54,761 nt of DNA from a virus (taxonomy: Duplodnaviria > Caudoviricetes). The position numbers and the translations under genes were made by a program. This document shows positions 1 to 54,761 of the stretch, piece after piece (position 1 is the first letter of the stretch; every line of letters starts with the position of its first letter). The DNA lies in IMG/VR virus record IMGVR_UViG_3300016478_000067, positions 1 through 54,761 of that record; one strand, given 5' to 3'. The notes under the pieces were generated by a model. The model was not told the origin of the DNA, did no database searches, and saw only the letters and a list, made by a program, of their open reading frames with translations.

Positions 1-16
1 GGCGATGGCGGCGCGG
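1..16. repeat. Terminal direct repeat/assembly overlap GGCGATGGCGGCGCGG (copy at 54746-54761)
   Basis: Identical 16-mer at both ends of the window. Confidence 0.8.
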
Positions 17-339
17 GCGGCGTCCGCGTATTCGTGCAGATCACGCAGCGCGGCAGCAAAGTTTCCGGGGTTGCGCGTGTAGCAGGCATTAACGGTGTTC
101 GCGCCAAGCTCTAGGTTGCGCAGCGCCTCCAGCAACCCATCCCGCTGCTCCTTGAGCGCCACGACCTCTCCGATCTGCTCGGCGTTCTCTCGGGTCAGGT
201 GGTCGCAGGTGGCGCGGAAGTCCGCGTTCTCTTTGTGCAGGCGGCGCAGCTCGGCCGAAATCTCCGCGTCGCCTGCTCCGGCCAAGTTTGCGTCGATGAG
301 ATCGGCCAGCCGTATGGCTTTGGATTGCTTGTTCACCAT
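1..339 (-). CDS. Hypothetical phage protein, runs off the window end (MVNKQSKAIRLADL...ARAAIA)
   Basis: Manually read open frame from ATG at 339 with GGAGAA RBS; not in the ORF track because there is no stop in the window. Confidence 0.7.
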   Translation of the reverse strand, partial: MVNKQSKAIRLADLIDANLAGAGDAEISAELRRLHKENADFRATCDHLTRENAEQIGEVVALKEQRDGLLEALRNLELGANTVNACYTRNPGNFAAALRDLHEYADAARAAIA

Positions 340-626
340 GCTGCTTCTCCGTTTTCCTTGATCAAATCCTCGACCGGGTGCGCGCGCTCCTGAGCCTGGG
401 TGTAGGTCCGCCGTACTGGCTGTTGCGCCGGAATGGCGTTGAGCCGAGCCAGCAGGTCGGCGTACTCGTGGTCGGTGGTGCTCATGCCGTTCCCCACTTC
501 GCTAACCATATAGCAAGAGCTGAAGCAGCAGACATCAGGCAGAGCAGGAAGACGGCGTAGCCGGCCAAAGCACGGGCCAGGCTGGTCGCGCGGCGTCGGG
601 CTGGGCAGCGCCGTCCTTGGGCGCAA
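333..626 (-). CDS. Hypothetical protein (probable start at MSTTDHEY)
   Basis: ORF overlapping the next minus-strand gene. Confidence 0.45.
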   Translation of the reverse strand: MRPRTALPSPTPRDQPGPCFGRLRRLPALPDVCCFSSCYMVSEVGNGMSTTDHEYADLLARLNAIPAQQPVRRTYTQAQERAHPVEDLIKENGEAAW

Positions 627-645
627 TTATGGCTGCAGCAATTCA

Positions 646-981
646 TTACAGCTTCTTCCCAAGGTCGTAGTAGTGATGCAGGACTTCAGCCGGGGTCGGC
701 TCGATCGGCATCTCGCGGCAGACGTAATCACCGGTGCGCTCGATTTGCACCAGGTCGGCGCTTGGGCCAAGAGTTTTCTTGCAGGCACGCAGGTCGCGCT
801 CGAAGCGCTGGGCTGCCAGTTTGGCATCCTCAAGGTCAACGGCGGTGGCGCGCTCAACCTGCTCCTCATTTGGACCATCGAGCAGGTAGCTACCGCCAAT
901 GATTAGCGCGACACCTGTGGCAAGCGCCCAGGTGATGGATCGGTCGATGGTTATCATCTTAAATCTCCTTGAATGCATCAC
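646..981 (-). CDS. Hypothetical protein with N-terminal transmembrane segment
   Basis: Hydrophobic WALATGVALIIGGSYLL; coupled to neighbours. Confidence 0.65.
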   Translation of the reverse strand: MMHSRRFKMITIDRSITWALATGVALIIGGSYLLDGPNEEQVERATAVDLEDAKLAAQRFERDLRACKKTLGPSADLVQIERTGDYVCREMPIEPTPAEVLHHYYDLGKKL

Positions 982-1222
982 GCTCGGCCGCGACGCTCTC
1001 GCTGTGCAGCCAGTCCATTTCTCGGACCACGCTGTCGTGGCGTTTCCAGAGCTGCTGTTCGATGGGCTTGAGCTGCGACTCTAGAAAGTAGCCGGTCAAA
1101 TCAAAGCCGTTGCCGGCCAGGATCGACTCGATCCAGAGGGTGCCACAGTCGTCGTCGATTCCGTATTCGATAGCGACCGGCATGTTACCCTCGCCAATGT
1201 TGATGACCTGGTGGAACATCAT
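959..1222 (-). CDS. Hypothetical protein
   Basis: ATGA-coupled minus-strand ORF. Confidence 0.6.
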   Translation of the reverse strand: MMFHQVINIGEGNMPVAIEYGIDDDCGTLWIESILAGNGFDLTGYFLESQLKPIEQQLWKRHDSVVREMDWLHSESVAAERDAFKEI

Positions 1223-1452
1223 TTAGCCCCCTTGTTGTACTCGTCCATTGCGGCATCCATTCGTTTTGCCAGCGGGGAGCCGGCCGGGAGTCGATTGGCG
1301 CGTGGGCCGCTGGAGTGGTAGGTACGTGCTGCGTCGGGCTCGTGCACAATACAGATGTTACCAGTATCCATCATGTGGGGCACCCCATACGTTTCAGTGA
1401 GCCGCACCGGGTGTAGCGTGCGACGGCGTGGGAGCAATTCGGTTACTTGCAT
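1219..1452 (-). CDS. Hypothetical protein
   Basis: AAAGGAG RBS; ATGA overlap with next gene. Confidence 0.6.
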   Translation of the reverse strand: MQVTELLPRRRTLHPVRLTETYGVPHMMDTGNICIVHEPDAARTYHSSGPRANRLPAGSPLAKRMDAAMDEYNKGAK

Positions 1453-1514
1453 TTCGTTCTCCTTTACATCTGCGGAATCCGCATTGGATAGCCCGAAGGC
1501 TATGCGATATGGAC

Positions 1515-1811
1515 TCAGGCGGCCAGTGCTGCGGCCAGGTTCGATTTGGATACCCGCTTTCCGTCCACCTTGAACATGAACGAAGGTGCCTGAATGTTGC
1601 GGCTGGTGGTGCGGCGCATTTGCTCAACCACCCTCACTTCAACTTCATGGCCGTTCACGACGCCGCGTGCAGGGTTGTAGTATTCGATGCGCTTGCCATC
1701 GGCACGCTGTCCGATGATGACAGTGGCAGCTTGCTCAGTCAGTGCGTTGATGGTGGTCATGTTGTTGCCTGCGTCTGCCATTTCGATTTCCTCTATGTAT
1801 CTATCAATCAC
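1515..1811 (-). CDS. Hypothetical early protein
   Basis: ORF directly downstream of predicted promoter at 1832-1861. Confidence 0.6.
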   Translation of the reverse strand: MIDRYIEEIEMADAGNNMTTINALTEQAATVIIGQRADGKRIEYYNPARGVVNGHEVEVRVVEQMRRTTSRNIQAPSFMFKVDGKRVSKSNLAAALAA

Positions 1812-1831
1812 TGGGACGTTCCAGTGATTTT

Positions 1832-1861
1832 ATTATAACACAACTTGTACCAGTGGTGCAA
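1832..1861 (-). promoter_or_regulatory. Sigma70-like promoter TTGCAC-N18-TATAAT (TG extended -10)
   Basis: Read from reverse complement; near-identical to the promoter at 3533-3562. Confidence 0.7.
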
Positions 1862-1864
1862 TAA

Positions 1865-2053
1865 TTAGTCGCACCTGGCGGGGCTAGGGTCGCACCCCGG
1901 TGCCAGTTGCCCGAAGTCATCAGCCACCGCCCACTGAGAGCAGGTGAATCGGTCGGCCCCGATGAGGACCATCCAGCGATGGTGGCGGTGGGAGTACCAC
2001 CAGCCGGCCGCATTGTTGGTGGCAGACAGACAGTCAATGTAGTAGGTGGTCAT
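1865..2053 (-). CDS. Hypothetical protein (MTTYYIDCL...)
   Basis: ATGA overlap with upstream gene. Confidence 0.5.
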   Translation of the reverse strand: MTTYYIDCLSATNNAAGWWYSHRHHRWMVLIGADRFTCSQWAVADDFGQLAPGCDPSPARCD

Positions 2054-2451
2054 ACCGCAATGCCTTTCTTGCGTGCCGCATTCTTCAATCGCATCACAGC
2101 CACTCCCATGTTGGGGGACTCTTTCCACACATCGTCACACAGCCCGTAGCCGGCGGCCATCGAACGCAGGCGCACTATGTCTAGTTGCGGGGCGGTCATG
2201 ACGGGCTTCCGTGGGGTCTCCGAGCGCTTCATGGGTGTTGGTGAGGGCGTAGGTACCAGGGCAGTCTCTACGGCCTTTTCCGGGCGTTCTCCGACCACGA
2301 CTCCGTTGGCAATTGAGACACCGGACTCAGTGGTGTAAGCGGTGCCGTTACGCCGCGCGTACTCACCCTTTGCCCACCAGGGCACATAATTGGAATCGCC
2401 GGCCGGTGCCGGGAAATGGTCGTCCAGCGGCGGGAATGTCTTGCTGGCCAT
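2050..2451 (-). CDS. Hypothetical protein
   Basis: ORF; C-terminal NMGVAVMRLKNAARK resembles the C-terminus of 2974..3498. Confidence 0.6.
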   Translation of the reverse strand: MASKTFPPLDDHFPAPAGDSNYVPWWAKGEYARRNGTAYTTESGVSIANGVVVGERPEKAVETALVPTPSPTPMKRSETPRKPVMTAPQLDIVRLRSMAAGYGLCDDVWKESPNMGVAVMRLKNAARKKGIAV

Positions 2452-2452
2452 C

Positions 2453-2614
2453 TCAACCCTCGATGAATTCGAAATTGCGGCAGACACAGTAGTACATCAC
2501 CTTGTACTTGCCCCACCGTTGCCACGCCTCCTCCACGCACGTCACGACGCCTAGTGTGATCGGGCGGATCGCATGGTCATGCAAAAAATCGGTATGTTGG
2601 ATTACGCGAATCAT
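2453..2614 (-). CDS. Small hypothetical protein (MIRVIQHTDF..., 53 aa)
   Basis: Manually read; fills the gap with an ATGA overlap. Confidence 0.5.
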   Translation of the reverse strand: MIRVIQHTDFLHDHAIRPITLGVVTCVEEAWQRWGKYKVMYYCVCRNFEFIEG

Positions 2615-2931
2615 TTCTGTTCCCCCATTTTGTCGATCAAGCGCTGGCGGGCGGCATGCAGCCGGTCGATCAGGTCCCCCTCCTCGCCGGTTATCAGCTT
2701 CCCAATCTTATACCTGGCCACCACTTTGGCCCCGGCAACGTCGCCGGACGTCCAGTCGAATGTGAACAGTCGGATTCCGGACAGCGGGTCAGTCACGCAC
2801 CACCTGGAGCCGTCCCTCCAGTAGTGCAGGGCCAGATCCAGATAATGAGATTCAAGGTGAATGCGGACGCCGTGACACGGCACTGTGTTGATTGGCTGAC
2901 CGCTGGCGTTCCGGATTGTTACTTCTCGCAT
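2611..2931 (-). CDS. Hypothetical protein
   Basis: AGAGGA RBS; ORF. Confidence 0.6.
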   Translation of the reverse strand: MREVTIRNASGQPINTVPCHGVRIHLESHYLDLALHYWRDGSRWCVTDPLSGIRLFTFDWTSGDVAGAKVVARYKIGKLITGEEGDLIDRLHAARQRLIDKMGEQK

Positions 2932-2973
2932 TTTAAGTTCCTCTATTAATCTATCGCGTTGTCAGGCGTTTGG

Positions 2974-3498
2974 TCAGTTGGCCTTTTTCTCCTTTTCTTT
3001 GTCTCGAATCGCCTTGCGGGCCAGGTTACCAAGCGCCATGCGCTGCAGCCCGTTGTTCAGGTGGCCATACCTGGCGTGCAGCTCTTTCACGGTGACGTCC
3101 AGAATGTAGGATACCTCGATATATACGGCGGTCAGCGGCAGTCCGCGAAGCTCCTCAGCCACTTTGTCCCCGCAGTCCACGGCGATTTTAACCCCTTTAT
3201 CAGTCATGATTTTGGTCCTTTTGTAGAAATTAAGGTAAAGAGCATCAACTTTACCGTTCTTGCGCTCGTTGATATCCACCGGCTTGGGTTCAACCGGTGT
3301 CTGAGCCGGTTCCGCAGCCACTTCGATTTCGAGTTGATCTGGGACCTCTTCGAATTCTTCGTCGCTGGAACCATGATTGGTCAAGGCACCGTTACGGACC
3401 TTGGATTCGACACCGTTGGCGCGAATGGTGGTCCAGCCGCCGCGAACGACGATAATTTCAACGATTTGGCCGGTGGCGGTAAGGGTTGCGATTTGCAT
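2974..3498 (-). CDS. Hypothetical early protein
   Basis: AGAGGA RBS; downstream of predicted promoter. Confidence 0.7.
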   Translation of the reverse strand: MQIATLTATGQIVEIIVVRGGWTTIRANGVESKVRNGALTNHGSSDEEFEEVPDQLEIEVAAEPAQTPVEPKPVDINERKNGKVDALYLNFYKRTKIMTDKGVKIAVDCGDKVAEELRGLPLTAVYIEVSYILDVTVKELHARYGHLNNGLQRMALGNLARKAIRDKEKEKKAN

Positions 3499-3532
3499 TT
3501 TGCGTGTCCTCTATTAGCTATCTTGAGCCTTT

Positions 3533-3562
3533 ATTATAACACAGGCTGTGGTACCGGTGCAA
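3533..3562 (-). promoter_or_regulatory. Sigma70-like promoter TTGCAC-N18-TATAAT
   Basis: Reverse complement GTTATTGCACCGGTACCACAGCCTGTGTTATAATAA. Confidence 0.7.
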
Positions 3563-3597
3563 TAACTGGACCACGCAAAATGCATTTCGTTGTGTTT

Positions 3598-3915
3598 TTA
3601 CAACACTCGGGCTGTCTTCAGCGCGCCAGTCTGGCAGTCAAACACCAACTCTAAATTTGGCTGGGTCCAAAAATTGTCGTGAGCCGGTGTCCTCCCGATG
3701 AACACCCGTCGGGTGGACTCTTTCGGCATGTCCGGTTTCACCCGGTACTCGGAGATCGGACAGTCCCAGTCGGGTGTTGCGCACTCAACCCACCCAGTCG
3801 TGCCGGCAAAACCTCCGATCTCCACCCTAGCTCGGGACTCAATCATGGCACCGTCAATCCAGGCCAAGATTTCCTTCTTCCATTTGGCCCTCGCGGGCGA
3901 CGTTGTGTTGATCAT
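3598..3915 (-). CDS. Hypothetical protein
   Basis: GAGGAG RBS; W..C..P.WD...EYRVKP motif typical of small phage proteins. Confidence 0.65.
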   Translation of the reverse strand: MINTTSPARAKWKKEILAWIDGAMIESRARVEIGGFAGTTGWVECATPDWDCPISEYRVKPDMPKESTRRVFIGRTPAHDNFWTQPNLELVFDCQTGALKTARVL

Positions 3916-3929
3916 GGCCCACTCCTCAG

Positions 3930-4232
3930 TCAGTCAGTCAGCCCGGTCTCTTCTTCCATGTACTCGACGTTCCCGATGCGGTCGGCGGCGAGCATGGCAT
4001 ATCCGGAGATATCGACCCAGTGGTCGAGGATGTTCGGGTTGCCATTGACGATGCGCGAGATCTTGTGCAGGATCATGTCCAGCGCCTCGCGTTGTGCCAT
4101 GCTCAGGCACCCATAGTTGGGGTGTTCCATGACATGGTGTTTCAGCGCTCGGGACAGCGCTGCTTGGCCAGTGAAATCGCCGTAGGCGGCACCGCGTTCA
4201 GCCAGCACGGCACGTACATCATCCCTGCTCAT
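3930..4232 (-). CDS. DUF6378-like protein (associated with nucleotide-modification loci)
   Basis: ERGAAYGDF...HKISRIVNGNP...DHWVDISGYA motif pattern. Confidence 0.7.
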   Translation of the reverse strand: MSRDDVRAVLAERGAAYGDFTGQAALSRALKHHVMEHPNYGCLSMAQREALDMILHKISRIVNGNPNILDHWVDISGYAMLAADRIGNVEYMEEETGLTD

Positions 4233-4407
4233 CTTGGATCTCCTTTTCTGGCGACTCTTCGCCGGGTTTCACGAATTGGTGCTCCTCCTCCTTGGTAGAG
4301 AAGCGATAATTGCAGCTCTCACACTCTCGACGACGCCGAATGCGGTTGTCCACATTATTGTAGGTGCTGGTAACGCAGGTGTCGCCGCCGCACTTTGGAC
4401 ACTTCAT
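4219..4407 (-). CDS. NrdR N-terminal-like zinc ribbon protein
   Basis: MKCPKCG...IRRRRECESCNYRFSTKE matches the NrdR Zn-ribbon; no ATP-cone. Confidence 0.75.
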   Translation of the reverse strand: MKCPKCGGDTCVTSTYNNVDNRIRRRRECESCNYRFSTKEEEHQFVKPGEESPEKEIQDEQG

Positions 4408-4943
4408 ACGCCCAGCTCCTCACACATGGTCCGTACTGCCTTGCGGATATGCAGATCGGGGTTAGAATCGCTGTACCGGTCAACCGAATCAGTAAGCTGA
4501 CGGCGCAACAGCGGAAGGACCTCCTCACGGGCGTGACGGCCGACACCGTAGTTATCCAAGAAATGGATAGCCTCGATCAGATCGGCCAGCTTCACCACCA
4601 TCTCAGCTACCGTCCCACGTACCGTGCCCGCCACCTCGTAATAATTGCGATCGTAGCTGGCTTCGGCCTTCACCAAGTCGGCACCGCAGCCGCGTAGGGT
4701 CTCCTTATACGGGGTTGGTGTGTCGCCGGTGAACACCTCGATCGAGTCGTGCATCAGCGCCCAGTAGACCACCTGTAGGTGGCGGTCAGGGTGTAGTACC
4801 CCATTCCAGCCGATGTCGTGTGCCAGCCGGGTGGCCAGAATCGTGACGTTAAATGAGTGCTCCGCTATCGTCTGCGGGCGGGACGTATCTACAATCCCCC
4901 AGCGCTTGACATGCGACATCCGCATAAGTTCGGAAATTTTCAT
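4404..4943 (-). CDS. datZ: HD-domain dATP triphosphohydrolase DatZ
   Basis: VKRW...QTIAEHS...LMHDSIEVFTGDTPTPYK...VKLADLIEA (YfbR/DatZ HD motifs); next to mazZ and purZ. Confidence 0.88.
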   Translation of the reverse strand: MKISELMRMSHVKRWGIVDTSRPQTIAEHSFNVTILATRLAHDIGWNGVLHPDRHLQVVYWALMHDSIEVFTGDTPTPYKETLRGCGADLVKAEASYDRNYYEVAGTVRGTVAEMVVKLADLIEAIHFLDNYGVGRHAREEVLPLLRRQLTDSVDRYSDSNPDLHIRKAVRTMCEELGV

Positions 4944-4944
4944 A

Positions 4945-5253
4945 TTACTCCCCTATGTGTTGCATTGTTCCGGTGGCGGGATCCCGCTGCCACCGGCGGT
5001 GTTCGTTTACGGCCATCTTATCGAGCACGGCCCGCTCGATGTCGATACCATATTGGCTGGCCAGATCGAGTACCAAGATAACTACGTCAGCGTACTCATC
5101 CGGGGTCACCCTATCCTCGATCAGCTCTTCCACCTCGATCAGCATCTTGCGCAAGATCTCATCCGCAGTGCGGTCAGGAAACATCCTGTCCGCCCAAGCG
5201 GTGATCCCCACTTGAAATGCCTTCAGTGTGCAGTCAGTGGGGTCGGTCATCAC
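4945..5253 (-). CDS. mazZ: MazG-like (d)GTP diphosphohydrolase MazZ
   Basis: AWADRMFP...EVEEL...DEYADVVIL...KMAVNEHRRW MazG-fold motifs; ATGA-coupled to purZ. Confidence 0.82.
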   Translation of the reverse strand: MMTDPTDCTLKAFQVGITAWADRMFPDRTADEILRKMLIEVEELIEDRVTPDEYADVVILVLDLASQYGIDIERAVLDKMAVNEHRRWQRDPATGTMQHIGE

Positions 5254-6290
5254 AGGTCCAGCGGATCTTCGTTACGGGACCATTCACGGATGTCCGAGTC
5301 ATCCGGGCCGGTGCAGATGTAGTCCACCGTGTACCCGGTAGTCTCGATCTGCCGCATAATCCCTTCAAGCTGCTCCGGTGTGCAGTAGTCAGCGAAGGTC
5401 AGCACCACACGATTGTCCAGGGCATCGGATGCGCAGTGGAACATGGCGTGACTGAACTGATGCAGCGAGAATTCGAACACGCGGCGTGGGAGCTTCGTCA
5501 CGGTGGTGAGCTCGGGCTTCTGGCCTAGTTCCTCCCAGGTGAGCTCGCGCTGGCCCTCGTAGGCCGGACCGCTGGAGCCGTCTCGGTTGTTCACTCTGAT
5601 CGGGAATGTGCGCATGACGTTCCAGACGGTGATATCACTAGCCCATTTGAAGGGCAGGCCACAATCGGCGGCGATCTGCCACGGGGTCACGTCACGCGAG
5701 GTGCAGTACGGCCAATCGCCGTGGTAGAGCGACAGCCCGAAACCTTGGGCACCCTCGACCAGAACCTTCTGTGCCAACTGGAGCTGACGGTCGTACTCGA
5801 ATCGATCGACCACGTACTGTTCCAGTTCCGTGCCAGCGAATCCAAGTCGTGCGATGGCCTTCGAGTCGGGGTCACGCAGGATGCGATCAATCATCGCTTG
5901 ACCCACGCCCTTGGCGGTAGAACCCATCTTGGTCTGTCCCCGGTCTTTCTCCCGTTGCGCGTGCTCATCCGTGACCACCGCTGCATTCTCGTGGATCATC
6001 AGCCGCTGGCCGGGCCGCAGATACTCACGGATTTCGCGCAGCAGAGTGTCGGCATGGATCAGGGCACCGGGGCCGATCATCACGTTCTTCACAGTGGGGC
6101 AGGTGACACCGACGGGCAGCTGCTGCACCATCATCGAGATGCCGCGTTCGCGGTCGTTGTAGGTGTGGCCCGCCTGGGTGCCATAGGCGCACACCACGGT
6201 GTCGTATTGCTTGCGCTTGGCCAGCCAGCCAGTAACGCCCCCTTTCCCGCAGCTGCCCCACATGCCGTCCATCGTCATATCGATCATCAT
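5250..6290 (-). CDS. purZ: N6-succino-2-amino-deoxyadenylate synthase (PurZ/PurZ0 family)
   Basis: PurA fold with WGSCGKG (Ser replacing the catalytic Asp of GDEGKG), EGAQG, PYCTSRD, RTFPIRV, TTVTKLPRRV. Confidence 0.93.
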   Translation of the reverse strand: MMIDMTMDGMWGSCGKGGVTGWLAKRKQYDTVVCAYGTQAGHTYNDRERGISMMVQQLPVGVTCPTVKNVMIGPGALIHADTLLREIREYLRPGQRLMIHENAAVVTDEHAQREKDRGQTKMGSTAKGVGQAMIDRILRDPDSKAIARLGFAGTELEQYVVDRFEYDRQLQLAQKVLVEGAQGFGLSLYHGDWPYCTSRDVTPWQIAADCGLPFKWASDITVWNVMRTFPIRVNNRDGSSGPAYEGQRELTWEELGQKPELTTVTKLPRRVFEFSLHQFSHAMFHCASDALDNRVVLTFADYCTPEQLEGIMRQIETTGYTVDYICTGPDDSDIREWSRNEDPLDL

Positions 6291-6304
6291 TTCTGTATTT
6301 CCTT

Positions 6305-6511
6305 TCAGTTTTCGTCTATCGACAGTTTCAAATCTTCACGCACGCTGGACAGTCTGTCCAGGATGTCGTGCATAGTTTCCACCTCAGTCGGGGTGTACTT
6401 GGAGCTGCGGACGCATTTGGACAGGACGGACCGGATAAGGTCCATCTCCCATAGATGCAGATCCAGCGGGGCCATTCCGTTACCATCAATCATCGCTCTA
6501 TCCTCTATCAA
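6305..6511 (-). CDS. Hypothetical protein upstream of purZ
   Basis: ORF in operon orientation; start uncertain. Confidence 0.55.
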   Translation of the reverse strand: MIEDRAMIDGNGMAPLDLHLWEMDLIRSVLSKCVRSSKYTPTEVETMHDILDRLSSVREDLKLSIDEN

Positions 6512-6520
6512 TCGGTGTTA

Positions 6521-6543
6521 ACAAAAAGCGGGGTTGCCCCCGC
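6521..6543 (-). terminator. Rho-independent terminator
   Basis: GCGGGG-GCAA-CCCCGC followed by TTTTTGTT on the minus strand. Confidence 0.7.
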
Positions 6544-6551
6544 AGCGGGAA

Positions 6552-6734
6552 TCAATCGGCAGCGAGGAAATTTTCAATCGCAGCGATCCGCGACTCAAGG
6601 AAGAGGACGCGATCGGCGTCACAATCGGGGACCAAGCCAGCGCGCCGGGCCTCCCAAATCACGCCAAGCAAAATCTGGACATCAGCCGAGTCAAGAGACA
6701 ACAGGGCGGCCGGAACAAGGGAATCAGAAGTCAT
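6552..6734 (-). CDS. Hypothetical protein
   Basis: AGAGGA RBS; lies between promoter 6767-6796 and the terminator. Confidence 0.6.
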   Translation of the reverse strand: MTSDSLVPAALLSLDSADVQILLGVIWEARRAGLVPDCDADRVLFLESRIAAIENFLAAD

Positions 6735-6766
6735 GATCTATCCTCTATTGGTGTTGGTGAGACTCT

Positions 6767-6796
6767 ATTATAACACGGGTGGGACAACCCACGCAA
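6767..6796 (-). promoter_or_regulatory. Sigma70-like promoter TTGCGT-N18-TATAAT
   Basis: Same GTGTTATAATA -10 region as the other two promoters. Confidence 0.65.
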
Positions 6797-8623
6797 TTAG
6801 TCTTTCGCCTCCATCCAGTTGGCACCAACGCCCCAGTCGCAGGTAATAGGGACGCGCAGCTTTATCGGGTTGATCACCCCATCAAATGTGGTGTACAGCT
6901 TTGCGATCGGCTCGGGATCTGCACCCTTCTCCAGCGATATCCCGATTTCGTCGTGCACCGACAGCAGCAATCGCCCCGCCTCAGTCTCCTTCAAATGTCG
7001 GTGCAAAAGAATGAGCTGCTGCTTCATGCAGTCAGCGGATGTGGCCTGGTAAATTAGCCCTGACGCCTTGTGCACGAATTGACCGCCGGGGAACCTTAGC
7101 CTGCGCCCCATGATGGAGCGTACGAACCCGCGTTGCTTAGCGATAGCTGACGCCTTCCCTGCCATATCTTTCATGCCAGGATTGGCGGAGTGGTATTTCT
7201 CGAATATCGCCATAGCTTCCGGCCCCGCCTTCAGGTAAACATTGCCGCCTGGCCCTTTCTCCTCGGTAAACGGCAGTCCGCACTCCTGCGCCAGCCGGCC
7301 GGAGCCCATGTTGAAGGCAAGCCCGAGGTTGATAGCCTTACTGGACGGACCGCCGGCGTACTGCGCATTTCGTGGGATGCCGGTCATATCCGAGACCAGC
7401 TGGTGGAAGTCCAGATTCGGATCTTTGCGGTAGGCATCCAGAATCGCCGGCACCTGGCCGTAATGGTTGGCCACCCGGAATTCAAACTGGCTCCAGTCCA
7501 TGCCCAGCCACTGGGCACCCTCATCCGGCAGGAAAATCGGGCGCACGATGGATTTGATAGCTTTATCCCGTGATGGGATCTGCTGCAGCGCCGGTGCCGT
7601 GATACTGAGGCGGCCGGTTCCTGTTCCCGCCTCCGCGTCGTTTTTGGTCTGGTTGAAATTGCAATGAATCAGGCCGTCTTCTTGGTGCCCCAGGATGTGC
7701 CCAGACAGAAAGGTGTCCCTAGTCTTGAGCATCTTGCGCAAGTCCAGGATCATCTTCGCCGCCGGGTGTCGCATGCGGCGCAGGCAATCCGCGTTGATCG
7801 ACGGTTTGCCGCCCTCGGTGGATTCGGCTATTGTTCCGTCCACCAACCGCCACAGGCCCTCCTCGTCTTTCTTCGGCTGGAATAGCTTCGCGATCGAGCC
7901 AGAAGGGTTCGGGTTGACCTCGAAGCCCGCCATCCTATTGAGATTCCGCTGAGTGTCCTCCGCGCGCTCCGTGATGTCTCGGACGGCCTGCTCGGCCCGT
8001 TCTACGTCCACACGGAGCCCGTACTCCTCCATCTCGATCAGAATCGGCAGCAGCTGCAGCTCCAGCGAGTGCACCTGGGCCAGATCCGCCATGCCCATGG
8101 CCTCTTGGGCTAGATACAGCGCCTGAGTCGCCAGCGTGTCCTGTTTGGCATACCTACCGACTATCGATGGCGGTGCCCGGTGTAGGTTCGGCATCTGCGC
8201 CGACCGAGTAGGACGGCCCCCGAACAGTGCTGCCAGCTCGGGGTAGATCTCCGAGTCCTTGGCGATGCCGGCGTACTTGCGTGCTAAGAAATCCAGTTCG
8301 TAGGTGGGCTCGTGCTCGTTTAGCAGCGCTGCACGGATCATCGTGCAGTCGATGCGGTCCGGCGGCAGTACGATCCCCGACTCGCGCAGCATGTGGTAGT
8401 CGAATTTTAGGTGGTGCCCGACCCACTTCCCCACAGCCCCATATCGGATTACGTCCTGCAGCCACAGAATCACGCCCGGTGTCTCTCGGACATCCCAGTA
8501 ATACGTTGACTTGTCCGGAAGCGTGATGGAAATACCGAACACCCTATCCTTCCAGAAGTGCAGGCCGGTGGTCTCGGTATCGATCACCAGGTATGGCACC
8601 CGGTCTATTCGGGGAAAATTCAT
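6797..8623 (-). CDS. dpoZ: Family A DNA polymerase with 3'-5' exonuclease, DpoZ-type
   Basis: Exo DTETTG; TGRLS; motif A DWSQFEFR; motif B KAINLGLAFNMG; KASGLIYQ; motif C SVHDE; clustered with purZ. Confidence 0.88.
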   Translation of the reverse strand: MNFPRIDRVPYLVIDTETTGLHFWKDRVFGISITLPDKSTYYWDVRETPGVILWLQDVIRYGAVGKWVGHHLKFDYHMLRESGIVLPPDRIDCTMIRAALLNEHEPTYELDFLARKYAGIAKDSEIYPELAALFGGRPTRSAQMPNLHRAPPSIVGRYAKQDTLATQALYLAQEAMGMADLAQVHSLELQLLPILIEMEEYGLRVDVERAEQAVRDITERAEDTQRNLNRMAGFEVNPNPSGSIAKLFQPKKDEEGLWRLVDGTIAESTEGGKPSINADCLRRMRHPAAKMILDLRKMLKTRDTFLSGHILGHQEDGLIHCNFNQTKNDAEAGTGTGRLSITAPALQQIPSRDKAIKSIVRPIFLPDEGAQWLGMDWSQFEFRVANHYGQVPAILDAYRKDPNLDFHQLVSDMTGIPRNAQYAGGPSSKAINLGLAFNMGSGRLAQECGLPFTEEKGPGGNVYLKAGPEAMAIFEKYHSANPGMKDMAGKASAIAKQRGFVRSIMGRRLRFPGGQFVHKASGLIYQATSADCMKQQLILLHRHLKETEAGRLLLSVHDEIGISLEKGADPEPIAKLYTTFDGVINPIKLRVPITCDWGVGANWMEAKD

Positions 8624-8645
8624 TTCTGTCCTCTATTAGTCTCTG

Positions 8646-8664
8646 AAAAGGGGCTCGAAGCCCC
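8646..8664 (-). terminator. Putative terminator hairpin
   Basis: GGGGC-TTCGA-GCCCC-TTTT on the minus strand. Confidence 0.55.
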
Positions 8665-8685
8665 AATTATACTACCGGTGGGGGT

Positions 8686-8940
8686 TCAAAAAGGGATGTC
8701 GGACCCATCGAACGGTTGGTCATATTTCATCGGCTCCGCCTTCTTCTCCTTCGGGCTGAGCTTGAGTGAGAAATATTTCTTGCCTTCCATGCGACCGCCG
8801 GGTTTGCCCTCGTTTACCCAGGCCGAGACCCAATACTCGACGCCCTCGACGTTGATCGAGCCGGAGAATTCGGGATGCTTGTCGCTCTTGCGGTTCTCGT
8901 TGTGGGCTAACATGCCGGAATTGGTGTTGTCGTAAGCCAT
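8686..8940 (-). CDS. Small putative ssDNA-binding protein
   Basis: Compact beta-rich protein ending in an SSB-like DIPF tail. Confidence 0.55.
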   Translation of the reverse strand: MAYDNTNSGMLAHNENRKSDKHPEFSGSINVEGVEYWVSAWVNEGKPGGRMEGKKYFSLKLSPKEKKAEPMKYDQPFDGSDIPF

Positions 8941-8956
8941 TTTTCGTTACTCTCTT

Positions 8957-10372
8957 TCAGATTTTAAAGCCATTCGGACCATCGACAATATCGAGGACCT
9001 TCCTGGCGCGGGTCATCCCGACGTAGAACGTGCGGATCTCATCGTCGGGGAATTTCATTGCGGTCTCGGCCACGCGACTGGTCATGTCAGTCATCAGTAT
9101 CACCCGGTCCGCTTCGTGGCCTTTGCTTGCATGAATGGTGGACAGTCGGACATCGGGTTTTGCGTCCAGATCCGTGTCGATGTAGAAATCCAGCATGTTG
9201 ATCGGGACCTCCAGTCTAACATGGAATGGGCGAGCTGTTAGTTCCGACCATTTCCCATCGGTCACTAGACGTTTTGATGCAGCGTTGCACGCATGCAACA
9301 GCGTGTTCTTGGCCGATTCAGTGATTTTCTCACCACGGGCCAGCGCGTTGAACGTTCGGATAGCCGTCGCCCACCGGTTCTGGTACATCCCCGGCCTGCC
9401 GGACTCCCGCAGATACGGAATCCGCCCCTCGATCAGCGACTTCTCAACATCCCTCAATACTGAGTGCGTCCGTCCCAGAAGTAGCGTATCCTGCCCCCTC
9501 CGGATCGTAACCGAGTCGATACCGCCGAATATGCGGACCAGTCCCACATCACCGGTGCAAGTGAACACCTTATCGACGCGACGGCTGACGCGACGGATGA
9601 GGGACTGTGATTTTTTGTGCACTGCAACAGGTAGTCGGTGCGATAGTGATAGTACCTCGCTATCGCCATCATGCCGTTCGATGAATTCAGACATGCCATG
9701 CGGGTCGGCACCGGACCACGTGTAGATGGCCTGGTCATCATCCCCGGCCACTGTGACTGCTTTCGCATTCTCAGTGATTCGCTCGATGACCCGCCACTGA
9801 AGAGGTGATAGGTCCTGTGCTTCGTCAATAAAGAAGATTTCAGCCGGGGAACTGGCGCCGCCTTTGGCGACGGCGTCGAGCATGTCGGTGAAGTCCCAAT
9901 ATCCGAAAACAGATTTCCAGTCAGCGTACGCATGGCGGAACATATTGAATTCGGCGCGGGTTCCGGGGCGGTCGGATAGGTCATACGCCTCATCCGGGTC
10001 CGTGTAGGTGTTGCGCGAACGGTTGATAATGTCGAGATACGCATCGCCATCTGCCCTTTCTTCGTCGTCTTCCGGTGATTTACCAATGATCGGAACGCCG
10101 ACCTTGGCCGCAAATTCCCGCAGCTTTGCACTATCTACCACCTGTGGCTGCCGCAGGCCCATCAAACGGAAGCACATGGAATGGATCGTGCACACGTTGT
10201 CGGACCTGCGGATGCCGAGGCGCGATAATGCCTCACTGGCGGCCGCCCGTGTGAAGGACAGGAACGCGATGCCGTCTGGGGAAACCCCCAGGTCTTTAGC
10301 CTCCTGCACTCGGCGTAACAATTCCGTAGTCTTGCCAGTGCCCGGTGGCCCAAAAATAGCTTTTGTAGCCAT
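8957..10372 (-). CDS. Superfamily 1 (UvrD/Rep-like) DNA helicase
   Basis: GPPGTGKT, DEAQD, GDDDQAIY, STIHASKGHE, YVGMTRAR. Confidence 0.92.
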   Translation of the reverse strand: MATKAIFGPPGTGKTTELLRRVQEAKDLGVSPDGIAFLSFTRAAASEALSRLGIRRSDNVCTIHSMCFRLMGLRQPQVVDSAKLREFAAKVGVPIIGKSPEDDEERADGDAYLDIINRSRNTYTDPDEAYDLSDRPGTRAEFNMFRHAYADWKSVFGYWDFTDMLDAVAKGGASSPAEIFFIDEAQDLSPLQWRVIERITENAKAVTVAGDDDQAIYTWSGADPHGMSEFIERHDGDSEVLSLSHRLPVAVHKKSQSLIRRVSRRVDKVFTCTGDVGLVRIFGGIDSVTIRRGQDTLLLGRTHSVLRDVEKSLIEGRIPYLRESGRPGMYQNRWATAIRTFNALARGEKITESAKNTLLHACNAASKRLVTDGKWSELTARPFHVRLEVPINMLDFYIDTDLDAKPDVRLSTIHASKGHEADRVILMTDMTSRVAETAMKFPDDEIRTFYVGMTRARKVLDIVDGPNGFKI

Positions 10373-10419
10373 TCTGATGCCCTCTATCAAATCTATACCG
10401 GCCCCGAGGGGCCGGGTCA

Positions 10420-10671
10420 TCACGCCGCAATATTCAGGGCGCTATCTTCGTAGGCCAGAGCTTTCTGACGCAGCGGCTCCAGCTTCTTTCGGATCTCATT
10501 GAACCCATCAACAGATTCTTGGTTGTCGGCGTCCTTGGCAAGATATTCCATGTATGTGGATACCCGCTCGAACAGATAGTTGATGGTGTTCTTGTGTGCG
10601 ATCTGCTCGCGCAGCCTACGCTGCTCAACAGTCTCAGCCCAACCCTCATCGCCCACGGTTCGCATTTTCAT
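10420..10671 (-). CDS. Hypothetical protein
   Basis: GGAGAA RBS; ORF. Confidence 0.6.
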   Translation of the reverse strand: MKMRTVGDEGWAETVEQRRLREQIAHKNTINYLFERVSTYMEYLAKDADNQESVDGFNEIRKKLEPLRQKALAYEDSALNIAA

Positions 10672-10714
10672 TTCTCCGATGTTCGGTTATTGATGATCAG
10701 TGGATCGTTGGAAC

Positions 10715-10815
10715 CACTGTAGAACCCGGCTACGGCTAGATACCATAACTTCCCCTCAAGTCCCAACCATACCAGTCGCAACCGGGTTCTACAGTGATCC
10801 CCGTCTTTCCGGGGT
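10715..10815 (-). other. Structured intergenic element (long stem-loop plus GAAA hairpin)
   Basis: 15-bp perfect inverted repeat 10715-10729/10782-10796, extended by G.U pairs on the minus strand; adjacent CCCCGGAAAGACGGGG. Confidence 0.65.
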
Positions 10816-10860
10816 GTCAGCGAAGGTTTAGTAATAGCCCCCTAGCGCAGGGCCGTTAGA

Positions 10861-11622
10861 TCAGTACTCGGTATCGTGCTGGGTTACGGTCTCGTCCGCG
10901 TCGATGTCGTAATCACTGCTGACCTTCACACCGCCCTGAGAAATCGTATTGTACAGCTTCTCGGCGCGCTCGTAAATTTCCTTCGACACGAACCCGAGCG
11001 GGGTGACGTTCAGGTTGTAGTAGCTCTCATTTCGCGCGTTAGTCTCAGTCACTGCCGACAGCTTGTAGGCACGGGCGAACGAATCCATGTTGGTCATGCG
11101 AACCAGCGAATTCCAGCGCTTGCTGACCTTCATCTTGGACTTGGACATGGAGATGACCGCCTCCGTCCATTCGCCAGCATGGCCCACCAGCACGAAATGC
11201 TGGGCGGTGTCGATCGCTTCCAGGCCCTCTTCATTCAGCTGGGCGATGGCAGCATTGGCCGCAGCGAGGCTGGCGAAAGCGCCACGGAAACCGTTGGAAC
11301 CGCCGCCGCCCGACTTGCGATCTTTCCAAACCAGGTACTGCTTGGAGTAGTACACCGGAATCACAGTGACGGTCTCGCCGTACAGCTCGCGTGTCACGTT
11401 GTTGTAAAGCATGCCCTCATCGGCGCCCTCGATGTAGGCTGCGTCTTTCTTGTTGCGGGCCGGGGATAGCGCCTGGATGAGCTCGATTCGGGGGATGACA
11501 AGGTCATCGGCGCCGACGTTCTCAGCGCCTCGGCCGCCTTCTTTGCCGCGCAGGAAATCCGGAACCTCGTTGGTCACTGCGATTTCGAATTGGTTGGTGG
11601 TTGCTACTTCAGTCTTAGCCAT
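10861..11622 (-). CDS. Putative ssDNA-binding/annealing protein
   Basis: DLVIPRIELIQALSP motif, acidic C-terminus, position in the replication module. Confidence 0.55.
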   Translation of the reverse strand: MAKTEVATTNQFEIAVTNEVPDFLRGKEGGRGAENVGADDLVIPRIELIQALSPARNKKDAAYIEGADEGMLYNNVTRELYGETVTVIPVYYSKQYLVWKDRKSGGGGSNGFRGAFASLAAANAAIAQLNEEGLEAIDTAQHFVLVGHAGEWTEAVISMSKSKMKVSKRWNSLVRMTNMDSFARAYKLSAVTETNARNESYYNLNVTPLGFVSKEIYERAEKLYNTISQGGVKVSSDYDIDADETVTQHDTEY

Positions 11623-11701
11623 TTTGGCCGCCTTTCAGGTTTACAGGTGCCACTCGGGCACCGGGGGTTATGCCGACGGTGTGCCGGCGGATTCGATTAT
11701 A

Positions 11702-12133
11702 TCACGACCGGGTGATGCTGGCCCGGGTGAATGGTGAAACGTTGAGCATGTCCTCAGGGAACTCTTCCCCATTTTGGAACATTTTCTTGACAGCGGCTTT
11801 TAGCGTGGACGGGTTCACACTATTTTGCACCAGATCACCTCGGCCGTTATCGGATAGCCATTGGTAGAAATCCTCTTTGCGGTCAGATTTGATACTGACG
11901 TGCATATCGGAGGTAAGGCTGACGCGGCCAATACCATTCACAGCCAGGCGGGCGATACCCTCATCTTCCATCTTTGCCGGGATCTTGGTGATTCGCAGGA
12001 AATCGAAAGTGCGGTTTACCGCCTTCAGCTGCTGCTCCAGGTCCTCTTTCGCCGCCTGCACTTGCGACATCGCCGCGATCAGTTCCACCAGCGTCAGGCT
12101 ATCGTAGACCGAGAATTCGCTGTTCTCACTCAT
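11702..12133 (-). CDS. Conserved phage replication-module protein
   Basis: Coiled coil then FYQWL..NGRGDLV...VNPSTLKA pattern common in such modules. Confidence 0.6.
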   Translation of the reverse strand: MSENSEFSVYDSLTLVELIAAMSQVQAAKEDLEQQLKAVNRTFDFLRITKIPAKMEDEGIARLAVNGIGRVSLTSDMHVSIKSDRKEDFYQWLSDNGRGDLVQNSVNPSTLKAAVKKMFQNGEEFPEDMLNVSPFTRASITRS

Positions 12134-12458
12134 CGCTGCCCCCTTTGGTGCTGATGGTGACTGCCGCGTAGCATTGGTCGCGGCCATTCCATTTCAGGAC
12201 GTTGAACCGGTGCGTTTTTTCGGACAGTATCGCAAACACCAGCCCGGTGATGATCGGAGACCCGCTCGGAGCCACGTGATCGACCTCCGGGTCGTAGCGG
12301 TGAAGCCCACGGCGGATTTGCTCCACCAACTTCACATTGTGAAGCGACTGGCTAGCCATCGACACTTCGGACGCGGTGAGAAACACCACATCGCCGTAGC
12401 GCTGCGCATCACTGTAGTCGGCCGAAAAGACCTCTTGGGTCACATAGACTTTGCTCAT
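12126..12458 (-). CDS. Hypothetical protein
   Basis: ORF downstream of promoter 12492-12520. Confidence 0.65.
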   Translation of the reverse strand: MSKVYVTQEVFSADYSDAQRYGDVVFLTASEVSMASQSLHNVKLVEQIRRGLHRYDPEVDHVAPSGSPIITGLVFAILSEKTHRFNVLKWNGRDQCYAAVTISTKGGSDE

Positions 12459-12491
12459 TTTGTGTTGCTCTCTATTATCTCGTGAGCCTCT

Positions 12492-12520
12492 ATTATACAT
12501 CACGCTGGGGTGCCAAACAA
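12492..12520 (-). promoter_or_regulatory. Sigma70-like promoter TTGTTT-N17-TATAAT
   Basis: Read from reverse complement. Confidence 0.5.
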
Positions 12521-14221
12521 TTGCTCAGCATTTCTCGACTCGATGCTGGAGCGCACGTACTCGGACATGTCTTTCTTGTTTTTCACCGCGTCAATGATCG
12601 CTACGTCCACGGTGCCCTCGGCCACCAGATCGATATAGAGCACCGACCGAGTCTGGCCGATCCGGTGTGCCCGGTCCTCCGATTGATCCCGCTCGATATA
12701 GGAGAACGAATTGCTGAAATACACCACCATCTCGGCGGCGGTCATGTTCAGCCCGGTGCCCCCGGTCTGGGTGTTGCCCACCAGGAATCTGGCTCGGCGC
12801 TTCTGGAACAGCTCCTGCACGTTGTAATCGCGCTGCTCCTCCGGTATCGCCCCGTGGATCTCCACCACCTGGTCGTGCCCGTATTTTTCGCGCAGCGCAC
12901 CCACCACCATTCGGATCTCAGGTACGTACCGGCACCAGACGATGGTCGGGACTACGTGTTCCTCAGCTATTGACATCAACTCCTCGATCTTGGGATTCTT
13001 GCCCGGTATCAGTTGGTGGTCGTAGTTGGTGGTACCATCCTCCGACGGCTCACTTTCATATGTGATAATGCCGCCGCAAACCTCTTGCAGCCGGAGCATG
13101 CGTTCAAGCACTGTTTTGACGTACAGTCCCCGATCTCCAGTGACTGCTTTGTTGTTTTTAAGAATTTCTCGATATAGTCGTTTTTGCTCATCATTCAATT
13201 TCACCTCGCGGATCTCGTATACTTTAGGGGGTAGCTCGGTCAGTACGTCAGACTTACGAACCTGGTAGACGTATGGGGACACCAGCTCCACTAATTCCTC
13301 CATGTTTTGATACCCCACAATCTCCCGCCCCTCGTAGCCGCCCATCACAGCGTATCGATTACGGAACGAATAATAATCACCGGTACCAATGATATCCGGG
13401 TTAAGTAACTCGAACTGCATGAAAAGGTCCAGGGGCGCATTGGCCACCGGGGTGCCAGTCATCACCAACCGGTATTTCGCACCACGCGAAATCTTCACCG
13501 CCGCCTTGCTGCGGTTCGCTGAGTGGTTCTTGATCATGTGCGCCTCGTCCACCACCATGCCGCACCTGGTGCTGGTATTGACGAAACGGGTGGCAAGTTC
13601 TGCCGCTTTGCCGGCCGCCAGCGATTCGGTGCCCACCACCAGCACCTTCATGGCATCAGTCGCTGCAGTGTTCCATTCGAGGAATTTAGCCGGCTTGCCG
13701 GTATCCAGGATCAGGCAGTCGGTTTCTATCGGCGCATGGATCGCGAATTCCCGCACCCAATTCATCCGGGTGCTATACTTCGTAAGTATAAGAACTCGGT
13801 CTACTCGGCCCTCTAGAAAATAGGCTGAGTACAGGTCGATCGATGTTTTGGTTTTCCCGGTGCCCATGTCCATATAGAACGCGTACGCGGTCTTGTCCCA
13901 GGCCAGATCCAATGCCCTGCGCTGGTACTCCCGTGGCTTCGTCTTGAATTTGTAGACCTGGGGGAAGGGGTTAATAGCTTCAGCGGTCTGAACGGCCAGG
14001 GAGCGGTCTGCGGCATCGCGGGCCTCCGGCGACCATTGCCAGCCGGCGAGCTTGTCCACCATATACCTAGAATTTGCCCGTAGCGCCGGGGCTGTCCACG
14101 CCTTGCGCTTGGCGTCCCACCGCCTGCTCGGTATCTGGCGCACCGTGCTCACCATCCATGGTGGCGAGTACAGTATGAACCTGCCGGACTTGGCGTCGTA
14201 TTCGATTCGGGTGTCGACCAT
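12500..14221 (-). CDS. SNF2-family (SF2) helicase
   Basis: MDMGTGKT, VDEAH, MTGTP, GTGLNMT, QSEDRAHRIGQ. Confidence 0.92.
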   Translation of the reverse strand: MVDTRIEYDAKSGRFILYSPPWMVSTVRQIPSRRWDAKRKAWTAPALRANSRYMVDKLAGWQWSPEARDAADRSLAVQTAEAINPFPQVYKFKTKPREYQRRALDLAWDKTAYAFYMDMGTGKTKTSIDLYSAYFLEGRVDRVLILTKYSTRMNWVREFAIHAPIETDCLILDTGKPAKFLEWNTAATDAMKVLVVGTESLAAGKAAELATRFVNTSTRCGMVVDEAHMIKNHSANRSKAAVKISRGAKYRLVMTGTPVANAPLDLFMQFELLNPDIIGTGDYYSFRNRYAVMGGYEGREIVGYQNMEELVELVSPYVYQVRKSDVLTELPPKVYEIREVKLNDEQKRLYREILKNNKAVTGDRGLYVKTVLERMLRLQEVCGGIITYESEPSEDGTTNYDHQLIPGKNPKIEELMSIAEEHVVPTIVWCRYVPEIRMVVGALREKYGHDQVVEIHGAIPEEQRDYNVQELFQKRRARFLVGNTQTGGTGLNMTAAEMVVYFSNSFSYIERDQSEDRAHRIGQTRSVLYIDLVAEGTVDVAIIDAVKNKKDMSEYVRSSIESRNAEQLFGTPA

Positions 14222-14224
14222 GGC

Positions 14225-15784
14225 TCAATACTCCGGTTCGAAATTGGGTTCGTCGATGGCAACCCGGTACTCGTCGGTGAGTTCCACCAGCCACACGTTA
14301 ACCGGGTACGTGGCACCGGGTACCCGCATCTTGGTGTGCGTCGCCCCGAGCTCCCGCCGCAATGTGTTCCACAGGTCCATGCCGGACTGCAATTCCGCCT
14401 TGGTGCGCTTGAGGTATTCGGAAAATGCGATACCCTTGAACACCAACGTTCGAACACCATCGATAGACTGGACCACCGGTACGTTCCGCATAATAGCTTT
14501 ACGTTCCGCGATATCGGTGCCATCCGACGACAGGTCCGCTTTTTGTGCGAACTCTTTGAATTTGCTCACTATCACCCCTGATGCGCTGGCCTCCTTGGGC
14601 ACCTCTATGGTCTTGAGAGTAGGTACCAAGGGGTCAAGCACGTGCTTGCGCCACACCTCCTGGGAGATCTTCGGGATGTTGATCTTGAGCTGCTCGAAGA
14701 TCAACGTGCCCATCGCCTGCGGATCGCGCAGGATGATGGTGGGGATGTTGGAGATGAGCTTTTCGTTTACGTGGATGCCCCAGCGCGGCGGATCGGATTG
14801 GTATTCGATCAGCTCGGTGAACTTCGGCATGTTGTCGAACGAGTCCATCTCTTTGAGCTCTTCCGACGAGATGCCAAACTCACGGGTGACGCACACCTTG
14901 CGATCGCAGAGCGATTTGCAGGGGTCTTCGCCGCACTTGTATTGGTAATCCCGGCGCGATGCGGAGCGGATCACCTTACGGGCCTCCTGCAGGCCGAGCG
15001 GCTTGTCGAATATCCCCTTGTTCAGCTCCAGCGCATCCTCGAAGAATGTGTCCGGGCGGGCACGTTTCAGGTACACGGTGACGTTGTACATCGCCTCGTT
15101 GCGGGCGCCGGATTCCACCCCCATGTGGATCATCTTCTGGATGCAGGGCGGAGCTTCCAGGTGCTCACGGCCGCCATATTCACGCAGCTGGTCCGCTGTC
15201 ACCCTGCGGCTCTGGGCCATTCGAATGAACAACTCGAATGACATCGGGCGGCCGGATGAATCCAGCGCATATCGCGTAGTATCGTCACCGCCGAAATAGC
15301 ACAGATTCAGCCAGTTGCCAAGCGACTTCTCGCCACTCTTGGTCACCACCGAATCCTGCTTGGGGAAGATCTCAGTCTTGTGCGGTAGCGCCAGCATGTC
15401 GCGCCAGGAGCTCAGCAGACGGATCACCAACTTCGCTGGCAAGAACTCCGAACCGAATAGGTACAGGTGGGCGCCACCCCGCTTACTGCGACACATCACC
15501 AGTGGCAGCCGGTGTGCCTCGATCTTGGCCTGGATGCCCAGCAGGTCTACGTCCTCCGGGTCGTCGTGCTTGTCCACGTCGATGGCCCCGAACATCACCG
15601 TGCCGCCGTCGGTGATCGGGACGATGCCCAGCCCCATTCGACCGGCCACGTGGTCCTCGTAATTCGAAATCTGAACTTCGGCCTTCTCGGTCAGTGAATT
15701 CCCGGTGGCCGGGTCCCAACGGCCGTATGACCGTAGATTGCCCGCGAACAGACTCGCGAACTCGTTAATCAAGCTATTGCTCAT
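14225..15784 (-). CDS. AEP primase-polymerase (PrimPol) with PriCT-like region
   Basis: AIDVD (motif I), RSKRGGAHLY (motif II), EIFPKQ, GNWLNL, GARNEAMY. Confidence 0.85.
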   Translation of the reverse strand: MSNSLINEFASLFAGNLRSYGRWDPATGNSLTEKAEVQISNYEDHVAGRMGLGIVPITDGGTVMFGAIDVDKHDDPEDVDLLGIQAKIEAHRLPLVMCRSKRGGAHLYLFGSEFLPAKLVIRLLSSWRDMLALPHKTEIFPKQDSVVTKSGEKSLGNWLNLCYFGGDDTTRYALDSSGRPMSFELFIRMAQSRRVTADQLREYGGREHLEAPPCIQKMIHMGVESGARNEAMYNVTVYLKRARPDTFFEDALELNKGIFDKPLGLQEARKVIRSASRRDYQYKCGEDPCKSLCDRKVCVTREFGISSEELKEMDSFDNMPKFTELIEYQSDPPRWGIHVNEKLISNIPTIILRDPQAMGTLIFEQLKINIPKISQEVWRKHVLDPLVPTLKTIEVPKEASASGVIVSKFKEFAQKADLSSDGTDIAERKAIMRNVPVVQSIDGVRTLVFKGIAFSEYLKRTKAELQSGMDLWNTLRRELGATHTKMRVPGATYPVNVWLVELTDEYRVAIDEPNFEPEY

Positions 15785-15818
15785 TGGCTTTGCACCTCTA
15801 GTGGACTATGGAGACTGA

Positions 15819-15848
15819 ATTATACCACGGGCGCTGGGTGTTGACCAA
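15819..15848 (-). promoter_or_regulatory. Promoter for the primase operon TTGGTC-N18-TATAAT
   Basis: Extended -10 TGGTATAAT upstream of 15784. Confidence 0.6.
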
Positions 15849-15869
15849 GCCCCGAAGTTGTGTTATACT
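15841..15869 (+). promoter_or_regulatory. Divergent promoter TTGACC-N17-TATACT firing into the repeat element
   Basis: Near-consensus -35/-10 with TG extension. Confidence 0.6.
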
Positions 15870-15919
15870 GGAGTCTCTCGGGGCCGTGGTGCAACGCCAC
15901 ATGTATTCTTCTCCCCACA

Positions 15920-16360
15920 TTCTGTATCCGCCGTATCCGGCATCATGGAACAGCGATGGAACACCCTCTCTCGAATGGAAGAACCGGTTCTGTATCCGTG
16001 TTCCATGCACGCGGGGGTAATTCTCTGTCGCAAGTCTGCGACAGCAATATAGTATATATACGGATACAGCGGATACAACGGATACAGAATATACTTCTCC
16101 ATTCGAGAGAAGCTGTATCCGGCACTGTATCCGTTGGTGAATAGGGGCGGATACAGACTGTTCAGACGGCGGACCTCTTCCCACTGGCACCTAGGGTCAA
16201 TCCTAGAATTCCCCCGTACGAGTGCGCGGTGCAAATAAGAGAAGGGGTCTTCGTTGCGTTCTGAATATTCCGGGCTATATTAGTAGCTTGAATATCATCA
16301 GAACGCAACGAAGACCCCAAGGAGAGGCTCGGAGACACATCGGCGGTGTCCCCGGTGCCC
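15920..16360. repeat. Non-coding repeat element copy A (candidate origin/cis-element)
   Basis: 9 CGGATAC/GTATCCG heptamers; palindrome 16025-16044; AT-rich spacer; 21-bp inverted repeat 16244-16264/16298-16318; inverted homolog at 48395-48880. Confidence 0.85.
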
Positions 16361-16362
16361 AG

Positions 16363-18372
16363 TTAGCGCTGTTCGGCTGCTTGGATGTCCCGCTCGATAT
16401 CGGGGAGATCAGCACCGCTCGGTGCAGGCTGCTGCAGGTCGCTCTCGATGCTCGGCATTTCACCCTTACCGCTCGGCGCTGGGAACACAGCCCCAGTAAG
16501 ACCGGTCGTCGCACCGGCCTGCGCTGCAGTTGCCTTCAGTGCTTTCGGGGCTTGTTGCGCTGTGTGTTCTTCCAACAGCTTGACCGCCGCTGCCACCTGG
16601 TGGGGGTCGTGAGCTGCCAGCATGTCCGCCAGTTTAGCCGCAACGCTGTCGGTCATCGTAGCCTTGTTGAGCCCGCGCATCACGGTGCCTACGAGCGATG
16701 GCCAGAAGCTACCAGTGACAGCGCCCGTCACCACTTCTCCGACCCCCGGCTGACTTTCCAGCGCTTCTCTACCCTGCATGGTCTTTGCAGTTTGAGATCC
16801 GCCGAGTACCCGATTGGCTTCAGTGAACAGTTGCGCCTCGCGCTCCAGGGCTGTTTTAAACAGGCGGAACTGTTCCGGGGTGTCGAACAGCGGCATGAGC
16901 TTGGCCTGCATTTCCGGCGAGCCAATCACACCCTGCGCGGCGTTGCGGTTGCTGCTCGGACCCATGATGCTGCCGTAAAGGTTGCGGGCCACCCCGGTGC
17001 GGAACGCCTCCCTCTCTGCCTGGGACATGTCAGCGACCATTTTCGTTATCTGTTCGTGGTCAAGCTTGCCGAAGTCGTTATACCCGGTGCGCATAGCATC
17101 CAGCACTTCCATGTCACCAGCGTAACCCCGGCGTGCCGCAGCGTATTCCGGCACATTCTGGTCAATAGCGTTTACGAATTCCTTGCGCAGCTGACGCAGG
17201 GCGTTCGCTTCCGATTTCGACATACCTTGGCCGTTAAATCCGGATTCAATGGTGGCGTCGATGCCGCGTTTAATGTAATCAAGAGTTCGAACATCCGGGA
17301 GCTGGCGCAGGTTGAATCCCTGAAGCACCGGCAACCCAGTTTGCGGGTCGTTGATGTAAATCGGCTCATGGATGTCCGGTAGCTTGAACCTAGAAGGATC
17401 TTCACCGCGCAGCTTTGCGGCGAGGGCCTCCTTGTTGGCGATATCGCGCGCTTTGTTGTAGAAACCGGCAAAAGAGGGGTCTTTCAGGATCTCAGTGATT
17501 CGGGGGTCGTCAACGGGGCCTGTGGCGTAGGCTTGATCATACAACGTGCCGGCTTTGGACCTCAGCTCTTCCACCAACCGCTGTTCATCGCCGTAGTAGT
17601 CTCCGGGCTGCAAGCCGCGACGAACTTGCTGATATGTGCGCTCGCGTGCGCCGGCTTTCTGTTTGACGAGTTCGCGTTCGAGGGTCTGCGCACCCTGTCC
17701 CGTGCGCTGAGCTACCGCCCGTGCCAGGTCAACCGTGGCCGGGGAGACGTTGGCAAGTCGGGACGGCACCTGCAGCATACGGTCAACAGACATACTGGTC
17801 TCAGCCTGCCTGGGGCTGATGCCCGCATCACGTAGCGCCTGCGCCAGCTTGCCGGTGGCTACGCTTTGCACGTACTCATCACTGGGGGCCAGTCGTTCGC
17901 GTAGCCAGCGTGCACCGGCCCCGGCACCCCTCAGCGCCACAGGGACACCGACCCCAGTCACGCCGCCGAGGATGCCGCCGGCAACCGCGCCGCCTACGCG
18001 CTCACCTTCTTTAGCTGCACCCGCGCCGGCCACCGCACCGCTTCCGGCACCAATAGCTCCGAGCCGGGCGAGTGTCGCCAGTGTGGAGCGGCTGAGTTGT
18101 TGAGCACCCGCCGCCTGCCCACCGGGAATCATCATCGCGGCAACACCGGGGGCGGTCCCGCCGGCAAACTCACCCAGGGTCTGTGCTATCGGGTGCTGCT
18201 TGGCGAACCCGCCGTACTCATTGCGAATCTTGGTCAGCGCTTGGTCGTAGCCTTCGTCACCTAGCTTGGAGCGCAGCCACGCTTCGGCCTCGTCGCCCCA
18301 GCCCATTGCAAGACCCTGACCCAGCACGGCCCGCGTCAGGTTGGCGGCATAGTTAGGTTGATTGTCTGCCAT
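16363..18372 (-). CDS. Putative DNA ejection/internal virion protein
   Basis: Large Ala/Gly-rich helical protein with QGLAMGWGDEAEA N-terminal motif; last gene of the virion block. Confidence 0.65.
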   Translation of the reverse strand: MADNQPNYAANLTRAVLGQGLAMGWGDEAEAWLRSKLGDEGYDQALTKIRNEYGGFAKQHPIAQTLGEFAGGTAPGVAAMMIPGGQAAGAQQLSRSTLATLARLGAIGAGSGAVAGAGAAKEGERVGGAVAGGILGGVTGVGVPVALRGAGAGARWLRERLAPSDEYVQSVATGKLAQALRDAGISPRQAETSMSVDRMLQVPSRLANVSPATVDLARAVAQRTGQGAQTLERELVKQKAGARERTYQQVRRGLQPGDYYGDEQRLVEELRSKAGTLYDQAYATGPVDDPRITEILKDPSFAGFYNKARDIANKEALAAKLRGEDPSRFKLPDIHEPIYINDPQTGLPVLQGFNLRQLPDVRTLDYIKRGIDATIESGFNGQGMSKSEANALRQLRKEFVNAIDQNVPEYAAARRGYAGDMEVLDAMRTGYNDFGKLDHEQITKMVADMSQAEREAFRTGVARNLYGSIMGPSSNRNAAQGVIGSPEMQAKLMPLFDTPEQFRLFKTALEREAQLFTEANRVLGGSQTAKTMQGREALESQPGVGEVVTGAVTGSFWPSLVGTVMRGLNKATMTDSVAAKLADMLAAHDPHQVAAAVKLLEEHTAQQAPKALKATAAQAGATTGLTGAVFPAPSGKGEMPSIESDLQQPAPSGADLPDIERDIQAAEQR

Positions 18373-18378
18373 GTTCTA

Positions 18379-20535
18379 TTACTCCAGATTGCCGGGGGTT
18401 GAATCGGTAGACCGGTAGAGCCCGGATTTGATCTCGATCAGTCGTTTTTCTTCCCGTGCTCGGCGCTCCTTGGCAGCTTTGTAAGCGCGCTGGATGATCT
18501 TGGCCCGGTCTTCCGGAGTCTTAGAGCCTGCGCCCTCCAGCTCCATCAAAATGGCGCGCTCGCCTTCGGTCGGGTTACCACCGAATGTGGTCTTGAGTTT
18601 AGACAGGACTTGGCTACCCAGCAGGTTCTCGACTTCCGACGTGTTCGACAATTTGGGATCTTTAACCCCGGTCTCTTGCAGCAACTTCCGCTGCGCCCGT
18701 TCAATCGCAGTGTTCCCGAATGTATTCGGGTTAAGCTGGTAGGCTCGATTCAGATCTTGCAGGGCGCTGTCCAGACCGGACAGAATGTTTTCAGTTTCTG
18801 TTTTGAGCTGTACTTCGGCCGGAGTCAACTTCTTGGCTTCAGCTTCTTTTAGTTCAACCCCGCGCTGCTGAAGCTGCAGGCTGAGAGTTTTGAACAGGTC
18901 CCCGCCTTCCAGTTTCTTGGTAACATAGTTGTCGACGAATTTGTTAAATTCCGGCGTCCCCTTTTGCAGCCCTGCATCCAATGCTGCTTTGCCCGCCTCG
19001 GATTGGGGGCGACCTGATGCCAGCTCTTCCCTGAGCAGGTCGCGCACAAAACTGGAACGGGTTTTCGCCTCATCGGCAGCCAATTGCCTCGTGGTGGCGA
19101 GGTCTTCACGGGCATTAGTCGCGCGCATTTTTTGCGCTTCAAGCATAAGTTGCAACTGCTGCTTGCGGGCTTCAGACTGCGCGGAGCGAGTTTCTTTCTG
19201 GTGAGCTGCCATCTCTGCACCAGCCAAGGCTACGTTTTCCATAAAGTTTCCGGTCTTGGTTGGTGCACCGAAAGCAGCCGCCAGCCGGAAGTACAACTCT
19301 GCTTTCGACGGTCCCGCGCTTTCCGGGTCTGCCGCAAGCTTGGTCAGCATCTCGTTGAATGCACCGAGTTCCCTATCCGACCGAGCCCGCGCGGTGCGCA
19401 GCTCCTCCGCATACGGTGACGGGGACTGTTCATACCTGGAGAGCATAGCGGCCAGCGGGCTGACTGTCGAGCTGGTCGTCGGCACGTTGGGTTGTGGTGT
19501 CGGCAGCGCAGGGAAGGAAGATGCAGGTCGGGCCAAGATACCCGCCGGAACCAGGGGTGAGAGTCCGAATTTCGTGGACTTTGAAGATCCGACGAAATTG
19601 GCCACTGGGTCTGCAATTCCTTGGGCGGCTGCGTCCTTACGAATCAAATCGACAAGCTCCGGGCTCAGGTTACTGCCGCCCGTAAGTTGGGGCAGGGTCT
19701 GCGGGTCCGATCCGGTTTGGTCCGTATCTACTTCACCGCCTTCGGCGTATTTCTTCACGAGACCGCCCATGCAGTACCCATCACCGCCATCTGAGTCCCC
19801 GCCGTCCGACCCGTCAGAATCTGACCCGTACCCGCCACCCCCGATAGTCCCAACGTCAGGAGCACCACCGAGCGCGCTGAATCCGTTATCAGAGCTGTAG
19901 CTGCTGCCGCCGTTCCAGGTAGGCGTAACAGTGGTCTGAGCCTGTGTCTGACCAGCGGTGGAAGAGATTGCCGGAGCTGCGGATTCCCGCAACACTCCCG
20001 TCAAATTAGGCATCTGCGGTGTGCTATATTTGGGCAGACCAAGCACGCTGTTACCCCAGTAGTTGCCGGTGGCTCGGTAGATGTCTTCACCACTTACGCC
20101 CCACTGGCGTTGGGCGTCGGACACTTCGGCCGGGGTTGCAGATTGGTGCTGCTGAAGCCAGTCACGGATATTGGCGTAGTACTGGTTAGCACCGATACCC
20201 GCCGGGGCGGTAGCAGAGGTATACCCGGCTGAGTTTGCTTTATTCAACGGCAGGGCACCGGTTCCGAACTGAGAGCGGGAATACATCGGGGTGGAGGTCA
20301 GCCGATTACGATACTGTGCGGAGTAGTCGTTGTAGGCTTGTTGGTCCGCGTTGTAGTTCGCCAAGTCGGCGTCGTATTTAGCCTGCAGCTCTTCCAGCGG
20401 GATGCGTTCTTGCGTCCCCGGACGATACACAAGCATGTCCGCCTCCGGTTTGACGGGAGCGGACATCCCACCATACACCAACGCCGGAGTAGACACCCCG
20501 TACTGCTGCATCAGCCGATTAAGTTCGTAGCTCAT
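18379..20535 (-). CDS. Putative internal virion/ejection protein
   Basis: Low-complexity N-half, coiled-coil C-half, AxGG motifs. Confidence 0.6.
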   Translation of the reverse strand: MSYELNRLMQQYGVSTPALVYGGMSAPVKPEADMLVYRPGTQERIPLEELQAKYDADLANYNADQQAYNDYSAQYRNRLTSTPMYSRSQFGTGALPLNKANSAGYTSATAPAGIGANQYYANIRDWLQQHQSATPAEVSDAQRQWGVSGEDIYRATGNYWGNSVLGLPKYSTPQMPNLTGVLRESAAPAISSTAGQTQAQTTVTPTWNGGSSYSSDNGFSALGGAPDVGTIGGGGYGSDSDGSDGGDSDGGDGYCMGGLVKKYAEGGEVDTDQTGSDPQTLPQLTGGSNLSPELVDLIRKDAAAQGIADPVANFVGSSKSTKFGLSPLVPAGILARPASSFPALPTPQPNVPTTSSTVSPLAAMLSRYEQSPSPYAEELRTARARSDRELGAFNEMLTKLAADPESAGPSKAELYFRLAAAFGAPTKTGNFMENVALAGAEMAAHQKETRSAQSEARKQQLQLMLEAQKMRATNAREDLATTRQLAADEAKTRSSFVRDLLREELASGRPQSEAGKAALDAGLQKGTPEFNKFVDNYVTKKLEGGDLFKTLSLQLQQRGVELKEAEAKKLTPAEVQLKTETENILSGLDSALQDLNRAYQLNPNTFGNTAIERAQRKLLQETGVKDPKLSNTSEVENLLGSQVLSKLKTTFGGNPTEGERAILMELEGAGSKTPEDRAKIIQRAYKAAKERRAREEKRLIEIKSGLYRSTDSTPGNLE

Positions 20536-20551
20536 AGGTTCATCCTTGCGT

Positions 20552-21883
20552 TTACGGGGTTGTCAGACCTTTGTACAGCGACAGCCCCTGCGCCAGCTGC
20601 GCCAACGGGGAGGCAGAATAAGTAGCGCCCGAGGTTGTATTCGAGCCCGTGGTGGATGTCGGCGTAATGGGTGCCATACCACGGATTTGAGTGCTGAGCC
20701 AGTCGAGCTGCTGCTTGGGGTACAACTGCTGGGCTTGGTATTGCTGGTAAGCCGCATCCAGCTGTTTTTGCATCTGGTTTTGTTGCGACAATCCGGCAGA
20801 TTCCAGCGCCGCCACGTCGGCGGTGCCCATGGTCTGCCCGAGTTGGGCCATATTGGCCAGCCCGGTAAGTGCGCTTTGCTGCCGCGCCAGATCGGAGCTG
20901 GCAAGCTGACCCGCTTGTGCGCCGAGGTTAGCGTACAGTTGAGCTTGGGCTTGATTCAAGCCACCCATCGTACTGGCCATCTGACCGTACTGAGAGGATC
21001 CCTGCAGCTGTTGGTTAATAGCCTGCTGCTGGGCGTTGGACAGAGCTTGGCCGCCTTGGAGGACCGCCTGTTGCTGGGCCGTGCCCAAGCTACCGGCTGT
21101 GGAAGCCAGCTGTGCTGCACGGGCCTGATCCTGCTGTGCGGCGGTAAGGGCTTGCCCGTAGCCGGACTGTAGCGCCTGCGCTTGTTGGCCGAGTATCGAT
21201 TCTTGGGTGTCTCGCAGAGCACGGGAACCGAACTCACCCATGCGGGTACCCCCGAATTGTCCCGCCCTGACGAAAGCATCAGACACGCCGGGAAGGAGGT
21301 TTTCAGTTAGATTCCTAGCACCGAGTTCAGCGATTCTGTCAGTCACTGCGGTGTTGTACGGATTCATGTAATCCGCCACCCCCTCGTAAGCCCCGCGCGA
21401 GGCTTGCCGGAGGTAGGGGTCGGCCGACTGTAGACCGCCGTACGATATTGCCTGCTGGACATAAGGACTAAGCAGGTTGCCGGCTTTGGAGTAATCCATC
21501 CCTTTAAGGAGACCGGACTGGGTGTCGATATAGGGTTTGGCCGAACCGGCGATATCGATGTTCGAGGCTTTTGCGAAATACGGTGATGCTGCGTCAGATG
21601 CCCCGGTGGAGCCGGCAAGCCCGGCCATACCGGCTTGGGCTTGCTGCAGGGCGGGCTGCCACGCGCCTTGGTTCGCCTGCACCTGCTGGTATGCCTGCTG
21701 CTGCAACGGGGACAGCTCTGCCACCGTCGGCAGCTCGTACGCCTGGTACGGCGCGTTGGCAATGTTGGTTGCGACCTGGATCTGATTATAGATCGCGTCC
21801 TGCATCCACTTCGGGGTCTCGGTAGACGAAGTGGTGTAAGACGTGGCGGTTTGGGGTGCGCCTTGGAACAAACTGTTGGCCAT
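20552..21883 (-). CDS. Putative DNA transfer/pilot protein
   Basis: Gln/Ala-rich; YMNPY and AGQFGGTR motifs typical of podoviral ejection proteins. Confidence 0.65.
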   Translation of the reverse strand: MANSLFQGAPQTATSYTTSSTETPKWMQDAIYNQIQVATNIANAPYQAYELPTVAELSPLQQQAYQQVQANQGAWQPALQQAQAGMAGLAGSTGASDAASPYFAKASNIDIAGSAKPYIDTQSGLLKGMDYSKAGNLLSPYVQQAISYGGLQSADPYLRQASRGAYEGVADYMNPYNTAVTDRIAELGARNLTENLLPGVSDAFVRAGQFGGTRMGEFGSRALRDTQESILGQQAQALQSGYGQALTAAQQDQARAAQLASTAGSLGTAQQQAVLQGGQALSNAQQQAINQQLQGSSQYGQMASTMGGLNQAQAQLYANLGAQAGQLASSDLARQQSALTGLANMAQLGQTMGTADVAALESAGLSQQNQMQKQLDAAYQQYQAQQLYPKQQLDWLSTQIRGMAPITPTSTTGSNTTSGATYSASPLAQLAQGLSLYKGLTTP

Positions 21884-21884
21884 T

Positions 21885-23534
21885 TTAACGGGCCTCCTTC
21901 AAATACGACAGTGGTGACTTGGCGTTCGCGCTGAAATTTCCGGCAGCCATCGATTTCCCTTTATGTTGGCGGACTTGTTGACGCATGGCGTCTAACCTAC
22001 GTGCGCCTTCTTTGGTGCTACCGTCACCCAGTAGGGCCACAGTTTCAGCGTCCATCACGTATTCACCATCCGACAATCTGGCGTCAATGGTGTCAGCTCT
22101 GCCGGAGCCGGAGCCGCGCGCTAGGTAGGCCACCTGCGACAACGCCCCGCCACGGGCCAACCTAGGAACCGGTTGGTTGTACTTGCCGCCGGTAATGAGG
22201 TTCCAGTTCCTGGCCATGTACTCGGGCAGCGCAACACCGGATTTGGCGGCGTCCTGCTGCATGGCGTTCCAATCCCAAGTTACGCTCGGGCGGTTAAAGT
22301 ATTCACGCTGTTCAGGGGACATCGTGGATACCGCCTGTTGAACGGCTGGGGGAGCTGAGGAGAGGGACCCAAGCAAAGTAGCCCCCATCATCAATTCCTT
22401 CGGCCCCAGTTTCCCGAACACGCCCGAGTCTGCGGTCGGGGCGGAGCCGGAACCCTCATACCCATAGTTGGAATTCATGAAAGCCCGGTCAGTCGAGCTA
22501 GCTCCCGCCTGTCTGGCGGACTCCACGGCAGTCTTGGAAGGGCTGTAGCTGGAGTACAGGCCGCTGGCCAGACCTGCCAAGCCCGCACCAGCCAGGGATT
22601 CTCCCGGTTTGAATCCTGCGGCCATCATGTTGCCGAACTGGGAGCCAGCAGTGTTAACCCCGGTGCCGAAAGCACCCGTACCCCCGGCACCCTGCACCTG
22701 GGAACCCAGGTAGCTGCCGAGTGCGCCCTGCGCCGCACCCCGCAAAGCGCCTTGACCAGTCGTAGCACCCATTGCGCCGCCGATGATACCAGACCCGATA
22801 GCGTTCTGAGCAACCTGTCCCATGCCGGGGGCTACCGCGCCACCAATCATGCCGCCTAAGCCCTGCCCCATAGCTCCGAGAGCAGCGCCCTGCAGGGGGT
22901 TCCCGCCAGTTAGCGCCGAACCCAGACCTCCGGTGACCGCCCCACCTAGGATGGCGCTACCGACCGTACCCAACCCCAGACCTAACGCACCACTGATGGC
23001 AGTGCCAACTCCGGGGGCTACGATGCTCAACGCGATCGGGGCCACCGTTTTAATCAGGCTCTTCAGAGAAAAATACTCGGGGAGACCCGTGGCGGGGTTA
23101 ATAGTGCCGCTGCCACCCGAGCGGCGCAGCATATCGGCCTCGCGCGGGTTGATATGCGCCAGCATCGTGTCGCCACCGCGACCGGCTGCCTGGAGCCTCC
23201 GCGCCGCTTGCGCCAGACCGCCGCGAGCGAATCCTTGCTGCTGCAACCTGGACGCCAGCTTGTACATGACAACCAGCAGTGAGACCAGGACCACAGGCTC
23301 AAACTGCTCGGGTAGATCCTCCGGGTCAAGTAGGCCGCTACGTATCGCTTTGTCGCGGATGGACTGGTAGTCCTGCGGAGAAGACAGCGCCGTTTCCAGT
23401 ATGGAAATCAACTGTTGCGCGTCCCCAGCCGTGACGGGCATATCGCCCATTCTTTGTTCCGCCGCAGCTACGGCCTGCGCAATCTGCGGGTTGGTCTCCG
23501 CCACTTGCATCAATTGCTGTTTATTCATGTACAA
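21885..23534 (-). CDS. Putative internal virion protein with Gly-zipper region
   Basis: GRGGDTMLAHINP..TINPATGLPEY and DTIDARLSDGEYV domains; long hydrophobic Gly-rich segment. Confidence 0.65.
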   Translation of the reverse strand: MYMNKQQLMQVAETNPQIAQAVAAAEQRMGDMPVTAGDAQQLISILETALSSPQDYQSIRDKAIRSGLLDPEDLPEQFEPVVLVSLLVVMYKLASRLQQQGFARGGLAQAARRLQAAGRGGDTMLAHINPREADMLRRSGGSGTINPATGLPEYFSLKSLIKTVAPIALSIVAPGVGTAISGALGLGLGTVGSAILGGAVTGGLGSALTGGNPLQGAALGAMGQGLGGMIGGAVAPGMGQVAQNAIGSGIIGGAMGATTGQGALRGAAQGALGSYLGSQVQGAGGTGAFGTGVNTAGSQFGNMMAAGFKPGESLAGAGLAGLASGLYSSYSPSKTAVESARQAGASSTDRAFMNSNYGYEGSGSAPTADSGVFGKLGPKELMMGATLLGSLSSAPPAVQQAVSTMSPEQREYFNRPSVTWDWNAMQQDAAKSGVALPEYMARNWNLITGGKYNQPVPRLARGGALSQVAYLARGSGSGRADTIDARLSDGEYVMDAETVALLGDGSTKEGARRLDAMRQQVRQHKGKSMAAGNFSANAKSPLSYLKEAR

Positions 23535-23540
23535 TGTCTT

Positions 23541-23765
23541 TCAGGCAAGGGATTCGCACATACGCTCTGCCCATTCACGCCACGTAGTAAAATTATAAGG
23601 GTTAGGAAGGTTTCTGCCAAGTGATGTGTTGTTCAAAAACTGCACCCCCCAATTCTGCCAATCCGACTCCAACATCAGCTTACCAAATGTGCCGTACAGG
23701 TCCAAGTCCAGTACAGCGCAGTCAGCCCAGTCGGTAAGAGACATCCCGTGTGGTCTTGTCAGCAT
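23541..23765 (-). CDS. Small virion-module protein
   Basis: Abuts the nozzle gene; Trp-rich. Confidence 0.6.
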   Translation of the reverse strand: MLTRPHGMSLTDWADCAVLDLDLYGTFGKLMLESDWQNWGVQFLNNTSLGRNLPNPYNFTTWREWAERMCESLA

Positions 23766-25283
23766 TTACAACACCGTACCGTCGCCGGATTCTACGTGGG
23801 CTATGATTTGCCCCATCTGGTAGTCCCCGCCAATCACATTGGATTCGAACCGGGCTCGTAGTTCCCTGCGCTGCTCCCTGAGGACTACGATTTGTTCGTT
23901 GGGCACGGATGCTTCATCTACAAACGTTACCGACTGGCCATAAACTTCCGGCGCGCGGGCGTTGGCCCTGCCGGTGATGGTGACCTGCATGTCTCCCGAC
24001 TGTATAAAATCGGGTTCTATCATATGCACCCGCAGCATGCTGTTCTGACCTTGAACTAAAGATGACAGGTCTGCGGTCTCAAAGTATGACTGGACCGGTG
24101 AAATCGAGGTGCCGTCAATCTCATCCACACCCTGTTCGTGCACCCATACCTTATACCCAGTGTTGTGCTGGGTGGAACCCACAAGTATGGGGGCGGCGTA
24201 CGCGTTGTTAAACTGACCGGCCGATCTGCCGTCGGACGGGAGTTCCGTGTCGTACCAGCAGTCTTCGCGCACGTTGTATATCACAGCATGCGTACATTCA
24301 GTGGCAGATCCGCGCGGGTAGCACCACCAAATCTCACCGTAACGAGTGACTTTGAACGCAAAAACCTTTGACCTCTGAGCCGGATTCAGGTTATCGAAGA
24401 ACCAGTTGAGGTTCATCTGGTTTGGCACATCCCTAACAACGCCGTTGAACATCAGGAATCGATCTACGCCGCACCAGAAGAAAACACCGTCGTATTCCAC
24501 TACGCTGTCCGCTGAGATAATAGAAGTGTCGGTGGCTATAGTGTCAAATTGAAATACGGTGCTTCCGCCAGTGAAGCTAGCCCGTATCAGCGCATCATAT
24601 GCCCAGAACAGTCCAGCGGGGGCTGAACCGGACCCTGCACGCAGAGGCATGCCCTTGATGATTTTCTGACCCCACACCCTAGCAATGCCCGACCCAGAGC
24701 CCGTGAGGTTAGACGGGGAGCCGGCAACGGACCACCCAACCACGCCATCAGACCCGTAATAGAACAGGTATGGATGTAGCATCACGATACCGCCAGTGGC
24801 GTTAGCCCCGGAAGGCAGTGTGATGGGGGCGAGGGCAGCCGTGCCGAAGGCGTCCCCATAGTAAATGTTTCCACCGACTGAATTACATGCACATGTGCCA
24901 TTCGGGGCCACGTGCGCCAAGATCGCAGTCCCGTACGATGAGGGCTCATATGCGTACGAAAACATCCACCTGTTGTCAACCGAGACCGGCATCCCGACCG
25001 GTGTCCGGTCGTGTATAGCGGATGAATTCTTACCCGAGTCCAACGTGAAGCTTTCCAGCTTAGCACTGCTGCCGGAATGGCAGTGTTGCATAGATTGCCG
25101 GGTGATACTTGAAAAACCACGGGAGGCACCGGACAATCGCTTACTCACCGCCCTGAAACCGCCCATCTTACGAGGAAGACCCCTCTGGATTCGCATCCAT
25201 TTACCATCGGTGTAGAAGTCTCCGTCGAATTTAGTTCCGTCCCGTTTTATGCCGGGTTTAGAACGCAGAATCAGGGTGGACAT
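23766..25283 (-). CDS. Tail tubular/nozzle (head stabilisation) protein
   Basis: Beta-propeller-like; EIWWCYP...AVIYNVREDCWY pattern; position. Confidence 0.65.
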   Translation of the reverse strand: MSTLILRSKPGIKRDGTKFDGDFYTDGKWMRIQRGLPRKMGGFRAVSKRLSGASRGFSSITRQSMQHCHSGSSAKLESFTLDSGKNSSAIHDRTPVGMPVSVDNRWMFSYAYEPSSYGTAILAHVAPNGTCACNSVGGNIYYGDAFGTAALAPITLPSGANATGGIVMLHPYLFYYGSDGVVGWSVAGSPSNLTGSGSGIARVWGQKIIKGMPLRAGSGSAPAGLFWAYDALIRASFTGGSTVFQFDTIATDTSIISADSVVEYDGVFFWCGVDRFLMFNGVVRDVPNQMNLNWFFDNLNPAQRSKVFAFKVTRYGEIWWCYPRGSATECTHAVIYNVREDCWYDTELPSDGRSAGQFNNAYAAPILVGSTQHNTGYKVWVHEQGVDEIDGTSISPVQSYFETADLSSLVQGQNSMLRVHMIEPDFIQSGDMQVTITGRANARAPEVYGQSVTFVDEASVPNEQIVVLREQRRELRARFESNVIGGDYQMGQIIAHVESGDGTVL

Positions 25284-26482
25284 TAGAACGTTCCTCCGTC
25301 AACAACTCCGATTGGGGCCACGCCCAGCGCCGACCACACCGCAGCGGGGTTAGCGGCGGTGAATACGGAGTCACCAAGCGATGTGGCACCCAGATTGATT
25401 CTGGCGGCCGACGGGGTTGTGGCGCCGGTTCCGCCCTGAGACACCTGCACCGGCAGGGAAATAGTGGACGTGTCCGCATCCACCACATTCACCCCGTCGC
25501 AATATAAGATTGCGCGCTGGCCCGTAGATATGGCGATACCAGTTCCGGAGGCTGTTTTGATTGTAAGGGTATACGCTCCTGACGTTTGGTTATCCACCCA
25601 GTACTGCTGCACGGTAGTTGGGACAATCACAGACCTGTCCGCAGTCAGCGTTCCGGTGAATTTGTAACCAATTCGGTTCAATTCAGTACCGGTCAGCGTG
25701 TAGTTGCCGGAGCCTGAAACGTCAATCACCGTATAGTCGAACGCAAACACAGCGGGCTGTCCGAACCCGATGGTGAAGTAGTTTGCTCCGTCGGTGACAA
25801 TGATGGCCGATTCGCCGGGCTGAAATGACAGGGTGGCGTATGAGTCGATAGTGGGGCTGCCGGACGGGTCAACAACCACCGCACCAGTACCGGAATTGCG
25901 GAAATAGCAGAACCAGTTATTCCCCACGGACGGAGCTGCGGGCAGTGTGAAGGTTCCGGCGGAGCCAGTCCACACAAACATAACTGCACGATCCGTAGGC
26001 CCGGCAGTGTAGTTACTACTGAAGGTGGACACGGGCACTGATTGGGACAGGGTAGAGCCGATAGCGACAACCCCGGTTCCGACCAGATTAGATGCGGTAG
26101 CTTCAGACACCAGAGACCCGTACTGCAGTGATTTCCAGCTTCCGGACTCAGAAGTGTTGTTGGTCAGGTACAGCTGCCAAGAGGTTCCCGGAGCCACAAC
26201 GAGTATCTGTGATCCAACGTAGTTCTTCAGCACTACGGAGTTAGACCCCACGTTGTTGATCAATACGGTTTCACCAAGGCTGGCCTTGTTAGCGGCGGGC
26301 AGTGTCACGCTGTACGACGCCGAGCTGGACGTGATGTCCATGACTTTTGACAGCACGAAACTCGGGTCAGACAGCTCGTTTGGCCAAGACAGCGAGACGC
26401 TGGAAGTCAGGGTCAATAGCTGGTAACTGACCTCAGACGGGTAGATGTTAGCGCCGCCAAACACATCGGTATAACTTGTCAT
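25283..26482 (-). CDS. Tail fibre/appendage protein
   Basis: Ser/Thr-rich beta repeats; QGGTGATT..AARINLG fibre motif. Confidence 0.65.
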   Translation of the reverse strand: MTSYTDVFGGANIYPSEVSYQLLTLTSSVSLSWPNELSDPSFVLSKVMDITSSSASYSVTLPAANKASLGETVLINNVGSNSVVLKNYVGSQILVVAPGTSWQLYLTNNTSESGSWKSLQYGSLVSEATASNLVGTGVVAIGSTLSQSVPVSTFSSNYTAGPTDRAVMFVWTGSAGTFTLPAAPSVGNNWFCYFRNSGTGAVVVDPSGSPTIDSYATLSFQPGESAIIVTDGANYFTIGFGQPAVFAFDYTVIDVSGSGNYTLTGTELNRIGYKFTGTLTADRSVIVPTTVQQYWVDNQTSGAYTLTIKTASGTGIAISTGQRAILYCDGVNVVDADTSTISLPVQVSQGGTGATTPSAARINLGATSLGDSVFTAANPAAVWSALGVAPIGVVDGGTF

Positions 26483-27111
26483 GCTTCAGCCCTAATAGAA
26501 GATCGATCGGTAATACGTTTCAAGTCCTCAGCCCCGATACTTTGCAGAGCTTGAGCATAGATTGGGGTCAGAGACTGTGCGCGAGCGTCATTCTTCAAGA
26601 ACACCGCAGCCTCAACCAATGTTCCGTAAAGGAGTGCGTCCGGGGTATACTCGGTGAACCAGTTAGTCTGGTTCTCTTCGCTCAGCAATGCCGGCTGTTC
26701 ATAGTACAGCACTTCAAGCGTAGAACCGGCGCTGGGGGTCGGGGCAAACAACCAATGGTTATAGTCGTAATCGGCATAGAACTCCGGGGTTCCGGTGTCC
26801 GACTCGTTCGACCAGTACGACCTCAAGTACTCATAAGATCGCGGGAAAAGCGGAGCCCCGCCAGCCGTGATGCTAACTGTGTCGCGCCACCTGTCCGGCT
26901 TGCGGTACACGGCGACCCCTGCGGCCAATGGTGTGGACACGGCCCGAATGAAGCCCTGTATTTTGAGGTCCCTAGCAATCCGACGTTCAGCCAGCGAAAC
27001 CATGCGTGGAAGCTGTTCAAACACCAGCGGGTCGGAGGCGGGGGTGAAACCCCGTTCCATGTAACGTCTAGCATCGTCCAAAAGGGACGAGTACGTCATG
27101 ATATAACTCAT
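26479..27111 (-). CDS. Head-tail adaptor (podoviral)
   Basis: TYSSL...LAERRIARDL...APTP...QTNW...PDALLYGTL pattern. Confidence 0.7.
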   Translation of the reverse strand: MSYIMTYSSLLDDARRYMERGFTPASDPLVFEQLPRMVSLAERRIARDLKIQGFIRAVSTPLAAGVAVYRKPDRWRDTVSITAGGAPLFPRSYEYLRSYWSNESDTGTPEFYADYDYNHWLFAPTPSAGSTLEVLYYEQPALLSEENQTNWFTEYTPDALLYGTLVEAAVFLKNDARAQSLTPIYAQALQSIGAEDLKRITDRSSIRAEA

Positions 27112-27131
27112 AATACTCCCACTGGCTGAAG

Positions 27132-27542
27132 TTACTTCAGTTTGGACCGCAAGTCAGATATCTGAGAGTTCAGATTTTCTAACCACCCACCGTCAATCCC
27201 TAGGACTGCTTCCCTAAGCCTACGATTAGTGACGAATGACTCCAACTGGGTTATCTGTTCAAGCACAGACTGATTCATTTCTTCATCCGTCTTATCCCTG
27301 ACGACCCAATCGGTTTCCCATCTACACAGCTCCTGGTTGAAAGCACACCCCGATTGGACGGCAATTTGAAGGCTGGAGTCAACCGCCGGAGGGCCAACGC
27401 TAACCACGCGATGCACACCAAAATCCGCCAGGGTTTGTTCCGGTACATCGGACGGGAAGCTGATATCTGGGTGGTCCAGCCTTAGCTGATCTACGGAATA
27501 CGGGTAGGTTTTAACCGCACCATTATGAATAAGAACATACAT
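27132..27542 (-). CDS. Tail fibre-associated/chaperone-like protein
   Basis: YPYS..LR.DHP..SFP motif; follows a fibre-like gene. Confidence 0.55.
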   Translation of the reverse strand: MYVLIHNGAVKTYPYSVDQLRLDHPDISFPSDVPEQTLADFGVHRVVSVGPPAVDSSLQIAVQSGCAFNQELCRWETDWVVRDKTDEEMNQSVLEQITQLESFVTNRRLREAVLGIDGGWLENLNSQISDLRSKLK

Positions 27543-27544
27543 AA

Positions 27545-28807
27545 TTAGAAACTCCTGCTAGGTTTTAGGGACACCAATATCCCAGCTGACGCGGACCCAG
27601 ATCCGAGACCAATATACCTTGCCCCGATGTACCCGGTTTGAACAATCTGATCAAACACCCGATAGCTGGTCCCGTAGATGTCTGAGTCGGTGACCCTAGG
27701 TGTCATCCCACCTGGGGCGGTTAAAGTCAGCGATGCCGCATTGACAGCCCCACATGCCACTAGCACGGACTGGCTCCTGGACGGCGAGATTGAGGGTAGA
27801 TCCAGCGGGTCTGAAGACGTCGTGAACGTGCCAATCGTGTCGTAACTGGCGTATCTGTAAGTGAGTATACACCCAGCGGTCAGATTATTTGGCTCGGCGC
27901 ATGTGAAAGTGTAGCTGGAAGGCTCTGACCCGCCGGCCATCTTATAGGCCAACCGCAAGTTGGGCAGACTACCTTCATCTGCAATCTCCGTCCACCCGGT
28001 GTCTCCAGTCCAAGATCCAGATCCGGTTCCGCCGGCAGACATGACGGCAAGCATGAGGTCGCCGCTTACAGTGCCGGAGGGCTTTGATACCGTCAGCGTT
28101 TGACCCGCAACAGTACTCTGTGCGGAGGTATAGGACACGAATTCCGGCGCCAAATCTGGTTCGTTAGTAACTTGGAACAACAGCCCGACAGTAACGGGCG
28201 CGTTGCTAACTGAGAACGTCACCGATTTGTTACCAGAGGGAGAGATAGACTGTTCTTTGTCGTACAATAAAAATGCACCGGGCCTCACCCCTGTTGCGCC
28301 GAGGTATGACACACGGGCGGTCATGTCGGACGGAACGCTGCCGATAACCACGTTGTCGTCTTCATTGGCAAATACGGCACACAATCTACCCAGATATGAC
28401 GGGGTGATCCCACCAGCTGTTGCAGTAGTAGTCGTAGACCTGGATATGGTCCCAACCGTATTAACGCGAGTGGCGTCTCGGTAAACTAGCATTGCGACCG
28501 CGTTGTTACCAGCGACGGTCCAGGTAAACAAATAGTTCCCGCTTTCAGAACTGGCAGTCTTCACTGCTATGAAAGCCGTATTTTCAACAGAATTATCAAG
28601 GTATATCAGGTTGAATCCGGACGGCGCAGTAACCTTGGAATTTACCATTGAATTGAACCCGACAGCAACCAGCAAATCACCGTCCTGAATACTTGTCGGG
28701 GCGGTTACGGTGTTCACAGCGCCAGCGTACCTAGCCACGCTACTGGATACGAACGTCGGGGGTTTCCTCAGCGCCCCGGTGCTGGACAAGAGCTTTGACG
28801 CTATCAT
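27545..28807 (-). CDS. Receptor-binding/tail appendage protein with two tandem beta domains
   Basis: Internal duplication PTFVSS..P..IQDGDLLVAV / PEFVSY..P..TVSGDLMLAV. Confidence 0.55.
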   Translation of the reverse strand: MIASKLLSSTGALRKPPTFVSSSVARYAGAVNTVTAPTSIQDGDLLVAVGFNSMVNSKVTAPSGFNLIYLDNSVENTAFIAVKTASSESGNYLFTWTVAGNNAVAMLVYRDATRVNTVGTISRSTTTTATAGGITPSYLGRLCAVFANEDDNVVIGSVPSDMTARVSYLGATGVRPGAFLLYDKEQSISPSGNKSVTFSVSNAPVTVGLLFQVTNEPDLAPEFVSYTSAQSTVAGQTLTVSKPSGTVSGDLMLAVMSAGGTGSGSWTGDTGWTEIADEGSLPNLRLAYKMAGGSEPSSYTFTCAEPNNLTAGCILTYRYASYDTIGTFTTSSDPLDLPSISPSRSQSVLVACGAVNAASLTLTAPGGMTPRVTDSDIYGTSYRVFDQIVQTGYIGARYIGLGSGSASAGILVSLKPSRSF

Positions 28808-29361
28808 TAAGAATCCCCCACCCTAGCTGCGTAAATGGTTGTACCGACTTTCCAAAACTGTATAACTGTATACCCTATGGTGTTAAGAACTGGAGGACTG
28901 TTGAAATTGGTTTTCCACGACACAGGTAAGGAAGACCAATTGATCGTGTATGCAGACCCATCATCCACCATTAGCGTCAAAGACTGACCTTCGGCCCAAG
29001 TTCCAGCCGTAGGGGTCGAATTGCCGGTCAAAGTCCAAGTCTGAATAGACCCGTTAGCTGGGGAAAGAGCAGGCGTGGTCCCAGATACGGCGTATACTTG
29101 TTCAGTGTACCCACCGGTGATGATCTGACCAGCAATGGTTTTGTTGGTTAGGGTTTGTACCCCAGTCAGCGTCACCAGTCCAGACGAAATGACGGCCGAA
29201 TCAGCGATAGTGGTCACCGTTCCGGCGGCGTTTTTGAAGAACAGTTTTCCGTCTTGGATATTAATAGCCAGCTCGCCGGGTTGTAGACTACCGGAGAGAG
29301 GGACAGCACCGGCAGTAGAACTCCGATACAGCTGAATGGGGGTGTAGTTGGTCTGCGGCAT
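28807..29361 (-). CDS. Tail fibre-related protein
   Basis: IQLYRSSTAGAVP..GELAINIQDGKLFFK fibre N-terminal motif; TLTNKT. Confidence 0.65.
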   Translation of the reverse strand: MPQTNYTPIQLYRSSTAGAVPLSGSLQPGELAINIQDGKLFFKNAAGTVTTIADSAVISSGLVTLTGVQTLTNKTIAGQIITGGYTEQVYAVSGTTPALSPANGSIQTWTLTGNSTPTAGTWAEGQSLTLMVDDGSAYTINWSSLPVSWKTNFNSPPVLNTIGYTVIQFWKVGTTIYAARVGDS

Positions 29362-29362
29362 A

Positions 29363-29710
29363 TTACTTCAGCCTCTCCAGTTTGTACAGCGTGCGGGCAT
29401 GTAGACCGCATATTTCGTCTAGCAGGTTCTCAAGCAGCGGAATGCCGCCGGATAGCTTCTCTCGGTTGTCCGTAATCCAAGCCATTGAATCAGCGATGCC
29501 TTTTTTAGCGTCGGAATCATACTTGGTTTTTCCGACCACCCCGAACACACCCTGGTACGACTCAATGTACCCGTCAAGCTGTTCGATGAGTTCTTCGTAG
29601 AACTCACCCAGAGCTTGGTGCTGGGAGTAAGATTCTGTTTTCCAATGCTCCACATGAGACGCGTCTCTGAGGGTCAGGGCCTTATCTATAAATTGTTCAA
29701 TCAGCGCCAT
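29363..29710 (-). CDS. Ferritin/Dps-like four-helix protein (DUF5856-like)
   Basis: HVEHW.T.SY..HQALGEFYE.....D...E.YQG. Confidence 0.7.
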   Translation of the reverse strand: MALIEQFIDKALTLRDASHVEHWKTESYSQHQALGEFYEELIEQLDGYIESYQGVFGVVGKTKYDSDAKKGIADSMAWITDNREKLSGGIPLLENLLDEICGLHARTLYKLERLK

Positions 29711-29724
29711 TTTAGTACACCGGT

Positions 29725-30969
29725 TTAAGCAATCAACAGTCGATACGCCGGTTTAATAACGCCACCTGGAGTGGTACCCGGTAGATTGGAAGTTTTCAGC
29801 GTCACCGTAGCATCACCCCAGATGTAAAACCTCAGCCGGGTGTTAGCCGCATAGTACCGGGTGGCATTCACCTGCACCTGGGTCTCAGTTGCGTTCTGTA
29901 GAACCAGCTGCCTACCAGAATACGTAGTAGGGTTCCAGGTTACACCATCAGCAGAATCTTCAGCGTAGAAATAGATACTCTTGTTCGAGGATGAGGGCTC
30001 CGCGTTGAACTGGATGTTGATAGCGTAAGACCCGTTCTGCAGGATTGTAACAACCCCGGTGTCGGAATTGTACGTAAATCCGGAAGAACCCGCCACCAAC
30101 GTCGGCGCAGCGAACACCTGTGGGGTGGTGGGCAAGGTTACAGATGCACGAGTGTCCCTAATTTCAGCGTTCGGATACCATGCAGTTTTATCTACATGGA
30201 TGTACACTCTACCTGACACAGCGTCCGACGTCACCACGGTGCCAATATCTACTATGTAATTCGGCTGTAGCGGGGCGGTTGACGCCCAGTCCCCAGAGGA
30301 CGCGGCCGACAAATATAGCCGGGTTCCAGCCGGGTAACCAGACGTGTTCAACCCATTCACCACCCCAGAAACACAGACGTAACCGTAACCCCCGGCATCA
30401 ATATCAGCGGTCACCATCCCGAGCGTGGACTGGGAAGCCGTTGCGGTATCGGCTTTAGCGAGGGTGACAGTGGGCCAGCCGCCGGACGCACCGCTTATGT
30501 ACACCATCTTACCGTTGAGCAGCGCGGAGCCCGTCGTGTTATATACACGGACCAATTGCTCCCGACCCAGGTTGACAGTTACGTCCGAATCATCGTTGTA
30601 ATAGGCCAGGGAATGAGATTCGGCGTCGTAGAACAGCTTGCCTTCCGCATGCGGCGGCACTGGAGCAGAGCTGTTGAACCCCACCCGAGATATCCCAGTC
30701 AAGGAGGTTATGTCGGAGTTATCTCCAACCAGCGCGTAGCTTTGCGACAGCTTGGCGGGGGTTACTGCGCCGCCCGCCAGCTTAGACTCAGTTATGGAGC
30801 CGTCTGGGATGGTGCCCGTGACGATATCTCCGGCTCGGATTTTGTAAGTCCTACCGCCGTAGATAAAAACCAAATATCCGTCTGGTGATGCCACCGGGGA
30901 CTCCGGCAGCTGGGACACCCGTGTCGGGATGAGGTTGCTAGGGACTTGCACCATCTGCGTATCTTTCAA
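29725..30969 (-). CDS. Virion structural/fibre protein
   Basis: SITESKLAGGAVT repeats, NSDITSL, beta-rich. Confidence 0.6.
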   Translation of the reverse strand: MKDTQMVQVPSNLIPTRVSQLPESPVASPDGYLVFIYGGRTYKIRAGDIVTGTIPDGSITESKLAGGAVTPAKLSQSYALVGDNSDITSLTGISRVGFNSSAPVPPHAEGKLFYDAESHSLAYYNDDSDVTVNLGREQLVRVYNTTGSALLNGKMVYISGASGGWPTVTLAKADTATASQSTLGMVTADIDAGGYGYVCVSGVVNGLNTSGYPAGTRLYLSAASSGDWASTAPLQPNYIVDIGTVVTSDAVSGRVYIHVDKTAWYPNAEIRDTRASVTLPTTPQVFAAPTLVAGSSGFTYNSDTGVVTILQNGSYAINIQFNAEPSSSNKSIYFYAEDSADGVTWNPTTYSGRQLVLQNATETQVQVNATRYYAANTRLRFYIWGDATVTLKTSNLPGTTPGGVIKPAYRLLIA

Positions 30970-31268
30970 GGAATTAGGTAACTGCCGCCGTCTTCAGTCA
31001 GCAGGAATGAGTCCCCGTCTTCGGTGATGACGCCAGAGGGATTGGTTCCAATCGGCTCATCAGGACGCACGAACGGTAAAACCACCCTGTCTTCGCCTCT
31101 GGGAGCCAGTCGATACGGGTCGTATTCGTCCTGGTCGTCGCGACATACCATGAGCGCGGGGAAGTTCGGGTCGGGCCGGAGTTCTGCCAATTTGAATTTG
31201 CGGGAACACCGCGCGCATAGCGCAACGCCGAATGTGGGTTCGCCGCGAACGTCAGTGAATCGGCTCAT
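30966..31268 (-). CDS. Hypothetical protein with CxxC motif
   Basis: CARCSRKF...VCRDDQD; coupled gene. Confidence 0.6.
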   Translation of the reverse strand: MSRFTDVRGEPTFGVALCARCSRKFKLAELRPDPNFPALMVCRDDQDEYDPYRLAPRGEDRVVLPFVRPDEPIGTNPSGVITEDGDSFLLTEDGGSYLIP

Positions 31269-32245
31269 TTAGTGTACATCCCGATAGAAGGCTGAATGAA
31301 CGTGGGCGAGCCATCGTTATCACCATCCCACGCCGCCTGCAGAGACATGGCCGCACGTTGTTCCAGCACTGGAATCAGGTTAGCGTCTACCGCCGGGGTT
31401 TCTGCCGCGACACGGGCAGCCAGCCCATTGATAATAGCCTCCAACCAGCGGGCTGGAACTTCCACATCCTGTCGCAGGTTCTGTGTGTCCATGATCTGCC
31501 GGTGCCGCCAGACAACGATTTGGTTGTGTTCTGCAGCCACGTTTGGAGAGGGCCACAGGTTGAGCATCGGGTAGGGCTCTGAGCGTTGGAACCAATAAGT
31601 AAGCGGGCGCCCCTGGTAGACCTTGTTGCTTTGAGCGGCGTAAGTGTCACGGTTCAGTGTACCCATTGGGATCTCTTGCGGCATGTTACCGAAGAACACC
31701 TGCGACACAGAAATAGGGGAGGACGAGACCAACCTGTAGTAGTCGCGCGTAACCACCGGAGACAGATCCCACCACTCCCATTCCCCGGCTGCAGCGCCGG
31801 AATCTGTGGTACGCAGCGTGGTCCAAGACACGCCGTCGGTGGAAGTTTGCAGTGACAACGCCGCACCAGTAGCGGACCATTTCACACCGACCGTGCTGAC
31901 CGCAGCCCCGCCCGCAAAGTACGCCTCGTAGCTGGTCGAGGTTTGGGTGACGGAGCCCGTGACCTCCTGCAGGGTGCGTAGATTGGCGTTCAGGACCTCA
32001 ATTGTACCTTTATCCAATGGTACCTGGCTAACGCCCTCGTACATCGGGTAGATCTGACGCTCGATACACCAGGAGGGCGGTCTGGGGTTGGCCAGGGAAG
32101 AAAGGAACGCGTAGAGGGACTCTAGCGCGTACTGTTGCATCTCTGCAGTTATGCCCTGCGCGGGCAGGCGACAACGCCTGAATGCGTGATCTACGACCCG
32201 TAGCGCATTGAATGTGGTATTGCTAATTGCGCCCGAGTAGGCCAT
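31265..32245 (-). CDS. Head completion/adaptor-like protein
   Basis: AFRRC..., QGRP..YWFQR, LNLWPSP, VPARWLEAI..GLA adaptor-type pattern with an inserted beta domain. Confidence 0.6.
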   Translation of the reverse strand: MAYSGAISNTTFNALRVVDHAFRRCRLPAQGITAEMQQYALESLYAFLSSLANPRPPSWCIERQIYPMYEGVSQVPLDKGTIEVLNANLRTLQEVTGSVTQTSTSYEAYFAGGAAVSTVGVKWSATGAALSLQTSTDGVSWTTLRTTDSGAAAGEWEWWDLSPVVTRDYYRLVSSSPISVSQVFFGNMPQEIPMGTLNRDTYAAQSNKVYQGRPLTYWFQRSEPYPMLNLWPSPNVAAEHNQIVVWRHRQIMDTQNLRQDVEVPARWLEAIINGLAARVAAETPAVDANLIPVLEQRAAMSLQAAWDGDNDGSPTFIQPSIGMYTK

Positions 32246-32278
32246 GCGGTAAACTCCAGGATTCTAAATCTCCCGTGA

Positions 32279-32307
32279 ATTATACCGCAAGGCTGCCAGC
32301 AGGGCAA
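32279..32307 (-). promoter_or_regulatory. Sigma70-like promoter TTGCCC-N17-TATAAT
   Basis: Upstream of the tail gene block. Confidence 0.5.
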
Positions 32308-32478
32308 TTACTTTTTACCGACCTGACGGGCCTGGGACAGAGCGATAGCCACGGCCTGCTTCGGGTTTTTGACGACCTTACCGTCTTTACCGGAGTGGAG
32401 TGAGCCCTTTTTGAACTCACTCATCACAGTGCCGACCTTGGCCTGTTGCTTCGGAGCTAGTTTCTTTGCAGTTGCCAT
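32308..32478 (-). CDS. Small basic protein (DUF6496-like)
   Basis: KVGTVMSEFKKGSLHSG...KNPKQAVAIALSQAR. Confidence 0.7.
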   Translation of the reverse strand: MATAKKLAPKQQAKVGTVMSEFKKGSLHSGKDGKVVKNPKQAVAIALSQARQVGKK

Positions 32479-32539
32479 TTTCACACCTTGAACAGAACCC
32501 AGAACCAAATAACCGGGATGAGCACCGCGAAAAGCGCAC

Positions 32540-32713
32540 TCACACACGACCTCGCTTGTCGTAGATAGACAGGGCGACACCAACCAGCGCGGAACCCCCG
32601 CCGACGATGGCGTCCATCGTACCGCCGTCAATACCGTACTTAACGGCAAAAGCGCCGCCCAGAGCGGTCAGGATGTGACGAGCCAGAGCGGCCAGGATAG
32701 TCGTGTTCATCAT
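32540..32713 (-). CDS. Putative holin (57 aa, two hydrophobic segments)
   Basis: Manually read MMNTTILAALARHILTALGG...LSIYDKRGRV; AAAGGA RBS; next to the endolysin. Confidence 0.65.
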   Translation of the reverse strand: MMNTTILAALARHILTALGGAFAVKYGIDGGTMDAIVGGGSALVGVALSIYDKRGRV

Positions 32714-32725
32714 CTTAACTTCCTT

Positions 32726-33202
32726 TCAAGTTTGCAGCAACGCTGCGATTCTACGAGCCCAACCCTTACCGAACGTGCCCCAAGTTGGCAGATTCGTCAT
32801 GAACTGTAACCGCATTCCGAGCATGCGGGCCAGTACGCGGTCTGGAGTACACTGTTGGGCAGCCAGAATGGTCTGCGCCCCGATGACGCCATCCGACTTT
32901 ACTCCGAGCGCCCGTTGAAGCCAGTACGTTGCCTGGGTCGGACCGGAGTTGTAGGCTGCGTCGAAAACAGCGTACCGGAGCGTCGCCGGAAGATCTTCAG
33001 CTTTAACTGCGTCCCAGTACTCTGAACGAGCTATACGCTTGGCAACATCAACCGGCAGGTCCCGGATTGAACCGGTGTACCCATTAGCCCGCGCCACCCG
33101 CTCCGTTACGCCCCAACGGGTGGCTCCGCCGGGGTCGCTCGGGTTGTCCGTGAAACCACCCTCATGCCCAAGTAGCGCATCGAACGCGAGGTCGAAATTC
33201 AT
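32726..33202 (-). CDS. Endolysin, glycoside hydrolase family 108
   Basis: HEGGF.D.P.DPGGAT.WGVT; FDAAYNSG; FGKGWARR. Confidence 0.9.
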   Translation of the reverse strand: MNFDLAFDALLGHEGGFTDNPSDPGGATRWGVTERVARANGYTGSIRDLPVDVAKRIARSEYWDAVKAEDLPATLRYAVFDAAYNSGPTQATYWLQRALGVKSDGVIGAQTILAAQQCTPDRVLARMLGMRLQFMTNLPTWGTFGKGWARRIAALLQT

Positions 33203-33387
33203 AGCTTACCACTGCCACCTAACCAAGCAAATAACGCGAGAGCACCCGCCCCAACCAACCATAAAACTTTGTTAACAACGGATTTGCCAATTTGAGTATA
33301 CACCCGCTCGATGGCGACCTCGGCGGCTCGTTCTGCAATGGCTTCAATTTGAGCCTCAGTCAGTTGGGGTATAGATGTTGGAGGCAT
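33199..33387 (-). CDS. Small membrane protein (holin-like)
   Basis: C-terminal transmembrane helix; ATGA-coupled to the endolysin. Confidence 0.6.
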   Translation of the reverse strand: MPPTSIPQLTEAQIEAIAERAAEVAIERVYTQIGKSVVNKVLWLVGAGALALFAWLGGSGKL

Positions 33388-33401
33388 ACGGATACTCGTC
33401 G

Positions 33402-33653
33402 TTATGCTTCTATTGGTTTCAGCCCCAAGGAGGCAAGGACTTCCTGAACATCGTCGTGGTAGACCTGACTCGGCCACGCAACCGAGCCATCAGTGATGCG
33501 TGCCAGGTCGTCGTCAGCCCACAGGCCGGAGCAGACGTAGAAAGTAGCTCCGGCGGGGTCGGTAAACCCGCTGACAAAAGAGCCGGGGAAATCGGCTTGC
33601 GCGGCGGATTGGTCGGCCGCGGCCACGATTACCGTTGCGTTGGTGTAGCTCAT
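33402..33653 (-). CDS. Hypothetical protein
   Basis: ORF with RBS. Confidence 0.6.
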   Translation of the reverse strand: MSYTNATVIVAAADQSAAQADFPGSFVSGFTDPAGATFYVCSGLWADDDLARITDGSVAWPSQVYHDDVQEVLASLGLKPIEA

Positions 33654-33874
33654 TTCCTCTCCGGCATATCTTTTTCGGTCATGGTGCCCCGGCCATCAGC
33701 CAGCACCGCTTCCCAGCGCGCATTCAGCTCATCGCAGTCAATTTCCAGTGCGATCTGTGCAAGCTCTCGTGTCTGGTAGACACCCGGAAGCCATGTTCCA
33801 CCGTCGCTGACGACAAAGCAGTCGTCTTCCAGTCTATGAATCATCAGTACGCTCCAGTTTTCTGGTTCAGCCAC
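33650..33874 (-). CDS. Hypothetical protein (probable start near 33844)
   Basis: Coupled ORF. Confidence 0.5.
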   Translation of the reverse strand: MAEPENWSVLMIHRLEDDCFVVSDGGTWLPGVYQTRELAQIALEIDCDELNARWEAVLADGRGTMTEKDMPERK

Positions 33875-35106
33875 GTTTCAGTGCTGGCGATCTCGCTGGC
33901 GCTGGCTTGCTTGCCTGCGACGACTAGGCCATACAGGCGACCGTTGAACCACGCTGAGCTACCTGCACGAGCGCCGAGGTAAAGCGGGTGGTTGCCGTAG
34001 TTGCCGCTGCCTTGGGTGGAAGTCGATTGCGAAACTTGAGTGCCATTGACACGCAGCGTGGCAGACGGTGCAGAAATATTGCCGATACCGGAAGTAACAT
34101 TTGTAATTGGTGCTACATATCCGCCATTTGAAACAGCCACAGCCCGAATTGTTCCGGTTGAATCGAATGCGTAGTCGTTTATCCCGGAACTTCGCCTTGG
34201 GGCAGAAATAAAAAATGCTCCGTTGTTTAATGTTGCGTCAACACTTAGCTCAACTGGTATCGCTACTGACGCATCACTCAACTTCCTAACCCCCGCCGAC
34301 ACAAACATCTTGTCGCCGTAGGTGAAGTCGATGCTGTTGGTTTGCAGCCACTGGTTCACGCCGTTGAAGGCGAGGTAATGCTTGAAGCCTACGGTGTCAT
34401 AGCCGGTGGCGGTGTTGACTCGCTGGTAAGCTGGTTGGTTCAGGGCGTCGTTGGTGTAAATCAACTGCGCTTTATTTGCCGTTACTGTTGTCGCCGTTGA
34501 TCCGGTAGCCCTAGAAATATACCCGCTAAATCCAGTTTGCCCAGCATTAACCATAGTATGACTGACAGAGTAGCGAGTCGGAGTAGAAGTCAACGTAATT
34601 TGTTTATTGTCCTCCTCGTACCCCCCGCCACCAACCCGAGAGCATCCGATATTTATCGTGCCGGAACCGGACAACTCAACGGAAAACGTTGCCGATGTTC
34701 CGACTATTGCCGTCGTTGTAACTGACTGAAAAATCGCTTCGTTTGTATTGGGAAAATTAAGCGTATTAGCATTCGACGCGGTTGACGATCCAAATTTTAC
34801 CCACACCGAGTCCGAGAAATCCTCAGTCTTTGTCAGCAAGTTATACCTAGCCGACAGCACCGGGAAGTTCGCGCTGTTGCCGCTGCCGTTGAAGGCGTGG
34901 TTTCCACAGCCCGACTTGTCCAGAATGCGCCCCACAGGCTGACCTACAGCCGTCACAGGCGTGGTGCCGGCTGCGTCCTGAAACATGGTCGAGAAGTCCG
35001 ACGGGTCGTACCATGCGCCGTTGACGCCGGTGGTGAATAACCGGGCCGGGGTAAAAAGCGCAGCCACATAGTTCCTTGGGAACCCAAAACCAAACCCGAA
35101 CGACAT
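33844..35106 (-). CDS. Head spike fibre with carbohydrate-binding/LamG-like domains
   Basis: MSFGFGFGF start; AWYDPSD.STMFQD..GTTPV; follows the spike base gene. Confidence 0.6.
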   Translation of the reverse strand: MSFGFGFGFPRNYVAALFTPARLFTTGVNGAWYDPSDFSTMFQDAAGTTPVTAVGQPVGRILDKSGCGNHAFNGSGNSANFPVLSARYNLLTKTEDFSDSVWVKFGSSTASNANTLNFPNTNEAIFQSVTTTAIVGTSATFSVELSGSGTINIGCSRVGGGGYEEDNKQITLTSTPTRYSVSHTMVNAGQTGFSGYISRATGSTATTVTANKAQLIYTNDALNQPAYQRVNTATGYDTVGFKHYLAFNGVNQWLQTNSIDFTYGDKMFVSAGVRKLSDASVAIPVELSVDATLNNGAFFISAPRRSSGINDYAFDSTGTIRAVAVSNGGYVAPITNVTSGIGNISAPSATLRVNGTQVSQSTSTQGSGNYGNHPLYLGARAGSSAWFNGRLYGLVVAGKQASASEIASTETWLNQKTGAY

Positions 35107-35117
35107 TAGGAGACCCC

Positions 35118-35372
35118 TTAGAAAACGGCGGTAATCAGGGTGGCGGTGGTACCCGTAGACCACACACGACGAACGCGAACGGGGATGACTGTGCCCGCGT
35201 TCACACCACTGAACGTGACCGCTGAACCCTGGGCAGTGGTAACTTTCACGCTACCCGCCCCGCCGACGTAGATGACCGAAAACTGCGGGAGGTCCGCAGA
35301 GTCGCTCGGAGTAACGGCGGCCGCGTCCTCCGGGTACATCGGGTAGGTGGGGGTGGGAGATGTCTTAGCCAT
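35118..35372 (-). CDS. Head spike base protein (RcGTA Rcc01079-like)
   Basis: AAAVTPSD..DL....IYVGGAG.V.V.......VTF..V.AG..IPVRVRRV..TGTTA. Confidence 0.75.
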   Translation of the reverse strand: MAKTSPTPTYPMYPEDAAAVTPSDSADLPQFSVIYVGGAGSVKVTTAQGSAVTFSGVNAGTVIPVRVRRVWSTGTTATLITAVF

Positions 35373-35407
35373 TATGTAAAATTCCTTGAATGAGTGAATT
35401 TTAAGTG

Positions 35408-35434
35408 AAAAACCCCGGCTTGGGGCCGGGGTTT
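35408..35434 (-). terminator. Rho-independent terminator after the major capsid gene
   Basis: AAACCCCGGC/GCCGGGGTTT stem plus T-tract. Confidence 0.8.
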
Positions 35435-35449
35435 AGTGGCTTCCGACAA

Positions 35450-36364
35450 TCAGACGCCGGGGGTGGCATACAGGGCACGCGGGTCGGTCCAGCCCACAGC
35501 GTAACGCTCGGTTGCTTTGTAGCGCATGCTGTCGGTCTCGAAGTCACCCTCCATCGACTTGTCCAGCGAACGGCGCATCATCACCTTCAGACCTTCGGGG
35601 GCGTCGGTCTGAATACCCCAGAAGGTGGTGGAGGTGATACGCGACAGGTTAGCTTGACCGTCACCCAGCAGGCCCATCGACTTGACCGGGTTGATGTCGT
35701 TGTTGTTGCCGCCAGCGCGCAGCACCGACTTCAGCAGGACCTCGGCTTGGAAGACGTTGCTCGAACCGGTGACCAGCTGCTTCGGGGTCAGGCGGATACG
35801 CTTGCCGTTGTTGTCCACCGCGTTACGGATCTGGATGAGCAGCTGCTCAAGCGAGGTCTGCGACAGGGCGGCAGCGGTGGCCAGCTGGTTGCTGAACGTA
35901 CCGTTGACGATCGGGTGGTCGGTGGCGATAAGAGACTTACCGTCGCCGCCAGCATACGCGCTGTTAAAGGCGCGGTTCAGGATGTTGGCACACAGGGTCT
36001 CTTTGGTCTCGACCAGCGACTGCGCCAGGTGCTTGGCGTAAGTCTGACCGATACGGATGTGGTCGCCGTCTTCGACTAGCACTTTGGTCAGGGCGAAGGC
36101 CAGGCCGTACACCTTGTACAGGTAACGCTGTTGGAACAGCACGCCGCCGGACTGGTAGGTCACGGGCATGCCGTCCGGCAGCTCGGGCGCTGCGCCCATA
36201 CCGTAGAGCACCGGCTCCTCGTGGTACGTGCGGGCGATACCCTTACGCTCGTCGAAGACCTGCTTCCACTCGTCAGCGCGTTGGTTGTAAACGCCGTCGA
36301 AGACCTCATTCAGGATGGGTTCAACAACGGCACGGAAATCAGTACTACGCATCGGGTTAGCCAT
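35450..36364 (-). CDS. Major capsid protein
   Basis: 304 aa with strong codon bias; GGDGKSL, GDFETDSMRYKATERY..GWTDPR; follows scaffold/decoration genes. Confidence 0.85.
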   Translation of the reverse strand: MANPMRSTDFRAVVEPILNEVFDGVYNQRADEWKQVFDERKGIARTYHEEPVLYGMGAAPELPDGMPVTYQSGGVLFQQRYLYKVYGLAFALTKVLVEDGDHIRIGQTYAKHLAQSLVETKETLCANILNRAFNSAYAGGDGKSLIATDHPIVNGTFSNQLATAAALSQTSLEQLLIQIRNAVDNNGKRIRLTPKQLVTGSSNVFQAEVLLKSVLRAGGNNNDINPVKSMGLLGDGQANLSRITSTTFWGIQTDAPEGLKVMMRRSLDKSMEGDFETDSMRYKATERYAVGWTDPRALYATPGV

Positions 36365-36377
36365 GATTCATCACTCC

Positions 36378-36983
36378 TTAGATGCTGGCGGTCGGGTACT
36401 TGTAGGCATGTTCGTTGATACGAACCGTGGCCACGACGTAGGCGTCAGTCAGCGAATCAGTGATCTGATTGGCGAAGCCCGTGATCTGGAACTGGCCGGT
36501 GCCGGTGGTCTCAATCACGCCGAGGTAGGCGGTGGAGCGACCGGTGGCGGTGGAGCCGTAGGGCGAGGCGCTCAGAGCGAAGTCACACTGCTCGCCCACC
36601 GAGGTCTGCACCGAATCGGTACCAGCGGTGCCGGGGTTGGCGTATTGGACCTCGAACAGCGTTTCCGGGTCATCGTAGACCCAAGCGGTGATTTCAGTAG
36701 CCGAGGTGCTGGCGGGCCAGAACGGGCTGACGGTGGGCTTGCCGGTGGCGTCGCGGTACTCACAACCGGCGAAGATGCCGAGCAGGGTAGTACCGGCAAT
36801 GGTGCCCGCGCGGGTGCCGTCAGAGGTGGCGAGCTGGACGGTGCCGGCGTCAACCAGCTTGACGGGTTCACCGGCGAATAGGTTAACAGCGTAGCCGCTG
36901 GCAATGGTGTAGGCTTTCGGGCGAACCAGACCGCTCGGGTGGTTCGCAGCGCGGAAGCCAAAAGGTGCGCTAGTCGAGGACAT
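36378..36983 (-). CDS. Capsid decoration/minor capsid protein
   Basis: SAPFGFR..., GIFAGCEY, VYDDP..LFEVQ; immediately upstream of the major capsid gene. Confidence 0.65.
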   Translation of the reverse strand: MSSTSAPFGFRAANHPSGLVRPKAYTIASGYAVNLFAGEPVKLVDAGTVQLATSDGTRAGTIAGTTLLGIFAGCEYRDATGKPTVSPFWPASTSATEITAWVYDDPETLFEVQYANPGTAGTDSVQTSVGEQCDFALSASPYGSTATGRSTAYLGVIETTGTGQFQITGFANQITDSLTDAYVVATVRINEHAYKYPTASI

Positions 36984-37020
36984 GTGCAGGTTTCCTTAAA
37001 TGGTTTCAAAGACGAGAGGA

Positions 37021-37551
37021 TCACTCCAGCTCGAACAGAGCGGAGCGTTTTTGTCCCAGTTCGGAAATGCCATCACCAATAGCCACGCTGGAGCCGGCGC
37101 GCCGAGCTTGCTGTTCGAGGAAGCCTGCGGTGTCGGAGAGTTTCTCCTCTTCGCGCTGCGGGGCGTCATGGTGGGCCTCACGCATAAACTTCTCGTACAG
37201 CGAGATCGGCAGCTTGAATGCCAACATCTCATTCACCCCGATGAATCCGGTCCATTCGCCGGTCTTGATAGCGGCATACTCCCAGCCAGGAACGTCTTCC
37301 GGCTTGATGGGTTCGTAGCCCAAACGCATGCGCGTTTGGATGGAGTCGCGGGGGTTAGTCGTGGTGAGCCAGCATGTGTGCCAGCCCGGCAATTTCGGCA
37401 GATCCGGCAGGGCGGATTGAAAGAACTGCTGACGGAACATTTCAACCCGCTCATCTTCGGACAACATGCGATCTTGCGTCACCGCACGATCTTTCATCGC
37501 GCGACTGTCGCGGTTGTCACCAGCGGATTTCTTAAGGCGTTCGTCGGTCAT
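37021..37551 (-). CDS. Conserved head-module protein
   Basis: LP..PGWH..W.......D....R..LGYEP motif. Confidence 0.6.
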   Translation of the reverse strand: MTDERLKKSAGDNRDSRAMKDRAVTQDRMLSEDERVEMFRQQFFQSALPDLPKLPGWHTCWLTTTNPRDSIQTRMRLGYEPIKPEDVPGWEYAAIKTGEWTGFIGVNEMLAFKLPISLYEKFMREAHHDAPQREEEKLSDTAGFLEQQARRAGSSVAIGDGISELGQKRSALFELE

Positions 37552-37616
37552 TAACTCGCTCCTTTCAGCGATTAAGCGTATTCTACTATTTAAATGTGTG
37601 ATCGTCAAGTATGTGT

Positions 37617-38576
37617 TCAGGCGCGATTTGCGCGGTCATACTCGGCATAACGCTTGATATACTTGGTGCGAAGAACTGGGTCATCCCAAACACCGGCGTC
37701 GATAAGCGCCTGCTTGCGTTCGGGAGAGATGTAAACTTCACGCCTAGTACTGGTCGGGGCGTGCTCTTTGCCTGACCCCACGGCGGGACCGCCACGGGGT
37801 CGGCGCTCCTCGGATTGGGTTTCACCGGCAAACTTCCCGAATTTGTCCGGCAAGCGTCTAGCCGCACGCCGACGCAGCTCATCCCAGTAATCGGCGCTCT
37901 TCGGGTCGTAGCCATCACGCACCAGGGTCTGGTCAATGGCCATTACGATGGCCGAGTCCTCGTCACGGCCTTGAGGGTCGTACCATTTGTTCTCGTTCAG
38001 GAATTCCTGAGCGTGGGCCATGGTGAGGTCATCAATGCCGGTGTTCGGGCGTGGGGCCGCTTGCGCCGCTTGGACCTTGGTGTAGTTCAGCTGTTGGATC
38101 TTGGCCAGTGCCTGATCACGATAACGCATGGCTTGGGTGACGTCATCACCATTGCCGGCTGCCACAGCCTTGGCGATGACCCGCTCGGCCATCTCCGCTT
38201 CTTGTGCCGCACGTGCAATCTGAGCTTCCAGCCCGCTCAAATCCGCTTGGTGGGCACGCTGCTCTTGGGCCGTCATGCGGCGCTCAAGTTCCTCATTACG
38301 CTTGCGCAGGAAATCAAGTTCCACCTTGTCACGTTTGATGGCGATTTCTCGGCGCTCCTTGCGCTCCAGCTTTTCGCGACGGCGGCGCTCACGAATCTCA
38401 GCACGCTCGTCGTCATCAGCACCGACAGGAACGTCATCCCCGTGGTCATCGTGATCTTCCTCGGCAGCTGCGGCAGGCTTCTCGCCTGGCGCTTGTTCGG
38501 TGATCACATACTCGACTTCTTTGCCCGGTTTTTCGTCGCGGTCCAGATCGTCGTCTGCAGTCAAGATATCAGCCAT
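37617..38576 (-). CDS. Scaffolding protein
   Basis: Acidic N-terminus, long coiled coil, NKWY; between portal and capsid genes. Confidence 0.7.
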   Translation of the reverse strand: MADILTADDDLDRDEKPGKEVEYVITEQAPGEKPAAAAEEDHDDHGDDVPVGADDDERAEIRERRRREKLERKERREIAIKRDKVELDFLRKRNEELERRMTAQEQRAHQADLSGLEAQIARAAQEAEMAERVIAKAVAAGNGDDVTQAMRYRDQALAKIQQLNYTKVQAAQAAPRPNTGIDDLTMAHAQEFLNENKWYDPQGRDEDSAIVMAIDQTLVRDGYDPKSADYWDELRRRAARRLPDKFGKFAGETQSEERRPRGGPAVGSGKEHAPTSTRREVYISPERKQALIDAGVWDDPVLRTKYIKRYAEYDRANRA

Positions 38577-38589
38577 GTGTCATCTCCCC

Positions 38590-38985
38590 TCAAAAGAATG
38601 CTTTGATCTTCAGCGGGTCGGTAGTGACCACGCCCAGCAGATCCAAATCGTTGATCAGGATAAAATGCCCGGTTTCCCCGGCATCATTCGTTTCTTTCCA
38701 GCGGTCGCCGCCGTAGCGGGGAACGCGAACGAAATCGCCAACACGGCACCAATCGCCCTCGGGCCAAGATTCTTGCGTATTCCGATTCTTGAACGCCAGC
38801 GGGCCAAGCGCCACAACACGGGCCACGGATGTGTTCCAGTATTGGGTATCCTTGTCGTTCTCGGTCAGAATGATACCGCCCTTGGATTTAGTCTCGGGGG
38901 TACGTACCTGAACAAGCACACGGGACCCCAACGGTTTGACACCGGATTCAACTTCGGGAAATGCTTCTTTGAGTGCGTCAGACAT
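38590..38985 (-). CDS. groES: GroES-like co-chaperonin
   Basis: KPLGSRVLV...KSKGGIIL...VVALGP...VGDFV....YGG...INDLDLLGV. Confidence 0.85.
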   Translation of the reverse strand: MSDALKEAFPEVESGVKPLGSRVLVQVRTPETKSKGGIILTENDKDTQYWNTSVARVVALGPLAFKNRNTQESWPEGDWCRVGDFVRVPRYGGDRWKETNDAGETGHFILINDLDLLGVVTTDPLKIKAFF

Positions 38986-39076
38986 GATAGTTACTGCTCC
39001 TTTCAGCAGGTAAGTGCTGCGGCATTGCGCCGCAGTCCGACTTAAATTTTAACAGAAGGACGAGTACCTGTACAGT

Positions 39077-39274
39077 TTACAGATCCTTGCCGTCCTTCTC
39101 ATGCTGGTCCAGTATGCTGAACAGTGTATTTAGGGCGTGGTCAAGACCCGCCAGATAGCCGCAACGAAACCCGAAATCATATTCGGACTTGCCGCCAGGC
39201 TGTTTCAACGCCTGAACCGCGTACTCGGCCTGTTCGGCCTTGATGCGGTTCAGAAGTACGGTCTCGATGTTCAT
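39077..39274 (-). CDS. Hypothetical protein
   Basis: Typical small gene between portal and GroES. Confidence 0.65.
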   Translation of the reverse strand: MNIETVLLNRIKAEQAEYAVQALKQPGGKSEYDFGFRCGYLAGLDHALNTLFSILDQHEKDGKDL

Positions 39275-39441
39275 GCCGGGGTGCGACGGCCTTGAGCCGG
39301 GGTGCCGGCTGCGGCGCGGGTGCCGGGCAGAGTCTTGCCATCAACCGGAAGACCCATGGCCAGGCGCTTATGCTGGTTAACGGCTGCGGTGTTCATGTTG
39401 TCGCTTGCGCGGACGGTTTTTGCTGCGGGACGGGTTGCCAT
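39271..39441 (-). CDS. Small hypothetical protein (MATRPAAK...QHKRLAMG, 56 aa)
   Basis: Manually read; AAGGAG RBS; ATGA overlap. Confidence 0.6.
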   Translation of the reverse strand: MATRPAAKTVRASDNMNTAAVNQHKRLAMGLPVDGKTLPGTRAAAGTPAQGRRTPA

Positions 39442-39462
39442 TTTACTTACTCCTTCGGTTGA

Positions 39463-41940
39463 TTAACGGGTGCCCGGATTGATGCCGGTGCCAGTGCTGA
39501 CAGCGATCTTTTCCCCCGACATGATCTCCGCTGCGGCCAAACGCATGGCGGTGTCGTTGTCGGCAGTGTTCATGCGCTCGCGCACAACATTATCTTCGGC
39601 CGAGATTCGTGCTGCCGATTGCTGGCGGAGCATCTCGCGCTGAAGATCTGCGTTACGTGCCTCTTGCCTGTCAGCTAGCGTTGCTTGATCACGTTGCGCC
39701 TGCAGTTGCAGTTTTGCCTGTTCCACTTGCTGGCGCTGTTGGGCGATCTGGCCCTGTAGTTGTGCGTTAAGCTGGGCCACTTGCATGGTGTTGTCCGGCG
39801 GCATCGGCGGTTGCGGGCGGAACTGCTGCGCTGCTTGATCGATCTGCGCCAGCTGCTGTTCAAATCCGGCCAGCTGCTGCTCGATAAGCGCCTGCACCTG
39901 CAGGATCATTTGTACCTGGGCACCGGACTCATTTTCGATGACACCTTGACGTTGCGCTTGGTCCACTGCTTCATGGGCCTGCGACAGATAGTAATTTAGC
40001 ACATGGTCGCGCAGGTGCGTGGCCATCGGATATAGGTATGTCTTGATGATCGCCGGGTTTTTACCGAACAGCGGCGACTGCAGGAATGCCAGGTGCGTTT
40101 GGATATGCGCTAGGTGGTCCTGTGCCGGCAGTACATACACCGGACGACCCATGGCTGCGGCCACATTCTCGCTAACCGGGTCTAAGTCCTCCCCGCCCGG
40201 TGCTGGCTGTAATACGTCGTTCGCTTGGATCTTGAGGTTCGCTAGGAACATCTCTTCGACCTTGCGGGCATCGTACATCTGCGGGACTACAGTCGCGCGC
40301 TGCATAACCGCCTGCACTTGGGCGAACCGCTGGGTTTCGCTGAAAATGGCGGGGTCACTAACCGGCACGACGTCCATCGGGCCGTCGAAATCGGCTGGTT
40401 CGATGTCCAGATCACCGGCCAAACGCTCTACATCGTCCTCGGTCAGGTAGGCCGAATTGATCCGGTGCAGGATCTTAAACACGCGGGACATAGAAGCATG
40501 CAGCCGCGAGTGGATTGAGCTGAATACGACCATGCCTTGCTCGATCAGCGCCATCGTGGTGCCAACTGGCTGGTTCGGATTTTGGTCCGACAGCTTCTCG
40601 AACGATGTCTGAATCACACCTCGACCGGCATCAGTCAAGAATCCAAGCAGTTGGAACAGGGTCGGTGATGGGCCACCAAATGGCAGCGGCATCGCGAGCT
40701 TGCGGATGTCGTCCACCATCGCACCACCTTCCATCTCAACCACTTCAGTGGGCTGGACGTTGATGGTCTGACCGTTGGGGCCGCCTTTGAGCTTGAGCAG
40801 CGTTGGGATGTTCTGGATGTGGGCCGAATCGAGGAGTGCGCGCAGGGCGCCGGTAGCAGCACCAGACAGGCCGCCGATCATGTGGGTTAGGCCGATCGGG
40901 TAGGCGCCACGCCACGGGACAAACGGAAACTCGACGATCCAGTCGAGTTCTTTCCGCATCTCGTCCTCTTTGTCCCAGTTGCGATATAGAGACAGCGCTT
41001 CACTCGACGACTTGTCGATGGAGATGATGTACGGCTCCGGACCATCGCCAAAATCCAGATGTGTATATATTTCGTACACCGTGCGCAGGCCGTCCTCGTT
41101 GTACGAGGTATCCTCCCTGCCTTCGATCCGGTCATTAGCGCGGGAAGCGGCGCTGAACTCCGGTTCCATCGCGACCGTGATGTCCACATCGCGGTACATT
41201 CCGCACTTGATGCGACGAGCGTACTCGGATTTCGTGATATACTGGACGTGGGTTTTGCGCTCGGCCGAGTAGAAATTAGTAGCGGCGAACGGCAAGTAGA
41301 TGTCGTCGATTGCGATGAACTCGGAGGTGGGCCGCTTCCACTGCGGATTCCACATCAATTTCAGGTACTGCGCACCACCTAGTGGCAGTTGGGTGCTGAG
41401 CTGCTCCAGCTCGCCCCGGAACTCCGGCATCTGCTCCGTGACCTGCCAGTTCATGAAATCCGCCTTACGACGGGCTTTCTCGATCTTGGACTTCTCGCGC
41501 TCCCCGACGATCTTGGCCTTAACCGGGCCATTCGGAGGGAATACCTCTTTCATGACGCGGGCCGAAAAGTCCACGCAAGCTTCAACCAGCATCGGATGGA
41601 CGACTCGGTTGGCACCGACGAACTGGGCACCGCCCGGAGCATCGTCGCCCAGGCCAGTACGACGAAGACCCTCCTCGTAGAGCTTGTCGCGCTTGGAACG
41701 GGCTTCCTTGTCCCGTTCAATCTTGTCCAGCAGGTCCACGACCGCTGCGGACAGCTCCGACTGGTCAACTTCGTCCACGATATTGGCGAAGTGTTCCAGG
41801 TTCTGGGCCAGGTCTTGCTCGTCATCCAGGCGGACGATGGCACCGCCGTCTTCGGTGTCTTCGACTTCTGATTCTCCGAAATCGACCGATTCGAATCCGC
41901 CTTCGTCCTTCTCTTCCATCTTGTCTTCGGCTTCTGCCAT
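39463..41940 (-). CDS. Portal protein
   Basis: 825 aa; VHPMLVEACVDF, PPNGPVK, GLTHMIGGL, long C-terminal Gln-rich coiled coil (P22-like). Confidence 0.85.
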   Translation of the reverse strand: MAEAEDKMEEKDEGGFESVDFGESEVEDTEDGGAIVRLDDEQDLAQNLEHFANIVDEVDQSELSAAVVDLLDKIERDKEARSKRDKLYEEGLRRTGLGDDAPGGAQFVGANRVVHPMLVEACVDFSARVMKEVFPPNGPVKAKIVGEREKSKIEKARRKADFMNWQVTEQMPEFRGELEQLSTQLPLGGAQYLKLMWNPQWKRPTSEFIAIDDIYLPFAATNFYSAERKTHVQYITKSEYARRIKCGMYRDVDITVAMEPEFSAASRANDRIEGREDTSYNEDGLRTVYEIYTHLDFGDGPEPYIISIDKSSSEALSLYRNWDKEDEMRKELDWIVEFPFVPWRGAYPIGLTHMIGGLSGAATGALRALLDSAHIQNIPTLLKLKGGPNGQTINVQPTEVVEMEGGAMVDDIRKLAMPLPFGGPSPTLFQLLGFLTDAGRGVIQTSFEKLSDQNPNQPVGTTMALIEQGMVVFSSIHSRLHASMSRVFKILHRINSAYLTEDDVERLAGDLDIEPADFDGPMDVVPVSDPAIFSETQRFAQVQAVMQRATVVPQMYDARKVEEMFLANLKIQANDVLQPAPGGEDLDPVSENVAAAMGRPVYVLPAQDHLAHIQTHLAFLQSPLFGKNPAIIKTYLYPMATHLRDHVLNYYLSQAHEAVDQAQRQGVIENESGAQVQMILQVQALIEQQLAGFEQQLAQIDQAAQQFRPQPPMPPDNTMQVAQLNAQLQGQIAQQRQQVEQAKLQLQAQRDQATLADRQEARNADLQREMLRQQSAARISAEDNVVRERMNTADNDTAMRLAAAEIMSGEKIAVSTGTGINPGTR

Positions 41941-41953
41941 CAGGAACTCCTTA

Positions 41954-44224
41954 TTATCCGTGCATCAGTTCTGTGCGCAGCTGTTCAACCATGCTATCCA
42001 CTAGATCCGGATTATAACCCATGGGCTCGGCATTTACAAGTCCGCCGGCAGCAAAACGCGGTGTGTTCCCAGTCTTTTGCTGCCAGTCTTTGATCAGGCC
42101 GGACAACTCATCTTCGGTATAATATCCACGCGGTATGTCCTCAAATCTGGGCATCCCTCCCGTCAAACCGCCTGGGAGGTCTTGTATGCGCTCAGTCCAT
42201 TGCCTCATCCCGGCATTCTTAATGTCGCCAATGTCCGCCCATTGCCCGCTTTTCACGAAATCTTGAACATACGGTAGGTACTGCTCGCTCGGTGCCTTGT
42301 TCTGCTTACCCTTGATCTGAATAATGGAGGGCTCAAACGGTCCGATTTCCGGGACATACCTGCCGAGCCTCTCGTCCATCCTCCAGCGCAGACTGGGGTC
42401 AAGAATTCCGCGCGATTTGAATGATTCGTACACATCGGGTGGCAGGTCCTTTTCGTGCAATAGGCCCGTGGGGTCTGCACCCGGCGCCACCTCAATTGTC
42501 ACATGCGGGTTGCCTTTCGCATCGCGCAGTGAGTAGATCTTGGTCTTGCCGGATTCGACCTTGGAGCAGTAGCCGCCGACGCAGTTGTCCATCAGGCGGC
42601 CTTCATTCTTGAGCTGCTCCTCCAACAGTCGAGTGCTCTCACTGCCACGAATCTTGGACAAAGCCTCATCGGCGGACGTTCCGACCGCACGCTGTGCCCC
42701 AGTGTCATCCAACACCTCGAAATCGCCGCCCCACGGTGCTTCCCTCAGCTGCCAGCCTTTGGGCAGCTCAGTCTTGGGTTTCGTGATCTCCACCCACCGC
42801 AGCCCGCGTGCGCTTTCAGGATATTCCTTGAATGTTTGAACGGCCGGCGACTGCGCTAGCTTTGCCGCTTTCGCCGCATCCCGCGCTGCCTGTTGCTCGG
42901 CTTGCCATGCGTGGATATCCGCTGCCCGCTGCGCTGCTTTTTCCATGGAGTAGCCGGCCAGGTCTTCCGGTTTCAGCCGCAGATGCTCCGGCATCCTAGT
43001 GCGCGGATTCAGTGCGTACTCCAACGTGTTGACCAGCTCCGGAAGACCGGCACCAGCGGGGTCTTCACTCAACGAACCCAGAGTGTATACTGGCTCATTG
43101 GGGTCGAGCTTCGACAGCCACGGGTTGGATTCGGCATACCCCGGGAAACGCGATGCGAATTCCCCGGCGGGGGTGGCCTTGACCATCAAATCCGAACCAC
43201 GCTCCCATCCCTTAGCCGCTGGGCTCTGCGCCATGCCCTCAACTGGGAATCCGGCCTTTTCGCGTGCTTTGCGCACGGGCCACGGTGTGTATGTCGGGTC
43301 ACCGAGTTGCCAGAAATCTTCAAGCGGCACATGCGCCTGAGATTTCTCCGACATCCGTAGTGCGCCCTCCGCTGCCTGCAACCCGGTCTCGCCTTGATAC
43401 TGTGCCCGGTCGATAGCGCCCTCCCAAATACCGGGCGGCATACCGGGGCGGGGGCCTTCAGCACGGATCTGTGCCGCACGGGCCAGCTGCTTATTAGCCT
43501 CGTCTGCCGCTGTCTGGTAGGCGGACTGTGCAGCACCAGCGCGGCGCTCGATCATCGCCCGCACTGGATCTTCCGGCGTCCCCATGTAGGTCTTCACGTA
43601 CTTGGTGAGCGGACCTTCGATCCATTTGTTGATAGCCTCTTTCGGGATTCGCTCGCGTAGCTGCTGCTCGTACTGCGGCACCAGATCTGGGAATTCGGTG
43701 CGGGCAGTCTCCAAGTATTCGCGCAAGTCATCAGTGGAGGACAGACCGAGCGGGCGCTTTAAGGGGGACAGACCCTCCTCGATCGACTGCCCGATCCAGT
43801 TCCCGCCCTTGGGCTTGACCACGTGCACCGGAACGTTGGACTGCAGGAACTCACGCCCGGCGCGACTTACAGCTGAGGGCAGCGTAGCAACAGCCCGCAG
43901 GGGCGAGCCGGGACCGTTGTAGAACCCACCAGCGAGTTGTCCGCCAGTAGTCGCCACGCGCCCTACTGGGGTCTCGCTAACCGAGCGCAGGGGCAGGCGA
44001 CGCTCCACATCCTCCGAGGTTGGCAGCACGGTGCGCTCAGATAGTCCAGGTAGCATACGGACCAACGACTCAATATCGCCCGGCGCGCCCAGGACTCCGG
44101 ACAGGAAACCCCGCAGGGCGGCCAGAGGCGCATCGGCCGAGGCTCGGCGGTCCTGCTGGGACTCGGGACGCCTGCCGGCGCTGCGGTACCCGATGTACGG
44201 GCGGTTCAGATCTTCATCGGCCAC
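41954..44224 (-). CDS. Large head-module protein with PcfJ-like domain
   Basis: L..EGRLM.NCVGGY......KIYSLRD..G.PHVTIEV...QIKGKQN. Confidence 0.7.
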   Translation of the reverse strand: MADEDLNRPYIGYRSAGRRPESQQDRRASADAPLAALRGFLSGVLGAPGDIESLVRMLPGLSERTVLPTSEDVERRLPLRSVSETPVGRVATTGGQLAGGFYNGPGSPLRAVATLPSAVSRAGREFLQSNVPVHVVKPKGGNWIGQSIEEGLSPLKRPLGLSSTDDLREYLETARTEFPDLVPQYEQQLRERIPKEAINKWIEGPLTKYVKTYMGTPEDPVRAMIERRAGAAQSAYQTAADEANKQLARAAQIRAEGPRPGMPPGIWEGAIDRAQYQGETGLQAAEGALRMSEKSQAHVPLEDFWQLGDPTYTPWPVRKAREKAGFPVEGMAQSPAAKGWERGSDLMVKATPAGEFASRFPGYAESNPWLSKLDPNEPVYTLGSLSEDPAGAGLPELVNTLEYALNPRTRMPEHLRLKPEDLAGYSMEKAAQRAADIHAWQAEQQAARDAAKAAKLAQSPAVQTFKEYPESARGLRWVEITKPKTELPKGWQLREAPWGGDFEVLDDTGAQRAVGTSADEALSKIRGSESTRLLEEQLKNEGRLMDNCVGGYCSKVESGKTKIYSLRDAKGNPHVTIEVAPGADPTGLLHEKDLPPDVYESFKSRGILDPSLRWRMDERLGRYVPEIGPFEPSIIQIKGKQNKAPSEQYLPYVQDFVKSGQWADIGDIKNAGMRQWTERIQDLPGGLTGGMPRFEDIPRGYYTEDELSGLIKDWQQKTGNTPRFAAGGLVNAEPMGYNPDLVDSMVEQLRTELMHG

Positions 44225-45188
44225 AAGAACACTCCTTCATTTGTGCGAGACCGCCACGAGCGTAACCCAGCCCGGACAGCGCGTCTTTTATGCGCTGAGT
44301 TGTTTGTTTCAGTCCACCCGGCGAGGTCTCAAAACCACCAAGAAACTGTAGGTCATTCACGTAGTCGGGATACGCCACGGAAGCTTTTTCTGCGGGGCGC
44401 TCTGCGCTGTAAACCCAGGTTTTACCGGGAACACCTTCTTTACTCAGCACACTCGCTACGTCGTCGCTGCCGAAATACGACCTGAGCAGTTGTTCTACTC
44501 GTTCACCAGTCAACGCTGATTCAGCGGTGGCAGCTGGATTGTCAACCCGATCGCCAAGAGTCCACAGCTTCAGATCACCTCGTAACTTGTCACGCAGCTC
44601 AGGGTGATTACTCAAAAGATTTCTCAACGCTTCAGTAGGCTGCGGTTGAGCGGACACCGGTCGAGTATTAACATTCAACATCCGAGCATACAGCTCGTCC
44701 GGGAAGTCATACACAGACAGAACGCCAGGTCGTTTACCCCCGGCGGTTGCGAATGTCTGCGGGGTAAAAGTCTTGTCCGACAAATAGAAACCGGGACCAT
44801 GTGCCTGCTGTGTAAACCTAGATGGGTCAACACGCCTAACTTCCACCGGACCACCGTGTATGAGTATCTTACCCGCCTGATCTGCAAGCGCGCTACCCAA
44901 AGCACCTTTAGATGATCTCAGAGCCTCTAGACCGCCCATCACAGGCGCTACTTGCAGGGCGGTTCCAGCAGCAAAAGCAGGCTCAGCCACCCTCATAACC
45001 TCAGTTCGACGAGGATGTAGAACGGACACACCGAGTTCATCCGGGGCTTCACCTAGGAAGGAGCGAAGCGCAGCCATCCCGACCGGCACCGGGGACTCGT
45101 TGATGTTAGTCGTCAGCTCCGGATTCAGCGCACCACCGGGCAGCGCGTCTCCCAAGTACTTTTTGAATTCTGACCAGATACTAGACAT
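44214..45188 (-). CDS. Protein with ADP-ribosyltransferase-like (polyvalent ART) domain
   Basis: LIHGGP.........Q..HGPGFYLSD and L..EGVPG motifs. Confidence 0.5.
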   Translation of the reverse strand: MSSIWSEFKKYLGDALPGGALNPELTTNINESPVPVGMAALRSFLGEAPDELGVSVLHPRRTEVMRVAEPAFAAGTALQVAPVMGGLEALRSSKGALGSALADQAGKILIHGGPVEVRRVDPSRFTQQAHGPGFYLSDKTFTPQTFATAGGKRPGVLSVYDFPDELYARMLNVNTRPVSAQPQPTEALRNLLSNHPELRDKLRGDLKLWTLGDRVDNPAATAESALTGERVEQLLRSYFGSDDVASVLSKEGVPGKTWVYSAERPAEKASVAYPDYVNDLQFLGGFETSPGGLKQTTQRIKDALSGLGYARGGLAQMKECSCGR

Positions 45189-45199
45189 GATTCAGCTCC

Positions 45200-45478
45200 T
45201 CACCACTTGACCTTGTCGGCCCAATACGCCGCACTGGACGGACCTTTGGCGATATTCTTAGCGTGCCGGGCCTTGAAGCTCTCGCGCTTGTCCTTCATCG
45301 TCTGGGACTCGTCCGCCTTGGGCTTGCCAGCGGTCTTAGCGCCCTGCTCGCCGAAGCGAATCACCCGCTCCTTGCCGTCGTAACACGCCTTCACCACGTG
45401 GGACTTCTCCGGGTGCGCGGGGGTGCGCTGTGGCTGGTTGCAGGGCATCTCCGACTTCTTTACGGGCTTGGTCGCCAT
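45200..45478 (-). CDS. Small basic protein (RFG.QG..SFKARH..SAAYWA family)
   Basis: Motif pattern; Lys/Arg-rich. Confidence 0.7.
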   Translation of the reverse strand: MATKPVKKSEMPCNQPQRTPAHPEKSHVVKACYDGKERVIRFGEQGAKTAGKPKADESQTMKDKRESFKARHAKNIAKGPSSAAYWADKVKW

Positions 45479-45489
45479 CTGGTTACACC

Positions 45490-45975
45490 TTAGCGAATCA
45501 GTCGCGGAACGGTTTGCTGCGGCAGCGGCGCTGCGGGTTGAGCAACGGGCTGCGCCATAGGCATGGGCGAGTACGCGGGTTGCTGTGGCATAGGGGCCAC
45601 GCCCGCTTGAGGTTGGAGCCGGGGGTCCGGGCGACCACGGTGGTCATCCAAGCTGGGCGGCGGAACCCACCTTGAGCCCGGAGCCTGTGCTGACCACAGC
45701 TGGTTGGATAGCTGATTGAGCGGGCCGGCGGCGGTTGCCGGCGGCGTAGATTGGGCGGGCGCAACACCGGGGTTGAAAGGGTTAAAAAAGTTCGCCGGGT
45801 TGTACCCGCTGTTCGGCTGGAATTGCGGGGCGTAAGAACCCATCGGAGACGGGCCAAACCGCCCAGCGTAGTTGTGAGCCATGAACGGGTTTGACATCCC
45901 GATGGACTGCAGATACTGAGCTAAATTAAAGTCTTGCATGTCATTTTCCTGTAATGGGGTGACCAACCATTCCAA
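45490..45975 (-). CDS. Pro/Gln-rich hypothetical protein
   Basis: ORF; probable start MQDFNL. Confidence 0.55.
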   Translation of the reverse strand: MEWLVTPLQENDMQDFNLAQYLQSIGMSNPFMAHNYAGRFGPSPMGSYAPQFQPNSGYNPANFFNPFNPGVAPAQSTPPATAAGPLNQLSNQLWSAQAPGSRWVPPPSLDDHRGRPDPRLQPQAGVAPMPQQPAYSPMPMAQPVAQPAAPLPQQTVPRLIR

Positions 45976-45980
45976 TAGTT

Positions 45981-47552
45981 CTAGGCTGCATATGGGTTAC
46001 CTGCTTTCTTTCTGTATTCCCGTGGTTCGATGATCTCGGCCGCCTGCGGCAGCTCAAACCATCCTTCGTTCTTGAGATAGATGACGGCCTGAGTAAAGGT
46101 GTCCACGTAATCGTCGTGCTCATCGACCGGGAATTTAGCCACTTGGCGCATGAACTTCGATGCCCAGCTGACGGGCTGACCCGGGTTCTTGGTCGATTCC
46201 GGCACCCAAATCAAACCAAGTTCTAAGGTCGGTGCGGTCTGGTGCGCTCGCGATACTTTATCCGCGTTTCCCGGATTGTACCCGATAGCCGGGACTTTTG
46301 CCAAGTGTAAATCCTGAAGCAAAGACTGACCGCTGGCTTTCGCCTCGACCAAGATGCGGTCCGGCCGTCGGGCGCGCACAAACGGTTTATCTTTCGACCC
46401 ACCACCATACTCGGTAGTCCAGTCGTCGATAGCTCGACGTCGTAGGTCTGGATAACTCAGGTGCTCATCCCAGGCGTCGATCAGCATCAATTGGCGCTCG
46501 TTCTTCAGCGTGAACACGCCCCAGACGGTGCAAGCTGTCGGGTCTCCGCTACTCTTCTCAGTAAACGCGCAATCGTACGACTGTAGGACATACTCGAACT
46601 GCGGAAGTCCCGAATCTTTTGGCCATAGATTGACATATTTGGTCTTCAGGATGCCGCCGCCGCTCGGGGTCGGGTCCTGTTGCAACTGGCCGCTGGATTG
46701 GTAGGTGCCCAGCAGCTGCTTCAGTCTGGTGATCTCCTCCTCACCGAATCGGTCGGGGCAGATCAGCTCGCCGTCTTTGGTCCGTGGGTCGTAACGGCCA
46801 CGCGACGTAGTTCGTATCTTCCCATCGTATTCTGCTGGGATGCAAATATGCTCCCAGCCGCCGATGTCTTCTAGGATATGGCCCGAGATGTCCTTCTGGT
46901 GCAGCCGCTGCATGACCGTCACCATCGCGTCGGTCTTGGGGTTATTCAGTCGGGTGCTCCACACCGCGTCGAACCACTCCAAGGTCGATTCCCGCATCGT
47001 GTCGGACTGCGCGTCCTGGGCACCATGCGGGTCATCGAGAATCAACCGTGAGCCGCCTTCACCGGTGGCTGTACCGCCGACCGAAGTCGCCAGCCGGTAG
47101 CCTGTCCGGTTGTTTTCGAACCGCTTTTTCTCGTTCTGGTCGCCAGTAAGGCTGAAAACGTCGGACCACCGCTCTTGGTACCAGGGGGATTGTAGCAACC
47201 GACGGGCCTTCAGGTTATCACGGATCGAAAGGCTGCCCGAATATGATGCAGCAAGGAATTTTTGCTCTGGCGCATGTAGCCACTCCCAACAGCACCAGCC
47301 GACGGAGACAATCGTGGACTTTGAATGTCGTGGTGGGATGTTGATGAGCAGGCGGGAAATCTCACCACGGGAGACAGCCTCCAAATGTTCACAGATCACC
47401 TGGATATGCCAGGACGGCACGAACTCCACGCCCGGCTCCATGTGCGGCCACGCCTGCCGGATGAACTCGTACAGGGACGACTCGGCCAGACGCCGGGACT
47501 TCTCCCGCCGGACCATATCCATCATGACTACAGGAGAAAGGGTGCTGGTCAT
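45981..47552 (-). CDS. terL: Terminase large subunit
   Basis: INIPPRHSKS (Walker A), LILDDPH, VMQRLH, QSYDCA, HDDYVDT. Confidence 0.93.
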   Translation of the reverse strand: MTSTLSPVVMMDMVRREKSRRLAESSLYEFIRQAWPHMEPGVEFVPSWHIQVICEHLEAVSRGEISRLLINIPPRHSKSTIVSVGWCCWEWLHAPEQKFLAASYSGSLSIRDNLKARRLLQSPWYQERWSDVFSLTGDQNEKKRFENNRTGYRLATSVGGTATGEGGSRLILDDPHGAQDAQSDTMRESTLEWFDAVWSTRLNNPKTDAMVTVMQRLHQKDISGHILEDIGGWEHICIPAEYDGKIRTTSRGRYDPRTKDGELICPDRFGEEEITRLKQLLGTYQSSGQLQQDPTPSGGGILKTKYVNLWPKDSGLPQFEYVLQSYDCAFTEKSSGDPTACTVWGVFTLKNERQLMLIDAWDEHLSYPDLRRRAIDDWTTEYGGGSKDKPFVRARRPDRILVEAKASGQSLLQDLHLAKVPAIGYNPGNADKVSRAHQTAPTLELGLIWVPESTKNPGQPVSWASKFMRQVAKFPVDEHDDYVDTFTQAVIYLKNEGWFELPQAAEIIEPREYRKKAGNPYAA

Positions 47553-47573
47553 CCCGTTATCACCTTTATCATC

Positions 47574-48116
47574 TTAGCTGTCACTGGTGGGCTTGGTCGC
47601 AGCGGCCTTCATCATCAATTTCTCAACCACAGCGAGCTCCTCGTCGGTCAGGTTCTTGAGGTCAAGTGACGAGATTTGCAACGGCGAACCATCCGGACCA
47701 GACACCTCGCTAGTGATCTTGTCCCCGTACTGTTTCGGTGCAACGCAGCGGGCACGCCACCGGTAGTGACTGGCCAGCTCCTTCGCACGCATGAGCGACA
47801 TTTTGTCCTCGGCCGTGTTGAGCTTGTGCTCGGCCAGCTCGTCCCAGAGGATGGCGGCGTGTGCGCGTGCCTCACGCGTACGGGTCTGCCGTTCGGGTGA
47901 CTTGGATACCCAGTATACGACCGCTGATGGGTGCACACCGAGCTTTGCCGCTATCACGGCCATCGATTCCCCGCCCATGATGTCTTGGCACACTGCATCG
48001 AGCCCGTACTGATCGATTTTATACTGTGCATCCCACTGATTTTTGTGGGTCTTGAGTTCCTTCTCAGTGGGCGGTGCCTTGGGCTTCGGGGAGTAATACC
48101 TACTGTGGTCTATCAT
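47574..48116 (-). CDS. terS: Terminase small subunit
   Basis: HTH (GESMAVIAAKLGV), RWRA...APKQYGDK, SGPDGSPL. Confidence 0.8.
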   Translation of the reverse strand: MIDHSRYYSPKPKAPPTEKELKTHKNQWDAQYKIDQYGLDAVCQDIMGGESMAVIAAKLGVHPSAVVYWVSKSPERQTRTREARAHAAILWDELAEHKLNTAEDKMSLMRAKELASHYRWRARCVAPKQYGDKITSEVSGPDGSPLQISSLDLKNLTDEELAVVEKLMMKAAATKPTSDS

Positions 48117-48394
48117 GATACTTAGTCCTCATTCGGATGTGCGCGATAGTGCGCTACCGGATCTGCGACGTGCAGCCACCGGGGGCTTCTTTAAATGCTT
48201 GAATTCTACCACGGGTATTTCTGGGACACAACGACCGCGTATCTGAATAGCGCGGATACCGGGCAGATACAGATATATACCGGAAACCGTCAACCAGTGT
48301 CGCACCGCAGCAAGAATTATTTCGAATTTGTAACAAAGTGTAACAAACCACAAGTGGCGCGCGCTGGTCACCGGCTGTTTTAGGAAGACGGGCA

Positions 48395-48880
48395 GCTGGG
48401 CACGCGGCACCCTAGGGATGCGCCGATGTGTCTCCGAGCCTCTCCTTGGGGTCTTCCTTGCGTTCTGACAATATCTTGGCTATATTAGTAGCTTCTCGGG
48501 CTTCCGACGCAAGGAAGACACCTTCTCGCGTCTTTTTCACGCTTACATGGGGGAATTCTAGGTTTGACCATGGGTGCCGAAGAATAGAAGTCCGCCGTCT
48601 GAACAGCTTCTCCGATCTTGTATCCGCCCCCATTCATTAACGGATACAGTGCCGGATACAGGCTTTTTCGAATGGAAGAAGGGTTTCTGTATCCGTTGTA
48701 TCCGCTGTATCCGTATATATATACCATATCTGTCGCAAGTTTGCGACAGAAACGAGCCTCGCACGGGCGTGGAACAACGGATACAGATCCCCCTCGGAAT
48801 CTGCTCTCTCGAATGGAAAAGGGGGTTTCTTGTCTGTATCCGGCTCTGTTCCATCATGCCGGATACAACGGATACAGAAG
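48395..48880. repeat. Non-coding repeat element copy B (inverted homolog of 15920-16360)
   Basis: 10 CGGATAC/GTATCCG heptamers 48620-48875; palindrome 48729-48750; inverted repeat 48451-48463/48507-48519; 48421-48456 is the reverse complement of 16310-16345. Confidence 0.85.
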
Positions 48881-48950
48881 GCGGTTTCTGAATCCCTCTG
48901 CAGGCCCGATCACCTATGTGCAGAGACTCGGCGTTGCACCGAGTCCTTAC

Positions 48951-48979
48951 AGTATATCACACCGCGAGTATCGCCGCAA
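48951..48979 (-). promoter_or_regulatory. Promoter TTGCGG-N17-TATACT firing into element B
   Basis: TG-extended -10; position equivalent to 15841-15869. Confidence 0.55.
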
Positions 48980-49388
48980 TAATCTCCGGTGCCTTAGCTT
49001 TTTTCGACACCGCCATCACCCCCTGCGGTATTGCGGCTTTCATCATGCCGTCCACCTGCCCAGCCAGCCGCCCAGGTATGACCAGCATTTCGCCGGTGTC
49101 GGTCTCCACCAGGTAGATGGATTTTCCGCCTGCCTTCAGGTACCTTTCGTGCCACGCTGCCTGGTGTGGTTTGTAGGCCGGCACTCGTAGTGTTCCTTGG
49201 GTTGACCATTGCGCCGACTTCAGCTCAACCCATATCGCCCGTGATATACCGTCGGCACCCATGAACACCCCGTGCAAATCCGGCGTACCCATCCCCACTC
49301 GATTCTCGATACGTTCCAGGTAGCAGTTTTTGCCTATCGCTCGTCGCAGCCACTCCCAAAATGCCTGTTCCGGTTTTTTACTCATCAT
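48957..49388 (-). CDS. PD-(D/E)xK nuclease (VRR-NUC/Holliday junction resolvase-like)
   Basis: ERIEN....GTPD...WVELK...HQAAWH....AGG. Confidence 0.8.
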   Translation of the reverse strand: MMSKKPEQAFWEWLRRAIGKNCYLERIENRVGMGTPDLHGVFMGADGISRAIWVELKSAQWSTQGTLRVPAYKPHQAAWHERYLKAGGKSIYLVETDTGEMLVIPGRLAGQVDGMMKAAIPQGVMAVSKKAKAPEIIAAILAV

Positions 49389-49420
49389 GTTCCTTTCGTA
49401 TGTCTTGCGAGTATCCTACT

Positions 49421-49969
49421 TTATGCAGCCTTGTATAGGATATGATTATCATTTTTATCATCTTTTGGGTTTCGTAAGGCTTCTGGAATCGGAGGCATTT
49501 TGATCACCTTTTTCGGGTCTCGGATCTGTGCCTTCGCCCTATCAATCCCCCGTTGCATGTCAGCCACCGTGATCACCTCCATTTGTGCGTCATGCAGCTC
49601 CATCAACCGGTTGAGCATCCCGATTTCTTCTCCGGTGGGGGTATACCGCAGGATCTCTGTCGCCCGATACGCGATCTTAAGTAATGCGTATCGGCCATCG
49701 ACTGCAACACCCGTGTACTCCGACCCGAACCCCATCTGTTGCAGCGACTCGACGATGTTGGACATGGCGACCAATGCCGAGATGTCCTTGGGAGTGGCGG
49801 TGCCCTGTAGCAGTGCGGCCATCGCCCCGTGGTTGGCTATCTTCAGGTCCAGCAGGTAGGTACCGTGCTGACCCAATGGCTTGAATCCCTCTTTCACCCA
49901 ACTCACCGTGTCTAGTATCAGTCCGGTCTTCGGACGGTATTTTTTGCGCGGCCTGGTAGATTTAGGCAC
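49421..49969 (-). CDS. Hypothetical protein (GTG start, PKSTRPRKKYRPK)
   Basis: ORF; basic N-terminus. Confidence 0.6.
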   Translation of the reverse strand: MPKSTRPRKKYRPKTGLILDTVSWVKEGFKPLGQHGTYLLDLKIANHGAMAALLQGTATPKDISALVAMSNIVESLQQMGFGSEYTGVAVDGRYALLKIAYRATEILRYTPTGEEIGMLNRLMELHDAQMEVITVADMQRGIDRAKAQIRDPKKVIKMPPIPEALRNPKDDKNDNHILYKAA

Positions 49970-50219
49970 GATCGATTGCCTCCTCTTGCGTTTTGATGTA
50001 TTCCTCCCCGTGACCGGCCCGGCGGCATCCGGCGCAGGCAGAATCGGTGAGCGACCGGTCGTAGCGGCACTCGCGGGAGAATCGGTTGGGCCAGGTGGCG
50101 GTACCACGCCAGCCCTCTACCGTGCAGACATCGTGGTAGGGCGGCCGGTTCCAGCAACCATAGCGGTGCTCGGCATCGCGCACCCCGTGTTCATGTACTG
50201 GGTGTTCAATCACTGGCAT
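49962..50219 (-). CDS. Cys-rich hypothetical protein
   Basis: YGCWNR, CRYD, CAGC. Confidence 0.6.
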   Translation of the reverse strand: MPVIEHPVHEHGVRDAEHRYGCWNRPPYHDVCTVEGWRGTATWPNRFSRECRYDRSLTDSACAGCRRAGHGEEYIKTQEEAIDRA

Positions 50220-50224
50220 TTTAT

Positions 50225-50329
50225 CTAATCTCCTTTTGTGCCATAGTGTAGTAACGCCACGAAGAATGCCGCGACGCAGATCGGAATGACCACATACAGG
50301 CCGATTGCTTCAATGACATCAGCAGTCAT
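50225..50329 (-). CDS. Small membrane peptide (34 aa)
   Basis: Manually read; hydrophobic; ATGA overlap. Confidence 0.45.
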   Translation of the reverse strand: MTADVIEAIGLYVVIPICVAAFFVALLHYGTKGD

Positions 50330-50706
50330 AAGAGACCACTCCAAACACTGGCTCCGGTGCCGCGAGTGGCGCGCTGTTTAGCGTTTTTGTATGCCCGGTT
50401 TTTCATGTTCCAGTCGTGGTTAATAGCAGCCTTTGGTTTTTTCCTGGGGCGGCGCGCATCGCGCTCTTCGCCCGTCACTTTCACCGCCCAGATCGGGCCG
50501 AGTGCGTTGCTATCTCCCGGGTGGCCCCAACCGTGGATATATAAAATGCCAGCCCGGTGCAGGTCGTGAACCACTCGGGACACAGTGTTCTTGTGGCAGC
50601 CAGTAGCCAAGTGGATATCCCACCCCAGCATCGGCCCCTCGGCGCAAAGCAGCCGGGAGATAATCAAGCGGACAGAGGTCCAGCGGATAGGATCATTCCG
50701 TGTCAT
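50326..50706 (-). CDS. Putative winged-HTH DNA-binding protein
   Basis: DIHLATGCHKNTVSRVVHDLHRAG. Confidence 0.55.
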   Translation of the reverse strand: MTRNDPIRWTSVRLIISRLLCAEGPMLGWDIHLATGCHKNTVSRVVHDLHRAGILYIHGWGHPGDSNALGPIWAVKVTGEERDARRPRKKPKAAINHDWNMKNRAYKNAKQRATRGTGASVWSGLL

Positions 50707-50851
50707 TTTGGGCCTCCGTCAATTCCTGCACCCGCTTCCGCAGCTGTTGGTTTTCCATCAGTAGCCGCCGCAGCTCGCGGGCGCAGGCCACCTCGAACGC
50801 GTCCTCCGGGTCACACTGGTCAGCGAGTTCTAATGCCTTTGGCTTACTCAT
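50693..50851 (-). CDS. Hypothetical protein
   Basis: KALELAD..ARELRRL..EN motif shared with 1..339. Confidence 0.55.
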   Translation of the reverse strand: MSKPKALELADQCDPEDAFEVACARELRRLLMENQQLRKRVQELTEAQNDTE

Positions 50852-51035
50852 CGTCCTCCCCTTCACTTCCTTCTCCCTCCAGCGCGTCTTGCAATAGCTG
50901 AGCACCAGCGATCACCAGACACCCGAGCGCTGTTGCGACTGACACGGCGCCATCGTATTTGTACACAGCATCCAGGAGATCCCGGGTCATGCTTTTGACC
51001 ATGCTGATCGAGTCTGGTTGGTAGCTGGGATTCAT
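50844..51035 (-). CDS. Hypothetical protein
   Basis: Coupled ORF. Confidence 0.55.
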   Translation of the reverse strand: MNPSYQPDSISMVKSMTRDLLDAVYKYDGAVSVATALGCLVIAGAQLLQDALEGEGSEGEDDE

Positions 51036-51622
51036 TCTGCATCCCCCATAGGGAACACCAGCGGCGCATGTTGGTTGAGCAGTCGTTGAATTTCCAATGC
51101 CACCTCACGTACCTCCCACTGCGCTTTCTTTGCCGTGCGGTTCGCCAGCAGGTCATGCCACATCTGGAAGTTGCCGCAGATGCGCAGCGATGTCGTGCAG
51201 CCTTGCGGCAGGATATAGCGGGCGTCTTCCTTTTTCATGCCTCCGACCTCGATGGCGTCGAAATACAGCGCCTCGGCCTCGTTCTGGATGCGTAACCAGT
51301 CGCGCTGCATCCAGTCGGGCAGTTCCTGCAGCGCGGGCGGCTGGGCATACTCGACGGCCGTCTCCTTCACATATCGCTGAGACCGCTGGAGGATACCGGC
51401 GTGCGCCACCCTGACCAGTTGGTGGCTGGCTACGCGGCTGATGCCGCTGATGTGGAAGTCGGCGTAGGCAAAGCGCAGCGTGGCTAGATGGCTGACCGAC
51501 ATGCAGTGTGCAGCGCGGCGCAGGCAGGCGTCGCGTTCGGTGCTGCTGTCGTAGCATTCAGCGGCGGCTGCTCCGATGTGCACCTCGGCGTCCGGGGTGA
51601 TGAATTTCAGTTCGACTTGCAT
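51032..51622 (-). CDS. thyX: Flavin-dependent thymidylate synthase
   Basis: GISRVASHQLVR...QRSQRYV, KEDARYILP, AQWEVR. Confidence 0.88.
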   Translation of the reverse strand: MQVELKFITPDAEVHIGAAAAECYDSSTERDACLRRAAHCMSVSHLATLRFAYADFHISGISRVASHQLVRVAHAGILQRSQRYVKETAVEYAQPPALQELPDWMQRDWLRIQNEAEALYFDAIEVGGMKKEDARYILPQGCTTSLRICGNFQMWHDLLANRTAKKAQWEVREVALEIQRLLNQHAPLVFPMGDAE

Positions 51623-51780
51623 TCTTGCTTTCTTTCTTGGTTGTTCAGGCGGAACACTGGCAGGCTGGGCGACTGCATGATGTTCTGTTTCTCGGCGGAC
51701 ACCGTGCCGCCTCGGCTACTGTGGTAGGACTTGCGCACCGACTTGAAGAAGGCGGCGAGGCTGTTGTCTTTTGGTTTCAT
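51607..51780 (-). CDS. Hypothetical protein
   Basis: AAGGA RBS; ATGA overlap. Confidence 0.5.
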   Translation of the reverse strand: MKPKDNSLAAFFKSVRKSYHSSRGGTVSAEKQNIMQSPSLPVFRLNNQERKQECKSN

Positions 51781-52040
51781 GCGTTCCTTCTCGCACGAAT
51801 GGTTGAGGCGCAGTCCTTTGCCTCGGGACTGTCGGAATCTTGTTCGCACGCCTTCGCGCACGCCTCGCGCTCGGCAGCGGCAACCAGGGTGGCGAATTGA
51901 GCAAGCTCGCTTCCTATGCCCACCCATCGACCATCTGATCGCTGTGCTACCGGAAACCGGCCGCCGTCCGAGCTAGAGAATCGCTTGATTTTGAATCCGG
52001 CCGCCTGAGCCATACGGAGGATGTCTTCGCGGTCGATCAT
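51777..52040 (-). CDS. Hypothetical protein (AEREACA family)
   Basis: Coupled ORF. Confidence 0.65.
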   Translation of the reverse strand: MIDREDILRMAQAAGFKIKRFSSSDGGRFPVAQRSDGRWVGIGSELAQFATLVAAAEREACAKACEQDSDSPEAKDCASTIRARRNA

Positions 52041-52261
52041 TTCATGCCCCTCACAATTTCAGCTGGCTCGTGCGGCTCGTACCAGCCAGACGATGGCGTG
52101 CCATCGGAATACACGGCGCGGCGGTCGAACTCGGCGGCAATCCGCTCGCGCTCGGCAAAAACAGCAGCCTTCACGCATTTTTCGATCAGGGTCTTGACGT
52201 AATGTGGCTGGTTTGGTCGATTCGCCAGCAGCTTTGCCACTTCATCTGGCGTGTACTTCAT
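52037..52261 (-). CDS. Hypothetical protein
   Basis: AAGGAG RBS; AERERIA motif. Confidence 0.6.
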   Translation of the reverse strand: MKYTPDEVAKLLANRPNQPHYVKTLIEKCVKAAVFAERERIAAEFDRRAVYSDGTPSSGWYEPHEPAEIVRGMK

Positions 52262-52548
52262 GCTTGTTGACTCCTTGCGCGGATTGCATCGGCGCACCTA
52301 CGCGCCTCCATATCCTCACGGCTGTTGTCACCCATGTAGCGGGCTTCGCACACCTTGGCACACATCTCGCGCTCCTTCTCCGCATTGTCATAGTGGGCCT
52401 CGATCCACATCCTCGGCTCCAGCGTGGCGATGTGCTCGTAGTCGGATCGGCCAGTCATGGCGCTGGCGTCATCCATGTAAAGTGCTCGGATTTCTCGTGT
52501 CTCGCGGTGGCGATAGACGAACACCGTTGCGTCAAGTTTGTGTGTCAT
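52258..52548 (-). CDS. Hypothetical protein
   Basis: EREMCAKVCE...CADAIRAR. Confidence 0.6.
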   Translation of the reverse strand: MTHKLDATVFVYRHRETREIRALYMDDASAMTGRSDYEHIATLEPRMWIEAHYDNAEKEREMCAKVCEARYMGDNSREDMEARRCADAIRARSQQA

Positions 52549-52727
52549 GCTTGATTCTTGATGGGTATGTATGTGCAGCCGTTGTCTTGGCTTCCAGAGC
52601 GGGAAACGCAGGGCGTGCGCTCGCCCCAGGTCTGGCCGGGCAGGCGGTCGAAGCGCAGGCACTGGCGGCAGTGCGCGTCCGGGTGCAGCGGGGCGCAGCG
52701 GTGGGAGTCGTATGGGAGCGTCTTCAT
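52545..52727 (-). CDS. Cys-rich hypothetical protein
   Basis: LPYD..RC...CRQCLR. Confidence 0.6.
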   Translation of the reverse strand: MKTLPYDSHRCAPLHPDAHCRQCLRFDRLPGQTWGERTPCVSRSGSQDNGCTYIPIKNQA

Positions 52728-53047
52728 GCTTTGCTCGCTTGATGAGTATCCTCAAAATCCTTGCATCCGCCTTTTCCGCAGCCTCGCTGGCACTCGTAGT
52801 AAGTGCTCGGGCACATGCGCGCGGTCGATGCCGGACTCCTTGCGCGGATGGCTTGCGCTACTTGGTCGGCCAAATCGGCATGCACTTCATATTGCACAAT
52901 TTCCCATGCAGTGAGAGCGCATTTCTCGCGCTCGGCAGCAGCGACCAGGGCGGCGAAGTGAAAGACGAATCCGGCCAAGCCATGCCCTGTTTTGACTTGC
53001 GCAAGACCAGCCTCACGCGCCAGCGCGGCAATCTCGGTGCGGTTCAT
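52724..53047 (-). CDS. Hypothetical protein (AEREKCA family)
   Basis: Coupled ORF. Confidence 0.6.
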   Translation of the reverse strand: MNRTEIAALAREAGLAQVKTGHGLAGFVFHFAALVAAAEREKCALTAWEIVQYEVHADLADQVAQAIRARSPASTARMCPSTYYECQRGCGKGGCKDFEDTHQASKA

Positions 53048-53166
53048 GCCTTACCCCTGCTGCCGTGGTATTCAATGATTCCGAGGCGGTAGGCGACCTG
53101 AACAGCCAGCCAAGAGCAAAGAACCCCTAGACCAAGCCCCAGACCAAAAAACCAAGCGGCAATCAC
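53044..53166 (-). CDS. Small membrane peptide (40 aa)
   Basis: Manually read; GTG start overlapping the upstream stop. Confidence 0.45.
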   Translation of the reverse strand: MIAAWFFGLGLGLGVLCSWLAVQVAYRLGIIEYHGSRGKA

Positions 53167-53825
53167 AGCTCACCCCCGATCCCGTGGGCACGCTCAGCGG
53201 CTCTCACGCCTTGCTTGAAGTCCCACGGGTCTGGCAAATCCTCGCCGTTGTAGGGAAGCGCGAGCCTGTGGTCGTTGATTTGCGCATCCGTCAGCGGCTC
53301 GCGCTTGGGCTGCGGGCGGGTGTAGAGCAGCCTCATCTCATAGCAGTGACCTGGCCCGGTGTTTCTGCTAGGGTCTGTTACCGCCCTGCCGTAAGCCAAA
53401 GATTCAGGCTCCCATGCACCCCAGTCGCAGAAGTGATTCTTTCCATCTGCAGAAATATCGGATGGTGTCCTGAGTGATCTTGTCCTCACCAAGCACGCCA
53501 CCGGCTCCTGCTCGACTTGCGGCTGCTTCACCACTGGCGGCTGAGGCGCGGCGGCGAGCATGTGCTCCCAGTCGGTCGCGGCGCAGCCTGGCCATGCGAC
53601 CGCAGCGAGCATGTCCTCGGTCGGCTCCACCGGGACCAGCTTCCAGCCAGCGGGCACCATGTCGAGGTGCTGCCCGGGATGGTCGGGTTGCTCCAGTGCT
53701 GCGCGGAGTGCGCATATCAAGTCCATCTTTTGCTGCCGAGTGCTGCTGTTCAGCGCTTCAAGGTAATGCACAAGGTCTAGCGCCTGCTCCACAACGGAGC
53801 GCGGCAGGGTGATGGTGTTGGTCAT
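53163..53825 (-). CDS. Hypothetical mosaic protein (Nin/Ea-region-like)
   Basis: VPAGWKLVPVEPTEDM..AAAPQP, QEPVA, EPLTD motifs. Confidence 0.7.
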   Translation of the reverse strand: MTNTITLPRSVVEQALDLVHYLEALNSSTRQQKMDLICALRAALEQPDHPGQHLDMVPAGWKLVPVEPTEDMLAAVAWPGCAATDWEHMLAAAPQPPVVKQPQVEQEPVACLVRTRSLRTPSDISADGKNHFCDWGAWEPESLAYGRAVTDPSRNTGPGHCYEMRLLYTRPQPKREPLTDAQINDHRLALPYNGEDLPDPWDFKQGVRAAERAHGIGGEL

Positions 53826-54151
53826 TTCATGCTCCTTCCAATTTCAGCAGCAGCGCGAACGATGGCGCGGCGGGTGGCGATTAGGCGGTCATCACCAACC
53901 TTGACGTATTCAACGTGCGCCGGGTCACCATCTCCGTTGCGCCAGATTTTAATCATCCCAACGTAGCCGTCGGTCGCCGGGAATTGATTGATGTCTAGGT
54001 GCAGGCGAACCGCCAACCTTAGCGCATCGCCGTCGTCGTCAAGCGGGTTCCAACCGTCGTACTCAAAATCTGTTTTGGTGTTGCGCAAAACACCGTCATA
54101 CGAGTAATGCGCAGCCTTCGCAGCCAGCTCCAGCAGTTCTCTGTCATTCAT
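53822..54151 (-). CDS. Hypothetical protein
   Basis: LLELAAKAA..WNPL.DDGDALRLAV.L..TRRAIVRAAAEIG family. Confidence 0.7.
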   Translation of the reverse strand: MNDRELLELAAKAAHYSYDGVLRNTKTDFEYDGWNPLDDDGDALRLAVRLHLDINQFPATDGYVGMIKIWRNGDGDPAHVEYVKVGDDRLIATRRAIVRAAAEIGRSMK

Positions 54152-54377
54152 TTCTCGGCCTTTCGTTCTTTAGCCCAACCAGGTCGAACAGGTCGCAGAT
54201 GGCAATCTGCGTGTGATAACGGCCCTTGGCGGCGTGCAGGCGCTTGACCGAATCGCGCAGCTTCTCGCGCTCCACGGTCAGCGTTCTGATGCACTCTAGT
54301 GCGTCTTGCAGACGTTCTTGCAATTCCTTGATCTCGTCGCCGTCCTCGTCCTGGGCGGCTGCGGAAAAGGCACTCAT
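54144..54377 (-). CDS. Hypothetical protein
   Basis: Coupled ORF; coiled coil. Confidence 0.55.
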   Translation of the reverse strand: MSAFSAAAQDEDGDEIKELQERLQDALECIRTLTVEREKLRDSVKRLHAAKGRYHTQIAICDLFDLVGLKNERPRNE

Positions 54378-54526
54378 TCCGTTTTTCCTTGTGTTGCTTT
54401 GGAGTTCAGTCGGCGACAGAAGTTGATGGCTGGCACCAGCAGCAGATTGCTCTGCTTTCTCGGGCCGCCTATCGAAAAGGCATACCACTGGCCACCGACC
54501 CGTTTTATGCGGATCAAGGTGCTCAT
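54374..54526 (-). CDS. Hypothetical protein
   Basis: AAGGAG RBS; ATGA overlaps. Confidence 0.5.
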   Translation of the reverse strand: MSTLIRIKRVGGQWYAFSIGGPRKQSNLLLVPAINFCRRLNSKATQGKTE

Positions 54527-54744
54527 GATTCTTCTCCTTCCGTTGCAATCCCCCACACAGCCCGGCCACCTGTGGGCTCGAACTCCCCGGCCTTCAACCT
54601 GATGTACTGCTGTCCCGGCACTCCGGCAGACTGCACGTATCCCTGAATTCCCCAGGTCTTGATCTCAGTGACGACAACCATGCAGCCGCCGAAAATGTCT
54701 CTGCTGGGATCTACCTGCACGATGTCGTGGATTTGAATGCTCAT
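54523..54744 (-). CDS. Hypothetical protein
   Basis: DIVQVDP...FGGCMVVVTE.K.WG.QGYV motif. Confidence 0.65.
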   Translation of the reverse strand: MSIQIHDIVQVDPSRDIFGGCMVVVTEIKTWGIQGYVQSAGVPGQQYIRLKAGEFEPTGGRAVWGIATEGEES

Positions 54745-54745
54745 T

Positions 54746-54761
54746 GGCGATGGCGGCGCGG
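54746..54761. repeat. Terminal direct repeat copy
   Basis: Identical to 1-16. Confidence 0.8.

Follow-up and report, generated by a model that had tools for sequence, protein, structure and literature searches.

PurZ catalyses the committed step in making the 2-aminoadenine DNA of Z-genomes. GTP is the phosphate donor of PurA and of PurZ0, the latter reportedly the subject of work by Tong et al. in 2023. As far as the available portions of the literature extend, the published picture pairs an ATP- or dATP-using PurZ with DatZ and MazZ, and DutZ and DmtZ with the GTP-using PurZ0 of actinophages; the switch to ATP is accounted for there as an adaptation that helps dATP depletion. In the accessible part of PMC12884076, PurZ0 genomes carry dutZ (all 98), usually dmtZ, and a polymerase of a different group.

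The closest described enzymes are the PurZ proteins of the vibriophage phiVC8 (PDB 6FM1/6FKO) and the cyanophage S-2L (7ODX). The available text of PMC8342488 has N305 and Q308 of S-2L PurZ contacting adenine, with N305, Q308 and G335 bonding its 6-amino group, and states that a 2-amino group clashes with the amide of Q308 (phiVC8 N297); it also counts Q308 as one of the residues that are unique to PurZ yet conserved in PurA. The same text describes the S-2L loop T273-T276. Stabilisation of the adenine ring by F295 and Y298, and the role of the P-loop Ser (S14 in phiVC8 numbering), are taken from the accessible part of bioRxiv 2025.10.22.683976.

Here we describe a large clade of PurZ proper that carries a GTP-type base dyad, Thr and Asp (T..D), in an ordinary PurZ gene context. 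We found no description of a T..D variant of the PurZ clade in the literature searched; earlier PurZ and PurZ0 papers and their supplements may list such sequences.

Identity of the purZ gene

The window, the 54,761-nucleotide IMG/VR record IMGVR_UViG_3300016478_000067 analysed at full length, contains on its minus strand an ORF of 346 aa (5250..6290) whose product is a PurZ-clade homologue of succino-amino-deoxyadenylate synthase and carries T..D as its base dyad. The protein matched Pfam PF00709 (E 3.7e-29), and phmmer against PDB gave 1.2e-63 for phiVC8 PurZ and 6.6e-56 for S-2L PurZ, versus 3.5e-23 for PurZ0 and about 1e-16 for E. coli PurA. Identity is about 40% to the phiVC8 and S-2L enzymes over the full length, 31-35% to PurZ0 and about 30% to PurA, a member of the same superfamily whose bacterial forms have long insertions. 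The AF2 model (pLDDT 90.1) had 6FKO and 7ODX as its top folds (TM 0.89), with 7VF6 below them at TM 0.80 in the Foldseek comparison.

Scored with NCBIfam NF038379 (PurZ), a model that spans only aa 4-286, with the dyad outside, the product reached 290.6 bits, below the cut-off of 300 and below the 397 and 350 bits of the phiVC8 and S-2L proteins. All five members of the window clade that were tested scored 274-291, under the same cut-off, so the enzymes of such phages would be labelled plain adenylosuccinate synthetase and the phages missed in Z-genome counts.

The original prediction had named three PurZ-like signatures, and all three are present and aligned with S-2L and phiVC8. The P-loop G12-S13-C14-G15-K16-G17 (6240..6257, minus strand) has Ser at the position of PurA Asp13 (GDEGKG) and Cys in place of the Thr of ATP-type PurZ; PurZ0 shares the Ser but reads GSEAKG. 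PIRV (aa 230-233; 5592..5603, minus strand) is of the PurZ/PurZ0 type, versus STRV in PurA from E. coli, Salmonella and P. horikoshii (5K7X), in our MAFFT alignments A1 and A2. The TTVTKLPRR loop (aa 262-270; 5481..5507, minus strand), a PurZ-type aspartate/dGMP loop, has the same letters as S-2L, where PurA, which acts on IMP, has GATTGRRRR. Judged by these sequence features, the gene probably encodes a genuine PurZ-clade enzyme that would convert dGMP, aspartate and an NTP to N6-succino-2-amino-dAMP.

An NTP-base motif of the PurA and PurZ0 type

The motif T298-F299-A300-D301 (5388..5399, minus strand; reverse complement ACC TTC GCT GAC) comes after a predicted strand of residues 293-298. 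In phmmer, 'vvltfady' of the window protein stands ungapped opposite 'evflnfcny' of phiVC8 and 'evflnfaqy' of S-2L. TFAD thus faces the S-2L positions N305/Q308, given in the available part of PMC8342488 as contacting adenine, and belongs to the NTP-base motif as had been proposed. In A1, A2 and pairwise BLASTP, it falls opposite SMAD, SFAD or TMLD of PurZ0 and TKLD of Salmonella PurA. We take the equivalence with TKLD from A1 and A2: when the D-type profile was compared with Salmonella PurA by hhalign, the alignment covered residues 4-234 only, short of the motif, and in phmmer P. horikoshii PurA adopted a shifted register, with its 'TMLD' opposite an upstream 'DALD' of the query. We judged this register unreliable, a weak local match where the alignment has gaps. 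Compared with phiVC8 and S-2L PurZ, the window protein lacks the adenine-reading N-F-x-N/Q, having T..D for N..N/Q, and carries a four-residue insertion (ALDN) ahead of the motif strand. The residue after the Asp is Tyr, whereas PurZ0 has Gln.

Asp301 occurs in all 51 rows of the metagenomic window clade (45 T..D, 5 S..D and 1 M..D), and L-T-F-A-D-Y in 14/14 close IMG/VR relatives, so TFAD is not a chance reading. Nor is it a peculiarity of one phage: the T..D form is clade-wide and recurrent. Cultured PurZ-clade phages had N..N/Q in 12 of the 12 examined, with T..D absent from that set, and an S/T..D dyad was found in 5/5 PurZ0 phages and in Salmonella PurA. Mixed dyads turned up among the 277 aligned rows as N..D (2), T..N (2) and M..D (3). 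The hybrid character suggested at the outset holds in alignments with S-2L, phiVC8, PurA and PurZ0 alike: the signatures on the dGMP side are PurZ-like, and the NTP-base dyad is PurA/PurZ0-like.

The second base-pocket loop, C326-T327-G328-P329-D330 (5301..5315, minus strand), follows the same pattern. Together with T-x-x-D, this S/C-T-G-P-D loop is nearly identical to that of PurA (TKLD and STGPD in Salmonella), and T327 matches the Thr of PurZ0 GTGP. ATP-type PurZ has G-F/W/Y-G-P here; relative to phiVC8 and S-2L, the window enzyme has Cys326-Thr327 for Gly-Phe in this GxGP loop and Cys14 for Thr. S-2L G335, aligned with G328, contacts adenine N6 according to the available part of PMC8342488.

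These positions co-vary. Thr occupies P-loop position 14 in 153 of 170 N/Q-type rows versus 16 of 90 D-type rows, and Gly occupies position 326 in 154/159 and 12/81, respectively. Across 8 independent pairs, Ser/Thr298 moved with Asp301 in a mean of 6.5 and never in the opposite direction (median p 0.03); a non-Gly residue at 326 did so in 4.4, with about 0 opposite, which was not significant (median p 0.125). Ser/Thr298, loss of Thr14 and loss of Gly326 tend to accompany Asp301. The PurZ-type stacking residues that flank the dyad, Phe299 and Tyr302, are kept, and the pocket is therefore a mosaic.

Gene neighbourhood

The partners of the gene are those of phiVC8 and S-2L: DatZ, an S-2L-type MazZ and a phiVC8-type DpoZ, all on the minus strand. 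The phiVC8-like polymerase of the original prediction is a 608-aa aminoadenine DNA polymerase (dpoZ, 6797..8623) with matches to PF00476 and PF01612, 792 bits against NF038380 phage_DpoZ_1 (cut-off 500) and 42% identity to phiVC8 DpoZ over 627 columns. On the other side lies datZ (4404..4943), encoding an HD phosphohydrolase-like protein of 179 aa (PF12917, E 2.5e-14; PF13023) that is 40% identical to phiVC8 DatZ and 36% to S-2L DatZ. The proposed pairing of PurZ with MazZ was likewise borne out by the adjoining mazZ (4945..5253, MazZ-1/DUF550 type, 102 aa; PF04447, E 6.5e-07), whose GTG start overlaps the purZ stop and whose product is 42% identical to S-2L MazZ over 95 aa (E 8e-21).

Window MazZ keeps the 2-amino determinant D60 as D63 but has F25 at the site of the O6 contact N20. 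S-2L MazZ is reported, in the available part of PMC8342488, to hydrolyse GTP besides dGTP. A neighbour of this type is awkward beside a GTP-dependent PurZ. Over 21 ligand and metal positions of S-2L MazZ, we detected no co-adaptation with the PurZ dyad between D-type and N-type sister phages: the N-type sister clade has the same MazZ type and contact residues, with base, sugar and most metal contacts shared (F at 20, I at 56, D at 60).

The surrounding genes are also on the minus strand. A 68-aa ORF between dpoZ and purZ (6305..6511) matched no family in Pfam or NCBIfam and recurs only in L009, a relative at 97%. Downstream of datZ come a NrdR-like zinc-ribbon ORF (4219..4407; PF22811, E 1.8e-10), syntenic in 14/14 close relatives, and a DUF6378 ORF (3930..4232; PF19905, E 6e-07), present in 13 of the 14, the locus of the last ending before it. 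A UvrD-like helicase gene upstream of dpoZ (8957..10423; PF00580, E 1.7e-25) is syntenic wherever a relative's locus extends that far. Synteny of the Z cluster is kept in all 14 close relatives. In accessory genes we found the D-type and N-type sister clades alike, both having phiVC8-type DpoZ, S-2L-type MazZ and DatZ. Unlike PurZ0 genomes, the whole record had no match to PF00692 (dutZ, dUTPase) or PF05014 (dmtZ, NDT), and a tRNA scan returned none.

Phylogenetic placement

The PurZ clade is separate from the PurZ0 clade (PurZ node support 98-99), and within it the window clade groups with a sister clade that is entirely N..N, with support of 99 (FastTree, 262 rows), 100 (IQ-TREE, 123 rows) and 99 in a 164-row tree with cellular outgroups. 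Support for the tree backbones is weak; in the 164-row tree, 66 of the 161 inner branches are open. In that tree, the well-supported nodes around the window clade hold 126 rows (99), 100 rows (98) and 30 rows (99), and the lineages basal to and flanking them are N-type. Sampling for the trees was centred on the window protein.

PurA, PurZ0 and the cellular paralogues with Ser13 share the D type, giving a root state of D at residue 301. From this root, parsimony placed a change to N at the 126-row PurZ node and a return to D at a 16-row node; Fitch and Sankoff reconstructions on three trees gave N for the ancestors, with D only at the window clade itself. The AU test rejected one common origin for the N type (delta lnL 537.6, p 7e-5). 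The trees contain 13-15 dyad changes, about 12-13 of them reversions, and D-type sequences make up 49 of the 126 rows of the PurZ clade in this sample, which is biased. The T..D state of the window clade is probably a secondary reversion inside ATP-type PurZ, one of many. The original prediction of an intermediate does not fit this placement: the protein lies deep inside N..N/Q PurZ, its sister clade consists solely of N..N forms, and under parsimony its Asp is a reversion.

Donor choice and alternative readings

We consider it probable that the window encodes, in a standard Z-genome cluster, a true PurZ that has returned to GTP as its phosphate donor, a secondary reversion fixed in this uncultured clade. 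The base pocket would have been reconverted from Asn...Asn/Gln, with the P-loop Thr and the GxGP Gly, to Thr298...Asp301 with Cys14 and Cys326-Thr327, the form with which PurA and PurZ0 read guanine. The Asp301 carboxylate would pair with the N1-H and 2-amino group of guanine, as Asp333 of E. coli PurA does. Asp301 would also remove the amide that clashes with the 2-amino group in S-2L and phiVC8 PurZ; with that pairing and this removal, GTP would be preferred as phosphate donor. Since PurZ ignores the 2'-OH, dGTP would probably be accepted too. Donor specificity is here predicted from sequence, and the window phage would presumably make Z-DNA.

Other readings deserve weight according to the same data. 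That ATP or dATP is still used, or ATP and GTP alike, with T..D a tolerated form of purine binding and N/D switching a sign of weak constraint, seems to us unlikely, but several observations suit it. A single nucleotide separates the Thr codon (ACC), and likewise the Asp codon (GAC), from Asn (AAC), so frequent toggling fits; the mixed dyads, the retained F299 and Y302, and the existence of D- and N-type sister clades with unchanged accessory genes favour it as well. Two S-2L side chains accept from the adenine 6-amino group (PMC8342488, available part), and the Asp carboxylate and Thr hydroxyl could likewise accept hydrogen bonds from it, so ATP use may persist. However, Asp is invariant even though identity within the clade falls to about 55%, and the two dyad positions switch jointly, never oppositely, which points to selection on the joint state. 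Superfamily enzymes of known donor also all fit D for GTP and N/Q for ATP, the donors being those of the accessible part of PMC8342488 and, for PurA and PurZ0, the established ones.

That the enzyme is an evolutionary intermediate surviving from the passage of GTP-using PurA/PurZ0 to PurZ with ATP, never having lost the ancestral dyad, is improbable. The D root state, the modest backbone support within the PurZ clade and the chance that equal-weight parsimony misleads if D-to-N is much easier than N-to-D all speak for it; yet the nodes supported at 99, 98 and 99 part the window clade from the D-type base, its flanking lineages are N-type, the reconstructed ancestors are N on three trees, and the AU test rejects all N..N/Q lineages as one clade. 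Identity and E-values side with PurZ rather than PurZ0, and there is neither a dUTPase nor an NDT gene in the record. Hardly any weight falls on the remaining reading, a PurA-like adenylosuccinate synthetase of the virus that would use IMP and GTP outside the Z pathway: it would account for the PurA-like dyad and the sub-threshold NF038379 score, but the protein has Ser instead of the catalytic Asp13, carries PurZ-type PIRV and TTVTK, finds PurZ at the top of its PDB and fold matches, and is flanked by DpoZ (792 bits) and MazZ/DatZ.

A large clade of PurZ proper with this dyad in the usual gene context would weaken the one-way evolutionary story, and it makes the donor preference of the protein and of a two-residue mutant a directly testable prediction. 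It is quite possible, if a little short of probable, that donor choice in PurZ has toggled in evolution instead of moving in one direction from PurA through PurZ0 to PurZ, with a dozen or so lineages having flipped back. An ATP switch at the base of PurZ would then have been followed by returns through two single-base changes, with adjustments at 14 and 326. A sizeable share of environmental Z-genome phages would in that case make dZ with GTP, and Z synthesis would be linked to the guanine pool, from which the adjoining MazZ may itself consume (d)GTP. In cells engineered to make Z-DNA, a PurZ driven by GTP would be coupled to the nucleotide pools in a different way.

No paper in the literature searched joined PurZ and Sinobacteraceae. 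As to the host, MAG bin labels give loose hints of Fimbriimonas and Dechloromonas.

The TFAD motif occupies the base-reading positions of the NTP pocket

Re-reading the minus-strand ORF at 5250-6290, which encodes the 346-aa protein P0001, placed T298-F299-A300-D301 on the reverse complement of 5388-5399 (ACC TTC GCT GAC), and GSCGKG, PIRV and TTVTKLPRR at residues 12-17, 230-233 and 262-270, respectively, exactly as originally described. The original prediction also held that TFAD belongs to the NTP motif, and alignments with PurZ, PurZ0 and PurA by phmmer, MAFFT and BLASTP bore this out. In a gap-free stretch of the phmmer alignment to PDB chains, the window's vvltfady lay over evflnfcny of phiVC8 and evflnfaqy of S-2L. 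MAFFT alignment of sequences from annotated phage records set TFAD over NFCN, NFAQ and NFAN of PurZ and over SMAD, SFAD, TMLD and TMVD of PurZ0 (BLASTP for phage Archimedes), and MAFFT likewise set it over TKLD of Salmonella PurA.

In E. coli PurA, Asp333 pairs with guanine N1 and N2, and an Asn mutant prefers XTP; PurZ0 reportedly uses GTP. For S-2L PurZ, Czernecki et al. (2021, PMC8342488) describe bonds to the adenine 6-amino group from the G335 backbone and from side-chain oxygens of N305 and Q308, and list Q308 with the residues that are unique to PurZ yet conserved in PurA. Because NFAQ begins with N305 and ends with Q308, T298 and D301 (the dyad) sit at base-reading positions. Judged from these residues, the most likely mechanism is that P0001 would once more take its phosphate from GTP, and probably from dGTP. 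Its main rival, which we consider rather unlikely, is that P0001 has continued to use ATP, or uses it in a dual manner; according to a 2025 preprint (10.1101/2025.10.22.683976), F295 and Y298 stabilize the adenine ring in phiVC8 PurZ, and both equivalents are retained in the window as F299 and Y302.

P0001 is a PurZ with a guanine-type dyad

Homology, fold, dGMP-side signatures, phylogeny and gene context all identify P0001 as a PurZ, and it is not a PurZ0. Among PDB chains, phmmer matched it to phiVC8 PurZ (1.2e-63) and S-2L PurZ (6.6e-56), followed by P. horikoshii PurA (1.5e-30), PurZ0 of phage Archimedes (7VF6; 3.5e-23) and E. coli PurA (about 1e-16). An AlphaFold2 model built from a 20-sequence alignment (pLDDT 90.1, pTM 0.90) had phiVC8 and S-2L PurZ as its top Foldseek matches (TM 0.89), with lower values for PurZ0 (0.80) and P. 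horikoshii PurA (0.77-0.79); in this model TFAD follows a strand at 293-298, and CTGPD follows a strand at 324-326.

P0001 departs from PurZ in two respects: it lacks the adenine dyad, and its score on the NCBIfam PurZ model NF038379, 290.6 bits, falls narrowly below the cut-off of 300. That model stops at residue 286, so the dyad lies outside its view. All five T..D clade members scored (P0001, P0003, P0017, P0028 and P0043; 274-291 bits) were below the cut-off, and automatic annotation would therefore miss them as PurZ. Two N-type sister-clade proteins barely exceeded it (303.5 and 315.5 bits), and the references phiVC8 PurZ, S-2L PurZ and Archimedes PurZ0 reached 397, 350 and 325 bits.

Some PurZ homologues were far longer than the others: P0122 and P0203 (733-743 aa), P0144 (551 aa) and P0167 (462 aa). 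P0122 and P0203 matched the query in two stretches, suggesting insertion or fusion, and in the alignment view the C-terminal extension of P0167 resembles a fused MazZ/DUF550-like segment.

Asp301 was probably regained within the PurZ clade

We assembled 277 rows: 120 listed of 1282 matches, 150 listed representatives of 3266 matches, and seven references. The dyad was N..N in 169 rows, T..D in 72 and S..D in 17, with N..Q in 4, M..D in 3, N..D and T..N in 2 each, and G..N and N..E in 1 each; five rows were gapped and one PurA row was misaligned. In a FastTree phylogeny of 262 rows (15 of the 277 were left out for length below 300 or above 480 aa, or a gapped motif), the window clade of D-type metagenomic relatives comprised 51 rows (support 96; 45 T..D, 5 S..D, 1 M..D). 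Its sister comprised 70 rows, all N..N (support for the pair 99), and the PurZ0 references fell outside the PurZ clade (98). A quick IQ-TREE search on 123 rows, made up of the full set of references, 15 representatives of the window clade and 12 of its sister, all non-N..N representatives and alternate N..N ones, recovered the grouping of window clade and N..N sister with support 100.

To these we added 41 prokaryote-contig sequences (44 of 80 returned loci examined, three dropped for an unaligned motif), giving a 164-row IQ-TREE rooted on Salmonella PurA and a Thermoplasmata PurA. D-type cellular paralogues formed the base, followed by PurZ0 with DPANN-archaeal sequences; above these came a 126-row PurZ clade (99) with N-type basal branches, a 100-row node (98), and a 30-row node (99) in which the window clade (96) joins its N-type sister (98) and one M..D row. 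Parsimony, with both directions weighted equally, required 15 changes, 12-13 from N to D and 2-3 from D to N. Along the path to the window, the root is D, N appears from the 126-row node, and D returns at the 16-row node; parsimony on both earlier trees agreed. These trees are query-centred in sampling, and 66 of 161 branches in the 164-row tree are open, with many backbone branches weak. An AU test rejected a constraint uniting all 67 N/Q rows, defined after the tree was seen (delta lnL 537.6, p-AU 7e-5). The dyad has flipped many times in the PurZ family, by two single-base changes travelling together. With P0001 nested in N-type PurZ and its Asp read as regained, the proposal that P0001 is an intermediate is disfavoured.

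Two further positions differed between D-type (Asp301) and N/Q-type (Asn/Gln301) sequences in the 261 rows with both motifs, although relatedness means that these row counts are not independent. P-loop position 14 was Thr in 153/170 N/Q-type rows and in 16/90 D-type rows (otherwise Cys 32, Glu 22, Ser 12, Ala 7, Val 1), and position 326 was Gly in 154/159 and 12/81, respectively (D-type: Cys 29, Val 20, Ser 13, others). Across eight independent contrasts on well-supported branches of the 123-row tree, Ser/Thr298 tracked Asp301 in 6.5 on average and the opposite never (median p 0.03); non-Gly326 did so in 4.4, with about 0 opposite (median p 0.125, not significant). The window and its 97% relative (P0002 at locus L009) share Thr327, a further PurA-like change private to their lineage: their loop reads C-T-G-P-D (5301-5315 in the window), close to S-T-G-P-D of PurA, and Thr327 also matches PurZ0 (GTGP); the rest of the window clade mostly has Phe or Tyr (C-F/Y-G-P-D).

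Gene context is shared by D-type and N-type clades

As originally proposed, purZ is paired with a phiVC8-like DpoZ (6797-8623; 792 bits on NF038380, cut-off 500; 42% identity to phiVC8 DpoZ). On the same strand lie a 102-aa MazZ (4945-5253; PF04447; 42% identical to S-2L MazZ across 95 aa), a DatZ-like HD hydrolase (4404-4943; PF12917; 40% identity to phiVC8 DatZ), an NrdR-like zinc ribbon, a DUF6378 ORF and a UvrD-like helicase. The purZ stop codon and the GTG start of mazZ share bases (GTGA, 5250-5253), suggesting translational coupling, and nearly all genes of the window are on the minus strand. CheckV rated the record complete, and terminase, portal, head, tail-fibre, primase and helicase genes are present; scans of the whole window found no tRNA, dUTPase or nucleoside deoxyribosyltransferase.

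All 14 IMG/VR relatives at 71-97% identity carry TFAD and keep the order DpoZ-PurZ-MazZ-DatZ-zinc ribbon as far as each locus extends. In the sister clade, NFxN was present in 16/16 loci and DpoZ-PurZ-MazZ-DatZ in 14, one of the others being without a DpoZ match and one without a DatZ match. Gene context thus does not tell the clades apart. Compared at 21 positions that bind ligand or metal in S-2L MazZ (from PMC8342488), MazZ of both clades was alike at base, sugar and most metal contacts: D60 (2-amino contact) and I56 are kept, and N20 (O6 contact) is Phe in both. Any competition of MazZ for GTP, as originally suggested, has left no visible trace in MazZ residues or gene context between D-type and N-type clades. 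The window MazZ has Phe25 at S-2L Asn20 and Ile39 at the metal ligand Glu34, a site that is Glu in most relatives and often Gly, Ser or Thr in the sister clade; its nucleotide specificity may differ from that of S-2L MazZ.

Known phages and cellular paralogues

All 210 matching records in the deposited-phage collection were below 60% identity to P0001 (best 40-41%), and the D-type lineages P0161, P0176 and P0152 had no phage record above 46% there. Twelve PurZ-clade phages, picked to span organism names among the 120 rows listed, all read N..N/Q (phiVC8, S-2L, SH-Ab 15497, Bm1, BCSR129, vB_OspP_OH, BUCT555, PSA28, PMBT28, Kokobel2, ZP6, K21lambda1), and all five PurZ0 phages read had S/T..D (Archimedes, Ghobes, Wayne, Keanu, Johann). 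In one report, phage sequences from NCBI form two monophyletic groups, PurZ0 and PurZ, that differ in donor preference (PMC12884076); its wording there, "ATP and GTP, respectively", looks inverted in order. A preprint citing Tong et al. 2023 states only that the move to ATP/dATP followed PurZ0, and the word GTP is absent from the 2025 preprint (10.1101/2025.10.22.683976). In the relevant literature read, a guanine-type dyad within the PurZ clade went unmentioned; an earlier description may exist elsewhere.

PurA-like paralogues of about 350-360 aa with GSEGKG, in which Ser replaces the catalytic Asp13 as it does in PurZ and PurZ0, were encoded on prokaryotic loci (L133 5001-5897, L138 5001-6011, L109 2471-3463 and others of L073-L143). 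Their hosts, represented by chromosomes and MAGs, include Sorangium cellulosum, Paenibacillus ginsengihumi, Nitrosomonas halophila, Aetokthonos, Binatia, Phycisphaerales and DPANN archaea, among others. The three genomes checked each also encode a canonical long PurA (546-626 bits). The last dyad position of these paralogues is Asp in nearly all, and they branch below PurZ0 and PurZ in the tree.
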